This document shows, piece after piece, positions 1 to 64,000 of a stretch of 64,000 nucleotides of DNA. The translations under genes and the position numbers were made by a program. The stretch is from contig CAXUUL010000008.1 in NCBI GenBank assembly GCA_964255285.1, forward strand, positions 1 through 64,000, written 5' to 3'. The notes below the pieces were generated by a model. That model saw only the letters and a list, made by a program, of their open reading frames with translations, made no database searches and was not told where the DNA came from. Position 1 is the stretch's first letter. Each line of letters begins with the position of its first letter. Source of the stretch: Ionaspis alba. Taxonomy: Eukaryota.

Positions 1-411
1 CCCCGTAATCCACCCGTCTTGCTGGATCAGCTTGTCCATCGCTCGGGCTTCTTGTTCATTCTGCTGTTGTTAAACTATCCTATCCTTTACTTACTTCTTC
101 AATGCTGACGAGTGCGATCGGTGTTGAGGCCGTCCCTTGTGTTTGCCCTAACTAAGTCGTCTTTTGCTCTTTCCTTCACCATAGCATCGTTGTGAATCAG
201 CGGCACGGCTTGACCTCCATGGCGCGATGATCGGATACCCGCCTCGTGGACGAACGCCTGGTCGTGCGACTCGAATGAGTGCGAAGAAGTCCAGCGTGGC
301 CGCAACGCAAATAACAGACGCTGCTGTTGGCGGAAACTCGCACCAGCACTGATTCGGTGGCCAGACTGTCTGCGTTTGGCTTGGTCCAGGAGTAATACAG
401 AGAGCATAGAC

Positions 412-3400
412 ATGGCAGTGGTCGCGCCGCCTTCCTCACTTGTCTCGAATCCATCGTATCACGGCGACGACGGCGAGTACATCTCCGCGAAGCGGAAACG
501 AGAAATCCGAAAGCCTGTCGATACCCTGCGAGGAGAAGAAGCTCCTCACAATGGAGTGTCCAAGGTCTCTAGCAACGTCGCGGGAAAGGGCTTGAGGAGG
601 AAATCATCGGGAAGCATCAGCGGAAGAGACCGCCAGAGTTCCCTGCGCCGGGTCAAAAATAGCACTGATATGCTGCGGGAACGTTCGCTGCGACGGCAGA
701 AATCCACAAAAGAAGTACCTTTAGATCCGAATTCTGGTGGGCGGGAAGGCAGGAAATTTACCGTTGCGAACGTTGGCAATAACGGCATGATATACCTGAG
801 GTTGGTGGCCGAAAGAAATCTTCTACGAATGCACCGTTTGGAGCTAGATACAGTGTCCTGATGCTAACGTTGCGTTGATATACGCTAGGCCTGTCCAAAG
901 ACCGATTCAACAGCCCGAACCTCCCATATCGCCCTTTGCGTTTCCCGTAACCCCACCGAGTAGTGCTGGACTCGACAAAGCTGCACTGCAGGCGCCGGAG
1001 ACGCAAGTTCGCGACAGTGTATGGACCCACCTCTCGACACCAACACGTCCTCATAAAGTGAACCCACCACAACCACCATCTCAAGGCTCTGTAGGAAGAT
1101 CTCGGCGATCCTATTCACAGTCTACAATCGACGGACATACTGTCAATGAGCGGCTAGAGTCTGGGGCATTCAAAATCATCATAGATAGACCAGATTCCTC
1201 CGCGAAATCCGAGGAGGAAGACAGCAACGTCTTACCCACGCTACAGGTCCCCATTCCCCACTACCGGCTTGGTACTCCGAGATTTAGCGCTCGCGGTACG
1301 GCTTTCCTACACAGTTCGATATATACAAGGTCAAGTCACGAGGAGTTGGGATCCTCTTTGTTTGCCGGTGGGGAGCACGATAGACTTTTTCCCAGACCTC
1401 CCGGGATGGAGACCCAATCAGTTCTCTCACGCCGACATTCGCACACCTTGCCACAGTCCAATTCAGCCCACAGAGCTCCCGGAAACCAGGGAACAACGGC
1501 CGCTTCACGAATGCCGTCTCAGATGATCCACAGAGCAACGACGCCAATACTACCAAACATCTATGATTCTCTGACGAAGAACCCGCACGATCCGTCCATC
1601 GTGAAATATTCCCCGACCACCCGCGAGATTGTTGCGGCATCACCCGCTCGTATAATCGCCCAAGTTACGTCTGAGAACTTCCTGGACTACGAATTACTCT
1701 CCGACTTCTTCTTGACTGTTCGCGCCTACCTCTCCACCCACGATTTGCTCTCGTACTTGGTTGCTCGCTTCGAATGGGCCATCAATAGATTTGATGATAA
1801 CGGACGGGTGATTCGCGTCCGAGCTTTTGCTGCGCTTCGACATTGGATATTGAACTATTTCTCATACGACTTCGTGATGGATCGCGACCTCCGGGTTCAA
1901 TTTTGCGACAGATTGAATTCTCTGGCTCAGGTCGTCCGTGCGAGAGCCGACTATGGTGCCAGTGACATGAAATTGATAACGGATCTGAAGAAATGCTGGA
2001 ACGGTCGATGCATGCTTTACTGGGATGGCCTGACCAATGGAAGTGATAGTCCCTACGAAAGCGACATCCGCCCAGGTGGAATTGTGGGAAGTCGAAATAG
2101 TGAGCTGAGCCATCCCAGCCAGTTGCCGACCAAGGCAGTCGTACTAGATTCGCCCCAGCTTGGATCGAGCTACGGACAGGTACCGCCGGGCTCAACTCTT
2201 GCGAACTGGTATGGCTCAAACCAACAGTCTGGGACGACCAAGACACAAGGTCATCAGCGTCAATCCTCGGGCGCAACCACACGAAGTCTCCCAATCTCTC
2301 CCGGCAGCGAGCAAAGCATCCCAGCTCTGTCTTGCTCCATCCCTGCCAAAGGGTTCAAGAAGGTGGTCCCGTATGCGAACAAAGCTCTTGGTATACATCC
2401 AGCACCCACGACAGCTGAGGGTCGGCGAATCTGTCCTGCGGCTCCATCTTCGTTAGCTAACGACCTCTCTACTCGACCTTCAATGGCGCACAGACGCAGT
2501 GGAAGCTTCTCTGATGCAGCCCGGGACAAGAGAGAACCCTTGTCTTCGGAGAGAGCCGCTGCTTCGGAAGACCATGTACAGTTGGCTTACCCATACGCTG
2601 GCAGCTTAATAAGAGGTAATCTTATCTCTCCCGGAGAGCCCTATGTGCATATCTTTTCCCCGACCACACCAGCAGTCGAGCTTCCGCACTTCAATCTGTC
2701 ATCTTCCCAAGATCAAGAGAATGATATTTATGGCAATCGGAAGCTTGGCGCATCGAATAATCCTGGTGTCAAGAACTTGATCGGTAACATCCGCAGGGCT
2801 CTAAGCAGTAAGAATAATAGCAGCACCTCGCCTTCAACGATGGGGGGTAATGGTCCTTCCGCGCACACGTTATCGATAGCAAAACACGCTCCGATTCCGA
2901 TGGATATGATGCATCCAAGCCCTTCTCCTGGTCAACCCAGCCGCTTTAAGACCAGCACCCGTATTGACTTACTTGCTGCCGAAGTCGTCGAAGCTTTCCG
3001 GCAAGCCATGATCGCTCAGCCTCTTGAACTGTCTGGTGGAGAATCTCAACAATACGATAGCATCGGATACGCATCTGGCAACGAAAGGGAGCAACCTTCA
3101 CCAGACATCAGACCATCATTTGACTGTCCCACACCCGGACAGGGTCTTCAGCCGCCCCCCATCCGGAGGTTGAACAGCGATGTTACATTTGGAAGCCAAT
3201 CGATCTTGATTCGAGATGATACTGGATTGAATGTTCCTGAGATTCCTTCAATGTCTGGCGCACTGCTCGGAGATACGGAGGTTCACAAAAATCATGACTC
3301 CTTCAGCAGGACACGTGCGATCACTCCTCCTTCTACTGGTCCTTCTACCCAACATCTTCCTCTGAGCCCAGATCACGCTGTCGTAGACCCTAGTGACCAT

Positions 3401-5755
3401 GCCAGAATGGCGCAATCCAGCCGGCAAGGCGTTCGAGAAGTCTTGGTATCAGAACGTCCGCTCTCTGCATCCACTACCAAGGGTGGTTCTATCGAGAACA
3501 GATCAGAACGGTCGCGACCTTCCATGATCAAGCGAGGACAGTCGTACAAATCCAGCAAATCCGGCTCAATTTCTCTGAGAAGATACGCGTCGTTTCAAAG
3601 CACTCTTGCCAGACATGCTCCCATGGAGAGTGTCGATACCACCACGGCCACAGAGTCTGGGGCTGGTTCCAGCAACGATGTATTTGACCGTGCACCAGTG
3701 CGAATGCTTCGTAGAAGGCCGGGTGGGGATCTTCGAGCCAATCTCAACGTACATGATCTCGAGGGCATTGCGAGACCTAAATCGACCGGATCTATCACGA
3801 CATATACGGATTCTATGAGAGGTTCGGACCTCTATATGACCAGGGATAGGATGACAAAGACTCTCGCTAGCAGCCGTTCCTCTCAGGTTCATCAACAGTC
3901 CACAATGGTGTCTGCGATCACAGACGCTACGAAGTCCCCATCGTTTGTCAGGACTCACTCTTCGCAGCCGGCGCTACGTCGTCCGTCTTTTGAAGCTGCC
4001 GTGGCAGAATTTGCCCGAATTCCTGATGATGAAGAGGGCGGTATTGAAGCTACGCTATTGAAGCTAGAAGGGAAATATAAAAGTCCTTTGGGTTCTCCAG
4101 TGCCACCAATGGCGGTTGAAAACAAAGCTTCTCTAGAGGAATTACTACAAGGTGAAGAGCTAGATGCGAGACAGAGTGTGGAGAAAAGGAAACATCGACA
4201 TGAGCACATGGTAGAAGAGGTTCCTGCGGTTGTTGTATCTTCGATTCCGGAGTCGCCAAACGGAGATCAGCCAGATCAGAGCCTCAATGGGAGCGATCTT
4301 GGTTCGAGGACTGGAAACGTGAGAGCCACTGCGCCATCGACAGTCTATGCCGAATCAGAAGAGTCGTATAACTCGGTACCGTTACTGGAAAGAGGATTGA
4401 ATGAGTCACCCGTCAGCAAAAGCACACTATTCGGGAAGGACAATTCAGTGATGCCACGAGCACTGTTTGACAGGGCTCGATTGGCAAACAGGGGACACGC
4501 TTCAGAGACCAGCAGCATGCGACGGACACTGAAGCATGGATCTTGTGCCCCTACAGCTACCACGGATTCCTTTCTCCTCGACGAGGACGATGACTTCCTG
4601 AGCGACCTTTCCTCCGAGTTATCGGTGGAAGAAGACGATCAGGACGATGTCAGAGACCAATGGCCATCTCCAGAGGCACAGAGACGTTCCGAAAACACAG
4701 TCCTCATCGGTGCACACCCACCTTCGCCCCCTATGACCATGGAAAACGCTCTCTCGATCAGCTCACATGCAGACCAAGCCTACGAGCAGCGCAAGCCTCC
4801 GACACCAGATCCATCGCCCGTCAGCCAGCACGTGGAACCCAACCTACTCAAAGGGTCCGAAGCTCCGCAACAGTACACCATATCTCCCAACACCGGTCTT
4901 CAAGGGCCGCGCCATATGCCTTTCATTCTCGGCCATGACTCTGAACTTCTAGCTCAGCAATTCACCATCATCGAGAAAGACGCGCTCAGCGAAATCGACT
5001 GGCGCGAACTCGTCGACATGCGGTGGCAGATCTCGGCTCCTGTCGTCACCAATTGGGTCGACTACCTTCGGGCGCAGGACCCCCAAGGCATTGATCTTGT
5101 GACCGCTAGATTTAATCTCATGGTCAAGTGGGCGCTTTCCGAGATCATTCTTACACAGAACATCGAGGAACGCGCGTTGTCGATAATGAAGTACATTCAT
5201 ATTGCACATCAGGCGAGGAAACTGCACAACTATGCTACGATGCTCCAACTCACGATTGCCTTGACTTCGGTGGACTGTACACGATTGACCAAGACCTGGG
5301 CGCTGGTTCCAGCCGCGGAGAAGAAGATTTTGGAGGAGCTCGAGACACTGGTGACGCCAAGGCGGAACTTCCATAATTTGCGGGTTGAGATGGAAAAGGC
5401 GAATACGGACGCTGGATGCATTCCCGTCGTTGGTTCGTCTCCCCACCCTCTCTCCCAACGCAGACGGAGATCCTAAGCTAACACCAATTCACTTTCTCTA
5501 GCGCTGTATATCCACGACCTGACCTACAACTCACAAAAGCCGTCCCAGATTCCCAATCCCGTCAACGGCGAGCTACTGATTAACTTCGAGCGCTACCGTA
5601 GTACAGCACTCATTGTCAAAAATTTGCTGAGGCTTATCGATGCGAGTACCAAGTATGCGTTCCAACCGGTGGAGGGTGTCGTGGAAAGATGTTTGTGGAT
5701 GGCGGCGTTACCGGATGACTTGATTCGGAAGCGGGGCAAGGAGTTGGAGACGTGA
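412..5755 (+). CDS. LTE1: Lte1-like Ras guanine nucleotide exchange factor (REM/RasGEF_N + CDC25 domain), 3 exons
   Basis: ATG at 412. Introns 801-888 and 5433-5501 have GT..GCTAAC..AG and join the ORFs in frame. REM-like LLSDFFLTVRAYL...RVRAFAALRHWILNY; CDC25-like LAQQFTIIEK...LHNYATMLQL...GCIPVVALYIHDL...INFERY. Stop TGA 5753-5755. Confidence 0.85.
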
Positions 5756-7369
5756 GATGTGAGAGGGGTTCTTGATATTGGGTCTGTGGGGGCAAGACTG
5801 ACTGTGATGTGGAGGTCCAGTCAGGCATGAGGAAGCTGGACTGGAGTAATGAGTGTGCGTAGGAGCTTATCGGCTTAGTTTTGACGTTTTGTTTTGTATT
5901 GGGCCTCCGGCGGTTGGGTATCCCGCTGGAAACGCGGCTGCTGGCTGCTCTTGGTGCGTCTCTGTTGCTTTCTGATCTGCATTGGTTTGGCTTTCATGAG
6001 TATTATGAGCGACGACAAATTATGCTTTATGATTGATTGTGGCTTTTCTTGTGGAACGGGAAGGGTGTTTAGGGTAATTTATGTATCGATTTGCTTTTCT
6101 GCGCGCCTATGGGGGAGTGGCTTTTACGATATCCTAGTGGAGGTTGCTTTTGTGCGGTGCAAAGTACATGAGTCGTGGTTTAGGTATTAGATCCCATGAA
6201 TGAGAATTAGCTGAGATGAATATGCTCTATGTTTACGGTCCTGCGTCAGGTGCTTGGTCGATATGAACCATGAGTCTTGAGGCGCAGTGGGTCCTGTGGA
6301 TACTTATCTATGGATATCCATGGTGGCTGGGAATGCCATTTTCAATTCAAACTACCAAAGGATGAGAGCACTGGCATGTGAATGTGAATGGAAAATAGGG
6401 TATATAGAGGCACTCCCCATGGAGGAACAGAGACCAGGCCCTGGAGCCCGGAGCATCTTCTTCTATCTCTTCGACCATCTTCTTTTTTCTCCAACTACTT
6501 GACTATGCATCGTAGGTATCCTCCTTGATCGTTTACTTCATTGGCATATACCAACTTCCCAAGTATATCTTCAGTATCTTCTACTTTCGATTTTCGCCAC
6601 CTCCTATCTCTGATACTTCCAACCCATCCATGTCTTTGGTATTTCGACGTCTACTCCTACAGCGACCTCCTCGTATCTATATCTTGTCTTAGAATATCGA
6701 GTATTCCCTATATATCGCGCTACATCTAGCGGCTTTTCTACCTCTGGCCAACCCCCGGCCATTTTCACCACTTTTAGAGCTATTCTCAGCATTCTTAAAT
6801 CTTCGTGGCGACCTCCCTTGTACTTTCAACAGCTCTAACTACCTTAGTCTATCTTTGACAACATTCATACCTTTGGTGACTTCCCGAGCATTCCCGCCGT
6901 TTACAGTACCATGGACTATTTATAACATCTTCAGCATGCACGGCGACTCCTCGTACGGTGGGCGAAATCTTCAGTCTTCCACACTTTGGGCTATTTTCCA
7001 CATATTTCATACAATTGGTGGCCTCCCAGCCAACTTGTGCATCATCACCGTCTCTAATCATATCTCCGGACGATGTCTCACTGGCGACCTCTTCCCATAT
7101 CAGTCAAGTGCACTATATCAGTCATGGTTGGATCCTTCATCCTAGCCACGGCCGATAGCAACTATGCTACACATTCCTACCTCAACCAGTGATATGACCC
7201 ACGATATGAGGAATCATTAGCTCTATGAGCAACACTGCCATCTATATCTATTCACTACCATCCTTTCGACTCCTCACCATTTGATCTACCATCTATAGCA
7301 AGTCTTCCTCCACCCAACACCATGCCCAAGCTCCAATTTCAACATTCATCTATCACCATCTATCCCATC

Positions 7370-8296
7370 ATGTGCTGCCACACTCTACACCTCCCCTTCT
7401 GCGGTTGCGAAGAAGCCTGCGACAATCCCTGCATCCACATCGGCATCTGCCTCTGCACCTGCTGCTTATGCACATCCTGGGGTGGCTATCACCCCGGCGA
7501 GATCGTATTATTCTGGCTTGCCAACAAGTTAGGCTGCTTCACCTATCCAGACACTTTCCCAGTCGATGGCATCAAGCGCGACAAGTGGGGCCTGTTGCAC
7601 CACAAGAAAACGGAGACTTGCCGCGCTTGTCAGAAGAAAATTGACCATGCCGGCATCGGGTACGACAAGGATGGGAAGTACATGCGGAGGATAAGGGAGG
7701 GAGGGAGGTCAAAGTGGGTGACAGACCCAGTTCAATTTGATCCTACGTTGCTGGTCAACATACTACCAGTGGGCGTGTACCAGGGTCCAGGAAACATGGG
7801 TTGGGCAGATCCACCGGGTGCGTTGAAGAGCCTGCAGCAGGATCAACCTCCGTTACAGTTGTTGGAAGGTGTGAATGAAGATCTGCGTGACGAACAGGAA
7901 GATTTGAGTGAAGGAGGTGGTGACGACAACGAACAAGAAGAGCAGAGAAGACACAGGCCAGTACGTCGAAACCGTCCAAAACCCAATGGTCATCGCAGCA
8001 GAACAGTCGACGGGAGATCTAGCAACACTCCTTCCAGCATCGTGTCAAGCGTACCTTCGAGAGCGCTGTCGGCGGTGCCTTCCAGGAGCTTTTCGAGGCT
8101 GCCATCTACCTTGCCACCACCATACACTAGTCGAGCTCCCGGCGCAGCCAGTTCAGCAGCAGGAACTCGAAGCTCGAGAGGCATTGAGATGGCGAGTGGT
8201 CGAGGTACCAGACTGAGCTCGAGAGGAACGTCGAGAGCGATGTTGATGGCGAGTCCGCTCGGACGGCCGTCCCGAGGGAGGGACCGAAGGCGTTGA
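7370..8296 (+). CDS. Hypothetical protein: Cys/His-rich N-terminus, acidic middle, Ser/Arg-rich low-complexity tail
   Basis: Uninterrupted ORF (324 codons from ATG 7322; alternative ATG 7370 gives MCCHTLHLPFCGC...CRAC). No family recognised. Confidence 0.6.
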   Translation: MCCHTLHLPFCGCEEACDNPCIHIGICLCTCCLCTSWGGYHPGEIVLFWLANKLGCFTYPDTFPVDGIKRDKWGLLHHKKTETCRACQKKIDHAGIGYDKDGKYMRRIREGGRSKWVTDPVQFDPTLLVNILPVGVYQGPGNMGWADPPGALKSLQQDQPPLQLLEGVNEDLRDEQEDLSEGGGDDNEQEEQRRHRPVRRNRPKPNGHRSRTVDGRSSNTPSSIVSSVPSRALSAVPSRSFSRLPSTLPPPYTSRAPGAASSAAGTRSSRGIEMASGRGTRLSSRGTSRAMLMASPLGRPSRGRDRRR

Positions 8297-8429
8297 GCTT
8301 GTGTAAACATATATAGCGGCGGGAATACAAATGCTCAGCGTTGTGCTCCGAGCGGGTTTGGAGAGGTGTGTAGATGAACAAATAGTCAAAAGTAGAATTT
8401 AAATATGTTTACTCAACCTCTAGCGCCCT

Positions 8430-10481
8430 TTATGAATTGCCCCGATTCCTTCTCCCTAACCACTCGTCGATCAATCCGGTATAGTTAGTTACCTTGTGCA
8501 TAACCACCCCCAGATATCTTTCCCATAAATCCCCATCCCTTCCTCCAACTCCTCAAACCCAGATCTCCGAGAAGTAAGTCAAAGTATGGTACAGCATCAA
8601 AGACGAAGTCTGGAACCCTGGCTCACTGACCAAACGGATATCTCCCTTTTCCGAATCGATTGAAAAGCGTCGTATCATACTTGACAGTAGAATCGACAGC
8701 CTGCATGATTAGTTTCTCGTCTCCCGTCTGTGGTTTGACGTCAACAAGCAATGGCTTCCAATCGTTGCTCAACGATCTCAAAGACCCCTTAGGCATTTCA
8801 TGCAGATAGGCGTAGGCCAACAAGCTGGTTATATCTGACCGGATTCATCCCTGAAACGGGTAGCTCATTCCCAGGAAGACCAAATTCCTCTCCTTGCGGA
8901 CCACTTGGCTGGGTAGCGCGATACCCCTCCACAGTCTTCATGGTGCATATTCTCTCTCCTTCTCGATTTCGCTCCTCTCCTTCTGTGTGGGTGGAAGATC
9001 AGCAGCAGTCACGAGCAAGGAATTAATTTTCCACTTTCAGTCTTTCGACCAGCATCGGAAACCTCTCTAGGATCTATACATCCGCTTCCTCATTCATAAG
9101 GTCCCAATCATCCTTTTGGTTTCTCATGTACTTCGTACTCGGCACACCACCCTAATCAGAGATCTTTTCCTACGGCGACATCTCCACTCCTAGAGTGAAA
9201 TTCCAGCCCGCATGATAAATCAACGCATCTGCTTTGATTGTCTCCCCATCTGCGAAGACCACTTCTCTTTCATTGAGATCGGCTACATCTTTCCTAACGA
9301 CTCTAACCTAGCCGCTTCGTACAAAGTCGTAAATATCAGTCAGATAGTTCAGGATGCCAATATTCGTAGCACTGTAGCAGATGATCAGTCATGGCAGTCC
9401 AATGATCGCCCAAACTAGTGGTCTACCAGGCGGAGACGAGGAACCGATTCACAACCAGAATGCACTCTCCTTGGGTACCAATCCCTCCAAGCCCTCTTCC
9501 CTTGCTCTCCTCAACCCCGCCCGCTTCACCGTCTCCCCAGTCAACTGTGCCCAGAAATTCCGAACCATCCACCTCCCGACCACTGTCCCGTGCAGCAAGC
9601 TTCTCACACCGACGAGCCCGGCTGCGTCACCCCAGACACATGGTGAAAACCAGCTCCACACCCTCGCCGTAGTCAGCTTCTCCAACCAACACTTCAGAGG
9701 TCCCAACCACACATGCGGCGGCGCCATATACGTTGGTCCGTGCCCTGAAACGCGAATGACCCAGTGTACCCTGCGTCTAGCGCTGGCGAAGAGATAGACG
9801 CAGTCGTAGGCGGCTTTGCTTGCGCCATGGACGGCCACTTCTTTGATGTTTTCTTTCGCCAGCAAGGCGTCTGCTTGGCAGGGAAAATGCGAGAAGGCAC
9901 AGTGGGGGCGTTGAAGGCATCAGCACCGGGAAAACGCTGTGAGAGTCAGGAACTAGTAAGGCCGGTCGCAATGACCAACTTCTCACAAGTCAGTCGCATT
10001 TTTTTACCGCTTTTTATCTCAACGCCTCGACCGACCCATCCCTTTCCTCCACTTGCACCAAGCGCGTCAGCTTCTTCGACGCTTGAGACCCGGACTCCCA
10101 GTGGCATGTGCGGACTCAGGCCCTACTTCTCCGCCTAATCTCTCAAATACCGTCTCATAGTCTCACCGGGGATATATTCCCCGAACTTGACACTATAATT
10201 TTCTGTTGTTATTGGATAATCGGGGGAATTCATAAGTACCGAGGAGGCTGTTTGTGCGGAGGGTGGGATAGATGTTTTTAGGAGCCCAGACACCGCCAGG
10301 GGGCGGAGAGGGAGTGGAGTATGAGAAGGGAATTTAGCGATGATGGGTTTGGTGGAGGGAAGGGAGGAGTCGTTAAGCCGGATGAACACGCGTGAAAGGT
10401 GCGGGCTGCGGAAAGACCTTGAGGTCCGGCGCCAATGATGATGGTGGTATAGTGAGTGGGAGAGGGAGCATTAGTAGCCAT
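8430..10481 (-). pseudogene. Decayed flavin-containing monooxygenase (FMO-like, FAD/NADPH-dependent)
   Basis: Ordered FMO motifs across shifted frames: IIIGAGPQGL, GGVWA..NIYPTLRTN..GTYEF, KLVIATGLTS, VAVHGASKAAYD, VHWVIRVSGHGP, WFSPCVWG, RLWRGIA, PDFVFDAVPYFDLLLGDLGL, YTGLIDEW. At least nine in-frame stops and several frameshifts. Confidence 0.88.
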
Positions 10482-10937
10482 GATAGTAACCTGATGGGCA
10501 GGTTTGGGATCGGAGCAGGTAAGTGGCTGTGCCGCTATGGGATAAGTTACTGGCTCTATCGAAAGGAACGAATCTGATTTGTAGATTCGAAATGGTTGTA
10601 AAGTGAGATGAGGAACTGTACGAGCTGAGGGGTAGATGTTCTGCAATGAATGCGGTGTGACGAGGGACAACCGATAGCTTATGTGCTTGGAAGGATTGCG
10701 CCAAAACAACATCCGTGATGTTAGTTAGTGTATGTATGGCTGCGACGCGAGCTGAGAGCGGATAATGGCTTGATCGAGCATTGTACGTGGAACCGCCAGC
10801 TAATGAATAGCCAGGAGAAATCGCAACGCGAAGAGTAGGACAAACAAATCGTAAGAAGATATGCATGAAAAGAATAGGTTGTTTATGTGCTTCAAATGGC
10901 GTCTTTCCACACACAAATCCAAGATCCCACCCTGGGC

Positions 10938-13911
10938 TCACCACAACTCACAAGTAGGTTCCTTTTGTTTGCAATGAAAGCTCTCCCTGAACTCCCTCGA
11001 ATTTGCCATAGTACCCTGGAATCATGTCAGAACTCGTCGCAATATCGATACAGAACGACTTGCCAAAATACGTGCAAAAGTTGGTGAGTGCGGATCCAGA
11101 TATATTCTCCTAACCATCTCTTTGACCCTCGTTTTTCCACACCACCAATTACCATAGGATATAAAGAACAGTTGCTCCTTCGTGAATTGTTGCAACCCAG
11201 GTAAGAGTTCCCCAGGATGCTTCGCTTCACGAGCCTTCCAGGCTGCAAAGGCGGCGCTGACGCCGCCTGCATCAGCGATATTCTCGCCCAGGGTGAGATA
11301 ACCGTTGACTGGTATGACCTTGCCCGATTGATCGGTAATGTTGTAGGCATGATATTGGTCAATGAAACACTGAGCTTTGGCTTCAAAAGCTTCAACTGTG
11401 GCATTGTCCCACCAATCCGTGTAGTTACCGGTTTGATCGTAGTGACGGCCCATAGAATCGAAGGCTAGAAATGGAATGGTCAGAAGTGTTCAAAGCTGAG
11501 CCGATATGCCTAGATAGAGAGAACGAACCATGAGAAAGTTCGTGACCAGAGACCGAACCAAAAGCACCGTAGCTAAGGTACTGAGGTATTGAAGGGTCAT
11601 AGAACACGGGAGCCTGAAGTATCCCTGCTGGGAAGACAATTTCGTTTCCGGCAGGATTATAATACGCCTAAGAACATCAGTCGTTAGAGGACATGGCGAC
11701 TGTACCCAAAGAAGAAACTCTACCTACATTGACAGTTGGAGCACTCATCATCCAAAGGTTGCGATCAGTTGGTTTGCCAAGTCTGGACCACGCTCTTGCC
11801 ACTCTGGCTTTCCGCATAGATACAGTATTGTTAAAGTAGGCTGAGTCCGAAATATCGACTGTCGAATACCAGTCTTGAAGCTCCTTGGAGTCTCGTATAT
11901 TTGGAGACGCAGTAGGGTAGCCAATCTTCTGCACAATATTGTGGACTGGCATACACGCGTGAGACGAGCGACCAACTCTGGGACCTTGACATACCTTTCT
12001 CAATACCAAGCTGTCTGACTTCCTTGCTCATCCACTCTGAGGAACCCAGCTTTTTGATGAACTGATTTTTGATATCCGATATAATCAGATCTCCGAAATC
12101 TTTGGCTTCTTTGGAGAAGGCTTTCTCAATGTAGAATCTGCTCAGAATCCAACCTACGAATTCTAATCAGACGAATAGCTTATACTGAGCAGACGTTTGT
12201 ACCTAGACCTTCATCTACTGCTCTGACGCATGTTCTCCATCTCTCTTCTCTTACCTCTGGATCTTTTCCCCTGAGCACGTTGTTGAATCTCTTCAGTGGT
12301 CTTAGAGCATCGGAATCAACCTCTGAGCCATAATTTTGAATAACTTTCCAGACAAGATAGAGCTGAACGGTTTGCTTGTACGAACTTCGAAGGATCTTGG
12401 ACACGTCCTTCAAATATGAAGGCGAACCGACTATTAACTTGTCTGGAACATTTTCCGGCTTCTGACCCGAGATAACATGTTCGAACGAAAGCTCAGGGAG
12501 CAAGGCCTGGGTCCCCTCTAAAGACATCGGATTATAGTACTTAGTAACATCTTGAGCATCTTCTGGATCAGGGCTCGCATTGGCCAACGTGGTTTCAAAT
12601 TCTACAAGAGCATCGACCAATTCTTCATGTAGGGTGGTTAGGAGCAGCGTATTATTGGGCTTCGCCTCGTTGACCAAGCCTTCAAATACCTCGCCAATCA
12701 TATGCTTATAAGACTTAACGAGTTCATCATTCTTATAGTACTCCTTAGACGGTAAACCAGGTCGTGGGGAAGAAATCATGATCACAGTGCTGTCAGGGTC
12801 TTCGTCATCAGCCTATTATTGTCAGCGTTCTGACATGATTAGTGGTAGTAGAGGACCCTAAGTTGAAGGGGAAGGACTGTCTGAATCTTAACAAGATATG
12901 CAACACAAGCTGGGGACCGTCCAGCAGGAGCAATAGGATAAGGTAAATCTTACATCAACACCGAGAGAAACTAAGGCATCGATCCCGATGCCCAATAGAA
13001 AGGCGACCACATTTGACAACTCTTCCTTGCCGTCGAGTGAAATACTCATCTGCTGTTGATCTTTGAGCTGCACGAACGAGCTATGCATGTCGTAGGGCTT
13101 CTTTGCGGGAAATATATCTTCAACTTTCCGCAAAATGTCGATCAATGGACCAGAATGTTGTGCTTTGATTGTCGACTCGTCCATACACGAACTGTAAGTA
13201 GCCTGCATCTTGTTGAAATTCTCTTCTTCCGTTGAGCTGATCTGGTCAATCTGGGCCGTGCTTTTAGGAAAGGGAGCCTCAAGAATGTGGCGGAGCATTG
13301 TTTGAGATGTCTCATGCATATAAGTGCCTGTAAAAGCGTCCGACTGGTCCTCGCGAAGGTCATGTCCGAGGTCCCAGCCCTCGCAGATATAAGAACGGAA
13401 GTCGTTGCACGGGTCAATCTCCTTGTAATTTGGAGAGATATCACGCAAAAGCTCAGAAGCAGCCAAAACACAGCCAGGAGTTACACAGATCGTAGATGCC
13501 CTAGTCCGTGTAAACTTCGGACGGGGGAAGAGAACGTCTCTTGCTACAGGATTTTGAGCTTGCATTGCCGATTCTGCGTTCGAGAAGCGTACCTGCGTGC
13601 ATAGAACCAACGAAACTTACTACCAAACAAGACATTACAAGCAGGGCGAGCAGTGTGGGCCGGAACCTCTTCCGCTCATCCCAGGAAGCCTTCGGCAAAC
13701 GACGCATACGAGCTATCTCGACCAGTGAAGCTCTATGCCTAGCAAAATCGTCGCTGCTCAGGTCGTCAAAAGCTGCCGTAACAGATTGATTGCCGTCTTC
13801 CGCAGCTACCAGTGACTTCTGGTTGCGCTCGAGCTGAGCGGCCTCGTTGTTGATCACTCGACTGCTACCACGAACCAGGTACCGTAACGCAGACCGTCCT
13901 TTTGAAAGCAT
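10938..13911 (-). CDS. Neprilysin/endothelin-converting-enzyme family (M13) zinc metallopeptidase, multi-exon, N-terminal membrane anchor
   Basis: [10 protein letters not shown]...[26 protein letters not shown] zinc motif, [17 protein letters not shown]-terminal EPTCELW. Hydrophobic stretch [17 protein letters not shown] near the N-terminus. Confidence 0.92.
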
Positions 13912-14476
13912 AATGATGATCGTAAACAATGTAAAAACGAAGGATGATCGGGTGAAGCCTGTCCTTGTATCGAGGGAGGTGAAAAACCGAATCACATGAA
14001 TAATGCAAGTAGTATATACCAAGGCGCTAGCTACTCCTATCACTCATAAGAAACCGTCCTGTAAGACCAAGAAGCTCCTTTAGTAGAGAGTACGACCTGA
14101 AGTCAAGCATTACCAGGGTCCAAGCACGGCGACAAAGGCGCCGACATTTCGCGGCTAAGGGCGGGAAGTGCCACGACCTGAGAGGCTCTATGTAAACTCA
14201 ACTCCACCTCCAGGCTTTCAAATTGATGGCTCATGGACACCTTGTGCTTATGGAGAACACCACCCTGTTGAGCAGACAGGAAATTGAAGACTTTGACGTC
14301 GCGTGATGCTAAAAGGCGAGTGGTTGGCGTTGTTCCTCACTTTTGAACGTGGAAATCTGTGAACAATGTCTAGAAGAAGCTGGGTCCAACACAGATCTCG
14401 GAGTTCTCCCTGACCAGTTCTTTTCCTCACATTTTCTGTCAACGCTTCGGAGCTGGCTCAGCCGTCCGCAGGAGAC

Positions 14477-17117
14477 ATGGACCTAGGAGATCGCCATCAT
14501 CAAGATGAGGGAGGAGCCGAGCCAGAAGAGCAGGTTAAGCGTCCCAGGCAGCTACCCAAGGATTTGCCAAAGTCGTTGGATGATCGAAAATATGTGCGTA
14601 GCTATGGTGGAGAAACCGAGATGTATGATGCCTGGCAAGGTATGGAGTGAGCCTTGACACAGTCAATGCTGCATTAAATACAGCTAAATCAATTTTTTAG
14701 GCCAATCTCATTATGTGAATCCATTTCCTACTTCGCCCCTCCCTTTCAACTTATCGATTGATGGCAATGGATACGAAGAAGATCAATTCCACCAAAGGGC
14801 GGAGGAAAATGATGCCCGCTTGACAGAGATGCTGGCTGCACAAGCTGCCCACCGTGAGGACGGATCTGCTATGCAAGACGACGAAGATATTGTTACGAAT
14901 GCCAAATACTCAGACGCTGAGAAGCGAATCATACTACAGAAATCCCTTCATATGGCGGCCAGCAATGGAGACGTGGACCGCGTTCAAAAGCTGGTTAACA
15001 GCAAGGTTAGAGAGTACATCGATATCAATGGAGCCGACGAGGAGGGTACTGCACCGTTAATATATGCTAGTTGTTTTGTATGTAGAAGGTTTATCAGACG
15101 GAGAAGTTGATTCTAGAATGCTGATATAGAATAAAGGGGCACCATGAAGTTGTTTCAACGTTGCTGGATGCTGGAGCACAAGTTGACCGCCAAGACAGAA
15201 ATCATTGGACATCCCTTATGTGGGCACTTACAAACCGTCATAAAGACATCGCTAAGACCCTCCTGGACCGCGGTGCATCAACGGATGTCAAATCGTCTTC
15301 TGGCAGGACGGCCTCTGATTTTGCTCTCCCTAACAGTGAAATGTCGGATTATCTGCATGAGAATGGCTATCACATTGGAGATGGAGGTATTGGAGATGAC
15401 TTCTATGACAATGGTCTCACGCAAGATAGATTTGAGCAAGAGATGGAAGAAAGCGAGATGAAGCGCCGTATGATGATGGAAAGCTCTAGAAATCTAGAGG
15501 TGGATTTGTCCAGTCTGGGGATGGATGAACGACCGGAAGTATGTGCTTCACTTTCTACGCACAGTCCAAGGCTTACTGATGTGTTTGCAGACCCCTGAAG
15601 AGTTTGACGAGCAACAGGAATTCGTCTGGGACCGGTGCCTCCACGACCAGATGTTTATTTTCCAAGAAAGCCAGCTTGATCGGATACTGGACATCATCAT
15701 TACGAATATGACACCACAAAGAACCCGCTCTCAGAAACCTGTACCGGCCAACATATTGTTTCTCAGTGCAAGGTATGCGCATTACCACGCAAATCATGAA
15801 CTACTGGCCATGCTGCTTGTTAGTGCCATGGACAAGGTAAATGACAAGGTGGAGCGGCATCAATGGGACATGACAGTTCTTGCTTTCTGGATATCTAATG
15901 CAACTTTACTTCTACACTACCTTAAGAAAGACACTGGCTTGGTTGGGGCGACAACGGAATTCCAAGTTCAGCTTGTAGAGCTGATCAATGAGATTTTCAT
16001 CTTGATCATAAGAGATGCTGAGCGAAGGATGGACAAAGTTTTGGACGCTTCTATGCTAGATCATGAAACCATTCCAGGCTTTGAGGACGTTCATTTTGCC
16101 AGCGACTGGAAAATCTTCCGGTCAAAAACCAAAGTGCAGACACCAGAGCCCTTGAGTGTCAGACCTCAGGCACCGAACAGGAGGGCGCAGATTTCACCAC
16201 GCAACATCACGTCCCTACTCTCGTCAACTCTTTTCGTCCTCGAACTGTATGACATACACTCTGTGATTATCTCGCAAGTACTCGGGCAGTTGTTCTATTG
16301 GATAGGTGCCGAACTCTTCAATCACATCCTCTCTCGCAAAGCTTATCTCGCTCGAACCAAAGCGATGCAGATCCGCATGAACGTGTCAGTTCTGGAAGAA
16401 TGGGCACAGTCAAATAACAGATCACCTGAGCATTACGAGAATGGTTCACTCACTTCATCGGGGGAAAATACGGTTGACGCAGCTCGCAAGCATCTTACAC
16501 CTGTCGTTCAGCTGCTCCAATGGCTCCAATGCTTCTCTTCCCGAGGGGAAGATCCTGAAGTATTCGAGGATACCTTAAAGCAACTGACGCGTCTCACACC
16601 TCAACAGCTGATTCATTCAAGCAGTAATTACAGATACGAGGTTGGGGAGAAGGCGCTGCCAAAATCTGCGAGGAAGCGCCTGCAGGCTTTGCACACCGAA
16701 GCCAAGAAACGGAGAGAAAAGCTCCGGGACGATCGACAATTAGCAGCAAACCAAGTTCCTCGACCTGCTAGCTCCCAGCAGACGCCTCCGCGAACGCCGA
16801 CCGAGAAGCATAGTGGCAATATCAGCATTTCTTCACCCTCGTCCATCCACACCCCGAATGGCATAGACGTCAGAGAAGATGACGAGATCGAGGAGGAGCA
16901 ACTGCTCATGGATCCCGCTCATATGCTACAATTCACTCTCCCAACAAGCGTTGATCTGAGACTGAGGTACGGAGCTGGATATGGAGGCATGAATCGCGAG
17001 AACGAACGAAAGTATATTCCGACAGTACCACAAGAATTTCTCTCCAAACTGGATATCAATAGAAATGGAGGTTTTTCGGAGAGATCAAATTGGGATGGGC
17101 AAGGCTTGGATGCGTGA
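14477..17117 (+). CDS. Ankyrin-repeat and DIL (dilute) domain protein, multi-exon
   Basis: Ankyrin repeats (LHMAASNGD, TAPLIYASCF-GH, WTSLMWALTNRH, GRTASDFA). DIL-like segment LAFWISNATLLLHYL...KAMQIRMNVSVLEEWA...QLLQWLQ...LTPQQL...YRYEVGE. ATG 14477; exon 1 ends at a GTATGG donor. Confidence 0.85.
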
Positions 17118-17538
17118 TAGGGTGTACGGTTATGTGATATGCATGGCCATGGGGTTTGGGGAAATGAATGATCTCTGCCGTTATGTGAAGTTTAATTGTT
17201 GTATACCAAGGAGATTCATTGGCCTCGCGAGAAGGCTTTGTAGGCAGGAAGAAAGTCTCTCCATCTCACAAGGAATATACGAGGACACAAATCCCCAATG
17301 CTACAAGACTGTCGTAGGCTTCGTGGGCTGTTGCGTTTATCCTTGCTAGTTTCTTCAGGTCTGCAGTGAAGCCCTCGTGAAAACGATAGGCGAGCCCCGC
17401 CATCTCAATGTTGACGGTTGAGCCAACATGCACAGCACGGATTTATATCCCTCGACGCCCTCATATCAACCCCTTACGGTACCTCCATAATCTTCTTATG
17501 CCTTGATACCTTCCAATTGGAACCATTCTATAGGCACA

Positions 17539-18739
17539 ATGGCTGAGAAGACGACCTCCTCGCCCTCGCCAATCAACAATAACGCCCCGCCTCCCACCAA
17601 ATCCACACCACCACAAGTCTTCAGCTCTGACTTCATCCCCGCTGCCGAAATTGAGAAGACCTTCCGCTCTACAACTATAGGTGGCCACCCTCTCTGACAT
17701 CCATCATTGATGATCCCACACCTCCGAGTCACCTTAATAGTCCGCTCACACCCCACCTGCAGATCTTATCTCCTCCGCCCTCCCCTCCTCAATTCTACGC
17801 ATCTCCGATGAGTTTTTCGCCCCCGCTACCTCCCTCTTAGCACCCACACCACCAACACACCGCCCCGGCGTCTTCGTTGCCACCGGTGCCTGGTACGATG
17901 GATGGGAAACGCGGCGACACAATCCCGCTGCTTACGACCACGTCATAATCAGACTAGGCGTCGCCAGCGGGGTGGTCAGAGGTGTGGAAATCGATACGGC
18001 GTTTTTCAACGGGAATGAGGCACCGGAGATCAGCGTGGAAGGTGTATTTGAAACGGGCGAGGGGGCTTATGAGAGGGTGAGGAGGCTAAGTGAGGATGGG
18101 TGGAGAGAGGTGCTGGGTAGGAGGGCTTGCGGACCAAGTCGCAGACATGCGTGGCGAGTGGAATCTGGGGAGCCGATTACGCATGTGAGACTGAGGATGT
18201 ACCCTGATGGTGGGATTGCTAGGTTTAGGCTCTACGGCACGCCTGTTCCTGTCTGGCCTGAGGACCCGGAGACGGAAGTCGAGCTCAGTGCTGCAGTGAT
18301 GGGAGGTGTGGCGGCGGCGTGCAGCGATGAGCATTTTGGGCGTGCGGGAAACTTATTGCTACCGGGCAGGGGCAAGGATATGGGAGATGGATGGGAGACA
18401 AAGCGCTCGAGACAGAAGGGGCACACAGATTGGGTCGTTGTGAGATTGGGAGGCAGAGGGGAGGTGGGGAAATTAGTTGTGGATACCAGACATTTCATTG
18501 GGAATTATCCGAGAGGTGTCAGAGTTGAGGGGTGTGATATTGGAGAGGGAAGTGAATGGGAGGAGGCGAAGTGGGTGGAGGTGCTGGGGGAGAGAAAGGT
18601 TGGACCGGACGAGGAGTTTGTATTTGAAGGTGGATTGACGAACGTTAAGGGAAAAGCATTCACGCATATGAGGTTGACGATATTGCCAGATGGAGGGGTG
18701 AAACGATTTAGAGTATTTGGGACCAGAGCTTGGAGGTGA
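17539..18739 (+). CDS. DAL2: Allantoicase (purine catabolism), 2 exons
   Basis: Two allantoicase repeats: SDEFFA...WYDGWETRRHNP...IDTAFFNGN...RLRMYPDGGIARFRLYG and CSDEHFG...MGDGWETKRSR...VDTRHFIGNYP...PDGGVKRFRVFG. Intron 17681-17762. Confidence 0.95.
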
Positions 18740-19152
18740 GGGCGAGAAACTTTGGACATATCGATTCATTCCTATGGTCCTATTTTTCGTCGGTAAGCCT
18801 TAGAATTCAGTATATGCCTCCTTGGGATAAAATACAAGAGCTGATTACGCTGACGGACGAACATTAATAGACGAAGATTGCGATCAAGTATTCTGATCAA
18901 TTCATTCAACGTCTCGTTGGAGATATCATTCGTCATACACTAGCAAAGAACAAAACACTGCACGACCGTGAACCTCAACGCCACAGAGGTAGCAAATTTG
19001 TAGGCAAATACTGTAACCCTATACATATCTTCATTCTCGAACTCCTTGCGTCCACAGCTACCATCTTGGGCCTGTTCTCCCCTGGATCTCCTTCGCCTCT
19101 TATATAGTTTGTTCAATTCCTCTCTTGCTTCTCAATTTTGACCTCTCGTTCC

Positions 19153-20067
19153 TCATAATCCAAGTTTCTGCTTCTTTATCCTCGGTACTACTCCTACCAA
19201 CACAAGCACACTCGCCACCACAACAGCCCAAAGCTGTATATGCAACTTACCCACGTTGAAGTCCGTATACGTTGCCGCACATACTGTCGCGAGGAACATG
19301 ACCAGAATCAAGTACCCGCTCATCCGATGATACTTGTAAACGGTCTTCGCCCTCTCAACGCTACCGAACACCCCGGGCGTGTAGAATTGCGCCAATCCCA
19401 CGAGCACTTGCGTGATCAGCAGGATGTAGGTTACTAGCCCGAAGATGGCGTGCGCAGAAACGAAGTGTGTGCCGCCGTGGGAGATCTTGTTGTACTCGAT
19501 AATGACGAGACCGGCAATAAGAGACGCCAGGGCGGTGAGGTTGAGAGCTGCGTGTATATTGGTGCCAAGGTGTTTTTGAGATGGGGAGTGCGTAGGTTGC
19601 AGGATAAGGATAGCCTGCGTGATGAGGAGGATGCCCGCGGAGTTGAGGAGCTGGGCAAGGGCGTGGTCAGCGCAAGGGAAGGGAGGGGGGAGGGAAGGAG
19701 AATGTGGTGCGAGTGGAGGTACGCACCGGGTGGGCAGAGAAGAGGATGAGGTCAGCGTTGAAAACTGCGGACCAAACTATGGCTGCAAGCTTTCGTCCTA
19801 TCAGCCAAGTGTCTCGGTATTGATTGGGCAGACTACTCACGATCCAGATTCCAGCTTGAGCGACGACGGCGGTGCCTGTTTGAAGACTATCAGAATTCGT
19901 CCACTCGTACAGCTATATATCGACAGATAGTCACCGATCACGAGATTGAATTGGATGCCTTTGCCAGCCGGCTGAGAAGCATCGCCGGCCTGGCCAAGGA
20001 GAGGCTCGTCCTCTGCATGGTCACGGTTTGAAGGCGGGGTTTCTGGGATGCCCGTCGCTGAAGCCAT
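19153..20067 (-). CDS. Cytochrome b561-domain membrane protein, multi-exon
   Basis: MASATGIPE...EDEPLLG N-terminus. Hydrophobic helices with conserved His (FSAHP, LILQPT...H, HFVSAHAIFG, YKYHRMSGY). C-terminal PRIKKQKLGL. Confidence 0.82.
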
Positions 20068-20784
20068 ATCGTCTTGCAAATGAAGAAGTGTGAGACAGCC
20101 GACTAAATGGCAAAGGGATTCGTAACTAGAAGGATTGGATCCGAGAAGGAAGAGGGTATGTGCGGGGTTACATTGATAATTGTTGCAATGAGGCCGGCTA
20201 TTTATCAGGACATGGAGAGCAGGGTGCATTCGGCTGGCGGACCGTAAGTGGTCTCGATATCGAGATGGGCTCAGGCGGTCATTAGAATGAGCTTCCACCT
20301 ATCGGAGAGGTTGCGCTGCTCCATTCGATGATCATGTGGCCTTGACGGCATCATCGAAAGCTAGTGGCCCACAGCGCGTCGAATTTACACACCTGCTCCA
20401 TTCGCAATGCTCACAGTATCCGTTCCTCAAAGACAGCGTGCAGATTTAATGATGATATCGATCCATCATATCGTGTATATGATGCCTCCATCGCACGCTT
20501 CATATGAGAAGACGCCGTTTCCGTATAAGATATTTGCTTTGATTCAACCTTCATACCCAGACTATTATTGTTACACCAAGACGGTGGACAAAAGATGTCA
20601 AGAGCCTCCTCATAAAGGAGAAAACGCCCCTCGCTATGCTTGTGACAGAAATCCTTCCGGAGTCATTCCTCGCTATGCAGAGAGCACAGATATCCATCCA
20701 CTCCCGAGAACAACATCGTCAAATCGTACGTCATCAGCAGAGCCTCCACCCGTTTCAGCCGAAAGGAAACACCTATTAGTACAT

Positions 20785-23700
20785 CTACTTCGATCTCCCA
20801 CTCCTGCCTCCCTTTCTCCCTTCTCTGCCTTCTTTCGCCTTCACAGCGGCCTCTTCTTCCTCTCTTTCCTCCTGCTCCTTCTCCAGTAATTCCGTTGGCT
20901 TCGGTCTGTCCTTCAAGAATATGTGTGGCTTCCCCGGCTCGAGGATGTCAATGATGATGTGGCCGAGATCGCGCCACTCCACTGGTTTCATTGAATAATG
21001 CGTGAACCCTGCAGCTGCAGACTCACGCCATCCTTTAGTCATGACATTGGCGGAAAGTGAGACCATAGGAAGAGGAGGATAGTGGTTTTCCGCTTCCCAC
21101 GTACGGATGGTACGACAGGCGGTGTAGCCATCTAGGCGAGGCATTTCGATGTCCGTCTCAACAGAGCCATGTCAGCAGATGATTAACAGCTACAAGACGT
21201 TGGATGAAAGAAGCGCAACCAAGATAGAACACGAGGATTTTATCATGAGGAGAAGACTTACGACAACCAAAGAATAATGGAGGGGTTTGTGAGCAAAGAC
21301 TTTGTCGACACATTCTTGGCCGTCCCAAGCTTTGGTTACTTCCATTCCACAAATACGGCCCAGAAAATTGACAAGAAGCTATTGACATATTCCGTAAGTC
21401 CTGTACACACAAGTATTGGCAATTTTCCTACCTCCATGTTAAGATGATTGTCCTCCACGGCAAGAACGCGAATCCCCTTCCCACCTAGCACATTCTTGAA
21501 TAAAGCATAGGATGTCCGTTGTGCAAGCTGCTTTTCCTTTAACTCAGCACGAGACCCATCGTCATCGTTCTGCGAGTTCTCTTGGTCCGGGTCGAAGATC
21601 TTGGCAAATTTGTGCGGCTTTGCCGGCTTAAGGAGAAAGCGAAGACGGTTGTCAGCGGCCAGCTGTTTGTAATCGAAGTCCGGAGCACCGACCGTGATCG
21701 CTTTTTTCTGTGCTTGGTCGGTGACCACCACAATACACGTGTGAGGGTGAGAGATCGAAGCCAGGATTTGATTCATGAATGCCAGAACCTGCTGTGCCTG
21801 ACTGAGCTGGAGGACGATATGCGTGAAAGTAACAGGGTCATCGCCACTGATCATGTTCTGGCTTGATTCTACGTCGCCATCAGTGGTCAATTGGGCGGGA
21901 ATTGACTTTGGTAGGATGCGTTGGATATGATCCTGCGTTGTACGCCTCGTATTCTCTTGCGGGCATACAATCAAAATGGAGAGCATGGGAGGGCGGAAAG
22001 ATTCAGCTGCAACCGTTGAAGGCGTATTATTGTCACTTTCAGCATTCTCGGATATTCCGGTAAGACCAAGAGACGGTCGCGGTGTAGCTCCGCTATCATC
22101 GGAAGGTCCGCTGACGTTTGACCCCAGTTGAGATGGTAATGTTAGCTTCATCGTAGTCCCTTGAGATCCACTGTCCATAGTGGAGGCTGACGACCTTAGA
22201 GAACGATGGAATGGGTTCGAACCAATCGACGGATCCGAGCTGCTTGATGACATCAACGCAGGGGAGTCCGTGCCAGTCCTCAATAGTCGAGGGGCAACAG
22301 TGCCTGGAGACTCCATCACCCCAGCACGGAAAACATGGCCCTGGCTTGAGATGGCCGGTGATGGTAAGACAGATCCGGATACGCTCGGGGTCAGAGCATC
22401 ATTCGATTGGCTCAGTGAGCCTCGAGTGGCAAAACGTGCGAAGAATGTAAAAGTGGAACCTTTCCCAGGCACACTGGTTGCGTCGATCTGACCGCCATGT
22501 AGCTCGACCATGGTCCTACAAAGAATGAGACCCAGACCTGTGCCGCCAACATTGCGAGTATCGTTGTTATCAATTTGACTGTAGGGCTTGAAGAGCAGTT
22601 TCTTGTCTTCTTCCGTAAAGCCGGCCCCTGTGTCCTTAACCATGAAGTGTATCAAAATATCGTTTTCGTCGAGTTTGCCACTCGGTGTGCTCTCGGGAAC
22701 GTGATCCAAGAGGTCGCACTTCACGTAGACTTCTCCGTGTTTTGTGAACTTGATGGCGTTGCCAATCAGGTTCAACAAAATTTGCTTAATCCTTCCAGAG
22801 TCGCCTTTGACAGTCGACGGTACGTCTTCGGTCATTTCGTAGCAGAGTTCGAGCCCTTTCTCCGTAGCCTTGGACATCAAGGTCTCCATGACCTCCTCGA
22901 TAATGGAACGTGGACTGAACCAGGAAAGAGAAAGCTTGAGCATCTTTGCCTCAGCTTTCGAAACATCCAAAATATCATTGATCAACGTGTGCATCCCTTG
23001 AGCGGCCTTCTGCGCTCCGAAAGTCCAGTCCTGTTGATGCTCGTCTAATCCACTGTTCGCCAAGAATTGCAGATTACCAAGGATGCCGTTCAAGGGTGTC
23101 CGGATCTCGTGGGACATGGAGCTGAGGTATCCCATTTTTCGGCTCATCTCCTTCTCCAGAGCGTCATTAGCTCGTTTCAGCTGGGCCTCGCTGTTCTTCT
23201 GGTCACTAATATCTGCGCAAGCAATGAACCATTCAACGTCTAACTTGTCCCAGTTGATCGATTCAATGTAAGAGCCTTGCACTAGATGCCATCGAAATTC
23301 CCCTTTAGCCGACTTCAATCTCATTTCTGTTGTGATGGTAAGGTTTCCCTGTGCATCCTTATTGCATTTGATGATTCCGTCCTTCACCAGGCCCTGAAGT
23401 AAATCATTCGGAGCTTGGACGCCTGAAGAAGGAGAAGATGGATCGGACCCGAGAGCTTTCATAGTCTGGTCAGTATCAGTAGTCCCCTGGGACTGATTCG
23501 TGGATGTTGATGAGTCTTGGCGAGCAGTGCGTCTCTTCCGTGGTGGGGTCTCTTTCGACGACATGGACGTGGAATCAGTTCCAAACCCAGGAAAGCGACA
23601 TTTGACGAGATCGTCGGGATGAACGTGTTGAAGAAATCCAAACCCAAGAGCTTCCGGCTCGTCCTGTCCTGAGTAGGAGCACCATTGTTTATTCGCGAAC

Positions 23701-26657
23701 AGAATTCCTCGATTGACAGATGCAGCAAAAATCGGATAAGGGTTGGAGTCGGCGAGAGCCCGGTACTTTTTCTCAGATTCGAGGCTCACTTTCTGGTCTC
23801 GGGACAGCTTTTCCGCGACGTGCTGGTCGTTGATATCCATAGCTTGGCCATGCCAGTGTTTTACAAATCCGTGTTTGTCTTTGAGAGGTAGTATGCGGAT
23901 CTGGAACCAACGGTATTGTCCATCAAACCTCCTCAGACGAGCTTGTTGAGATACCTGATCACCCAGTAGAAGAGCTTTGGGCCACTTTGTCCGGAATTCC
24001 TTTCGGTCGTCAGGATGCATGTTGTCCCACGGATGATTGTGTATTTCGGCCGCAGATTCGCTGCGATACGCCTGAAATTTTGTGTTTGCCCAAACAATGC
24101 GACCCTTTTCAGCTTCGCAAACGAATTGTTGAGTTGCTCCGTTGTCGATCATAAGTTTGAACATGGTAGACGTAGGGTCTTTGAAATTGTAGTCCAGTTC
24201 CCGCGGGGTCCTGATGTCTCCTGAGGGCTGCTCGGTCTGGGGGACACTGGTCGAGGTACTTGGAAGAGATGGTTGCGTAGCCTTCAAATCTGCACCGTGC
24301 GACCGTAGAACATTTCGTTTACGATCACCATATTCGGGTTCTGGGTTACTAGTACGAGGGTAAGTTGCATTCCGGTTCTCGTCCACTTGACTCGCGGACT
24401 GGCTTTTGAAGGAGAAGTACTCCTGGTCGTTTCCGGAAGTCGTAGTAGGATGTTCTACCTCTGGCGTTTGTCCAGAACGTGATTGACCGACTCGATGTCC
24501 GAAATCTTGAGATACCCAACCAGGAGTACCAACGACCGATCCACCACCTAGCGATCCCCGAGGACTGTGCATGGACATGCTCGAGTATTCACTTGTCACA
24601 CTACTTGTACTCGTTGGAGAAAATGGACGCTGACTACCTTCAAGAAAGGCAATTCCAGCTGTGCTAGCAATACTAGACAGCTGTGGCTGCGGTGGAGGTC
24701 CATGAACGTTCCGTCTGCGAAGCAGAGCGGCAACTTCGTTCTGGAGGTTCGAATGTTGACGAGCGTTGTAAAATGCTGTAGCAAGCAAAGGTCCGAGATT
24801 CTCAAGAGAAGTAGTAAGTGGAGATGGGTAAGGAACAGTAGGGGCAAGAATCGAAAGTATTGCAATGGGCATTCGCTGATTGATCTCGGAAGACGAGGCT
24901 AGAGAAGGCTGGCCGAATTTCGACGTCAACGCAGAATGAGACTTATCGTTTGCTGCACCTCGGACTCCGCTTATGCGTTCGTCAACAAGACGTCTAGGAC
25001 GCTTCAGAGGAGACCAGGTGGGGTGTATCAAAGGAACATGCACGATCGAGCACGCTTGGTCTACCCCAATGGCCGGTATGTCTTGGACTCTCGAGTAATC
25101 ATGTTCTGGCGGGTCTTCCTCAAATGCATTTTCATCGATAGCAGTAGCCGAGAAAAATGGATTTAGTTCCGGATCTGCCTGCACAGCAGGGGACGGAGCT
25201 GGACTTTGTGACCAGGGTGAGGCTGATATCTGCTCATAGTCATCATATGCCGCTGTGAAGGCACGATCGTGTTGACCATCATCTTCCGATGTTTGCGGTG
25301 CTGAAGAACTCTTTGAGCTGCTACTTGTTTGGCTATCAGGACGTTTCTGTGACCTTGATACCTTTGCCTGAACCGAACGATCTCCACTCGGAACTTGGCG
25401 CACTGGGAGCGGTTGTTCAGGAGTTGGCCAGCTTGTTTTCTCAGTCGGTCCTCTCCTCTTGTGCAAACTCATTTCCTGTTCGAAAGAAAGAGACCTGTCA
25501 AAGTACTCACGGGTCAACATGATCGGCCTGCTTTTATCTAGAACTCTAAGAACTCCGGCACTCGTGAGCAAGGGATCAGCTTCTGATTCGAGTGGCTGCA
25601 CTACAGTCAGGATTCTGCCATGCGATGGCCGACTCGATGCATATGTGTCCTCGCTAAGGGTTCCTTTTGGGACTTCTGCATCATGGCGTTGCAACACCTC
25701 AGCACTGAGTTGAATGCTCTTGGTCGGGTTTTCGTCGACAGGCCGCCCTGTGCGCAATGAGAACTGACTGCCCGTACGCACGATTTGCGGTCTTCTAGGG
25801 ATGGTGGATGCATTTACTGCAGACTCCGGAACAGTGGATTGAGCTTTGGGTGGGTATCCGGCGTACGAGTGGCGTGCTTCCATTCTTGGACGCATGGGTC
25901 TTGCTGGACTACTTGATATTGGTGCATTTTTCTCCCTTGTTGAACTTGCAAGTTTGTCAGATTCCTTGTTGCCAATCGTCGATTCTTGACCGGGTGTCTC
26001 GACAGAGCTGCTTCTTGCACTTTGTGGTTCATTTGCTAGTCGGGAAAGTAGATCTTCCTCGCCAATATTGAACGTTGCCATCTGAGCCCAAGGGACATTC
26101 TCAATGTCTGTGCTGTCAGAAGGCACAGCCAGCGTCGCTCGCTCCGCCCCGTAACAATCTTTCATAATTCTTGTGACTTGCGACCAGAAAGGATTTAACC
26201 CTGGTTCAGCTTGAATGCGCAGCATAACGTCGTACAGGTTTGGTCCAGCACTCTGGGCCATCGTGCGCATTTCCGGATTCCCAGGCGGAACAAACGCGTG
26301 CATGGAAGCTGGTGTGAGGTGGCCAGAAGCCTTGAAGTCTTGGGCCATGCGACCCTTTGCCAGTTTCATTGGTGAGGGAGCAACAGTAGGCGACAAAGCA
26401 GTGAAAGGCTTATGGAGAGCTGGGGTGCCCAAAGGCGTACCGGTGTCAACCGTCATGGGTGGAAACGGGTAAGATGGTGTCAAGACCTCGGAGATCGCAG
26501 GCGTTTGAGTCGACTCTTTTCCGCGAACAGTCTGGTTTGATTCCGTCGAGGTTGCTTGAGACCCGCCCATGGTCGGACTGGTAACCGCACTCTCACCCAC
26601 ATGACGAGGAGACGATCGGGCCAATGTCTCCTCAGCGATGGGAGAGAATCTGTCCAT
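20785..26657 (-). CDS. Hybrid sensor histidine kinase (long N-terminus, two PAS/PAC, HisKA, HATPase_c, degenerate plus canonical receiver); architecture resembles fungal group V
   Basis: PAS/PAC motifs MHPDD...RLRRFDGQYRWF and VHPDD...GEFRWHL. H-box SSMSHEIRTPLNGILG, N-box QILLNLIGNAIKFT, G1 DTGAG, G2 GGTGLGL. Receiver VLAVEDN...VV-TDIEMP...SLSAN...KP after two introns. Group assignment is inference. Confidence 0.93.
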
Positions 26658-27038
26658 GCTGACCGACGATTTCAGCAAGCGGCCTCTCCAAGCTCAGTCG
26701 TGGATGCCCACCAGGGCGCGGTTCGGTTGCATGGTTACTGACTGCCTCTCCGCAGTGTGTTTGGATCGAAGGTTTGGAGGCGTGCTGGGAATGACGTAGG
26801 GGGTGTCAGATCCGACGCCTCGCCACGGTGGAATTTTTGACACCTTGACCGTTGTGCGCACCGGTCGATTGTAAATTGATGGAAGAAGAAACAAGAACGA
26901 GCGTGGGGTTCGGATCAATGCGCGGCGTAACTAATTTACTGAAGAAGCAGGAAAGCTGTAGAGAAGGGATGGTGCGAGTGAGGGTGGTAGTCGTAGTGGA
27001 CCAGGAGGAGGTCAGTTAAGGTATTAGGATGCGCAGGC

Positions 27039-27248
27039 AATCATGGCGTGGATGACTTTAGCTTCATGGACCCTTGCGGTGCCTCAGGTGCTGNNNNNNN
27101 NNNNNNNNNNNNNNNNNNNNNNNNNNNNNNNNNNNNNNNNNNNNNNNNNNNNNNNNNNNNNNNNNNNNNNNNNNNNNNNNNNNNNNNNNNNNNAATCATG
27201 GCGTGGATGACTTTAGCTTCATGGACCCTTGCGGTGCCTCAGGTGCTG
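27039..27248. other. Scaffold gap (100 N, 27094-27193) flanked by an exact 55-nt direct repeat
   Basis: aatcatggcgtgg...cctcaggtgctg occurs at 27039-27093 and again at 27194-27248, immediately on each side of the N run. Confidence 0.97.
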
Positions 27249-27733
27249 AGCACTGGAGCAGGGGCAACAGGAGGTTAGCATGGCGAGCCATGGCCGTGAG
27301 GTGTGGGCCTCGGCGGCAGCTAACGCTATCCAGACCAAGGCTTCATTGCTACTCTCCCGCTCGCCAGAGATGGGGACGTTCTATCTGGGAGATGGAGTAC
27401 GAGCGTACACCCATATCAATTCAACACAATTGATAGGACATAGTTATCTCAACATCTGCGCAGAATGCTTTAGTGACTATGAAGAGTCAAGTTGTGCAGA
27501 CCCAGCCAGCATCCTCATGCCTCCAGTGACTCATTGGTATTGCAAGGCCACTTCGACTTCAGAGAAGCAAGATACAGGCAAAACACTCAGTAGTGCTCCT
27601 GCTAAGGGCCTCTGGTCTACTCGGCATCCCATTTACCATTGCAACTCCTTGATTGCAAGAAACGTAGAGCAATTCATCCAGCATACCTTGTGTGCCTATG
27701 CGGCGGATCGCATAACGGGTGCTACCGTCGCAC

Positions 27734-27754
27734 AATAATAATAATAATAATAAT
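27734..27754. repeat. (AAT)7 microsatellite
   Basis: Seven perfect AAT units read directly. Confidence 0.95.
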
Positions 27755-28364
27755 GACATACCGAAATCGTTACATCCCCTTGTCTGTTTGCGAGGAAGGC
27801 AATACCAGCATCGCCTTAATGGTAAATGCTGGTCGTTAGTCCCTCTTGATTCATCCTTGCCAGACTATTCCGAGTGGAATAGCGCCTGTGCAAGCAGTAT
27901 GTGAGGAAGGTCGAGCATCAAGTCCACGAGTCTCCCACGAAGCATCGTGCTCTGTCGTCACTTTGACCGTTTCTCAAGCGACCAGGAAGATGACTTTACC
28001 CGTTGGAATCTTCTTTGATGATTTCGAACCTGAAAGCATCCTTAAATAGGGGTCGGAGTGTAACGATCCTATCCTAGCATCGGCACTAGTGTCCGGATTC
28101 ACTCCCGGGGCTACGACCATGCAAGGTACCCGGACGACTTGAGAATATTCGCACGGCTATTCAGGATCTACAAACATTAAGGCATCTTCTGCATGCTTGA
28201 AGTACTCGATCCGACTGCCTATCTAAAGAATCCGTTCTCGGTACGTGATATCCTGATAGCGTCTGTACGTCCTAGGATGCTCCCACAAACTCCGATGCTA
28301 TATCCCGCGAAGCCAGCAATGTAAGAAGCGTGGGTCTATCAAAGCCCAGAGTCGTCCTGGGCCT

Positions 28365-29687
28365 CTAAGTAGATTGAACTCGAGTCGGCTCGACCGGAGT
28401 CGAGGGCATCGTCTCGATTTGCCGGATGAGGAAGCTCTTCTCATCAGTGAATTGGTCGTCGTCTGTTCTTTCAGCCAAAAACACTGGGAGGAACCTCAGG
28501 AGCCTCTCTCTGTTGTTGAGAAGAATTTTCTGTACTGCAACGGACTTCTTTGGATTGGCCACGAAGACCTTAAGCTCGGTCAGTGTAGGGTCGAACTCTT
28601 AATCTAGGATGCGTACCTTGAAAACATGGAAGCCTTCATACTGCACCATCTTCCGGTCATCCTTCAAGAGGTTCATACACAGCTTGAGGTGATCGCCTTT
28701 GTCGACATAGGCTGTCATGACGTTGTAATTGGCTCTGTCGAGGAGAATCTCTCCTAAGAGCTTGATCGATTGTCTTTTCGTAACATACGATGACGACAGA
28801 ATCAGAACGCTGTTATATGTTGAGAAGAAAAGGTCGAAATTGAGCGAGAGATAATGCGAAACAAGCTTCTTGTGCCGGACGAGGACTTCCTGTGGAACAT
28901 GAGCACGCATTCCAGCTTTTCCCGAGCGTGGTGTCTTACCCTGAAGGTTGTGAAAGCGTCGGTGCTGACTTCGAATGCTCCCTTGTCGATCCAGGAAAAG
29001 AACTGCCAGAACACTCCAAGCCCCGTCTGCTTTTTGTCCAGATCCAGATCCTCGACTCCCTGTTTCCCATCTCCTTCTGAGGGTTGGCTGTACAATATGA
29101 CGATAGCAACGTCTTCGTATTTGAGCGCCTCTCTCAGCACCGTCCCACATTGCATAGCACTTTCCCTGTAGTAATACCCACGACATAGTTCAATGATCAC
29201 CTCCGGACGTGAGTTGACGACATGTGATATCGCGGGAGGCAGGGCCTCGTCGTTGCTTGATGAATTGACCGGCCTGTGACGGAAGACATAGGAAAAGATA
29301 GCTTGTGTGTCTTTGCGTGCTTCGAAGGTAAGACGGTGTATGTTTTTGGCCAGGAAAAACAGGAGGTCCTTTGCGATGATGTTGCTGACTAGCTGCGAGG
29401 CTTGCTCAGGGCTGCTCTCCGTTTCTTAAGGCACAGAGGTCAGTGTTACCATCACTGATGGTAGCGGTCAATTTACCTTGAGTTCCTTGTAGAACCAGCT
29501 TGATTTGCGCAACTGCTTTGCTCAAGTCGTCCTCTACCTATTCAAGGACATCAATAGTGGATTTAGCGTAGATTAACCGAAGAGGTTTGCAGACCTTTTG
29601 GCTGTGGTTACTCTCCAGTCGAGGTAGCAGGTCCCTTGCGAGGCTCACAGGATCACTCTTCTCCTTACTTCGGAATAGGAACGCCAT
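28365..29687 (-). CDS. hymA: Mo25 family protein HymA/Hym1, multi-exon
   Basis: MAFLF start. LTFEARKDTQAIFSYVFR, FEVSTDAFTTF, SYVTKRQSIKLLGEILLDRANYNVMTAYV, QYEGFHVFKVFVANPKK, DDQFTDEK. Confidence 0.95.
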
Positions 29688-30050
29688 CACTTGTGATCCC
29701 TGTCAAGGTGGTGAGCGGGATGGGTAAGACAGGTAAATGTTTACCAAAGACATTGAAAAGATGAGTGGTGAGCGCAATCTGTAGGAGAAAGGAGAAGCTG
29801 CTTCTCACGCAGAAGTGATCGAGGAATTAGACTTGCAATTGTTCTTCTCCGTAGTTAATGCAAAAGTTTCAATAGATTAAAGAAAAGCAAGGCGGCTATC
29901 GCGCTTAATCGCTCGGCCTCAGGATCGACAACCTTGAATCGTGCCTTCCGCACAAAGACCGTTGCAAAGCCAGAAAACGAAGACAAAGCTTTGACAATTA
30001 GATACACTGCTTGAGGAGATCTACCTCACAAGCCCTCCGGCTCATATGCC

Positions 30051-31993
<1,943 letters not shown>

Positions 31994-32306
31994 ACAGACT
32001 AAACACGAGAACTTGTAGGCTTAGGCAGCAAACATTTGTCCTTCATTTCACATTGTTCTTTGTCTAATTGTCTCGAGAAGCCATTGGTAGTGCAGTTATC
32101 TTCAGACCGATAGTCATCATCATCATCAAGCCCGCAAGTTTATGGGCTATCAGCAATCCATCATCCTCAGCTCGTCCTAGGCATCTCAAACTCACGGCTA
32201 TGTTCCTGCACAGATAATGCCGATGGTAGTGCAGATACCATGAATGTCATAGCTCTGTGAACCGGGTACAGTTCTCCTCGCCCTGAGGCTACCAAACGCA
32301 CCTGCT

Positions 32307-33053
32307 TCAAGTTGGTGGCCCGACTTCCTCCTCCTCTAGACCTTTGTACTGAAAGTTCGAAACATGTTGTTTCAATTTCTGGTCGTCTGTCGAGTCGTTG
32401 ATAGCTTTCTCGATGGCAGCTCGATCGACCTCATACAGAAAGTCCTTGCCAGCCTTCGGGAAGTCATCGTCCTCCTCTGGAGCTACATACAAATAGCGCT
32501 TAGCAGCTCTCGTCCAGAACATCATTGACTTGTGGCTGATACAACTTTTCTCTGATTCGAAGATATCGATGAGAGCCAAATAGAATGCCCAAGCGTCCTT
32601 TGAGAGGTGCAATACTCTAAGGCAGCGGATGATGCGCGTGATTCGAAGATGGTTGTGATCAAAACGCACCACCCAATTGCGGGAAGCTCGCGAAAAATTC
32701 GAGCCACGGACAATTTTGATTTTGTGTCCATCGGTCTGCCTTTCGAGTCCGTAGAATTTGAGCATACGGATGAATGATTTCTTCAGCTGGTCACGAAGCT
32801 CAGGTTGTGCATGAAAGGTTTTGTAGGTATCATTGTCTACTATAGGCGCATAGTAGTTGAAAAGGGATTCCTCTGGCAAAGGGAAGAGGGTTTGGATGTA
32901 ATCGTGGCGAGACTCGAGTTTGTTATCATCCCACGCTAGGATAGATGAGAGAGTCCGGCCTCTTGCGTCCGGAGCTGCAATGGCGGGATCGTAGAAACGA
33001 ACTAGAGGAGTGTCGGACGAGTGTTGGCTGGGTGTGGACATCCTCGCAGGCAT
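32307..33053 (-). CDS. Opioid growth factor receptor (OGFr_N) conserved-domain protein, intronless
   Basis: LVRFY...DARGRTLSSILAWDDNKLESRHDYIQTLFPLPE...RMLKFYG...DHNHLRITRIIRCLRVL match the OGFr_N pattern. Start may be 33053 or 33041. Confidence 0.85.
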   Translation of the reverse strand: MPARMSTPSQHSSDTPLVRFYDPAIAAPDARGRTLSSILAWDDNKLESRHDYIQTLFPLPEESLFNYYAPIVDNDTYKTFHAQPELRDQLKKSFIRMLKFYGLERQTDGHKIKIVRGSNFSRASRNWVVRFDHNHLRITRIIRCLRVLHLSKDAWAFYLALIDIFESEKSCISHKSMMFWTRAAKRYLYVAPEEDDDFPKAGKDFLYEVDRAAIEKAINDSTDDQKLKQHVSNFQYKGLEEEEVGPPT

Positions 33054-33501
33054 TTCCAAAGATAAAGAGCATCCCAGCTCGAAGGGACTAAGCAACAAGC
33101 AATTTTAGCTTTGATGTGTAACCATCACGAGATGTCTCAGAGGAGACAAAGAGTTGAGCCTAACGAAATAAAGTGAATGCACCTTGCGGACAGACAACCT
33201 ATTGCGCTGCATGAAGTGGCCGGCAAGCAAGTAGTGCTCCCGCTCAGAGAAGCCGAACGCATAGGTTTCCAACCGCATGATTCCCTAACTTGTAAATGTG
33301 TTGAGTAACCCTAATACAATACTTGACTTGGTAGCCAGTATTGAGCATATCCAGCTATCATTTTACCATGGGCTTTGTTCTGCATCGTACAAATGAGACT
33401 CATTTGAGTACAATTCCTGCGGGGAGCATTTTGGGACTCTACTCGAGTCTTCAGAAGATACTTTTACGAGCAAAATTACAAAGCCTCAGCTCCTCGAAGC
33501 T

Positions 33502-34518
33502 TTAAGCAAGTGGTAGTACAAGCTTTTTCCCACTTAAGCCAGCCTTATGCATGTCCAAGGCGGCCTGCACACTGTCAATTCCTCCCTCCACAAGCTGAAT
33601 GGCTGGACTAGGAACATAGGTCTTGTTGGAGAGTGCTTTCTCCAGCCATTCGTTGAATAAAAAGCTCCCATGATCTGCTTTCTTCGCGACCCTCATAGCA
33701 GCAGTTACCGACATCGTGACCTGGGATGATTTCTGGCCATCATCAGACGCGGGCATCGTCAAGCAAAGTTTTCCTCCTCCAAAGGCGTCGAGGACCTTGA
33801 CACATTTGGGCCAAGTGCTTCCGTCGGAAACTGAATCGAAACCATAGTTAATCTTTGCATCGTGCGACTTAGTCGCCGCCACAATCTTGTCCACGACATC
33901 TGGCTCTTTGTGATCAAAAACACCCACTGCACCTAGCGTTTTCAGATAGTCGTGGTGCTTTGAGCTGGCAACGGCGACAACAGCAAATCCTAGTGAACTC
34001 GCGATTTGCACAGCAGCCGAGCCGACCGACGATGAAGCACCCCAGACAATGAATCCTCCAGATTCTTTCTTCTCGCTTGGTCGGGGAATTTGCAAGTCGG
34101 AGAAGATGCCAGTGCCTGCAGTGGCTACCGACATGGGAAGGATGGCACCCTCTTCGAAGCTCATGTCATCAGGGATTTTAGCCGCTGCCCAGGTCTTCAA
34201 CAAAGTATATTCTTGGAAGCCGCCTTCGTCGATATCTTCACTCGCTATTGAGCCGGCAAATCCTGTTACCCTATCCCCCTTTTTGAAGCGTGTGACGTTG
34301 TCGCCAACAGCTTGAACTTCTCCACAAATATCGCTACCGAGGATAGTAGGATAGGTGTTGATGAAGAATCCGATCGTTTGAATCTTCCAGTCCACAGGAT
34401 TGGTTGCTAGTGCATGGTTCTTGATAAGAATTTCGTTAGTCCTCGGAGTTGGAATATCTCGTTTTTCAACCACGATGCGCGCCTTAGCCTTCGGGAGTAC
34501 GGCTGCCTTATTAGCCAT
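33502..34518 (-). CDS. GroES-like / MDR-family NADPH-dependent oxidoreductase (enoyl-reductase-like), intronless
   Basis: IKNHALATNPVDWK, YPTILGSDICGEV..VG..VTRFKKGDRV, GGFQEY, VWGASSSVGSAAVQ, GLSGKKLV. 338 aa. Confidence 0.92.
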   Translation of the reverse strand: MANKAAVLPKAKARIVVEKRDIPTPRTNEILIKNHALATNPVDWKIQTIGFFINTYPTILGSDICGEVQAVGDNVTRFKKGDRVTGFAGSIASEDIDEGGFQEYTLLKTWAAAKIPDDMSFEEGAILPMSVATAGTGIFSDLQIPRPSEKKESGGFIVWGASSSVGSAAVQIASSLGFAVVAVASSKHHDYLKTLGAVGVFDHKEPDVVDKIVAATKSHDAKINYGFDSVSDGSTWPKCVKVLDAFGGGKLCLTMPASDDGQKSSQVTMSVTAAMRVAKKADHGSFLFNEWLEKALSNKTYVPSPAIQLVEGGIDSVQAALDMHKAGLSGKKLVLPLA

Positions 34519-35692
34519 GACGTTGAGAGTAACTTTGCTGGTGGTGAGCTCGGAGACACTTCTATGATCAATGTAGTGCAGCAGAATAACGTGTGTTTGA
34601 TACTGAGAAGGATACGGAATATGCCAGGCGCCTTAAATAACCCCTCCTGCGTCACGAGACTTGCGGATCTGGCCGGACAGTAGTAAATGCGAAGGCCAAG
34701 CAGAATGCCATGCAGCCTTGTCACCGCAATCCCGCTTCCTCCAAACTCAAGGACATTTACCCTGATATGTTCATTGTCCCGTAGATTCAGCAGCTTCATA
34801 CGCTGGTCAGTCTGCAGCATAAGACAGCGAGCTTTCATAGGGTCGAGGTGTCATCATGCATCTGGCTGACTGTTCTGAATCTTCCGGAGTAAAGAAGCGC
34901 AAACACTTTCCCCCGTTGGGTTCATGCTCGGTTTGACTGACATATGCAGAGGGAACGGAAGCTACTTCGATCACTCTGCAAAGCGATGGTATTTACTCCT
35001 CGTCCTGCCAAACACTGATTGAGTAGCCCTGACGATATGGCATCGATTTCCGCAAGATCCGCACGAAACCCACCGGTCCTTGACCTGCCGGTAGTGGCTG
35101 ATCGAACAGGGCCACCGCCGTCATATGGCTTGAAGTTTACCAAATGCAAATGATGTAGTGAAAGACTGCTGAACAAAGACTCGACCAATATTACCGATGT
35201 AGTTTAGCGCCCTCGCTGTGAGATGAATCGAATCTCAGTTGTATCACGTGCACGCTATTAGCAATACGGGCTCGTCGGGGATCTGGCACCGAGTGAACCC
35301 CTGAAGAGTGAACCATTGAAGGCCAAGAGGGTTAAAACATCTGCTCTCTGGCCGCTCCTACACAGCGCGTCCTCCCCGGAACACACTCTTTACTCGCTGG
35401 TATCGCGTTGGTTCACTTCAGTCATTCATTACCTGCCAATCACCTAGATTCTCGGCTAAATACCAACAGTTCCCTTCTTCTTCACTCCTTTGACTTGATC
35501 GATCCCATTGGTTCTCAGATATCCAGCACATTCACTCACTACCCACACACTCCTTTACAAAGGCGTCTTTCATACCCTTAATATCAGGTTAACAGACCTG
35601 CGATCAGCCTTTCATAGTTGGCGAAGCGGGTCTTCGCTCTTGAAAGTGCTCAGAGCTCACTGCGACAGCTATATATGTTCCACCTATAAGCC

Positions 35693-38600
35693 ATGGACGC
35701 CTCTTCGTCTCCGAGCTCTCTACTGGACGGAGAAGCCCCGGAGATTCGAGACAAAGAGCAGACAATGGCGACCCTCGAGCATCAAACAGCACACACAGAC
35801 TCCTTGGTGACAATCAGACTCTCTTACCCTCGAATGTCGGCTGGGAAGGAACCACGCTGCGAACAATTTGAAATGGCAATCGCAGATACTGAGGAGCCAG
35901 CAAGAGTCCACTTCGAGGAACACTCGTCCTGCCAGAAAGATGTGGAAGCCGCAGCTCCCGAGGCAGGTAGTCCAATTCTCTGCGAATACTTGGAAGAAGC
36001 AATACAGTCCGAACGAGGCTCTTCGGTTTCCAGCAGGAGAGAAACCCTCGTCGAATTTCCAAACATAGAGCTAGAAAACGAAATGCTTCATATTCGGACC
36101 AACAGCGTCGCTAGCTATGCTTCGAGCGAAAGTGTACATGTTGATTGGGAGGAATTGGACAAAAACGAAGAGCAGAAACAACGTGATGAGGGTTCTGACG
36201 AGGTTTAATATTGTCTGTGCTGCGTCTGGGGTATTCTGCTGACTGAGCCTAGTCTACCGCCTTTCTCCTCGCTCGACTGGAAAAAGAAAACAACGCACTG
36301 GCACACGATCCGAAAGCAGGCAACCCCAAGACTCGACCACGCAGTCGATCTCGGCCTCCATCCATTCAACAGCTTAGGAAGCTCGTGAACGAGCCAACAA
36401 GGCCGTCCCTCAGATACTCGATGCTTCCTTCGCCACCTCCTATGACCGAGCTGGAATTTTGGTCCGCCCTCGTCAGCAATTATTCGTCAACAGCACAACG
36501 TTTACCCACCTTGACATCGAACAAGATCAGGAGTGGAGTCCCTGCGCCATTGCGCGGTGTAGTATGGATTAGTATAGCAGGAGCAAGAGACACCTTCTTG
36601 GAAGACGAGTACGATAGATTGTGCGGCGAGTCGAGCCCGTATGAAAAGCTCATTGGTAAAGATATTGGAAGGAGTTTTCCTGGCGTTGATATGTTCAGGG
36701 ATCCGAACGGGGAGGGTCAGAAGATGTTGGGAAAGGTGCTGAATGCTTTCAGTCTATGGGATCAGGAGATCGGATATTGTCAAGGGCTTGGATTCGTTGT
36801 CGGTCCTCTGCTAATGCATATGGGCGATAAAGAGGCTTTCTGCGTCCTCGTCCGGTATGTCTTCCTTTGAGTTTTGTATATTCCAGCTAACCGTTGTTCA
36901 GGTTGATGGAGCATTATGACCTGCGCTCTTGCTTTCTACCCAATTTATCCGGCCTCCATCTACGCATCTACCAGTTCCAACGACTCCTTTCCCAGCATCT
37001 TCCTCAGCTTACCAAGCACCTGGAATCCCTAAATTTGGAGCCGTTATATCTATCGCAGTGGTTTCTGTCTTTTTTTGGTGTGACCTGCCCGCTCCCTATG
37101 CTACTTCGAATCTACGACGTGATCTTGACAGAGGGAGCTTCGGAGACTCTAATGCGAGTTGCCTTATCACTCATGCGAAGAAATGAGAAGAAAATTCTAG
37201 CTACAATAGAATTTGAAGATGTCATGCAGCTGCTGTTGTCACGGGGACTGTGGGACACCTATGGTTGCAATGCCGATGATTTAGTCAACGACTTTTGCGG
37301 CCTGACGGGTCTCGTTACTCGAGAAGCTCTGCGAAAGCTCGAGAATACTTTCAAGGACTCACACAGTGAAGGCTCGACCCCTCATAGTACCTCCCTACCA
37401 AACATCCACTCTGCTGCGTCACGCTTCCTCGGCAGATTCTGGGCGGGCGCTAATAGCACTACTACAAAGGTGACCAGTACAAGTCCATCTCTAGCAGCAC
37501 CGTCGCGGCCCATCAGCTATCTCCGTCGCACTCCATCCAAGCAGAGTATGGCTTCAACTCTGAATTCAGTGGAGAGCTCTGATAGTAACCCGAGTACGAT
37601 TTCAACCGACGCTACTAACTTGTCGCGGCAGCAATCTGCAGACTGGGTCCCGGTGAAGCAGGCACTGGCCATGACAAACGCCGTCGCGACTACGAGAGTC
37701 GTCCAAAACAAGGACAAAGATCTTCACAGTCAGATTGAAGATCTCCTTACCGCACTGAGTGATATGCAGAGAGACCAGAATATTCTATCGAGTGAGCTTC
37801 AAAGGGAGCGCGAGGAACGGGACGAGGATCGAGCGGTGGTTCAACGTGTGGTTGATAGACTGAAAAGCAAAGCCTTATTAGCAGCCATTCCAGAAGACAC
37901 GATCGAGGTAGGCGTAGAAGATCTTCCTAGGCAATCTGATGCTTCATGTCAGTCTCCGGTGACGGTTGACTGTCTGGCTGATTTGGAAGAGCACTTTATG
38001 GTTACTTGCTCCAAGCGACCTTCCATCTCGCAAACAAAGTACCAACTTCGTGAAGACGCTATGAGGTGGAAGAACCAATACAGCGAAGAAGCCTCCAGAT
38101 CAGCCGAATTGTCTCGACAGCTCACAGAAGGGGAGAAAAAGTCCGCACAACTCAAGGAGCAGCTCCGAGAAGCTCGCTCACGCCTCCAAGAGAGTCATCG
38201 AGAGAAGCAAAGACTCGAGAAGACCATCCAGGGTTTCAAGATACGTCGGTCTTCTGTATACGAAACGACAGTAGATTCGCCTTCCTCAACAAGCATCACT
38301 TCCTCGAATGGTCTTCGAGACTTTAAGCTTGGCCGACCTTCACCGCCATCTAGCGCTCAAACGTCACCAGTATTCTCAAAACGTATGAGCAGCCTGAGCA
38401 CACAAACAGTGCTTGCAACTGAAGGCCATCGACCAGCAGGCGACGATGCCCTGCTTCTCGAACTCGTGAATGCCAAGACAGCGGAAGCTGTGGCGAGGCA
38501 GGAGTTGGAAGAGGTTAAGGGCAAGCTTGACTCGCTGAGAAAACTACTCGGTACATCTCCGGGCTCACCAGGGCACCAACGACAAAGTCCCAGTTCTCCT

Positions 38601-38747
38601 GGACTGCCCTTCGGCGCTGCGGTCAAGGGCATCCAAGATCCACCCAAGCTGATGGCACCGCACGGTCCAAGTGCCAGTGGCTTCTTTAGTGGCTGGGGAA
38701 AGAGGAGTGCATCAACGAGCGCGGCTGGGGCTGTAGAGCCTCGGTGA
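35693..38747 (+). CDS. TBC-domain Rab GTPase-activating protein with C-terminal coiled coil (Gyp5/EVI5-like), 3 exons
   Basis: IRSGVPAPLRGVVW, IGKDIGRSFP (Arg finger), GYCQGLGF (Gln finger), YLSQWFLSFF, LLRIYD. Heptad-rich C-terminus. Two short GT-AG introns join the three ORFs. Confidence 0.92.
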
Positions 38748-39631
38748 CGCAGCAGGCTTGAGCGGGAGGGAATGGCGAAGGATTGAGCTACATCGATTCA
38801 ACGACAGTACAGTAGACTCTTGGCTTGAATAATTCTTCTTCTCTATCATCGACTAAGGCATACTTGGGGCTTTTAGGGAACTATCTGGTTCACTCGTGCA
38901 GGAATATGTTGGCGTACGAATTGTCTTGTCCACCGACAGATCGAACGTTGATAGGTAGGTAGAGTTGTAGCATGTGATGTGCCGATTACATATTTCTCAG
39001 TCAACCACTAACAAGAAGCGCTAAACGCGGAAATCCCAAGCATAGTTGGATTTCTTTGGGTGGGAGCAACAACCACTCACTCGCTTCTTGGAACGGCCAA
39101 TTGACTCCGCACTGAACCAGAATTTCGCAAAGGATCTTGGGTATCACACGATTGACAAATAAATGATACGCCAAGCAAGATATTTAGCAGGCTCACCCAT
39201 TAACTCCCCTAAAACACAGAGATCTTAGGTGGCACGCAATGGGGAGCTAACCAGTCGTAAATATATAATGGGAACACCACTTTTTGGTGTATCGTTTATT
39301 TTGTCCACCGCGTGGGTATTTGCAGGGCATGTACATCATATGCGCTGGCACTTTAACTAGAATCCGACGGTTGAGCAAGGTCGGGGCAGTTCTGTATGCC
39401 TCCTGCAGCTTTGCGGCGGAAGCATTCGTGGCACAGAAAAGTGATGTAGTGGACGACGAACTACCTGCAGCAGACTCTAATACCCATCTACTTAAACAGG
39501 GCGCCCCACTTTCAACATATGTGCAGTTATATGGAGGGCGACTTCGCCACTTTTCTCTGACTTTCATCTACAACTCGGAGGTGCTTTCCCTGTGACTCTA
39601 TCGAGCTCTTAAAGCGTTCGAGCTGCCCAGC

Positions 39632-41722
39632 ATGGAGATGAACTATGATGAGAATGTACGAGTCCAAGAGGATAGTTGACACATGTGATAAGCACTGATT
39701 CGTATTGTCTTGTATCAAGCATCTTCATCAACTGGAAGACGAGCTCAACGTTGAGATCCTTCCTGGAACAGAGATCATGATAGATGCTGGAGCACACCAA
39801 TTCATCAGGTCGTCTGCCAAATCAGACGAGGTGCTTGTACCTCAGCCGAGTGGCGATCCACACGATCCGCTGGTACGAGCAATGCCTTCAAGCGCCCTTC
39901 TGTGCTGGTAGGCCTTGCTGATGTTTGGTGCCTCGGGGCTTCCAGAATTGGAATCCCTTCTGGAAGTTCTCGACGATAGCGTGTGCTACAGCGGTGACTT
40001 TCTCTCAGGGCATGGGCCCATTGGCGCTGGCGCCCATGTTTCCACAGCTCATGGAAGCGTTCGACACAGACTTGGCGGGAGTGGTGCAATTCACAGGTGT
40101 TTGTATCTTGGTACTAGGTTTCAGCAATTTCATATGGTACGTTCTCCTCACTAGAATGTGGTGTATATGACCAAAGCCAATGAGGACTTGCACGACTATG
40201 AATTTCAAAACCTGATTCAGATTGCAAGGGTTCCAATCAGCACCTCTTTCGGTCGTCGACCGGTTATGCTACTCTCGACGCTCATGTGCTTGGCAAGCAA
40301 CATCTGGCGAGCTAAGGCCCAGACTTATAGCAGCTTCATGGGTGCCTGTGTGCTGAATGGTATAGGAGCTGGCCCAGCTGAAGTGAGATGTAGAGATACG
40401 CGCAATGGTTGAGGTTACTAACAAGAGTCAATAGACCTTGCAGCCTGCTATCATCACCGATGTCATGTTTCTACGTGATAGAGGAGCGTACAATACGCTA
40501 TACTTTGCCTTCTACTTTGGCTGCCTCATGGTAAGCCTTTCTCCAGGTTGTGAAGTCTATCGATTGAGCTCGCAATAGATTGGACCCATAATTGCTGGAC
40601 CTATGGCCGACCACACCGGCTGGCGCAACTTCTGGTGGTTCAACGTCGCATTGTTCGGCCTCGTTTTCCTCGCCTGTCTGTTTGGTTTCCCAGAGACGAG
40701 ATGGCACCGCGTACACCCTGGTGAAATGCGGGCCAGTGGAGTCGTGGCTGCACAGACATCGTCTCCAGTAAATCGTGCAACCCTTGATTCTAAAGTGGAG
40801 AAGGGAGGCACTCTGGCGCATTCTGATACACCGTCCCAAACCGTTGCCGAAGTGCATGACCCCTACCTTGGAAAAGGGGCTCCGAGCAAGCAGCAATGGA
40901 GATTCTACCAACCAAATGCACATCCTTTCCGGATCATGGCCATGGACCTCTGGGTTCCTTGGAAGTTGTTCACCTTCCTGATCGTCGAGTTCGCCTCTTT
41001 CGTGGTATCCTGGAGCGCTTCGGCATTACTGACGATCAATCTCACGCAGTCAGAAGTCTTTGCTGCACCGCCTTACGACTTCTCCTCGGAATCTATTGGG
41101 TTCATGAATTTTGCCCCTTTGGTAGGAGCCCTCATCGGTCTCTTCACGGCCGGACCGCTGTCCGATTGGACAAGTATGCAGGCTACCAGACGAAATAAGG
41201 GCATCCGGGAGCCGGAGATGAGGCTGCCAACGATGATTCCGTATGTGTTGATTATGCTGTTAGGGAACTTCATTACTGCTTTTGGATACCAATACAGTTG
41301 GGACTGGCGGGTGAACTCTCAATTTTCTCCTCTCTGGCCCCTCATCACCACCTCGATCGAATCCGCCATCGCGATGCATGAGCATGGCTAACGGGTCTTC
41401 AAAACAGGTCATCGTCATCCTAGGCTATACCTGTACTGGCATTCAAGTCGCAGCTCTTCCAGCCATCGCCTCAACTTATGCCGTCGATTCCTATAAACCG
41501 GTAGCAGGCTCTGTCTTCGTAAGCATCACCGTGAATAAGAATGTCTGGGGTTACGGATTCTCTAAGTTCATTACTCCATGGATCATCAGGAGTGGGTACC
41601 TACCCCCGATTATGACAAATATGTCATTGATAACGTTATGGTGCTTGTTTGGCACTGTGATGTGGTACTTTGGGAAGACGTTCCGGAGGTGGACAAAGCA
41701 TAGTCCAGTGCATCGCATGTGA
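39632..41722 (+). CDS. MFS transporter, multi-exon
   Basis: ILPGTE, LVPQPSGDPHDPLNW, FGRRPVML (motif A), GWRNFWW, FPET, REPEMRLP, TYAVDSY. About 12 hydrophobic segments. Confidence 0.9.
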
Positions 41723-42332
41723 GGCTTGAGCTCGGATTTGTGAGTTGTCTAGGTCGTCTGCCCAGACTAAGGACCGTGCTGAGCTTGGCTAGCCAAGGAA
41801 ATGACTCAATGCTATATTCTAGTTGTATTCAGATTTCGGAACCCAAGGCTTGCGATCGTAGATGGGTAACGGTCATGGATTATGCTCGGAATCTATCGCG
41901 TTTCTAACTCGGTGGCCCTCTTGTTCATACTTCTAAGTTCCGGAGCAACGTCTTGCAGAGCCTTGCTGTGCTTCGATTCAGCTTGGATGAGTCGAATAAA
42001 GGCTTAATCAGGCATCCATTGCGAACTTAATGTTCGTCCAGTGACCGTAACACTTTCACCACACCACAATGTTCTCACTTCCTGAACGGGCATGAATCCT
42101 TAAGAATAAACTAGAATGCTTTATTATCGTGGAAGCTCTCCCAGAACCTCTCATGGATGAGCCTTTTCTTCGTCGACTCGCGCCGTGTTGCTTCCATCTG
42201 TCACTTCACAAATACAGAGGACCTGCCGATGGGGCGCTTCAAATAATACACGACCAGGTTTTCATTTTCAGGATTTCTGGCAGTTAAAGTAATTGATCAT
42301 GGCGTGGACAGCTTCCATTGATATTGACGTGG

Positions 42333-42403
42333 TAAGGCTAGCCTTATGATGCGGAAGCACGCATTTTAAGGTTAGCTTTGCAACGCGACTCGGATGTAAA
42401 CAA
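42333..42403 (+). promoter_or_regulatory. Candidate top2 promoter elements: 14-bp perfect palindrome, MCB-like ACGCGA, forkhead-type GTAAACAA
   Basis: TAAGGCTAGCCTTA at 42333-42346, ACGCGA at 42383-42388 and GTAAACAA at 42396-42403, all within about 220 nt of the ATG. Function is inferred only. Confidence 0.3.
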
Positions 42404-42554
42404 TCAGTACCGCCTAGAAAAGAATAACATCATAATATCTCACGTTGACAATATGGCCGTATGACATGAAGAGAGGTGGCAAGATATTGTTCTACACCTA
42501 GTGCGCCTCTTGACATACCTCAGTCACTTATCACCCCACAGAGAACCCGCGAAC

Positions 42555-45500
42555 ATGGACGACTCTTTAATGGACTCGGTGTTCGATGATGAGCCAGCCT
42601 CTGACTTCGAGCCGAAGCCTGCGGTGGTAAGTTGGTTACGTGAAACCTCACTATCTGACAGCTTCCTTGAGCTGACATCACTTAGAAGACTAAAGCGAAA
42701 GCTGCACCCAAGGCTGCGCCTAAGAAAACTGCTGCTCCTAGAGTCAAAGCAGCACCCACAAAGATATCACAGACTACACTGAAAGCGAAAGCAAAGCCTG
42801 CAGCATCGAAGAAGAGACCGAAGCCAGGCACGGAGGATGAGGACGAGGGTTCAGCTCCAGACAACGATTCCGTCCATGACGACAGCCTGTTGTCAGCCAC
42901 ACCACCAAGTTCTAAGAAGCAGAAGAAAGCCATTGCACCCAGAAAAGTTCCAGGAAAACCACTTGGAACGATCGAGAACGAGGCTGCTACTTTTGACGGC
43001 ACCAGCGACCCGAAACCGAACAAAGGGCAATCTACTGAGCAGTATCAGAAGGTTAGCGGCATCCATTAGGGGAGGCCATACCATATACTGACCCTTTGAC
43101 CAGCTGACTCAACTTGAGCATATTATCAAGCGTCCTGATACCTACATTGGCTCGGTGGAGCGTAGTGAGAAGCACATGTGGGTATACAACAGCACTCTAG
43201 AGTCCATGGAGATGAGGGAAGTCAGCTATGTTCCAGGTCTCTACAAGATCTTTGATGAAATTCTTGTCAACGCAGCCGACAACAAAGTGCGCGACAAGAA
43301 CATGGACGTCATCAAAGTCACTTTGGACAGAGAGAAGGGGGAGATCAGTGTCTGGAACAACGGCCGCGGTATTCCTATTGAAATACATGAGGTTTGATCT
43401 GATTTCCGTGGTGAACGTACTGTCGCTAAGCTCTCTCCAGAAGGAGAAAATATACATACCGGAGATGATATTCGGTCATCTCCTCACCTCGTCCAATTAT
43501 GACGACGAGCAAGAAAAGGTCACGGGAGGACGTAACGGCTACGGAGCAAAGCTGTGTAACGTTTTCAGTACCGAGTTCACTCTGGAGACTGCGGACGCAC
43601 GATCGAAGAAGAGGTACAAACAGACCTGGACCGACAACATGACCAAGATGGGCAAAGCTTCGATAGTGGTAAACAAAGGGGATGACTTCACTAAAGTCAC
43701 TTTCACTCCCGACTTCAAGAAATTTGGGATGTCCGGGATCGACGACGACTTTGAAGCCCTTGTCAAACGGAGGGTGTACGATATTGCAGGTACTATTCGC
43801 GGGCTCAAGGTCTACCTGAATGGATCAGTGATCAAGCTGAAAGACTTCAAAAAGTACATGGAAATGTACACAAAAGCTATCAAGCTTGAAAGAGGCGAGG
43901 AGGCCAGAAACGATACGTCTGAAATCGTCGCCGAGAACCCTAATGCCAGATGGGAGATTGGATTCGCCGTCTCTGACGGGACCTTTCAGCAAGTCTCGTT
44001 TGTCAACTCCATTGCGACGATCTCGGGGGGTTCTCACGTCAACTACATTGCCGATCAAGTCTGCAACAAGCTCATGGATATTGTCAAGAAGAAGAACAAA
44101 GGGGGTGCTACGTTGAAGCCAGCCCAAATCAAGAACCACATCTTCCTCTTCGTAAACTGTCAGATCGTCAATCCCGCCTTTACCTCTCAGACCAAAGAGC
44201 AATTGACGACCAAGAGTAGCCAGTTTGGTAGTAAGTGCGTTGTTAGCGACGACTTCCTCAAAAAGATCGCCAAGACGGACGTTATCACCAATATTCTATC
44301 CTTCGCACAGCAAAAGGCAGACCAGATTCTGAAGAAGAGTGATGGTAACCGGCGCAGTCGAATGGACAACCCGAAACTCACTGATGCCAACAGGGCTGGC
44401 ACGAAAGACGGGTATCAGTGTACACTAATTTTGACCGAGGGGGATTCTGCCAAAGGTCTGGCTATGGCCGGTAGATCTGTTGTCGGCCCAGACCTGTTCG
44501 GCGTCTTCCCTCTTCGCGGAAAATTGCTGAATGTGCGAGATGCATCCGTGGATCAAGTCTCCAAGAACGTGGAAATTCAGAACATCAAGAACATCCTTGG
44601 CTTGAAACACAAGACAAATTACCTGGATTGCAAGAGCCTACGGTACGGGCACATTATGATCATGACCGATCAGGACCATGATGGATCGCATATCAAAGGT
44701 CTCTTGATCAATTTCTTACAAGTTTCGTACCCGAGCCTGCTTAAGATTCCGGAGTTCTTGATTGAATTTATCACGCCTATTGTCAAAGTATTCAAGGGCG
44801 ATCCCAAAGAACCTACGAAATCAAGATCATTCTTCACTATGCCTGAGTACGAGGCCTGGAAAGAAGAGCATTGGCACGAACGTGGTTGGGAGCACAAGTA
44901 CTATAAAGGGTTGGGTACCAGCACCACTGAAGATGCTCAAGTCTACTTTCGTGATCTCGACAAGCATCTTAAGGATTTCCATGTCATGCAGGAGAACGAA
45001 GCTGAACTCATCGAATTGGCGTTCTCCAAGAAGAAGGCGGATGAACGAAAGGAATGGCTTCGCCAATTTAAGCCTGGAACCTATCTAGACCACTCCACCA
45101 AGCGGATTACATATACGGATTTCGTCAACAAAGAGTTGATTCTCTTCAGCATGGCTGACAACTTGCGTTCGATCCCATCTGTCGTTGATGGGTTGAAGCC
45201 TGGGCAACGTAAGGTTTTGTATGCCTGCTTCAAGAAGAACCTTAAAAAAGACATGAAAGTTGTTGAGCTCGCGGGTTACGTCTCGGGCTTGACAGCCTAT
45301 CAGCATGGTGAAACATCTCTTCAACAGACGATTATTGGTCTTGCGCAAACCTTTGTGGGCTCGAACAATGTCAACTGCCTCGAACCCAGTGGCAACTTCG
45401 GTAGTCGGCTTCAAGGAGGTAGCGACAGTGCTAGTGCTCGTTACATCTACACCCGTCTCTCTCCATTTGCGCGACGGGTGTTCCACCGACTGGATGAACC

Positions 45501-47945
45501 AATTCTGAAGTACAATACCGATGACGACCATACCATCGAGCCTGAAATGTATGTACCGGTCGTTCCGATGGTCTTGATAAACGGTGCGGATGGCATCGGA
45601 ACCGGTTGGAGTTCCTCGATTCCCAACTACAATCCTGAAGATATCGTGAAGAACCTCAAGCTCATGATGAAAGGCGAAGAACCCAAGGTCATGACTCCAT
45701 GGTTCCGAGATTTCAAGGGGACAGTGACGCCGATGGGTCCGGATCGATATAAGTTCAGTGGGACCATTATTCAGACGGGTGATTCAGAAGTTGAGATTAC
45801 AGAATTGCCCATCCGTATGTGGACACAGGACTTTAAGGACAGGCTTGTCGATATCATCAAGGCTGAGAAGGGACCTTCTTGGATTAAAGATTATGACGAT
45901 TACAATACCCACAAGGCTGTCCACTTCGTCGTTCGTCTGGAGGACAAGCACATGAAGATTGCTTTGGAGGAGGGCCTCGAGGAGAAGTTTAAGCTGACTA
46001 GATCCATTGCGACCTCAAATCTTGTCGCTTTTGACGCCGAAGGAAGGATCACGAAGTACGCAACTGTTGAAGACATCTTGAAAGAGTTCTATCAAGTGCG
46101 ACTGAAGTTCTACACCAAGAGAAAGGTAAGCAACGGCAGTATTTCAACTTGATATCTACTAATGTCAATTAGGAATGGCAACTAGCCGAATTCGACAAGG
46201 AACTCGAAAAACTCTCTAATCAAGCCCGTTTCATACAGATGATCATTGATGGGAAGCTGGTGGTTGCAAGGAAGAAGAAGAAGGACCTGGTCGTCGAACT
46301 GAAAAGACTGGATTTCAAGCCCATCCCAAAGGTCGGCGATGCTTCGAAGGCAGGCGAAACAGAGCCGGTTCTTGAGAACGACGAGGGTGATGACGCAGAT
46401 GTTGAGACAGAAGCAAACGTCTATGATTACTTGCTTGGGGTAAGTATCGATTGCTGAGGTCTTCTACTTGGCGCTCGACTGAAGTGAATATAGATGGCCA
46501 TCTGGTCGTTGACCAAGGAGCGTGTTGAGAAACTTCTCAAACAAATCGGCGACAAAGAACTCGAAATTGATACTCTTATCAAGCTTAGCAAAGAGGATCT
46601 GTGGACCAAAGATCTCGATGAATTCATAACAGAATGGCGCTTCCAGCTGGAAGATGAGGCAAAGCGTCAAAAGAAGGCCGCCAGCCAAGGTCGTCGTGTT
46701 TCCTCGAAACTCAAGACTCAGATCAAGCCTATGGGTAGGAAACGGAAGAACGATGATTCGTTCTCAGATTCAGACTTCAGCTCGAAGAAATCCAAAAAGC
46801 CAGCTGTTGTCAAGAACGTTCAGCCGAAGGCAGCACCTTCTGCAGTGTCTAAACAACCTATACTGAGTACACTTTCGAATGGCAGTAAAACTTCAAAGCT
46901 AGCACCAGTCGCGAAACTAGCCGATGACGGGGACAAGGAGCTCTGGACCACGCTTGACGGAGCCGATGGGCCCAATTCGGACCACCCCGTTGCTCCAATC
47001 TTCGTAAAGACGAAAGCAGCGTCCAGGATCAAGAAGTCAGCGCTACCCAAGTCGGCACCAAGCAAGCCCACGGAAATGGAACCAGGCGGCGAGGATGAGG
47101 ACGAGCCACTAGTTCGTCCATCTGCTCCTACAGCCGGAGCTCGTGCCCCACGCGCTGCAGCGCGCAAGCCCATCAAATACACCAATCTTAGTGACTCAGA
47201 CTCGGACAATGGAGACGACATGCTTTTTGATGTAGGGAAGATGGTCAAAGGCATCGGTTCCTCTACCACTGATACCTCTACCACGACCCGTCCTCTTTTC
47301 TCCACTACAGCCAGTCTGTCCCGGCCTGGAAGCAGTGCTGGTTTCGTAGCAAGGAAGTCGATGGGCAAGGCTCCAGTCGATCTCGATAACACCGATGATG
47401 AGACCGACTACACGCGTCTGGCACCCGTCTCGAATGGCGGCAAGAAGATCATCGCCAGGTCGACCGTCCTATCCGATGACGACAACGGCGACGAGGGCAG
47501 CGACATCATGGTCGGTACCGTCAGATCTGCGACCATGCCGAAGACAAAATCCAGTGATAGGTCCGCAGCCAAAGCCTCCACGGTGAAAAATGTCCCTGCT
47601 CAGAGTGGGAAAGAGAAGAAACCCAACCCCTTGAGCCCGGCTGCCAAGGCCTATGCGGCAAAGCAGAAGGCACGTTCTACCTCCGTGCCTGCAGCAACAG
47701 CAAACGCGGCCTCGAAGAAGAAAGAAGGAGTGGACACTGATTCCAGAGACGAGCTTGAGAAGGTGGCGGACGAGATGCTGAGCGACGATGATGACGAGGT
47801 GGTCGCCGCGCCGCGATGGGTGAGAGCGACGAGAGCGGCAGCTACGAAGCCGAAGAAGTGGATTATAGAAGATGAAGACGATGAGGACGCCGAGGAGGAA
47901 GAAGATGATGATGTGAGTGGATTTGTTGATGACGAGAGCGATTGA
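42555..47945 (+). CDS. top2: DNA topoisomerase II, multi-exon
   Basis: EHIIKRPDTYIGS, KIFDEILVNAADN, GGRNGYGAKL, LILTEGDSA, FPLRGK, IMTDQDHDGSHIKGL, YYKGLGTS, DGLKPGQRK, catalytic ASARYIYT. Acidic C-terminal tail. Confidence 0.99.
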
Positions 47946-50900
47946 GCCGAGCAAATGCCGCCGCCCACCGAAACTCACTTGAGAACATCCGTGCTTTGCG
48001 CTCTGAATCCGAGAATGGGATATGACTTGATCAGTGTTTGCGAGTACCCATGGCAAGCTTTATCTTATCTCTAGTCGGCCGTGGCTTCGCAACATTTCGA
48101 ATGCTGGAGTAAAACTTTGGATATTGCTTACATGCTTCGATGATGTATATTTGACAGTGAAAACGCGGGAAACTAGCTGGCATGGCTTGGCTGATTTAGC
48201 AATTACACCTTCCAATTTGTTGATATGATCCTAGTGGACGAGTGAAGTAAAACCGTCGTACTGACACCTGTCTTCGGTATGGCTCGATTACCAGACTAAT
48301 ATTTCGTTTGCCTTTGATTGGTTCACCGTGGAATGACAATCTGATCGCTCTGCCCTCAGTCTATTTAGACGAAGGGCAGTTTGTGTCCAATTGCCACACG
48401 GACCATTCATTTGGCTACGCTCTTACACCATGGAAAGTAGTCAGGCAATGAAATAATTATCTGAACTCCTGGGCAATGTGCATTTCGAATAGTGGATAAG
48501 ATGTTGCCACCAACCTCCGGTTACTATTCATTTTGGTCTGAAATCTCACGACTCCTTCCACTCATCACCATTGTGGGACTGAGGTCTATACCCAAACATA
48601 GTCAAAAAAATCCCAGTATCTATGGTGCCTTTCAAGTACGCACAGTTGAATGAACGCCTAGCGAAAATTCTACTGCGGCTACGGCGGTGTGTCTTTTACG
48701 ATATGCCAGGCAATGTATAAAACAATAACACTGCGAAACATGACGGCTTTCCGAGAAACATTAAAGCACAGGCGAAGGCAATTATTTCCTATCTTTACAG
48801 AGGCGCATGCGAGCAACCCCGATTCCGTCTCATCACCATGATGAGTGTGAACGCGATGCTAGCTTCACATCGCAACATGGGATCATCTAGTACTATGGGA
48901 AGGGTTTCCGAGAAGTGTTGCAGTATGGCATTTTCTTCCTACCGTGGAAGTGTGCATGGGACCGAGGAGCAGTCTGTCCTATGAGTATGTCTGAAAGGTC
49001 GCGCGATATCTCGGTAGGCTACTAAACTCGTTATTTCTTGACTTGTGAGGATCGACCAAAGACGCGAGTCTACTGCCGTCATTGGGCAGACCTGAATCTC
49101 GGTCAAGGCGCTCGGCGGACGTTCCTGTATAGGAGTGACGCCCGAGGGGATGAGATCGCGGCGGACAGATTTCTCAATCCACTAGACAAAGTCGTGGGCA
49201 GCTACTTGAGAACACTCGGAGGAGGTACGGTAGTTGCCACCCGTGGAGTACTGCATTAATATGTGGAGACATTGACTAGGGTGGTGGAGCCACGTTTCGG
49301 TCATTAAGATGCTGGATAACAGGTTCGTCAGGAAGGAAAAGGCGTTTCATGCTGTTGCCTCGGAGAGTAGGACAGACTCGGACGGACGTGGGTAACTGCA
49401 TCATCGGAAAGGACAGACAGGGCTGCAGGAACATTGTACTGGAATACTGAAGTCGTCCACGACTAAAAGCCAAACAATAAACCAGGTCCACATGGATTGC
49501 GTGGCAGCGCTCGCACCTTATGTGGTCCAAGCTAAAGGCTTTTTTTAGCGCTGCTGTAATGTCGTGATGTCAGAAGTCCTTGCCGGTGGGAGCCTAGGAA
49601 ATACTTGGGCTAATGACAATTCTCAAGCTGCGGTATATCCTTGCCATCGGGTGTTGGTGTAATTTTAGTTGACCTTCGTTTTTGAAACCCCGTGTCTTTG
49701 CATAACGGCTTTGGCAAGCATGATCGGGGGACAACGACCCTCTTCCCGACACTTCCCATCTTATCATAGAACCCTGCAGGAAATTCAGTCCCAAAAGACA
49801 GAAAGAAGGCGCTGAGCTGACCGTAGGGGGATCATGATAGAACAGTGAATATATCAACTTTTTGTTCGACTGTCTGCTTGCCTGGATTTCCGTCAACATC
49901 ACACTGTTGACCGGACACTGGGTCTTAGGACAGGATTCATTTCATGAGACAGTAGGTGCCAGGTCCACTAGGTAGAAGATGTCCAGGTATCCAGGGAGAG
50001 GGAACTGCAAATGATCCAGAAAGTTCCCATACTCTCCCGTTCTGCCCAAAGTAGTATAAAAACTGTTGAGTCCAGATAGCCTTTTCCTCTTAGTACGGCG
50101 GTGTCGGGTTGCCGTAGTCGATGGTGGCTAGTGTTGATTTCGAAAATGGCGACTCCTGATAATAATTCATGGATAGTCAGGCCGGTCATCTAGTCCTGTA
50201 ATGCTGGTGCTTAGATATGCACGACTCCAGTCTCTATGCCTGATTGCAGAACGAGATACCGGAAACTCACCGACAACCGAACCAAAAGAGATGTTCCTTT
50301 CGAAACCTTCCAGAAACCTTCTGGAAGGATCTGATCCACGTTCCTCTATGGACAAGAGAAAAGGTAGGGTTCAGCTTGGACCGCGGCGTCCGCCGGCTGC
50401 TCACATCCAGAAGCACGAGAATCAACAGAGCGGATCGGCTGTGAACGACAGCGACTAAACAGAAGAGATGTGTTGTTCGGATGAAAGCTGGAGAAGAGCT
50501 GAAAGAAAGGATCTGAAATTAGCGAGTTGCTGTTGCAGTTGTTTGGTGTTTGCGCTACTACAAAGAGAGAATCACATCTTAGAAGCATGTGGATGCTTCG
50601 TCAGGCTGCAGAACGGGCCTTCTTTTGCTGGTCCGCTCAGGTCGGGCACACGTGCATCGAGTCTCTCTACCTCTCTAAGAGACGTACCAGGTCACGTTTT
50701 CTTTGTCCTCACTGTTTTGACACCGGTAGCTTCCCGGACCTCCGTTCTGCAGCTATCCGATTGGACACAAGGCGAGCCAGCAGTCCAAAATCGAGGATAT
50801 CCAGAAGAAAGGCAGATGGTAAGCCTGACGATCTGAACAACACAGTCAGGCAGACAACACAACCAGTCATTCCCGCAATTAATGGTGAATTGTACCAGTG

Positions 50901-51912
50901 ATGGATAGGTGCCCAGGCAAAATGGGAAAGGTCTAGAGGAACGGGTCTCAATCAGAGTTGAATTCGCTGAAGATGCAGAGTGGCAACAAGACGGTGCTTT
51001 AGTAAGCGGATACTTGCTGGATTTGGTGAAACGGAGATACTGGGATACCTCGATGATCCACCATTCCCATTCAGAGCTTCTTACCGTTGCGGGAAAGGCG
51101 TGGTGCTTGCTCGGCTACCGGATGATATGCTTGTTGATAGGTCCCGTACCCTTCCATGAGGCGTCCCTGCTGAGCCAGAGTCTGGTGGGCGAGGGGTGGC
51201 TGTCATCGTGACCAATATCAATCGCGGCGTGGGCAAGCTTTGAATTCTTCCGCGGGCTTGATCGTATGCCAAAATAGTACATAGCAGGAACAATTTCTCC
51301 ATCGAACAATCTACCCAAGTATCTGTCTTGCCTCACCGCCGCGTACCTACCCTTATAGATTGCCTCGATAGATCCCCAGATCGCGCACTAAGAAGCAGCC
51401 TTGCGCTGGTGAAGACAAACAGATCCCAATCACCTTCGTCACCTGGGCGCGGTCTCTCCTCACCGCATTACTCATCCCAGACACATCTGAATATTTTTTT
51501 ACATCGCCATCTGCATTGATCCTATCAAAGAGAGGGACGGTGATCTGCGTCTGCATCGTTCTTCTTACCTTCTTCCCTCCCGCTCCACCGGAATAGTTCA
51601 CTATCGGGCTTGATCTCAAAGACAAGATCTTCACCTGGCTTTTGCGGATTACGACTCGTCGGTTTGCAGCTCTTCGTTGTTGAACTTGACGTGCTGAGGC
51701 TTTGCTAGAGCTTCGTGTTTGCCTAGATATAGAGAGCTCATTATCTTCGACCTCCGCGTTAGGTTTGAGCATACCTGGATCAAATTTCTTCTCCGACTCC
51801 GCTCAAAGGTTGGCAATATCTTTGGCATCTCTCATTCACACTGGCTGCTCGGGTTACACAGGACCTGGATTATCTGTTCGCTTCGCGCCCCGCGAGTCCT
51901 CGACAGACCACC

Positions 51913-53347
51913 ATGGTGTCTGTTGCCTCTCTGTTGAACCCAATTTCATCCGCAGATCCAGACTGCTACCAATTGCCAAGCCCCTGTTCGAGCAGGTACC
52001 GGTCAGAGGACAGTGCCCCACCAAATCCTCCATATAAGAAGCAGAAAATGTCCAAGGATGCAGCCATATTCGCACGCGGTAAAATCCAGGGCGAGGTGAG
52101 GTACCCTCCTTGCGAGGTACAAGATGAGAGAATTGCGGCAGAGCACCGCAAATTTCAGGTCTATCCTATAGGGCAGATTGCAGAATATCGACGGCACATC
52201 CCTTACAATAGTGAAAAGAAGTCATTCCTTGAGAAGACCGGTCGAGGAGCCTTTGAAGGTATGGTCTCAATGTCAGCACGACGAAGTCAATACTGACGAA
52301 ATACCAAAGTCTTCCAGTACACCTTCAAGGTGCCTCCCGAGGACCGAGCCTACACTGTAATGTGGGATTACAACGTCGGTCTCGTTCGCATCACCCCATT
52401 CTTCAAGTGCTGTCAGTATGCAAAGGTTCGTCCAGCGTCTGCTCACTAGCTTCTCCAATTCCGCTGACCGGTGTGCCGCAGACCATGCCGGCCAAGATGC
52501 TCAACAGCAATCCAGGGCTCCGGGAGATCTGCCACAGCATTACCGGTGGAGCACTGGCAGCACAAGGTAAGTACTGTCTCAACCGCTAGAGAAATCAAAG
52601 CTGATGCTGGCTCGAATAGGATACTGGATGCCGTTTGAAGCAGCTAAAGCGGTCGCTGCTACCTTTTGCTACCACATTCGATACGCACTAACACCGGTAT
52701 TCGGATTGGACTTCTTGAAACTCTGTATCAAACCAGGTGAAGAGGGTTTTGGCCACATGGTGATTGATGCCAATCTTGTGCGCAAGTGCACAGTGGAGGC
52801 CACCGAGTATCGTGCAATGTCACGGGAAGGCTCACTTGTGTCATCTCCATCGACACCAGAAGCTGCTTCGCCAAGCATCACGAAGTGGACGGCGAAATCA
52901 CTCCGGCCAAAGCAAGCTCGGCCGCTGGAGTCGGAAAGTGGATACTACACGGACACAGATCGGAGTGACCAGTGCAACTCGTCTCCGCATACCACCTTTG
53001 ACTGGACGGCTTCGGACGCGCCAAGGTCTATCAACCAGCAATTCAGAATGATGCCTAGCCAAAGATCATTGACAGACGGCTGTGCCAAGCGTAGCTGCGG
53101 TGGACCGCCCAACTCCCCGGACAGCTCCAGCAGTGAAGAGCATCATAAGACTGTAGGGAAGGCAGTCAGGAGCAATGGGAATAACGATGACCAGAAGACT
53201 GCTCCTAACGGCCCACCGCTGTCAAAGCGCAAAAGGAGATCGACGATATCTACCAAAGACACGCGAGCAGCATACCTGCTCATGCAGTTGCATTTCGCTG
53301 ATGCGTCTTTGAAAGACAGCTCGAAGAGACGCCGTGCGTCTTCCTAG
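51913..53347 (+). CDS. XBP1: APSES/KilA-N transcription factor, Xbp1-like, 4 exons
   Basis: [95 protein letters not shown]. Confidence 0.85.
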
Positions 53348-53771
53348 GTTGAAAGCAAGACTCGATGAGAACAAGATCGAATGATCATGAATCATGCTTA
53401 CCGAAGATACGAATCCAGACGACCATGAAGCTGGAGGATCGGGTGTACTTGTGCTTAAAGGAAACGGCGAATAATTTAATTTGCAAGATAGAGAGTCGGA
53501 TGATATAGCAAACACAAAATGAAAAGCAGAAGTGAAATCGGGAGTGAATAGTGCTTATTCACAACATGACAGTGTAGTAAACAAGTGAAGCCGAACTTCT
53601 CCCTCCCTCGTAAGACACAGAGATTGCGTATAAATGCTGTGCGCCGTCCGCTCGTAACACCTTTCTCAACCATTTCCATAACATGTACCTGCATTTTTCG
53701 CTGTAAAAAGCGCTACACAAATCCCAACAAATAGTCTTCAATAGGTTGAGGCCGGAAGAGGAGAGTGGCAC

Positions 53772-54455
53772 ATGAATCTGGGGAGGATTTTGGCAGGTTC
53801 GTGTTGTCCCTAATAAAAGAATGCCCGCAAGCCACTAACAGCTGCAGATTCCTTACAGAACCGGAACGATATCAAATAATTTGCAACTCCGGGCCAAGTT
53901 GTGGGGGCCGTGAATACTGAGTGCACCAGAAGGGCTTCCAAGAAGAGGCTCCGAATTTCGAGCACCACAAACCGACAAAATCTGACTTCGCTGTATATAT
54001 TTCGATCTTGTCGCTTTTGACGGCTTCGTCTCCTTCCTATACTCGGGGGCTGTCGAACTTCGAGGCATCGAACAGCTACTGAGGCTCTTAATGCTTGCGA
54101 AGCATATCGGGCATCATGGAATCTTCGAAGATCTATCATCGACGAAATCAAACGACATTACCACGGAAGGCAGAAGCATCCGATAGCTAACACAGTCGAA
54201 GACTTCTACCACCTGGTGACTGGAGATTCCTATCTGCGCGGCTTCTTCGTGGAAGCTGTCGCTCGGTCAATCATCCACGGACGAGCGACAGCTAAAGTGT
54301 ATAAAGAATTGATCTTCGGTGGTGGATCACTAGGTGTAGAAGTTTTCCAGGTCATGGCGCTCGCAACGTAGTCCCTGCATCATAACAGAGATATGAGGAC
54401 AGGTTGCTGCATCGCAATCGAGTCGGAAAGAACTGCACCCTGCCGCGCACAATCA
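53772..54455 (+). pseudogene. Decayed BTB/POZ-domain gene
   Basis: ATG 53772 and intact-looking intron 53797-53847 (GTTCGT..ACTAAC..CAG). Fragments in shifted frames: GGREY*VHQK..APNF, FDLVAFDGFVSFLYSG...LLRLLMLAK, NLRRSIIDEIKRHY...P..TVEDFY...DSYLRGFFV. Stops and at least two frameshifts. End coordinate approximate. Confidence 0.65.
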
Positions 54456-55215
54456 ATAATAACAAATGATGATAAAGGCACCAGCGCTGGGAGAGAGGTG
54501 TTCACGACCGTTGGAAAAGGCTCGTCTGATAAATGCTAGAAGACATGGGAGAGAGCCGACCCTCCTAAACATGAGATCCACTTTCGGCGAAGAGCTGCCA
54601 ACAGGAAAGGATGCTATAAGTACGAGGTAGAAGTCCACGTAGAGGTCATACAGAATGTAAATGTTCTTCGTCCATCAGTGTTTTAAGAGTGATCGTGATG
54701 TTACGGGGGCAGACGCAGATTCTATGCGCCGTCGTTGGGCAGGATTACTATGGGCTGGAACATGAGGCACTGTCACATGCTAAATCAATAATATTTGAAA
54801 AATTGTGTTCATGTTCATGCTTCTAGTCCAAAGCGCAGGTTGATCTGAGGTATCTACGAGCCGCATGCTTTTCATTGTAGATCGGAATTTGATGGAACAG
54901 TACTTCCCGTACGACGTACCAGGTCTCGCTGATACTTTGTGAGTAAGGAGTCGTTATCAAACCCGTTTTGTTTCCCTGGCATTGGTGGGAGCGGAGCTGA
55001 CTGATGGCAGTGAGGCGTCATCGGTTCGTTGTTAGCGCCACAACTTAAAATCTTGTTTGACATCTCCTTTTGACGCGACCGACGCATTCTCATTCTTCTC
55101 CCTTTGCTGCCTTCCTTTCCTTCCCTATCAATTCACACATCATCCTAGGCTTCTCTCTTCCTTGACCCCCTTCTCGTCCCACTGAAGCACAGAGCTTGTC
55201 CGCCTAAGCTTTACC

Positions 55216-56823
55216 ATGTCTGAAGCCCCTCCTCAGCTTGGAGACATTCCCCAATATTCCGAGATGAATATCCCGACCTTGTCGACCAGCACAGGCAGCA
55301 ACCAGGCTGCTGCTACATCAACTTCGAATGGTAATTCATCAGTACAGTACACGAAGAATGCCATTTACGGCAGTAAGGTGAGCTTCTGAGATTTCCCATA
55401 TCGGTCGAACGGTGCTGACCGGATCGTCCATCAGTCTTCTAGGCAGCTCGCGTGACCCAAGTTGATAATCTGATTTCTGTGCTCTAGATGCTCAATCGGC
55501 TGCAAATACCATCAGCAACCATCCAGCGACACAGAACGTCAAGGATACAGTCACCAACGGTCAGGTGTGTCTACTAGACGGAGCCTAGCTTCTGAAGCAT
55601 CTACGCTGACTTGTCTCTCTCTAGTTTTCCTCCAACAAGTATCCTTTGTTGTCCATGACCTGATGAGCAGTAGGACCTGTTGCGGAGACAGTCAAGGATC
55701 AGTCCGCAAAGACAACATCAGAATTCAACAAGCTTGCAGACTCACGCACCACTCCTGGCAGTACCGCCGCTACTGGCCAAAACTTGACTCGTATGATACA
55801 TTACTCTCCTAAGTGATTAGTACTGAACGACTTGAAGATTACCATTCATTCTTCTACAATCTTCTCAGTGTAAGGTGGTCTTGACGCAAAATTCGCAGCG
55901 CATGCTGATCGAAACAGTGGCAGCATCCCCGTGCAACCGCACTTTCCTTCTTAACAACCGTTCTATTCATCTTCGCTGCCCGTTATCTGCCTGCACTTCG
56001 CTGGTCGTTCAAGATTTTGTCATATGCACTTGGAGGTCGGTTACTGAAACCCATAGCTCCTCCTATGATTCTAATCGATGAGACAGTGACGGCTACCGCA
56101 GAGATAGCCGGAAAACTGGTACTCAATCAAGGGCTCGCGTCTTCCTTCCGACCCAAGAAATACTATACTATACCCAGAGAGTCGCTTGAAGCTTCTCTGG
56201 AAGATGTTGAGCAGCTCATCAACTTCTTTGTCATTGAATTCCAACGTGTTCTTTTCGCAGAGAACGTCTTCCATACACTAGCCGTAATTTATCCCTCCAT
56301 CACAGTCACCATTGATTCTTTGTAAGCAGCTAATACGTTACAGGCTTTTGCATCAGCTATGGTGTCTTACTGGCTCATCAAGTTCCTGCCACTTTGGGGT
56401 CTCTCGCTCATCGCCGTCTCAATGATATATCTTACACCCCTCATCTACATCAATAACAAGCAAATGATCGATGAACAGCTCAACAACGCCTCCAATGTTG
56501 TCAATTCCCAGGCTGCTCAAGTCAAGGATCTCGCCGGTCACCACGCCGGTCGTGCTTCTGAAACAGTCAAGGCATATGCGGGTGACTACACCGCCAAGGC
56601 GCAGGAATACATCGGAAGTGCTAGAGGGCGTTCTACCTCTCCCGAGGTATCCAGCAAGTCTACAGCTCAAAACCCGATGAAATCTGAGCCCGGTGCACCC
56701 CCGTCGTACAGTTCTTCTGACTTCCCACATGCTCCCAAGCAGGAGCCCACTGCCGGCGTAACATCCCACCAAGAGCAGTACGAGAAGTCGCAATTTGGCG
56801 GCCAAGCTGAGCCTGCGACCTAG
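55216..56823 (+). CDS. rtnA: Reticulon-like protein, 7 exons; first two intervening sequences are complex (stwintrons)
   Basis: Spliced translation ...HPATQNVKDTVTNGPVAETVKDQSAKT...ATGQNLTHYHSFFYNLLSWQHPRAT...RPKKYYTIPRESLE...INFFVIEFQRVLFAEN...YWLIKFLPLWGL..., with two long hydrophobic hairpins. Confidence 0.92.
55373..55487 (+). other. [D5,6] stwintron 1 (internal intron 55378-55434)
   Basis: GTAAG|GTGAGC..GCTGAC..CAG|T.. reconstitutes GTAAGT. Second branch TCTGAT and TAG acceptor at 55487. Confidence 0.8.
55560..55673 (+). other. [D5,6] stwintron 2 (internal intron 55565-55624)
   Basis: GTCAG|GTGTGT..GCTGAC..TAG|T.. reconstitutes GTCAGT. Second branch CCTGAT and CAGTAG acceptor at 55673. 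Confidence 0.8.
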
Positions 56824-57181
56824 AAGTTGGTGGGCGCGGCAAAAGCATTCCGAGCGGCGGGCAGTTAGGAAGATTGGATGGAACGGGAAAAGTAGCGAAG
56901 GGGAGTGAACAGTTGTCGGCAGCAACTGACCCTGTGAATTGATGAGAACGATGGCACGACAGCACATTATGACTGTGAGGTCCTTCACTGTCTATCGCAG
57001 AATCAGTGCATCCATTTCAGATTCGTGTATCTTAGTGCTTGCAGTAGGCGTTAGTTTTAAAAATGGTACTCCAACTACTATGAACTCAATGTCTGAACCG
57101 GTCATGAAAAATGTGGAAGCTTTCACTTCCTCTTTTTTCACAGATCGGATCGTAGATACTAACAATCTACACTTCCTGCCA

Positions 57182-58135
57182 TCATTCCTCATCGGGATCG
57201 TACAAATCTAACCCCCCAAAGACATCAGGCTTCTCTTCCCGCACCCTGTCAGCGGGCCGCTTCTGCACCGCCTCTTGGTCTTCTCCTATCATTCCGACGC
57301 CGCGCTCGTGAGCCTCCCACTTCACATCCCGGCGCCCGACTTCTTCATCCATCATCACAATCCCTGCCTCTTCCACCTTCGTCGGATCTTCTCCCCGCTC
57401 AATCTTGCCCTGTATTTGCGCCAATGCGCCAAGTCGAATTATCTCTTCCGATGGCCATGGCAAGAACAGCGCTTGTGCTACAGGATTCAGCCACCTATGC
57501 TCCGCATCCGAAAGCAAGGACACTCCTAGATGGCCGGACTTGGCTTCGACGCTCGTCGTTGTCGACGTGGTGCCCGTGTTCCCTTGTGAAGCGCCTATTG
57601 CTTGTGTCGAAGAGCTGGCAAAGGATTCGGAGGCCCCATTGACGGGTTGTGACAAATTTGGAGTGTGCCGTGTTTGTTGTGAAGCTTGTCGAGGTACGGG
57701 CCGGAAGGTAGGAGAGACGGTGTATTTACTTATGTTCCGCGCATGGTTGAGCAGCTCTGGGTAAGGCACTCTGTGGACTGAGACATTGGGTGGAGTAGCG
57801 GAAGTTGCGATAAGTTCAGCGCGAGTGCGAGAAAGGAGAGCTAACGTTTCTATAGTGTGCTTATCGAGGGCATCAGTGGATGCGCGCAAGGAGAGGACGT
57901 GGGCGTAGTTGCGTTGGTGGTTGGAGACTGAGGTGGAACTCAGCCAAGTACCATGAGTATCGGACGGCCACGGAGGAGAGGACATACGGAGATGAAGATC
58001 TTCAGTCAAGTCGTCGTCGACAGCGAGGAGAGCGTGCGCAGCGGGGACGGAAGGATTGTAGGCAGTGATGGACTCGATGAGGATATTCAGGGCAGCTTCG
58101 ACGCGGTCAAGCTGGCTTTGAACAATGGCATTCAT
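57182..58135 (-). CDS. MED4: Mediator complex subunit 4, one 60-nt in-frame intron (57928-57987)
   Basis: LDRVEAALN.LIESIT.YNPS...A..LLA.DD.L, HQRNY, VPYPELL.HARNISKYT, FLPWPSEEIIRLGALA, FGGLDLYDPDEE. Confidence 0.88.
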   Translation of the reverse strand: MNAIVQSQLDRVEAALNILIESITAYNPSVPAAHALLAVDDDLTEDLHLRMSSPPWPSDTHGTWLSSTSVSNHQRNYAHVLSLRASTDALDKHTIETLALLSRTRAELIATSATPPNVSVHRVPYPELLNHARNISKYTVSPTFRPVPRQASQQTRHTPNLSQPVNGASESFASSSTQAIGASQGNTGTTSTTTSVEAKSGHLGVSLLSDAEHRWLNPVAQALFLPWPSEEIIRLGALAQIQGKIERGEDPTKVEEAGIVMMDEEVGRRDVKWEAHERGVGMIGEDQEAVQKRPADRVREEKPDVFGGLDLYDPDEE

Positions 58136-58614
58136 GATTGTGAGGTGCTCTTCAAGAAGCAGAAGTTTCTCTAGCTTCGAGGCCTTACGATAAGTTAATT
58201 TTGGACACCGCTAATGGGTGTGTCACTCCCGAAGGTAAATATTTGGCGACGTGCTTGATGGTCGACGAGGACAACCGGGAAGAGCTTAGGAATCAGCCTC
58301 CCCTGCCAAGATCCCTGCAGTGACGGCATGGGAACAACAACAAGTAACAACCTCGCCTGCTTCGCAAATACAGCCTTTGTTTAACATCCAGACCATTTTC
58401 TCCAAAGTGTTAATCATCGCCGTTCTTGTATTGCAGAAAGACGCCTGCTGAGCGAAAGCGCAGAACTTTCGACACATCCATAACGTCTTGACACATACAT
58501 CCTCCACTGCACTTATTCTTACCCCACCTGAGACGACTTTCTCCCTCGCTCGTGTTTATCTGTTCCTTCTCCTTGGTGTAGAAGGCGAGGTGGCGTCAAG
58601 TTGTTGTTCCCAAA

Positions 58615-59923
58615 ATGGGTAATCGGTGAGTGTGGTGCTTTCAATTCTCAATCCTTCCGTTCGAGCGCAACAGATCCAGTGCGGTGTGATTTCTATCACT
58701 CCAGTACAAAATGCAAATTTCTCTGGCGCACAGCATGTCACCTGGAATGTTATCAAATGGAGTCGATACGAGACAATGATGGACGAAGTCGAGTTCTCAC
58801 TGGAAGATCTTGAGGAGGCAATAAAGGCTTGTGTCCAGGATATGGTCAAGAGGGCCTTAGAAGACTCGGCCCCCAGTGACCAAGAACATACCGGTGAGGA
58901 AGTCAAATGGATTCACCAATCCACTAAGCTTGAGCAAGAGTGTTTCCATGGGTTCGCCGCGATGACTCGAAACCTCTTCGGTACCACCCCCGCATCAGGT
59001 TCGATTTTGGCCTGCTCAACGGCTTGCCGTTGCCACCTTGGTCCCGACGAATCACCTTCTTCTTTCCTAGCCACGTTGGAGAAGATATTTGGAAGATCGT
59101 TTATGTCTGAAGAGCATCAGTTTAGTGTTAATTTCCTCTATGAAGTGGTGTTGCACGACTTTTTATGCGAGATAGGATGGAACATCAGAGAGGTTGCGAT
59201 TTGAGACAGGGAGGTTCTAATGCAAATCAGGCAATCAAAACTATCGCAAGAGGAGCTCGTACAGCTTCAGAAGGAGACCCATTTTGATAAAAAAGAGCTC
59301 CAACAATGGTATAAAGGTGAGCATCACCCTCGAGCTTGAAGCATCAAGTGTATGGAGGTTGACAGGCTTTATTTTGCAAGGGTTCCTCAAAGACTGTCCA
59401 TCGGGCATGCTCACCAAACCCGAATTTCAAAAGATATATCGGCAGTTCTTCCCCTTCGGTGATCCCACCTCTTTCGCAGACTACGTCTTCAACGTCTTTG
59501 ACAAGGACAAGTCTGGCTCGATAGACTTCAAGGAGTTTATATGCGCTTTAAGTGTTACCTCGAGAGGAAAAATGGAGGACAAGCTAGATTGGGCCTTCCA
59601 GCTCTACGATATCGATGGAGATGGTCATATCAGCTACAACGAGATGCTACAGATAGTTGAAGCAATCTACAAGATGGTGAGTCAAGAAAGTTCAATATTC
59701 CGCCTTGGAGAATGCAATCTTGCTCGTCTTACAATTGTTGTAGGTCGGCTCAATGGTCAAACTACCACCCGATGAGAACACACCTGAGAAGCGAGTCAAG
59801 AAAATCTTTAAGATGATGGACAAAGACGAGAACGGCTCGCTAGACATGGAGGAATTCAAGGAAGGAAGCAAGAGGGATGAAACAATTGTTTCTGCATTGT
59901 CACTCTACGACGGCCTAGTCTGA
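58615..59923 (+). CDS. ncs1: Neuronal calcium sensor 1 / frequenin homolog (myristoylated EF-hand), 4 exons
   Basis: Exon 1 ATG GGT AAT CG (58615-58625) splices to 59231, giving [13 protein letters not shown]...[24 protein letters not shown]-hands [36 protein letters not shown]. Ends ALSLYDGLV. Confidence 0.96.
58776..59204 (+). CDS. Hypothetical 142-aa ORF nested in NCS1 intron 1
   Basis: Frame open from 58626 to the stop at 59204; first ATG at 58776. No family recognised. Confidence 0.4.
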   Translation: MMDEVEFSLEDLEEAIKACVQDMVKRALEDSAPSDQEHTGEEVKWIHQSTKLEQECFHGFAAMTRNLFGTTPASGSILACSTACRCHLGPDESPSSFLATLEKIFGRSFMSEEHQFSVNFLYEVVLHDFLCEIGWNIREVAI

Positions 59924-60824
59924 ATGCAAGTTTCAGTGTTCGGATGCTGTTTCTTCCTCTCGTCGATCATTTCCAATTTTGCAGCATCTTCAGAGCGTCC
60001 TGGGGTCGAGTCATGATGGTTTTGTTGTTCTTGTCAGTGAATTGCAGATGATGAACATGAGACTACGGTTAGCTTGTTCTCCAATATTAGTCGTTAGATA
60101 GGGGTATGATGGTGCATTTGTTATTTTGGGTGGAATCTGGATACCCAAGAACACATAGTCTGGTTGACGAGTTCGATGGCTGCTCGTTGGTATGGTACTG
60201 TGGGCTGCCGATTCGAACGATTCAGGCGTTTCTCATACGCAACAAGAGCCATATTTGAAAGTTTTGACTTTCAGTATATGCTCCACGTCCTGTGTAAAGG
60301 CCATTGACCTCTCGCATACGTAGCAACGCCGGTTGCGAGCTGATCTGATGGAGCAAGGTGGGGTATTAGCTCGTCTAATTGACTGGCCTTGAGGTATCCT
60401 TCGTTCTGAAATGAACTCCGCTTGTACCAATTCTTGGTCCTAGTAATTATCCCCTTGAATATAGACAAGGCGAGCGTAGAGTTGGCGACCAGAGTGTTTC
60501 CTTGGCACTTATACCACGCTAATACCAAACTTGGATCGGATGCAGCGCAACAATAGAGATAGATTACCAAAGGTCCTAGCTCTGAGCCCCATGCAGATAC
60601 AGATCCATCGAAAGGGGGGGCCAACACAGCACTCTATGCACTGACCCAGCAAGAGCTCATCCCACTTTCACCAGTCATGTCGTTTGAGCTTTCGGGCTGA
60701 CATGAAGGAGCCACCCTTCTTAGACATTTCGTTAAATAGCACTCGAGCCTTGGACAGCTTCCTCACCACCACTTCATAGCAGGAGTTGTCCTCCTGACAC
60801 CAAGCACACCGATAGCTCGTCACG

Positions 60825-62876
60825 ATGTGGCTGCGGAAGCTTTCCCTGCCACGAAGTCTCCTCCCACTATTCCTCCTCACACCGAGCCTTTCCACCGCTT
60901 TCTACCTGCCCGGCGTTGCACCAATGTCGTACGACTGGGGATCGATTGTTCCTTTATACGTTAACAAGTTAACGCCGCTCCAGTCAGAAACGGATTTAAA
61001 GCTTCATTCTACCGTTTCCTACGACTATTACCACGAAGCTTTTCATTTCTGTACTCCGCCTGATGGTCCCAAGGATGTTGGGCATGAATCGTTAGGGGCT
61101 GTCATCTTCGGAGATCGAATCAAGACGTCGCCTTTCGAGTTGAAGATGATGGTAAACGAGACCTGCAAACGTCTATGTGACGAGCAGACTTTTGATGAAA
61201 GGAGCGCCAAGTTCGTAAATAAGAGGATATGGCAGAACTACAACTTGAATTGGTTGGTGGATGGTCTTCCAGCCGGTCAGCCACGTCGAATGTCTGGATC
61301 CGAAAGCGGACCTATCTACTACAGTCGCGGTTTTCCTCTAGGCTTTCACAAGGAAGACGAGAAACCTCTTCTTAACAACCACTACGATATCGTTATCGAC
61401 TACCATGCCGTAGGAGCGGGGAAGTACCGGGTGGTTGGTGTTTTGGTGAATCCCATTTCGCGAGCTCACTCAAGGAACCTCGATGATGGCGGCGTCGAAT
61501 GCGGGGACGAGACTCCATTGAGTCTGAGCGGGGACGGCGAGATGAAGGTTACGTGGACCTATAGTGTTTATTGGAGACCATCGTCTGTTTCATGGGCGGT
61601 CCGATGGGACACCTATCTTTATGTGGATGACCCCAAGATACACTGGTTCTCGCTGATAAATTCCGCCGTCATAGTGGTATTTCTGGCGGGCACGGTTTCC
61701 GCAATCCTGATGAGAGCTTTGAAGAAGGATTTTGCAAGATACAACCGTTTAGACACTTTTAACCTGGACGATTTCTCCACCTCCGCTGTCGTCGAAGACG
61801 GTGTACAGGAAGACTCAGGCTGGAAGCTTGTTCATGGAGATGTGTTCAGACCACCAAAGAATCCTCTTCTACTTAGTATCTTTTTAGGGAATGGTGCGCA
61901 GTTGTTCTTCATGACCGGCATTACTATTTTCTTTGCTCTCTTTGGATTCCTTTCGCCATCGAACCGTGGATCACTTGGTACTGCCATGATACTTTTGTAT
62001 ACTGTCTTTGGTTTCATCGGCGGGTATGTCTCGGCTCGGATCTATAAAACATTTGGTGGGGATGCCTGGAAAAGAAGTATTGTTCTTACTCCGGTAATGG
62101 TTCCTCTCACCGTGTTTGGAACTTTCTTCGTTCTCAACCTTTTCCTTTGGGCTCGAGGATCCAGCGGGGCAGTGCCATTTACTACCATGCTCGTTCTGGT
62201 CGGGATCTGGTTCATGATCACTCTTCCCTTGAGTTTTGTTGGTAGCTGGATAGGTTTCAAGCAAACTGTAAGTTTGTTTTGAGAATACAGTCGAAGCGAT
62301 ATATAACCTTTGCCAGGCATTCCAAGCACCGGTTCGCACAAATCAGATACCCCGACAGATACCTCCTAGCACCCACTACCTTCGCCCTTTGCCCTCGATG
62401 CTTCTGGTGGGAGCACTTCCATTCGGCGCCATCTTCGTCGAACTTTACTTCATCATGGACAGTTTGTGGTTCGACAGAGTGTACTATATGTTTGGTTTCC
62501 TATTCCTCTGTTACGGCATCATGATCATCATGTGCGCCTCTGTTACTATCATGTTCGTGTATTACCTACTCTGCGCCGAGGAATATCGCTGGCAGTGGAG
62601 GGCTTTCAATGGTGCTGGAGCTGGCGCAGGCTTTGTCTTTGCATTCGCATTGATCTATTGGATACTTCGATTGCGCTTTTCGGGGCTCACCTCTGTGGTG
62701 TTATTCGTGGGTTACAGTGCTCTCATAAGCTTCCTATTCTTTATTTTGACCGGTAAGTTGGTCCAAGCCTACTCCTCGGTGCAATACTGCGTCTAATTGC
62801 TGCGACAGGAACCATTGGCTTCTTTTCGAGCTGGGCTTTCGTTCGGAAAATTTACAGCTCGATAAGGATTGACTAG
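60825..62876 (+). CDS. EMP70: Transmembrane 9 superfamily (nonaspanin) protein, 3 exons
   Basis: Signal peptide then FYLPGVAP, SLGAVIFGDRI, NWLVDGLP, IHWFSLINS, EDSGWKLVHGDVFRPP, PVRTNQIPRQIP, GALPFGAIFVELYFI, EEYRWQWR, KIYSSIRID. Confidence 0.95.
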
Positions 62877-63260
62877 TCGCAGGAAGATTTGAGCAGCATA
62901 GTATCTTGCACTTAGATACAACAAACAAATCCCAGAGATACTATTTCGTCTGGACCAATGTGCTTCCGTTGTGAATCCTCTCTGACGTTTTCTTATTGCG
63001 CAAATGCTCCTCTTATCTGTATTGTACCGTTGACCAGGCAAACGACGCAAATGCTAGGAACTCTCCGTAGGCTAGCATAGGGTAATCATAAATAAGCGAG
63101 AACTCTATTTCCCGTAGGCACGACCTCGAACCCGCCTGTCCTTGTTGCTTTTGGGATATCTCATCCAAAAGCGTCCCTTGCCCTCGGTTGACGTCTCCCT
63201 TCAGTACCAGGACCAACGTTAGGCTCGGTTTCCAACTGCTGGATAGCTCTACGTCGAAAT

Positions 63261-63934
63261 ATGGCGACCTCAGCAGCGGCCGGGCTCCTTGGCCGCCAGC
63301 TCAAACAGATGCAAGGCGACAAGGACATCCCCGGGATAAGCTGCGGACTGGTGGACGATAACGTTTTCGAGTGGGAGGTGATGCTCATGATCTCAGATGA
63401 CTGTCGATACTACGGTGGCATGCTACCCGTCTACCTTCGCATTGGGCTCCGTTCCTCAGCTCTATGATTTGCAAGGATGAAGAGCTGATACTTTCGTGGG
63501 TCTAGGAGGATTTTTCCGTGCACATCTCACATTCCCGCCAGAGTACCCACTTTTACCACCGAAGATGAAGTTCGAGCCATCCTTATTCCATCCAAACAGT
63601 ATGTCCTCTTCTGTTCCTTTCGAATACTGTACACAATATATGGCCGCAGATTCGTAACTCGTGCGCCCCGTGTCTAGTCTATGAAAGTGGCGAAGTCTGC
63701 ATATCCATCCTCCATCCTCCCGAAGACGACAAGTACGGTTACGAGTCCGCTGCAGAGCGGTGGTCGCCAGTTCAGACGCCCGAGACAATACTGCTGAGTG
63801 TTATCAGTATGCTGAGCAGTCCCAACGACCAGAGCCCGGCGAATGTGGAAGCGGCAAGGCTGTGGAGGGAAGATTCGAAAGAGTTTCGGAGACGATGCCG
63901 AGCTTGCGTAAGGGCGAGTTTAGGGGATGAATGA
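63261..63934 (+). CDS. Ubiquitin-conjugating enzyme E2 (Ubc7/UBE2G/Cdc34-type with acidic loop), 3 exons
   Basis: NVFEWEV, FPPEYPLLPPKMKF, FHPN, catalytic VCISILHPPEDDKYGYE...ERWSPVQT, SPANVEAA. Stop TGA 63932-63934. Confidence 0.94.
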
Positions 63935-64000
63935 AGGCTTGATTCGGGAGACTGCGGGGGAGTCTGCCCAGATGTGCACAAGGACATAGGTGTGGAGGTG

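Follow-up and report, generated by a model that had tools for sequence, protein, structure and literature searches.

Does the sequence at 55560..55673 of the window (the whole 64-kb stretch of Ionaspis alba DNA that was analysed) hold one intron or two, and if it holds two, are they removed one after the other? It lies on the + strand between two coding exons of a reticulon-like gene, directly downstream of another exon that is itself preceded by an intervening sequence of the same build. The first-pass annotation read it as a second, consecutive [D5,6] stwintron, that is, as an intron whose donor is split between its fifth and sixth nucleotides by another, complete intron. This reading fits the sequence, the orthologous loci and the literature, in which Kavalecz et al. 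2019 (Sci Rep 9:9940, PMC6616335) describe a [D5,6] stwintron at position 1 of rtnA in almost all Pezizomycotina and predict a second one at position 2 in many Dothideomycetes, Xylonomycetes and Lecanoromycetes. From the sequence and its relatives we consider it highly probable that 55560..55673 is the position-2 [D5,6] stwintron of rtnA and that it would be removed in two steps. The conserved position and the nested donor in relatives are read from the sequences, and the two-step order in Ionaspis alba is what we infer.

The rtnA-type gene and its first stwintron

The gene extends from ATG to stop at 55216..56823 (+ strand) and is modelled with seven exons and a product of 390 amino acids. 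Its 5' part is arranged as follows: exon I (55216..55372, 157 nt, ending in phase 1) is followed by the first [D5,6] stwintron (55373..55487, 115 nt, phase 1), which consists of GTAAG, an internal intron, and then the T with which the remainder of the external intron begins. The internal intron (55378-55434, 57 nt) reads GTGAGC..GCTGAC..CAG, and the external intron is 58 nt long, with TCTGAT at 55469 and TAG at 55485-87. The first-pass annotation had remarked that the architecture at 55560 repeats one lying 72 nt upstream, and 55373-55487 is indeed a first stwintron of the [D5,6] kind. Exon II (55488..55559, 72 nt) runs from phase 1 to phase 1, and exon III (55674..55790, 117 nt), on the far side of the second intervening sequence, opens with GA CCT GTT.., which is read as (G)PVAET.

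The rest of the gene, all of it on the + strand, contains four more introns: intron 3 (55791..55837, 47 nt, GTATGA..AAG), for which the model is backed by an end-to-end alignment with homologues; intron 4 (55870..55917, 48 nt), whose donor GTAAGG has a G at +6; intron 5 (56036..56086, 51 nt, GTCGGT..CAG); and intron 6 (56284..56343, 60 nt, GTAATT..CAG). Intron 5 is in frame and stop-free and can be read through, and the homologues continue ..LG(V/I)TA.. at this place without its 17 extra residues. Exons IV-VI are 32, 118 and 197 nt long. The model thus has six intervening sequences, as does the published A. nidulans rtnA model, in which the first two are likewise in phase 1 (PMC6616335). The four component introns of the two stwintrons (57, 58, 60 and 54 nt) are about as long as the ordinary introns of the gene (47-60 nt), and the whole stwintrons are about twice that length.

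By its sequence the gene is a Lecanoromycete rtnA reticulon-like orthologue (AN5404-type). The segment 55918-56283 matches the Pfam Reticulon family PF02453 (E 7e-12, 46 bits, cut-off 31.8), and the features of the rtnA group that are found here are this domain and a [D5,6] stwintron at position 1, in phase 1 and within the disordered N-terminal region. Of 992 candidates in a protein search with 55918-56283, 402 reached E <= 0.001; lichen-forming fungi head the named rows, and no other group appears before rank 53. None of the 402 proteins returned was a very close relative of the Ionaspis alba protein. Over its full length the spliced protein can be aligned with RtnA proteins of Lecanoromycetes, to which it is 65-75% identical; examples are those of Varicellaria rhodocarpa (72% over 390 columns) and Lasallia pustulata (71%). 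Apart from Varicellaria, Pleopsidium and Dirinaria, the genera among the RtnA matches are ones that we take to be Lecanoromycetes. Those three are placed in this class by the NCBI taxonomy.

Architecture of the sequence at position 2

The second stwintron (55560..55673, + strand, 114 nt) occupies intron position 2 of the rtnA-type gene and can be divided as follows. GTCAG (55560..55564) would be the first five nucleotides of the external donor, and its CAG would at the same time provide an ideal exon-side context for the internal donor. The internal intron (55565..55624, 60 nt) is complete and nested, with donor GTGTGT at 55565-70, branch element GCTGAC at 55605-10 and acceptor TAG at 55622-24; the spacer between the last two is 11 nt long and pyrimidine-rich. 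All three elements match the published consensus GTRWGH / DYTRAY / HAG, and the intron lies within the published limits of size (at least 42 nt) and branch-to-acceptor distance (4-24 nt). The 3' part of the external intron (55625..55673) begins with a T at 55625 that would rebuild the donor as GTCAG/T (the slash marks the junction of nucleotides 5 and 6), and the external intron amounts to 5 + 49 = 54 nt. Its branch element CCTGAT (55659-64) is 6 nt before the terminal TAG. A full U2-type intron thus sits between nucleotides 5 and 6 of the outer donor at 55560, the rebuilt donor GTCAG/T fits GTNNG/H, and the external intron is of viable size with its own branch element and acceptor. The first-pass annotation had proposed this nested layout of GTCAG, 60-nt intron, T and 54-nt outer intron, and every one of its elements is where it had been placed.

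Splicing of 55559 to 55674 gives ..TVTNG PVAET.., with the intervening sequence in phase 1; the phase and the restored peptide claimed in the first-pass annotation are both borne out by this joint. Retention of all of 55560-55673, or of the external part alone, brings in-frame stops into the message, and a 65-nt excision from the outer donor to the inner acceptor produces a frameshift. The sequence therefore needs complete removal if the conserved frame is to be restored. At its 3' end, two acceptors stand in tandem, CAG at 55668-70 and TAG at 55671-73 (the end reads CCTGAT-GAG-CAG-TAG), as had also been pointed out before, and use of CAG in place of TAG adds one Val. Because an extra Val at the N-G-PVAE junction is present in 0 of 23 aligned homologue proteins, and because this CAG is only 3 nt past the branch element where the Methods of PMC6616335 set a minimum of 4 nt, TAG at 55671-73 is the likely final acceptor.

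Might the gene model itself be wrong, so that part of 55560-55673 is coding or the exon borders lie elsewhere? In its favour, 6 of the 23 public models of homologues have insertions at position 2. Any retention, however, yields the stops or the frameshift described above, and the N-G-PVAE junction is common to the clean homologue models and four cDNA-like contigs (L001, L007, L008 and L034) and is found in the H. solani cDNA as well (PMC6616335). We regard a model error as barely conceivable, and continue with the stwintron reading.

Among the 23 public models aligned, spurious insertions occur at position 1 in 6, as many as at position 2. The public model of Sticta canariensis continues ..NGQV.. 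into the position-2 sequence, and this corresponds to GTCAG/GT as in Ionaspis alba. Gene callers evidently mishandle both stwintron positions.

How often would such a pattern arise by chance? We estimated this for motifs on both strands of the window, with the expectation taken from 100 first-order Markov sequences. The strict motif derived from A. nidulans, GTRWGGTRWGH(25,120)DYTRAY(4,24)HAGH(25,120)DYTRAY(4,24)HAG, is a screening heuristic and not a defining feature of stwintrons; its sole match in the window is at 55373, the first stwintron, where 0.04 are expected per 64 kb. It does not match at 55560, which is two letters off. According to its authors the consensus may be relaxed (PMC6616335), and a relaxed [D5,6] pattern has 5 matches on the two strands of the window against 2.5 expected: 55373, 55560 and three places without coding flanks. 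This count is not significant, and the relaxed pattern by itself is weak evidence. When the interior of the second stwintron was shuffled with its outer signals held fixed, a complete nested intron appeared in 240 of 200000 shuffles. Since the pattern alone is not rare, the case for a stwintron at 55560 rests on its place between conserved coding exons and on its conservation in relatives.

Position 2 in orthologous loci and the order of splicing

To survey relatives, metagenome contigs were scanned with an alignment of 21 RtnA proteins, which gave 80 loci, and exons were placed in these by tblastn with the exon peptides of the Ionaspis alba gene. Position-2 classes were drawn from the loci in which both exon II and exon III could be placed; L035/L042 and L036 (partial exon II match and unreliable projected borders) and L061 (negative projected gap) were left out. 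Long position-2 sequences of 107-123 nt make up 7 lineage groups, namely {L003, L014, L015}, {L012, L016, L017, L019, L033}, {L038}, {L039}, {L065, L066}, {L071, L072} and {L076}, and GT is present at +6/+7 in all 7. A complete nested intron can be delimited under our criteria in 6 of these 7 groups; L038 gave no segmentation under the branch-site rule used. In L039, which is Pleopsidium-like, the outer donor would be rebuilt as the poor GTGAT/T. The survey of orthologous loci called for by the first-pass annotation thus shows the nested GT kept throughout the long groups and the entire nested intron in all but one of them. Short position-2 introns of 48-55 nt are found in L010/L011, L018, L032, L043 and L062, and none of these 5 distinct introns has GT at +6/+7. 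No intron is present at position 2 in the genomic loci L002, L004/L005 and L021/L022, nor in the four cDNA-like contigs named above.

In an alignment of 10 sequences (the window and 9 long ones) the intronic columns that never vary are just the outer GT, the A at +4, the GT at +6/+7 and the terminal AG. A GT at +6/+7 is needed by a nested intron and not by a single long intron, so its retention favours the nested reading. The 7 lineage groups are related to one another, and their shared GT is to be understood as conservation and not as 7 independent events. By blastx to named proteins, the stwintron-bearing groups include Dirinaria-like, Pleopsidium-like and Schaereria/Toensbergia-like lineages, and Parmeliaceae-like loci have no position-2 intron; this patchy distribution agrees with Table S1 of PMC6616335. 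At position 1, GTNNG/GT is present in 13 of 13 genomic loci examined, and exon II is 72 nt long in 14 of 14.

One locus, L018, was considered as a possible splicing intermediate. It is cDNA-like (the other rtnA introns are absent from it) and keeps a 48-nt GTGAGA..CAG sequence at position 2. Either the external intron or an ordinary intron may have been retained here, and the 80 loci include no genomic locus of the same species by which to tell them apart (the best is L076, at ~82%), so L018 was not counted. Of two sequencing runs, both of DNA, one is identical to the window over a 78308-nt contig and is probably its source. The other, of a mixed sample, yielded identical fragments at low depth, together with the rtn genes of two other fungi, which matched in the conserved exons only.

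Could 55560..55673 nevertheless be an ordinary 114-nt intron, taken out in a single reaction from GUCAGG (55560) to UAG (55673), with the nested signals unused or serving a minor path? Removal in one reaction would restore the frame equally, the G at +6 of intron 4 in our model indicates that this gene tolerates such a donor, and the external signals of the second stwintron are weak, with C both at donor +3 and as the opening nucleotide of the branch element. Lipomyces starkeyi, moreover, has a complex intron for which both a one-step and a two-step removal are reported (PMC7138796). On the other hand, GTCAGG does not fit the published donor consensus at +3 or at +6, and a far better donor overlaps it 5 nt downstream; a 114-nt intron would be about twice as long as the others of the gene; the contrast between the long groups, all with GT at +6/+7, and the short introns, all without it, is not one that a single long intron would require; and the homologous H. 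solani sequence has a demonstrated intermediate (PMC6616335). We judge removal of the whole sequence in a single reaction to be improbable.

The two-step removal that we prefer would proceed as follows. The spliceosome would define and remove the strong 60-nt internal intron 55565-55624, upon which G55564 would meet T55625 and the poor GUCAG/G would become the usable donor GUCAG/U. The 54-nt external intron would then be excised by way of its branch element CCUGAU and the UAG at 55671-73, and G55559 would join GA 55674-75 in a GGA codon (Gly), which restores the reading ..TVTNG PVAET... By complementarity to U1, CAG/GUGUGU should be a much better 5' site than the overlapping ACG/GUCAGG. As the two donors overlap, the stronger internal one would be expected to be preferred in the primary transcript. 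Two consecutive U2-type reactions with the internal intron going first would therefore be the most likely course, given this stronger donor, the ordinary sizes of the component introns, the conservation of the nested donor and the fact that the H. solani homologue is spliced in this way (PMC6616335). The two stwintrons together would call for four U2-type reactions within 301 nt.

With two stwintrons in tandem, a further outcome may be imagined that would add to this two-step removal and not replace it: the rebuilt donor of the first stwintron could pair with the 3' site of the second and exon II would be skipped, so that the pair acts as an alternative-splicing device. Exon II, at 72 nt and phase 1 to phase 1, could be skipped with the frame intact (to give ..AIYG-R-PVAET..), skipping of exon II by way of the stwintron has been described for the rtnA genes of A. 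niger and N. crassa (PMC6616335), and two public protein models of relatives (P0057 and P0050) are without exon II, although these may be gene-caller artefacts. The constant exon II length in the genomic loci and its conserved peptide argue for normal inclusion, and in the published cases of A. niger and N. crassa position 2 is occupied by a standard intron, not a stwintron. We think such a device rather unlikely.

Published rtnA stwintrons and the origin of the tandem pair

The first-pass annotation left it open whether a tandem pair had been reported for this lineage. It has (PMC6616335), and the novelty that was implied falls away. Both stwintrons of Helminthosporium solani rtnA were shown experimentally through RNA intermediates by RT-PCR, and the supplement of that paper gives the mRNA (MK410464) and the intermediates (MK410465 and MK410466). 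The H. solani mRNA joins ..ATTGCAAATG to GTCCTGTTGCAGAA.., which is ..IANG joined to PVAE.., and in the second intermediate the rebuilt donor is GTGAGT. Table S1 of the paper covers 754 rtnA genes, and among its 12 Lecanoromycete rows 4 have two stwintrons and 8 have one only. The four are Gyalolechia flavorubescens, Lasallia hispanica, L. pustulata and Umbilicaria muehlenbergii, with complex sequences of 107-122 nt; exon II is 72 nt long in the Umbilicariaceae (three of the four) and 60 nt long in Gyalolechia.

The Ionaspis alba sequence resembles the second stwintron of H. solani in its gene, its position 2, its phase 1, the nesting of its internal intron after nucleotide 5 of the outer donor, its N-G/PVAE junction, its 72-nt exon II and its place directly after the position-1 stwintron. 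It differs in length (114 nt against 290 nt by the Table S1 coordinates of H. solani) and in its rebuilt donor (GTCAG/T against GTGAG/T); also, H. solani belongs to the Dothideomycetes and its intermediates were seen by RT-PCR, whereas the Ionaspis alba pair is predicted from DNA. Compared by coordinates only, the Lecanoromycete pairs of Table S1, at 107-122 nt, are close in size to the 115 + 114 nt found here, and the ~71% identity of the Lasallia pustulata protein to that of Ionaspis alba marks it as another lineage. The ancient position-1 rtnA stwintron, as in A. nidulans AN5404, shares its architecture and phase with position 2 but is near-universal where position 2 is patchy (PMC6616335).

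Two other systems may be compared. The "dual intervening sequence" of Onygenales rtnA (PMC6616335) likewise has to be cleared from the 5' end of rtnA by four U2 reactions in succession, but its discontinuous "second order" intron encloses both a stwintron and a standard intron, with exon II intronised, whereas Ionaspis alba has two independent stwintrons and a coding exon II. The complex introns of Lipomyces rtn ([D4,5], [D6,7] and [D7,8]; PMC7138796) are likewise donor-disrupted nested introns in a reticulon-like gene, but they belong to a different subphylum, have other nesting points and occupy a single position. As far as the published account goes, the tandem pair is already known for this gene, position and class (PMC6616335) and Ionaspis alba adds no new principle to it; the locus is the published position-2 rtnA stwintron in a further Lecanoromycete.

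Where might two adjacent stwintrons of the same kind have come from? An ancient tandem duplication, in which the 3' end of exon I and the first stwintron were copied as a unit, is a tentative proposal that we hold to be doubtful, if somewhat less so than the exon-skipping device. The 11 residues that precede each stwintron are alike in the register anchored on the introns (roughly SVQNAKDSVYS and ATQNVKDTVSN), and among 13 offsets this one scores highest in all 11 loci, which are related to one another. Its summed score is 183, compared with -47 +/- 22 for shuffles, of which 0 of 5000 reach 183. Against a duplication, the end of exon I ranks first in a scan of the entire protein for no more than 3 of 7 clean proteins, the region is built of degenerate short repeats, and no DNA similarity was detected between the two stwintrons in any of 7 loci (z -0.7 to 1.4). 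The passages and searches of the literature that we drew upon yielded no such proposal for the origin of the pair. If the duplication were real, the two-stwintron state would be ancestral, and other taxa, with a standard intron or none at position 2, would have reached that condition through loss.

The first stwintron also contains an 11-mer, GCTCGCGTGAC (55446..55456, + strand), within its external intron. The window and 16 of the 80 loci (Lecanoromycete-like) each have one exact copy of it, on the + strand and at this same site, and there is no further copy on either strand of 469492 bases. Nothing comparable is seen in the second stwintron in the alignment of 10 sequences, and we found no mention of the 11-mer in the parts of the literature consulted. 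It might be a regulatory element for splice order or for exon II inclusion.

Stwintrons demonstrate that a single co-transcriptional step is not the only way for an intron to be removed, and they bear on the origin of introns, their fusion and exon skipping. The practical value of the Ionaspis alba locus is in gene annotation, given the errors in public models at both positions. It is a clean further example, in a lichen-type fungus, of what is the rarest arrangement in print, a back-to-back pair of [D5,6] stwintrons.

Intron sequences at the second rtnA site and other [D5,6] matches

At the second intron site of the reticulon-like gene rtnA (position 2), the cDNA-like metagenome contig L018 retains exactly a 48-nt piece, GTGAGA..AACTGAC..CAG (276-323), while its other rtnA introns are all missing. 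This piece could be the external intron that remains once the internal intron of a stwintron has been excised; it could equally be an ordinary intron that was simply retained. None of the 80 loci compared is a genomic counterpart of L018 from the same species; the nearest genomic relative is L076, whose external intron at this position is 47 nt long with the donor GTGAG|A. The position-2 sequence of the Pleopsidium-like locus L039 (4335-4443) begins GTGAT|GTAAGC, and its outer donor once rebuilt would read GTGAT|T and lack the G normally present at +5. This stwintron may be in decay or of an unusual kind.

Elsewhere in the window the relaxed [D5,6] pattern (an internal intron nested between nucleotides 5 and 6 of the external donor) matches at 23464-23633 (+), 26530-26755 (+) and 59419-59217 (-). 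None of these three additional matches has convincing coding flanks, some of their components are oddly long, and their number agrees with the chance expectation of 2.5.

Sequences in and beside the two stwintrons

In the first rtnA stwintron, the external intron contains the conserved 11-mer GCTCGCGTGAC (55446-55456, +). The window and 16 Lecanoromycete-like loci (L002-L005, L010-L012, L014-L017, L019, L021, L022, L033 and L039) each have an exact copy about 40 nt 5' of exon II, and a search of both strands of 469492 bases found no further copy. The Dothideomycete-like loci L065, L071 and L076 have at the same intron place a different common stretch, ..TCTTATCTGCAC.., which they share with the Helminthosporium solani splicing intermediate. 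The 11-mer GCTCGCGTGAC may be an element that regulates splicing, or one that acts in transcription.

The 11 codons that end at each stwintron (55340-55372 versus 55527-55559) encode similar peptides in identical register relative to the introns, and in each of 11 loci this intron-anchored register scores highest of the 13 offsets. The likeness may go back to an ancient event in which an exon end was duplicated together with its stwintron; neither a whole-protein scan nor a DNA comparison of both introns confirmed such a duplication.

A mixed sequencing run and the annotation of rtnA

A second sequencing run from the same study, X2, contains low-depth fragments that are identical to the window (compared over 55100-56900) as well as long contigs from two further fungal species; the rtn genes on these contigs resemble the window in the conserved exons only. 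X2 is a mixed sample.

Intron 5 of rtnA (56036-56086, 51 nt, GTCGGT..CAG) is stop-free and in frame, and reading through it adds 17 residues within the reticulon domain and leaves the ORF intact, which makes it an easy trap for annotation. In 23 aligned public RtnA models from lichen fungi, insertions occur at the site of the first stwintron in six and at that of the second in six, and some models lack exon II (affected models: P0002, P0004, P0013, P0017, P0019, P0029, P0031, P0041, P0045, P0050 and P0057). These faults are consistent with gene callers mishandling stwintrons.

Follow-up and report, generated by a model that had tools for sequence, protein, structure and literature searches.

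A double-stwintron layout around a conserved 72-nt exon in rtnA of a lichen-forming fungus, and a possible old internal duplication

Introduction

Two neighbouring intervening sequences in a reticulon-like gene of Ionaspis alba each look like an intron nested inside the donor of another intron, and they are separated by an exon of 72 nt. The locus raises the question of whether this repeated arrangement arose by tandem duplication of an exon-plus-intron unit, and whether the exon between the two can be skipped as a regulated switch. Both ideas had been put forward in an earlier note on this DNA. The stretch analysed, henceforth referred to as the window, is 64,000 nucleotides long.

A stwintron of type [D5,6] consists of two U2 introns, one of which, an ordinary intron, interrupts the donor of the other between bases 5 and 6. 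Kavalecz et al. (2019, Sci Rep 9:9940; PMC6616335) described the [D5,6] stwintron at position 1 of rtnA as ancient and as present in almost all Pezizomycotina, and predicted that many Dothideomycetes, Xylonomycetes and Lecanoromycetes have another of this type at position 2. RT-PCR confirmed both rtnA stwintrons in Helminthosporium solani, the only species in which the one at position 2 was confirmed in this way, and Table S1 of the same paper, which covers roughly 750 rtnA genes, contains 12 Lecanoromycete species, with two stwintrons in 4 of them (PMC6616335). Skipping of the exon between the two positions (exon II) was also reported, in fewer than 5% of clones from A. niger and in 3 of 13 ESTs from N. 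crassa; in these fungi the inner intron takes a more distal acceptor and the rebuilt outer donor then pairs with the acceptor of the second intervening sequence (PMC6616335). The double-stwintron architecture of rtnA and the stwintron-mediated skipping of exon II are already published (PMC6616335). What is added here is modest support for a possible old internal duplication, drawn from coding similarity across orthologues.

Results

Identity and exon model of the host gene

The gene occupies positions 55216-56823 on the forward (+) strand of the window and was modelled with seven exons, an open reading frame and a conceptual product of 390 aa. Its features are as follows.

55216..55372, + strand: rtnA exon 1, 157 nt, ATG at 55216, ending in phase 1; QYTKNAIYG is encoded by its final 9 codons, which begin at 55345
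55373..55487, + strand: intervening sequence 1 (IS1), 115 nt, a [D5,6] stwintron
55488..55559, + strand: rtnA exon 2 (exon II), 72 nt, phase 1 on both sides, encoding (N)AQSAANTISNHPATQNVKDTVTN
55560..55673, + strand: intervening sequence 2 (IS2), 114 nt, a predicted [D5,6] stwintron
55674..55790, + strand: rtnA exon 3, beginning (G)PVAETVKDQSAKT
55838-55869, 55918-56035, 56087-56283 and 56344-56823 (stop TAG), + strand: rtnA exons 4-7, which hold the reticulon domain

A protein search with exon 7 returned 104 relatives, the best named of which were Lecanoromycete proteins at 72-77% identity, all containing the reticulon domain PF02453. The same domain matched three exon pieces of the window gene at 28.9, 30.2 and 17.6 bits, each below the Pfam cut-off of 31.8 because the introns split the reticulon domain. 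Since its best relatives are Lecanoromycete reticulon-like proteins and its exons match PF02453, the locus is identified by sequence as the rtnA orthologue (reticulon-like, ER-associated) of a lichen-forming Lecanoromycete. The N-terminus encoded by exon 1 aligned with Lecanoromycete orthologues. The last four introns are canonical, with lengths of 47, 48, 51 and 60 nt, and the total of six intervening sequences equals that of the published A. nidulans rtnA model (PMC6616335).

Layout of the two stwintrons

Exon 1 ends at 55372 with CAG TAC ACG AAG AAT GCC ATT TAC GGC A (QYTKNAIYG plus 1 nt), which is followed by GTAAG|GTGAGC. Exon II ends with CAG AAC GTC AAG GAT ACA GTC ACC AAC G (QNVKDTVTN plus 1 nt), followed by GTCAG|GTGTGT. 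The stwintron layout and the flanking codon registers proposed in the earlier note were borne out when the sequence was reread, and the 72-nt exon at 55488-55559, with phase 1 on both sides, was read directly as described there. Both intervening sequences are in phase 1, and each of the four component introns has a branch site and an acceptor.

55373-55377 plus 55435, + strand: external donor of stwintron 1, GTAAG|T once the inner intron is gone
55378-55434, + strand: internal intron of stwintron 1, 57 nt, donor GTGAGC, branch GCTGAC at 55414-55419, acceptor CAG (..CATCAG|T)
3' part of the external intron of stwintron 1, + strand: branch TCTGAT at 55469-55474, acceptor TAG at 55487
55560-55564 plus 55625, + strand: external donor of stwintron 2, GTCAG|T once the inner intron is gone
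55565-55624, + strand: internal intron of stwintron 2, 60 nt, donor GTGTGT, branch GCTGAC in CGCTGAC at 55604-55610, acceptor TAG (..CTCTAG|T)
3' part of the external intron of stwintron 2, + strand: branch-like CTGAT at 55660-55664, acceptor TAG at 55673, tandem CAG at 55668-55670

The inner introns (55378-55434 and 55565-55624) would be excised first, leaving a complete outer donor (GTAAG|T in stwintron 1, GTCAG|T in stwintron 2) for a second standard reaction that takes out the outer intron. This two-step order is suggested by the sequence together with RT-PCR results published for other species. In stwintron 1 the rebuilt donor, GTAAG|T, fits the GURWGH consensus. In stwintron 2 it is GTCAG|T, which departs from the published GURWGH by a C at position 3, although IS1 uses this hexamer in 7 of the 12 lichen sequences described below. 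Two sets of Logan contigs contained no joint at 55300-55700, and these contigs are DNA and uninformative on splicing. One set spans the entire window in a single 78-kb contig and probably represents its source; the other has identical pieces at low depth together with diverged orthologous exons of other organisms.

The abutting-donor motif GT.AGGT[AG][AT]G[ACT] was found on both strands of the 64-kb window at two positions only, 55373 and 55560. When the interiors were shuffled, the full [D5,6] layout appeared in 1 of 200,000 trials for IS1 and in 3 of 200,000 for IS2. The stwintron layout of IS1 and IS2 is not a product of chance.

The whole of IS2 is bounded by GT and AG and gene predictors take it as a single intron, so it may also be read as an ordinary intron of 114 nt that uses GTCAGG as its donor and leaves in a single step, its twin look being incidental; one complex intron removable in either way has been reported from Lipomyces (PMC7138796). 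However, positions 3 and 6 of GTCAGG are off the donor consensus, with which the nested GTGTGT agrees, and a complete inner branch site and acceptor are present, followed by T. The low yield of the shuffled interiors for IS2 also speaks against a plain intron, as do the recurrence of the nested layout in six other lichen sequences with unrelated intron sequence and the RT-PCR result for both stwintrons of H. solani (PMC6616335). One-step removal of a plain intron is considered improbable for IS2, and IS2 is treated below as a predicted [D5,6] stwintron.

Conservation in lichen relatives

A metagenome scan yielded 316 pattern matches, 278 of them relatives, from which 80 loci were fetched. Lichen-type loci made up 27 of the 80 and, with the window, gave 12 distinct sequences. 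IS1 is of the [D5,6] type in all 12, with a total length of 111-115 nt, an internal intron of 54-58 nt and an external intron of 55-58 nt. One locus (L015) has G rather than T after the first internal acceptor, and T at donor position +6 is therefore not absolute. In all 12 sequences the length of exon II is exactly 72 nt. IS2 is more variable: 7 sequences have the [D5,6] type, one has a canonical intron of 52 nt, and the remaining 4 have none, their exon II being fused directly to exon 3. Because exon II always measures 72 nt while IS2 is absent or canonical in 5 of 12, it is the coding content that is conserved, and the second stwintron is dispensable. Exon II encodes a conserved 24-residue stretch of the disordered N-terminus and is most likely included in the main mRNA.

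These features agree with those of the published double-stwintron Lecanoromycete rtnA genes, in which the gene, positions 1 and 2, phase 1 and the [D5,6] nesting are the same (PMC6616335). Subtraction of coordinates in Table S1 of that paper gives an exon II of 72 nt in Lasallia hispanica, L. pustulata and Umbilicaria muehlenbergii and of 60 nt in Gyalolechia flavorubescens. In the two Lasallia species and Umbilicaria, stwintrons of 107-113 nt surround the 72-nt exon (PMC6616335), compared with 115 and 114 nt in the window. The window differs in representing a further species and in the rebuilt donor of IS2, here GTCAG|T (compared with PMC6616335).

An invariant 11-mer was observed within stwintron 1.

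55446..55456, + strand: GCTCGCGTGAC, an 11-mer of the stwintron-1 external intron, invariant in the lichen sequences examined

It has one exact copy in the 64-kb window and occurs once in 27 of the 80 fetched loci, always in the same place. It is invariant in the 12 distinct sequences, among which the aligned stwintron-1 segment (at most 190 nt each) has a median pairwise identity of 57%. Since the 11-mer is single in each locus and always lies in stwintron 1, stwintron 2 has no copy. No consensus RNA structure of stwintron 1 was found with the 12 sequences (alifold -1.06), and no conserved partner complementary to the 11-mer was found at a consistent position. Full-text literature searches with the 11-mer, its reverse complement and two 9-mers gave, among the matches listed, unrelated text such as primers and the like.

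Similarity of the two exon-plus-stwintron units

The earlier note had suggested that the exon-plus-stwintron unit was tandemly duplicated, and the units were compared in their coding and intron parts. In the window the likeness is weak, the two exon tails being identical at 14 of 28 nt and at 2 of 9 residues. In-frame 28-mers of the same CDS have a baseline identity of 7.9 on average (sd 2.5), and 7 of 363 such controls match as well or better, three of them reaching 16. Anchored at the introns, exon-tail identity ranges from 10 to 18 of 28 nt across the 12 lichen sequences.

At the family level the likeness is clearer in the peptide. The consensus before stwintron 1 is S-V-Q-N-A-K-D-S-V-Y-N (tail QNAKDSVYN) and that before stwintron 2 is A-T-Q-N-V-K-D-T-V-S-N (tail QNVKDTVSN). 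A profile-profile comparison of the exon-1 tail with exon II, built from 18 orthologues, aligned 25 columns with P = 1.2e-4 and ended flush at both introns. Pairwise comparison of exon II with the equal-length end of exon 1 gave z values between 0.4 and 6.0; for 13 of the 18 proteins p was <= 0.05. Alignment of the two units across species, a check that had been proposed with the duplication idea, thus revealed similarity in the coding parts.

The intron parts behaved differently. Comparison of internal with internal intron in the window gave z = -1.5 and of external with external z = -1.6, both below shuffled sequences, and nothing common to the intron sequences of the two units was found beyond splice signals in the window and its lichen relatives. 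The sole raised score, one of eight comparisons, was between external intron 1 and internal intron 2 (z = 3.6, p = 0.006). This likeness was rejected as chance, not being visible by eye in L012 or L046 and being predicted by no model. Of the proposed duplication, then, the similarity of the coding parts across orthologues held up, and a similarity extending into the introns did not. Dissimilar introns are expected if a duplication is very old, and they do not speak against one of that age.

A different origin of the coding similarity has to be considered alongside duplication of the unit. The N-terminal region may be an array of 11-13-residue repeats that expands and contracts, in which some other cause placed the two introns at equivalent repeat ends, and intron 2 may have become a stwintron by itself through a donor duplication. 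When a position matrix of the exon-II tail was run against 36 proteins, the best other site was the exon-1 tail in 17, the first half of exon II in 12 and an unrelated site in 7. The protein of the window belongs to the second group, its best match lying 13 residues upstream, within the first half of exon II, and not in the exon-1 tail. These matches to the first half of exon II mark the region as an array of short repeats, so that duplication is not the sole explanation. The start of exon 3 contains a weak further copy, xxVKDxxxx, with 16 of 28 nt identical to the exon-2 tail and no intron after it. Two orthologues (P0072 and P0112) have a recent 13-residue tandem duplication inside exon II, and in Sordariomycete-like orthologues exon II consists of one repeat only. 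The variability of IS2, canonical or absent in many taxa, also suits a repeat array with separate stwintronisation, and the conversion of a canonical intron into a [D] stwintron by small donor duplications has been proposed in Lipomyces (PMC7138796). On the other hand, the whole of exon II fits the exon-1 tail far better than it fits other sites of the protein, the best of which, at the start of exon 3, gave a non-significant P = 0.085. Independent origins would also have to account for adjacent introns of the same [D5,6] type, phase and register, which appears unparsimonious. A repeat array without unit duplication is regarded as a serious possibility that nevertheless falls short of being probable.

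A shared peptide motif before both stwintrons, set in a run of degenerate 11-13-residue repeats, is real at the family level, as judged from the orthologue profiles. It may reasonably be traced to an old internal duplication in which the stwintron was carried along, an origin judged somewhat less likely than not.

Inclusion and skipping of exon II

If exon II is left out on paper, the CDS stays open, the product is shortened from 390 to 366 aa, and the junction codon A|GA encodes Arg. The base at 55625 is T, and a junction of 55377 to 55625 would also rebuild GTAAG|T. The calculation in the earlier note, in which pairing of 55378 with 55624 rebuilds GTAAG|T and gives a protein 24 aa shorter, was correct. 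However, two [D5,6] stwintrons with T at +6 rebuild GTAAG|T automatically, and this is therefore not independent evidence of function. Two distal acceptors are available to the first inner intron on paper, namely 55624 followed by T (giving GTAAG|T) and 55487 followed by A (giving GTAAG|A, the N. crassa type).

All 16 orthologous proteins encoded by an unbroken ORF on a short contig contain exon II; these proteins probably derive from spliced transcripts. No skipped isoform was found among the cluster members of 10 transcript-like orthologues, and all three full-length members of the P0007 cluster include exon II. Additionally, a search with the N-terminal 115 residues of the P0008 protein returned 37 matches, 11 of them new, with no skipped form among them. 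The N-terminal alignment covered 54 of the first 70 proteins; the 16 that lacked a HYHSFF-type anchor by regular expression were inspected by eye. Exon II was missing from 8 of the 54 aligned orthologue gene models (P0004, P0030, P0034, P0036, P0049, P0050, P0058 and P0059), which are predictions, not transcripts, and two of these eight have the ..YG-R-PVAE.. junction that is predicted for a skip here.

The published skipping in A. niger and N. crassa offers the closest comparison. There, a 3'-extended 'secondary' stwintron is formed by a distal acceptor that rebuilds GUAAG|N, and a symmetric exon II is dropped (PMC6616335), as it would be here. In those species IS2 is canonical and exon II has 15 or 33 nt (PMC6616335), whereas here IS2 is a stwintron and the distal acceptor, on paper only, is the inner acceptor of that stwintron. 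The route from 55378 to 55624, and then from the rebuilt GTAAG|T to 55673, is a variant of the published mechanism.

The fullest form of the earlier proposal combines a duplicated unit of exon tail plus stwintron with a regulated skipping switch that uses this route. Several observations are in keeping with it. The neighbouring intervening sequences share phase, register and the rare [D5,6] class, the coding parts of the units are alike at the family level and flush at the introns, the frame survives the skip, a closely similar two-step skip is published for rtnA of A. niger and N. crassa (PMC6616335), and the eight predicted gene models lacking exon II, two with the expected junction, can be counted on the same side. 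They are opposed by the absence of the skipped form from all 16 transcript-derived proteins of relatives, and by the retention of exon II where IS2 is lost (4 of 12 lichen sequences) or canonical (1). Loss of IS2 with retention of exon II indicates that the stwintron pair is dispensable and that exon II is the conserved part. Moreover, the first step would span 247 nt and have to pass over three acceptors that lie closer, and no sequence is common to the two introns. The same mRNA can also be reached by at least two other routes, namely 55377^55488, with GTAAG|A rebuilt as in N. crassa, and the one-step 55372^55674. A regulated exon-skipping switch is unsupported, and the full proposal is judged very unlikely.

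Mostly included exon II remains the favoured reading. By analogy with A. niger and N. crassa, exon II may at times be skipped through re-pairing of the nested splice sites, and a minor skipped form is plausible on the strength of those published cases. If skipping does occur in this species, it probably amounts to a minor by-product rather than to a switch.

Discussion

The reading as a whole, in which the locus is rtnA with two [D5,6] stwintrons, exon II is mostly included, an old duplication is reasonable and skipping is minor if it takes place at all, is considered likely. It adds one more species to a published case and leaves the knowledge of stwintrons unchanged.

Other accounts of how stwintrons arise or spread differ from duplication of an exon-plus-stwintron unit. 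Stwintronisation in a reticulon-like gene of Lipomyces (Sci Rep 2020, PMC7138796) concerns the same gene family and accounts for abutting donors of the form GT.AG GT..G; it involves a donor duplication of 4-7 nt inside one intron, not a unit of exon and intron. The 'sister' [D1,2] stwintrons of Hypoxylaceae and Xylariaceae (PMC9024468, PMC12403724) also represent stwintron propagation; their copies are alike in intron sequence and have reached new sites across many genes, whereas the introns here are unlike and lie in one gene. In the main text of PMC6616335 the string 'duplicat' occurs once, in 'done in duplicate', and the similarity of the two units is not discussed there. An origin by unit duplication was likewise not found in the consulted parts of PMC7138796, or in the titles and opening lines of abstracts, among the matches listed, of literature that pairs 'stwintron' with 'duplication'.

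A tentative and rather unlikely extension of the duplication idea is that a tandem duplication early in the Pezizomycotina, comprising a two-repeat exon tail and its [D5,6] stwintron, gave rise to exon II and to the stwintron at position 2. If true, this stwintron would owe its spread to segmental duplication, as opposed to insertion or stwintronisation. Separately, and just as tentatively, the 11-mer might govern the second splicing step or the choice of exon II. Its perfect retention in an otherwise freely drifting intron hints at, and does not establish, an unrecognised cis element in what has been called the "most ancient" stwintron. For the rtnA family, homologous peptide repeats that precede both stwintrons in the same register would, if established as such, provide a testable origin for the second stwintron.

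Invariant 11-mer in stwintron 1

The window contains a single copy of one 11-mer, in stwintron 1 (55373-55487) of the Ionaspis alba rtnA gene, at the position listed below together with its positions in the lichen rtnA loci from the metagenome scan.

55446-55456, + strand: invariant 11-mer GCTCGCGTGAC, in the external intron of stwintron 1
Lichen loci, first set: L001:2521, L003:2518, L007:2505, L010:2512, L012:2348, L015:2347
Lichen loci, second set: L020:2520, L033:2353, L046:2336, L051:2358, L052:2336

The 11-mer is also present once per locus in 27 of the 80 fetched loci, comprising every lichen-type one, and is absent from the remaining 53. In all 27 loci and in the window it is located in stwintron 1, 10–12 nt downstream of the inner acceptor. 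The surrounding intron is unalignable among the lichen sequences, with a median pairwise identity of 57% for the stwintron-1 segment across the 12 distinct sequences in which the 11-mer is invariant. No conserved RNA structure was found around it in stwintron 1 of these 12 sequences, and a search for a complementary partner yielded no conserved one. The reverse complement contains ACGCG and may resemble MCB or UPRE-type DNA sites.

Variation at the stwintrons and in exon II

In L015 (2276-2390) and L017, a G replaces the T directly after the stwintron 1 inner acceptor, giving a predicted rebuilt outer donor of GTAAG|G; L012, a close relative of L015, has the T. The second intervening sequence ends in the window with a tandem acceptor, CAGTAG (55668-55673), of which TAG is the acceptor that orthologues fit; choice of CAG would insert one codon (Val) ahead of Gly-Pro-Val-Ala. 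In L046 (2448-2570) and L052, the second stwintron carries in its outer intron a 15-nt tandem duplication (14/15 identical by eye) that yields two copies of the branch-site-like CTAAT, a small instance of tandem duplication acting within lichen rtnA stwintrons.

In the N-termini of the Eurotiales orthologues P0076, P0093 and P0097, exon 1 ends in ..NG and exon II comprises 8 residues, [SN]-[IL]-[KR]-D-A-V-T-[NQ]. The motif K-D-x-V-x-N is common to this short exon and the sites before both lichen stwintrons, and which lichen repeat matches it bears on the assumed between-class equivalence of intron positions. In P0072 / P0112, a putatively transcript-derived orthologue, residues about 78-105 within the exon II-equivalent region contain DTIANHPITKSTV twice. 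This perfect 13-residue tandem duplication shows that the N-terminal repeat array is still expanding.

Follow-up and report, generated by a model that had tools for sequence, protein, structure and literature searches.

Why a fungal gene should keep, over long evolution, an intron nested inside the splice donor of another intron is the question raised by the first intervening sequence of a reticulon gene in the window, the whole 64-kb stretch of DNA analysed here. Elements of this kind, in which an internal intron sits between nt 5 and 6 of the outer donor, are called [D5,6] stwintrons. The original prediction had pointed to a donor-disrupted stwintron in Aspergillus reticulon-like genes, which is correct, but the known distribution is wider, since the [D5,6] stwintron of rtnA was reported in almost all sequenced Pezizomycotina, with 754 genes (Kavalecz et al. 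2019, PMC6616335). Splicing intermediates were verified in A. nidulans, A. niger, B. cinerea, T. reesei, N. crassa and H. solani, and in Table S1 of the same paper 12 Lecanoromycetes have a first stwintron of 110-115 nt, four of them also a second stwintron, a feature that is also remarked on for many Lecanoromycetes (PMC6616335). As Table S1 already contains Lecanoromycetes copies, the stwintron described here is an orthologous copy of the published element; taken alone, it extends a list of about 750 genomes by one and is of little consequence. The stwintron itself has been known since 2019, and the unreported part, with regard to the available parts of the main text and supplement (PMC6616335), in which the word was not found, is an invariant 11-mer, GCTCGCGTGAC, at positions 55446..55456 of the plus strand. 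It occupies nt 17-27 of the rebuilt outer intron and was absent from the original prediction.

Stwintron 1 spans 55373..55487 on the plus strand (115 nt, phase 1). It had been proposed that this length holds two complete sets of splice signals, and all the coordinates and signals of that proposal were reproduced. The outer donor is split, its first five bases GTAAG lying at 55373..55377 and its sixth base T at 55435. Between them, as predicted, is the internal intron (55378..55434, plus strand, 57 nt) with the donor GTGAGC, the branch motif GCTGAC (55414-55419) and the acceptor CAG (55432-55434). Its excision would leave GTAAGT and an outer intron of 58 nt, the rest of which (55435..55487, plus strand) contains the branch motif TCTGAT (55469-55474), a weaker GTTGAT (55461-55466) and the acceptor TAG (55485-55487). 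Both nested introns have a donor, a branch motif and an acceptor, and their 57 and 58 nt exceed the published minimum of 42 nt. A search of both strands of the 64-kb window with the [D5,6] motif of PMC6616335 gave a single match, with the boundaries of stwintron 1; dinucleotide shuffles (n=100) gave a mean of 0.13 matches, at least one being present in 10/100. The relaxed form of the motif was unselective, with 5 real matches against 2.3 expected in the window. Recursive (abutting) splicing was rejected, as the inner CAG is followed by TCTT and there is no fresh GT donor directly after the acceptor. Extra acceptors were also seen in the window at 55440-55446, 8 and 12 nt beyond the inner CAG, and possible use of these alternative inner acceptors (TAG 55442, CAG 55446) would rebuild GTAAG/G or GTAAG/C, the slash marking here and below the point of joining.

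The gene carrying this element was modelled with seven exons from the ATG at 55216 to the stop at 56823, giving 390 aa with 0 internal stops. Exon 1 (55216..55372, plus strand, 157 nt) ends in phase 1 and aligns with Lecanoromycetes RtnA N-termini, exon 2 (55488..55559, plus strand, 72 nt) is in frame and can be skipped without frameshift, and exons 3-7 (55674-55790, 55838-55869, 55918-56035, 56087-56283 and 56344-56823, plus strand), separated by four ordinary introns, encode the Reticulon domain. Intervening sequences 1-3 of the model are all phase 1. The Reticulon match (PF02453) of exons 5-7, on 55918-56283, scored 46.0 bits (cut-off 31.8), and the last exon alone 28.9. Stwintron 1 interrupts the coding sequence of this PF02453 gene at intron position 1, and every testable sequence feature of the defining paper was found there, which upholds the earlier assignment to the reticulon gene. 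Among 104 homologues, the best named ones come from lichen-forming Lecanoromycetes, with 71-74% identity over the 390-aa model; in a tree of 49 rows the window sequence fell into no supported group, the nearest rows being Schaereria and Pleopsidium. The junction YG/NAQSA aligned without gaps to Lasallia P0009, Varicellaria P0008 and the short-contig proteins P0007, P0013, P0016, P0047 and P0048, which are probably transcript-derived. These sequence comparisons identify the gene as the orthologue of rtnA in a Lecanoromycetes-like lichen fungus. Intron 3 of the model (55791-55837) was observed to have an AAG acceptor and ACTGAA in place of a CTRAY branch motif. In another locus (L060:1-240), a continuous core reading frame seemingly starts inside the stwintron region, with an ATG just before the outer acceptor; this may possibly be an internal start or a partly spliced RNA, and the start of protein model P0011 resembles it.

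Exon 2 is followed by a second [D5,6] stwintron (55560..55673, plus strand), with the split donor GTCAG/T, an inner intron of 60 nt (55565-55624) and an outer intron of 54 nt. It is recognized by the relaxed motif and does not contain the 11-mer. Among lichen-type loci, L005, L037, L018, L019 and L049 retain the second stwintron, L056 has a plain intron instead, and it is missing from L003, L015, L030 and L065; stwintron 1 is kept in all these relatives.

The conservation of stwintron 1 was followed in a metagenome scan from which the best 80 of 300 loci were taken. Within these 80, an unspliced first intervening sequence is carried by 36 loci, which were chosen by a GTNAG/GT start, so that the count is circular for the 5' head and not for the following T. 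In 32/36 of them the base that follows the first inner branch point and acceptor is T, and in 4/36 it is G or A. When lineage representatives were considered, the arrangement CTRAY..HAG/T with both introns at least 42 nt long was present in 12/13, and it arose in 1.2-3.6% of shuffled interiors for each (2000 trials each). Most of the other 44 among the best 80 of 300 loci have no intron at this position, and their sequence runs on across the junction. In a distant fungus, L062:98-152 keeps a 55-nt GTAAG/T outer intron without the inner intron and without one downstream intron; the inner intron that it is missing measures 181-205 nt in L072, L073, L076 and L077, and the missing downstream intron is present in L073 and L076. 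This sequence looks like the predicted splicing intermediate, in a distant fungus, and could also be a genomic copy that lost two introns. Two loci (L005:1871-1982 and L007:2634-2745) have G in place of T after the inner AAG, which gives GTAAG/G, or GTAAG/A if the CAG 6 nt further on is used; unlike them, their close relatives L037, L038, L040 and L044 have the T.

In all likelihood the element is thus the local orthologue of the ancient [D5,6] rtnA stwintron, and we infer that in this fungus it would be removed in two steps. The spliceosome would pair GTGAGC, a consensus donor, with the closest strong branch point and the CAG, as expected under intron definition. The 57-nt inner intron would be excised and GTAAG joined to T, forming the consensus donor GTAAGT, from which an ordinary second reaction would excise the 58-nt outer intron and join 55372 to 55488. 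Among 12 splice routes tried in sequence from the donors 55373 and 55378, the frame was kept in two, namely removal of the whole element (390 aa) and skipping of exon 2 (366 aa); ten routes gave products of 54-191 aa. Splicing to 55487 from GTAATT, a donor further upstream at 55331, is also in frame (376 aa) but would delete conserved residues; because homologues retain these residues, 55372 to 55488 is the right boundary. The phase-1 boundary of the original prediction was therefore the right one, but not the only one to keep the frame, as had been held, given the 55331 and exon-2 skipping routes. Splicing from GTGAGC straight to 55487 does cause the frameshift that had been foreseen (115 aa if final), though it rebuilds a new donor, GTAAG/A. 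Stopping after the first step, or using GTAAGG with the inner acceptor, leads to predicted truncated products of 54-68 aa, so that the rate of the second step would set the amount of full-length mRNA.

Two other uses of the same signals have to be weighed. The 115 nt could be a one-step intron spliced from GTAAGG (55373) directly to TAG 55487, the inner signals being vestigial or serving a minor route. Its size is normal for an intron, its product would be identical to that of two steps, and GTAAGG, which is mismatched to the consensus at +6, also serves intron 4 of this gene as its modelled donor (55870), so that the unspliced 5' end should be usable as a donor. It would, however, bypass the nearer and stronger GCTGAC/CAG, contrary to intron definition (PMC6616335), and it does not account for an inner branch point, acceptor and following T that are fixed in place in 12/13 lineages with interiors decayed to shuffle level. 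Together with the intermediates demonstrated in six species (PMC6616335) and the intermediate-like contig L062, this makes one-step removal very improbable. A less remote, still unlikely, reading takes the skipping of exon 2, known from N. crassa, as the main role of the stwintron, GTGAGC being spliced to TAG 55487 and the rebuilt GTAAG/A then to a downstream acceptor. The route is present in the sequence, keeps the frame (366 aa) and has been demonstrated in A. niger and N. crassa (PMC6616335), but exon 2 is included in 5/5 aligned short-contig lichen-type proteins (P0007, P0013, P0016, P0047 and P0048) and the second intervening sequence is here itself a stwintron. Two-step removal of the whole stwintron remains the preferred account, and the 11-mer lies in the part of it that would be exposed only after the first splice.

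Among the 36 unspliced loci of the best 80 of 300, GCTCGCGTGAC is identical in 25/25 lichen-type loci and present in 0/11 others. As the 25 loci are redundant, they were reduced to 8 representatives, to which the window was added, with Physciaceae-like and Lecanorales-like branches. The 11-mer is the only word of at least 9 letters common to these nine representatives over about 3.6 kb, all exons included; no other part of the locus, coding 9-mers included, is as well conserved in the sampled lichen fungi. Its first letter is nt 16 of the rebuilt outer intron in 8/9 representatives and nt 17 in the window. Outside the word, both introns are close to shuffled sequence in identity (0.55 and 0.58 vs 0.52 and 0.54), and exon 2 reaches 0.70. 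The outer intron of the representatives has a weak branch motif (TTRAC) in 7/9 and a weak donor (GTCAG/T or GTTAG/T) in 7/9; unlike most of them, the window has a consensus outer donor. In 8/9 representatives an AG stands just 5' of the C of the 11-mer, and its use would rebuild GTNAG/C. Traces of the word were also sought in mis-annotated public proteins, where, judging from the protein sequences, read-through residues match it in Alectoria (ARVT) and in Schaereria, two Xylographa and Agyrium (SRD). The Mycoblastus protein model reads SSCD, which implies, from the protein only, a C-to-T change in the CGCG core, and the Sclerophora read-through protein gives no trace of the 11-mer residues. 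A looser AAGCT/AAGTT word was seen by eye near the place of the 11-mer in the outer intron of stwintron 1 of L012, L034, L045 and L068. The 11-mer was not seen by eye in the printed intermediates, some of them partial, of A. nidulans, A. niger, H. solani, T. reesei, B. cinerea and N. crassa (PMC6616335), and a full-text search of the non-subscription literature for the motif gave nothing relevant among the matches listed. The 11-mer is almost certainly under purifying selection and very probably acts as a functional cis-element.

What it might do is less clear. The best single guess, tentative and a little short of an even chance, is an RNA element that would be bound single-stranded and would tune the second step of a deliberately weak outer intron, a reading drawn from its fixed position, its unstructured context and the conserved weak outer signals. 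Evidence against an RNA reading exists. The 11-mer is near-palindromic, it fits the StuA/MCB consensus on both strands, and its single further exact 13-mer match was located upstream of a CorA gene, in antisense orientation. These same observations favour a DNA-level transcription-factor site, bound by an APSES/MBF-type or bHLH-type dimer and acting as a first-intron enhancer whose placement in the stwintron would be incidental, which is a serious contender at somewhat less than even odds. The fit on both strands is to (A/T)CGCG(T/A)N(A/C) (PMC3596290), but such StRE matches are common in the window (33 single and 7 two-sided), and the 7 two-sided matches make this fit weak evidence. The word also agrees with the S. 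pombe Sre1 motif at 9/10 positions (PMC4223079), and the antisense copy, about 400 nt upstream of the CorA gene (L083), has the flanks GA..CTA as in the relatives. A further point for a DNA site is that the 11-mer is somewhat under-represented genome-wide, with 6 occurrences vs 17 for the control at up to one mismatch, and 55 vs 75 for the 9-mer. Against it stand a position locked to the splice junction, the C-to-T change in the CGCG core implied, from protein only, by the Mycoblastus SSCD, and promoters that are unalignable, with no upstream 7- or 8-mer common to the nine representatives. Moreover, this copy of the gene has no in-frame Met before residue ~237, and an internal promoter could therefore not yield a short isoform here. 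A sterol response element of SREBP (ATCANNCCA/ATCANNTGA) or the Sre1 consensus was rejected, as there is one mismatch to the Sre1 motif on either strand and no ATCA half-site (PMC6329520, PMC4223079).

It is rather improbable that the 11-mer is targeted by a trans-acting small RNA, such as an orphan C/D snoRNA, or belongs to an RNA structure. A run of eleven unchanged letters is what a base-pairing target typically shows, and the C-to-T variant inferred in Mycoblastus would retain a G-U pair. However, the pre-mRNA offers no conserved complementary partner and no consensus structure, and four loci (L082-L085) gave no Rfam match at E up to 1. In the 18.3-Mb assembly, which may be incomplete, an antisense-plus-D-box pattern occurred 2 times vs 3 for the control, and no RTGATGA C box was found with it. 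Intramolecular pairing into a hairpin was likewise rejected, as in addition to the missing partner and structure the window copy is less folded than 200/200 shuffles.

The word also occurs elsewhere in the genome. In the 18.3-Mb assembly the 11-mer has 4 copies vs 7 for the control and is not enriched genome-wide. One copy, on the sense strand, lies in intron 4 of the YOP1/DP1 gene (L084:1491-1545, G000:C73), at nt 11-21 of this 55-nt intron; the gene, modelled at 173 aa, was identified through PF03134 and named homologues. The same model was seen to have a 9-nt micro-exon (WLT) at L084:1338-1346. The copy about 400 nt upstream of the CorA-family gene (L083:1436-1530, G000:C43) is antisense, is the only other exact 13-mer copy with flanks matching the consensus of the relatives, and sits in a hairpin (z about -2.4 to -2.5, depending on the strand). 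The remaining genomic copy overlaps a long minus-strand open frame in antisense orientation. ER tubules owe their shape to two protein families, the reticulons and Yop1/DP1. The chance that one of three random copies falls in YOP1 was estimated at about 2.5e-4, and at about 1e-2 with some 50 genes taken as equally apt, the case having been chosen after the fact. In 10 YOP1 intron 4 read-through proteins from non-self fungi, 6 of which are closest to Lecanoromycetes by their C-terminus, ARVT or SRD was found in 0/10; P0225, which is identical to the YOP1 reading of this genome, was excluded from these cases. The 11-mer was not found at up to one mismatch in SEY1, LNP1 and POM33 stretches, those of SEY1 and LNP1 reaching contig ends. 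A general intronic element was rejected, since TCGCGTGA has 26 donor-proximal matches (control 51) and only YOP1 is a clear short intron. A role as a stop codon was rejected as well: the TGA of the 11-mer is in frame in the retained rtnA and YOP1 forms of the window genome and not in the relatives, where the rtnA motif starts one base earlier and the TGA is thus out of frame.

The YOP1 copy points at joint control of ER-shaping genes, from one genome, after the fact and not seen in relatives, and a search for literature on shared RTN1/YOP1 control gave nothing relevant among the matches listed. A speculative and, on balance, improbable extension would be that the rtnA stwintron is a regulated splicing switch in lichen-forming Lecanoromycetes, in which a factor recognizing the 11-mer controls the second step and, through the same site in YOP1 intron 4, co-sets both ER-tubule-shaping families here. 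If true, it would give a function for stwintron persistence as well as splicing-level control of fungal ER shape, neither of which was found in the literature searched. In any case, the 11-mer offers a single short sequence to mutate and, with it, a direct test of why the stwintron was kept over long evolution.

Some comparisons with known systems can be drawn. In budding yeast, Mer1-type intronic splicing enhancers are short conserved intronic words near the weak 5' splice site of a few genes; the 11-mer is alike in being a short word near a weak donor, but its sequence and lineage differ and the likeness is an analogy only. The closest system is rtnA itself. A. nidulans AN5404 and the Pezizomycotina rtnA genes share with the present one the gene, the first intervening sequence, phase 1, the GTAAG/T split and seven exons. 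In the available parts of PMC6616335, no lichen fungus is among the experimentally tested systems. The 'dual intervening sequence' of Onygenales rtnA has the same stwintron at its core (PMC6616335); an arrangement of that type was rejected here, as exon 2 is 72 nt, coding, in frame and encodes a conserved peptide, and no second-order intron is needed. The rtnA of Helminthosporium solani likewise has two consecutive [D5,6] stwintrons around exon 2 (PMC6616335), but this species belongs to another class, the Dothideomycetes, and in the present gene the second outer donor is GTCAG/T and the 11-mer is confined to the first stwintron. The Lecanoromycetes of Table S1 come nearest, the 115 nt of stwintron 1 lying within their 110-115 nt (PMC6616335), and subtraction of the Table S1 coordinates gives Lasallia and Umbilicaria an exon 2 of 72 nt which, with their second stwintron, is the arrangement found here (PMC6616335).
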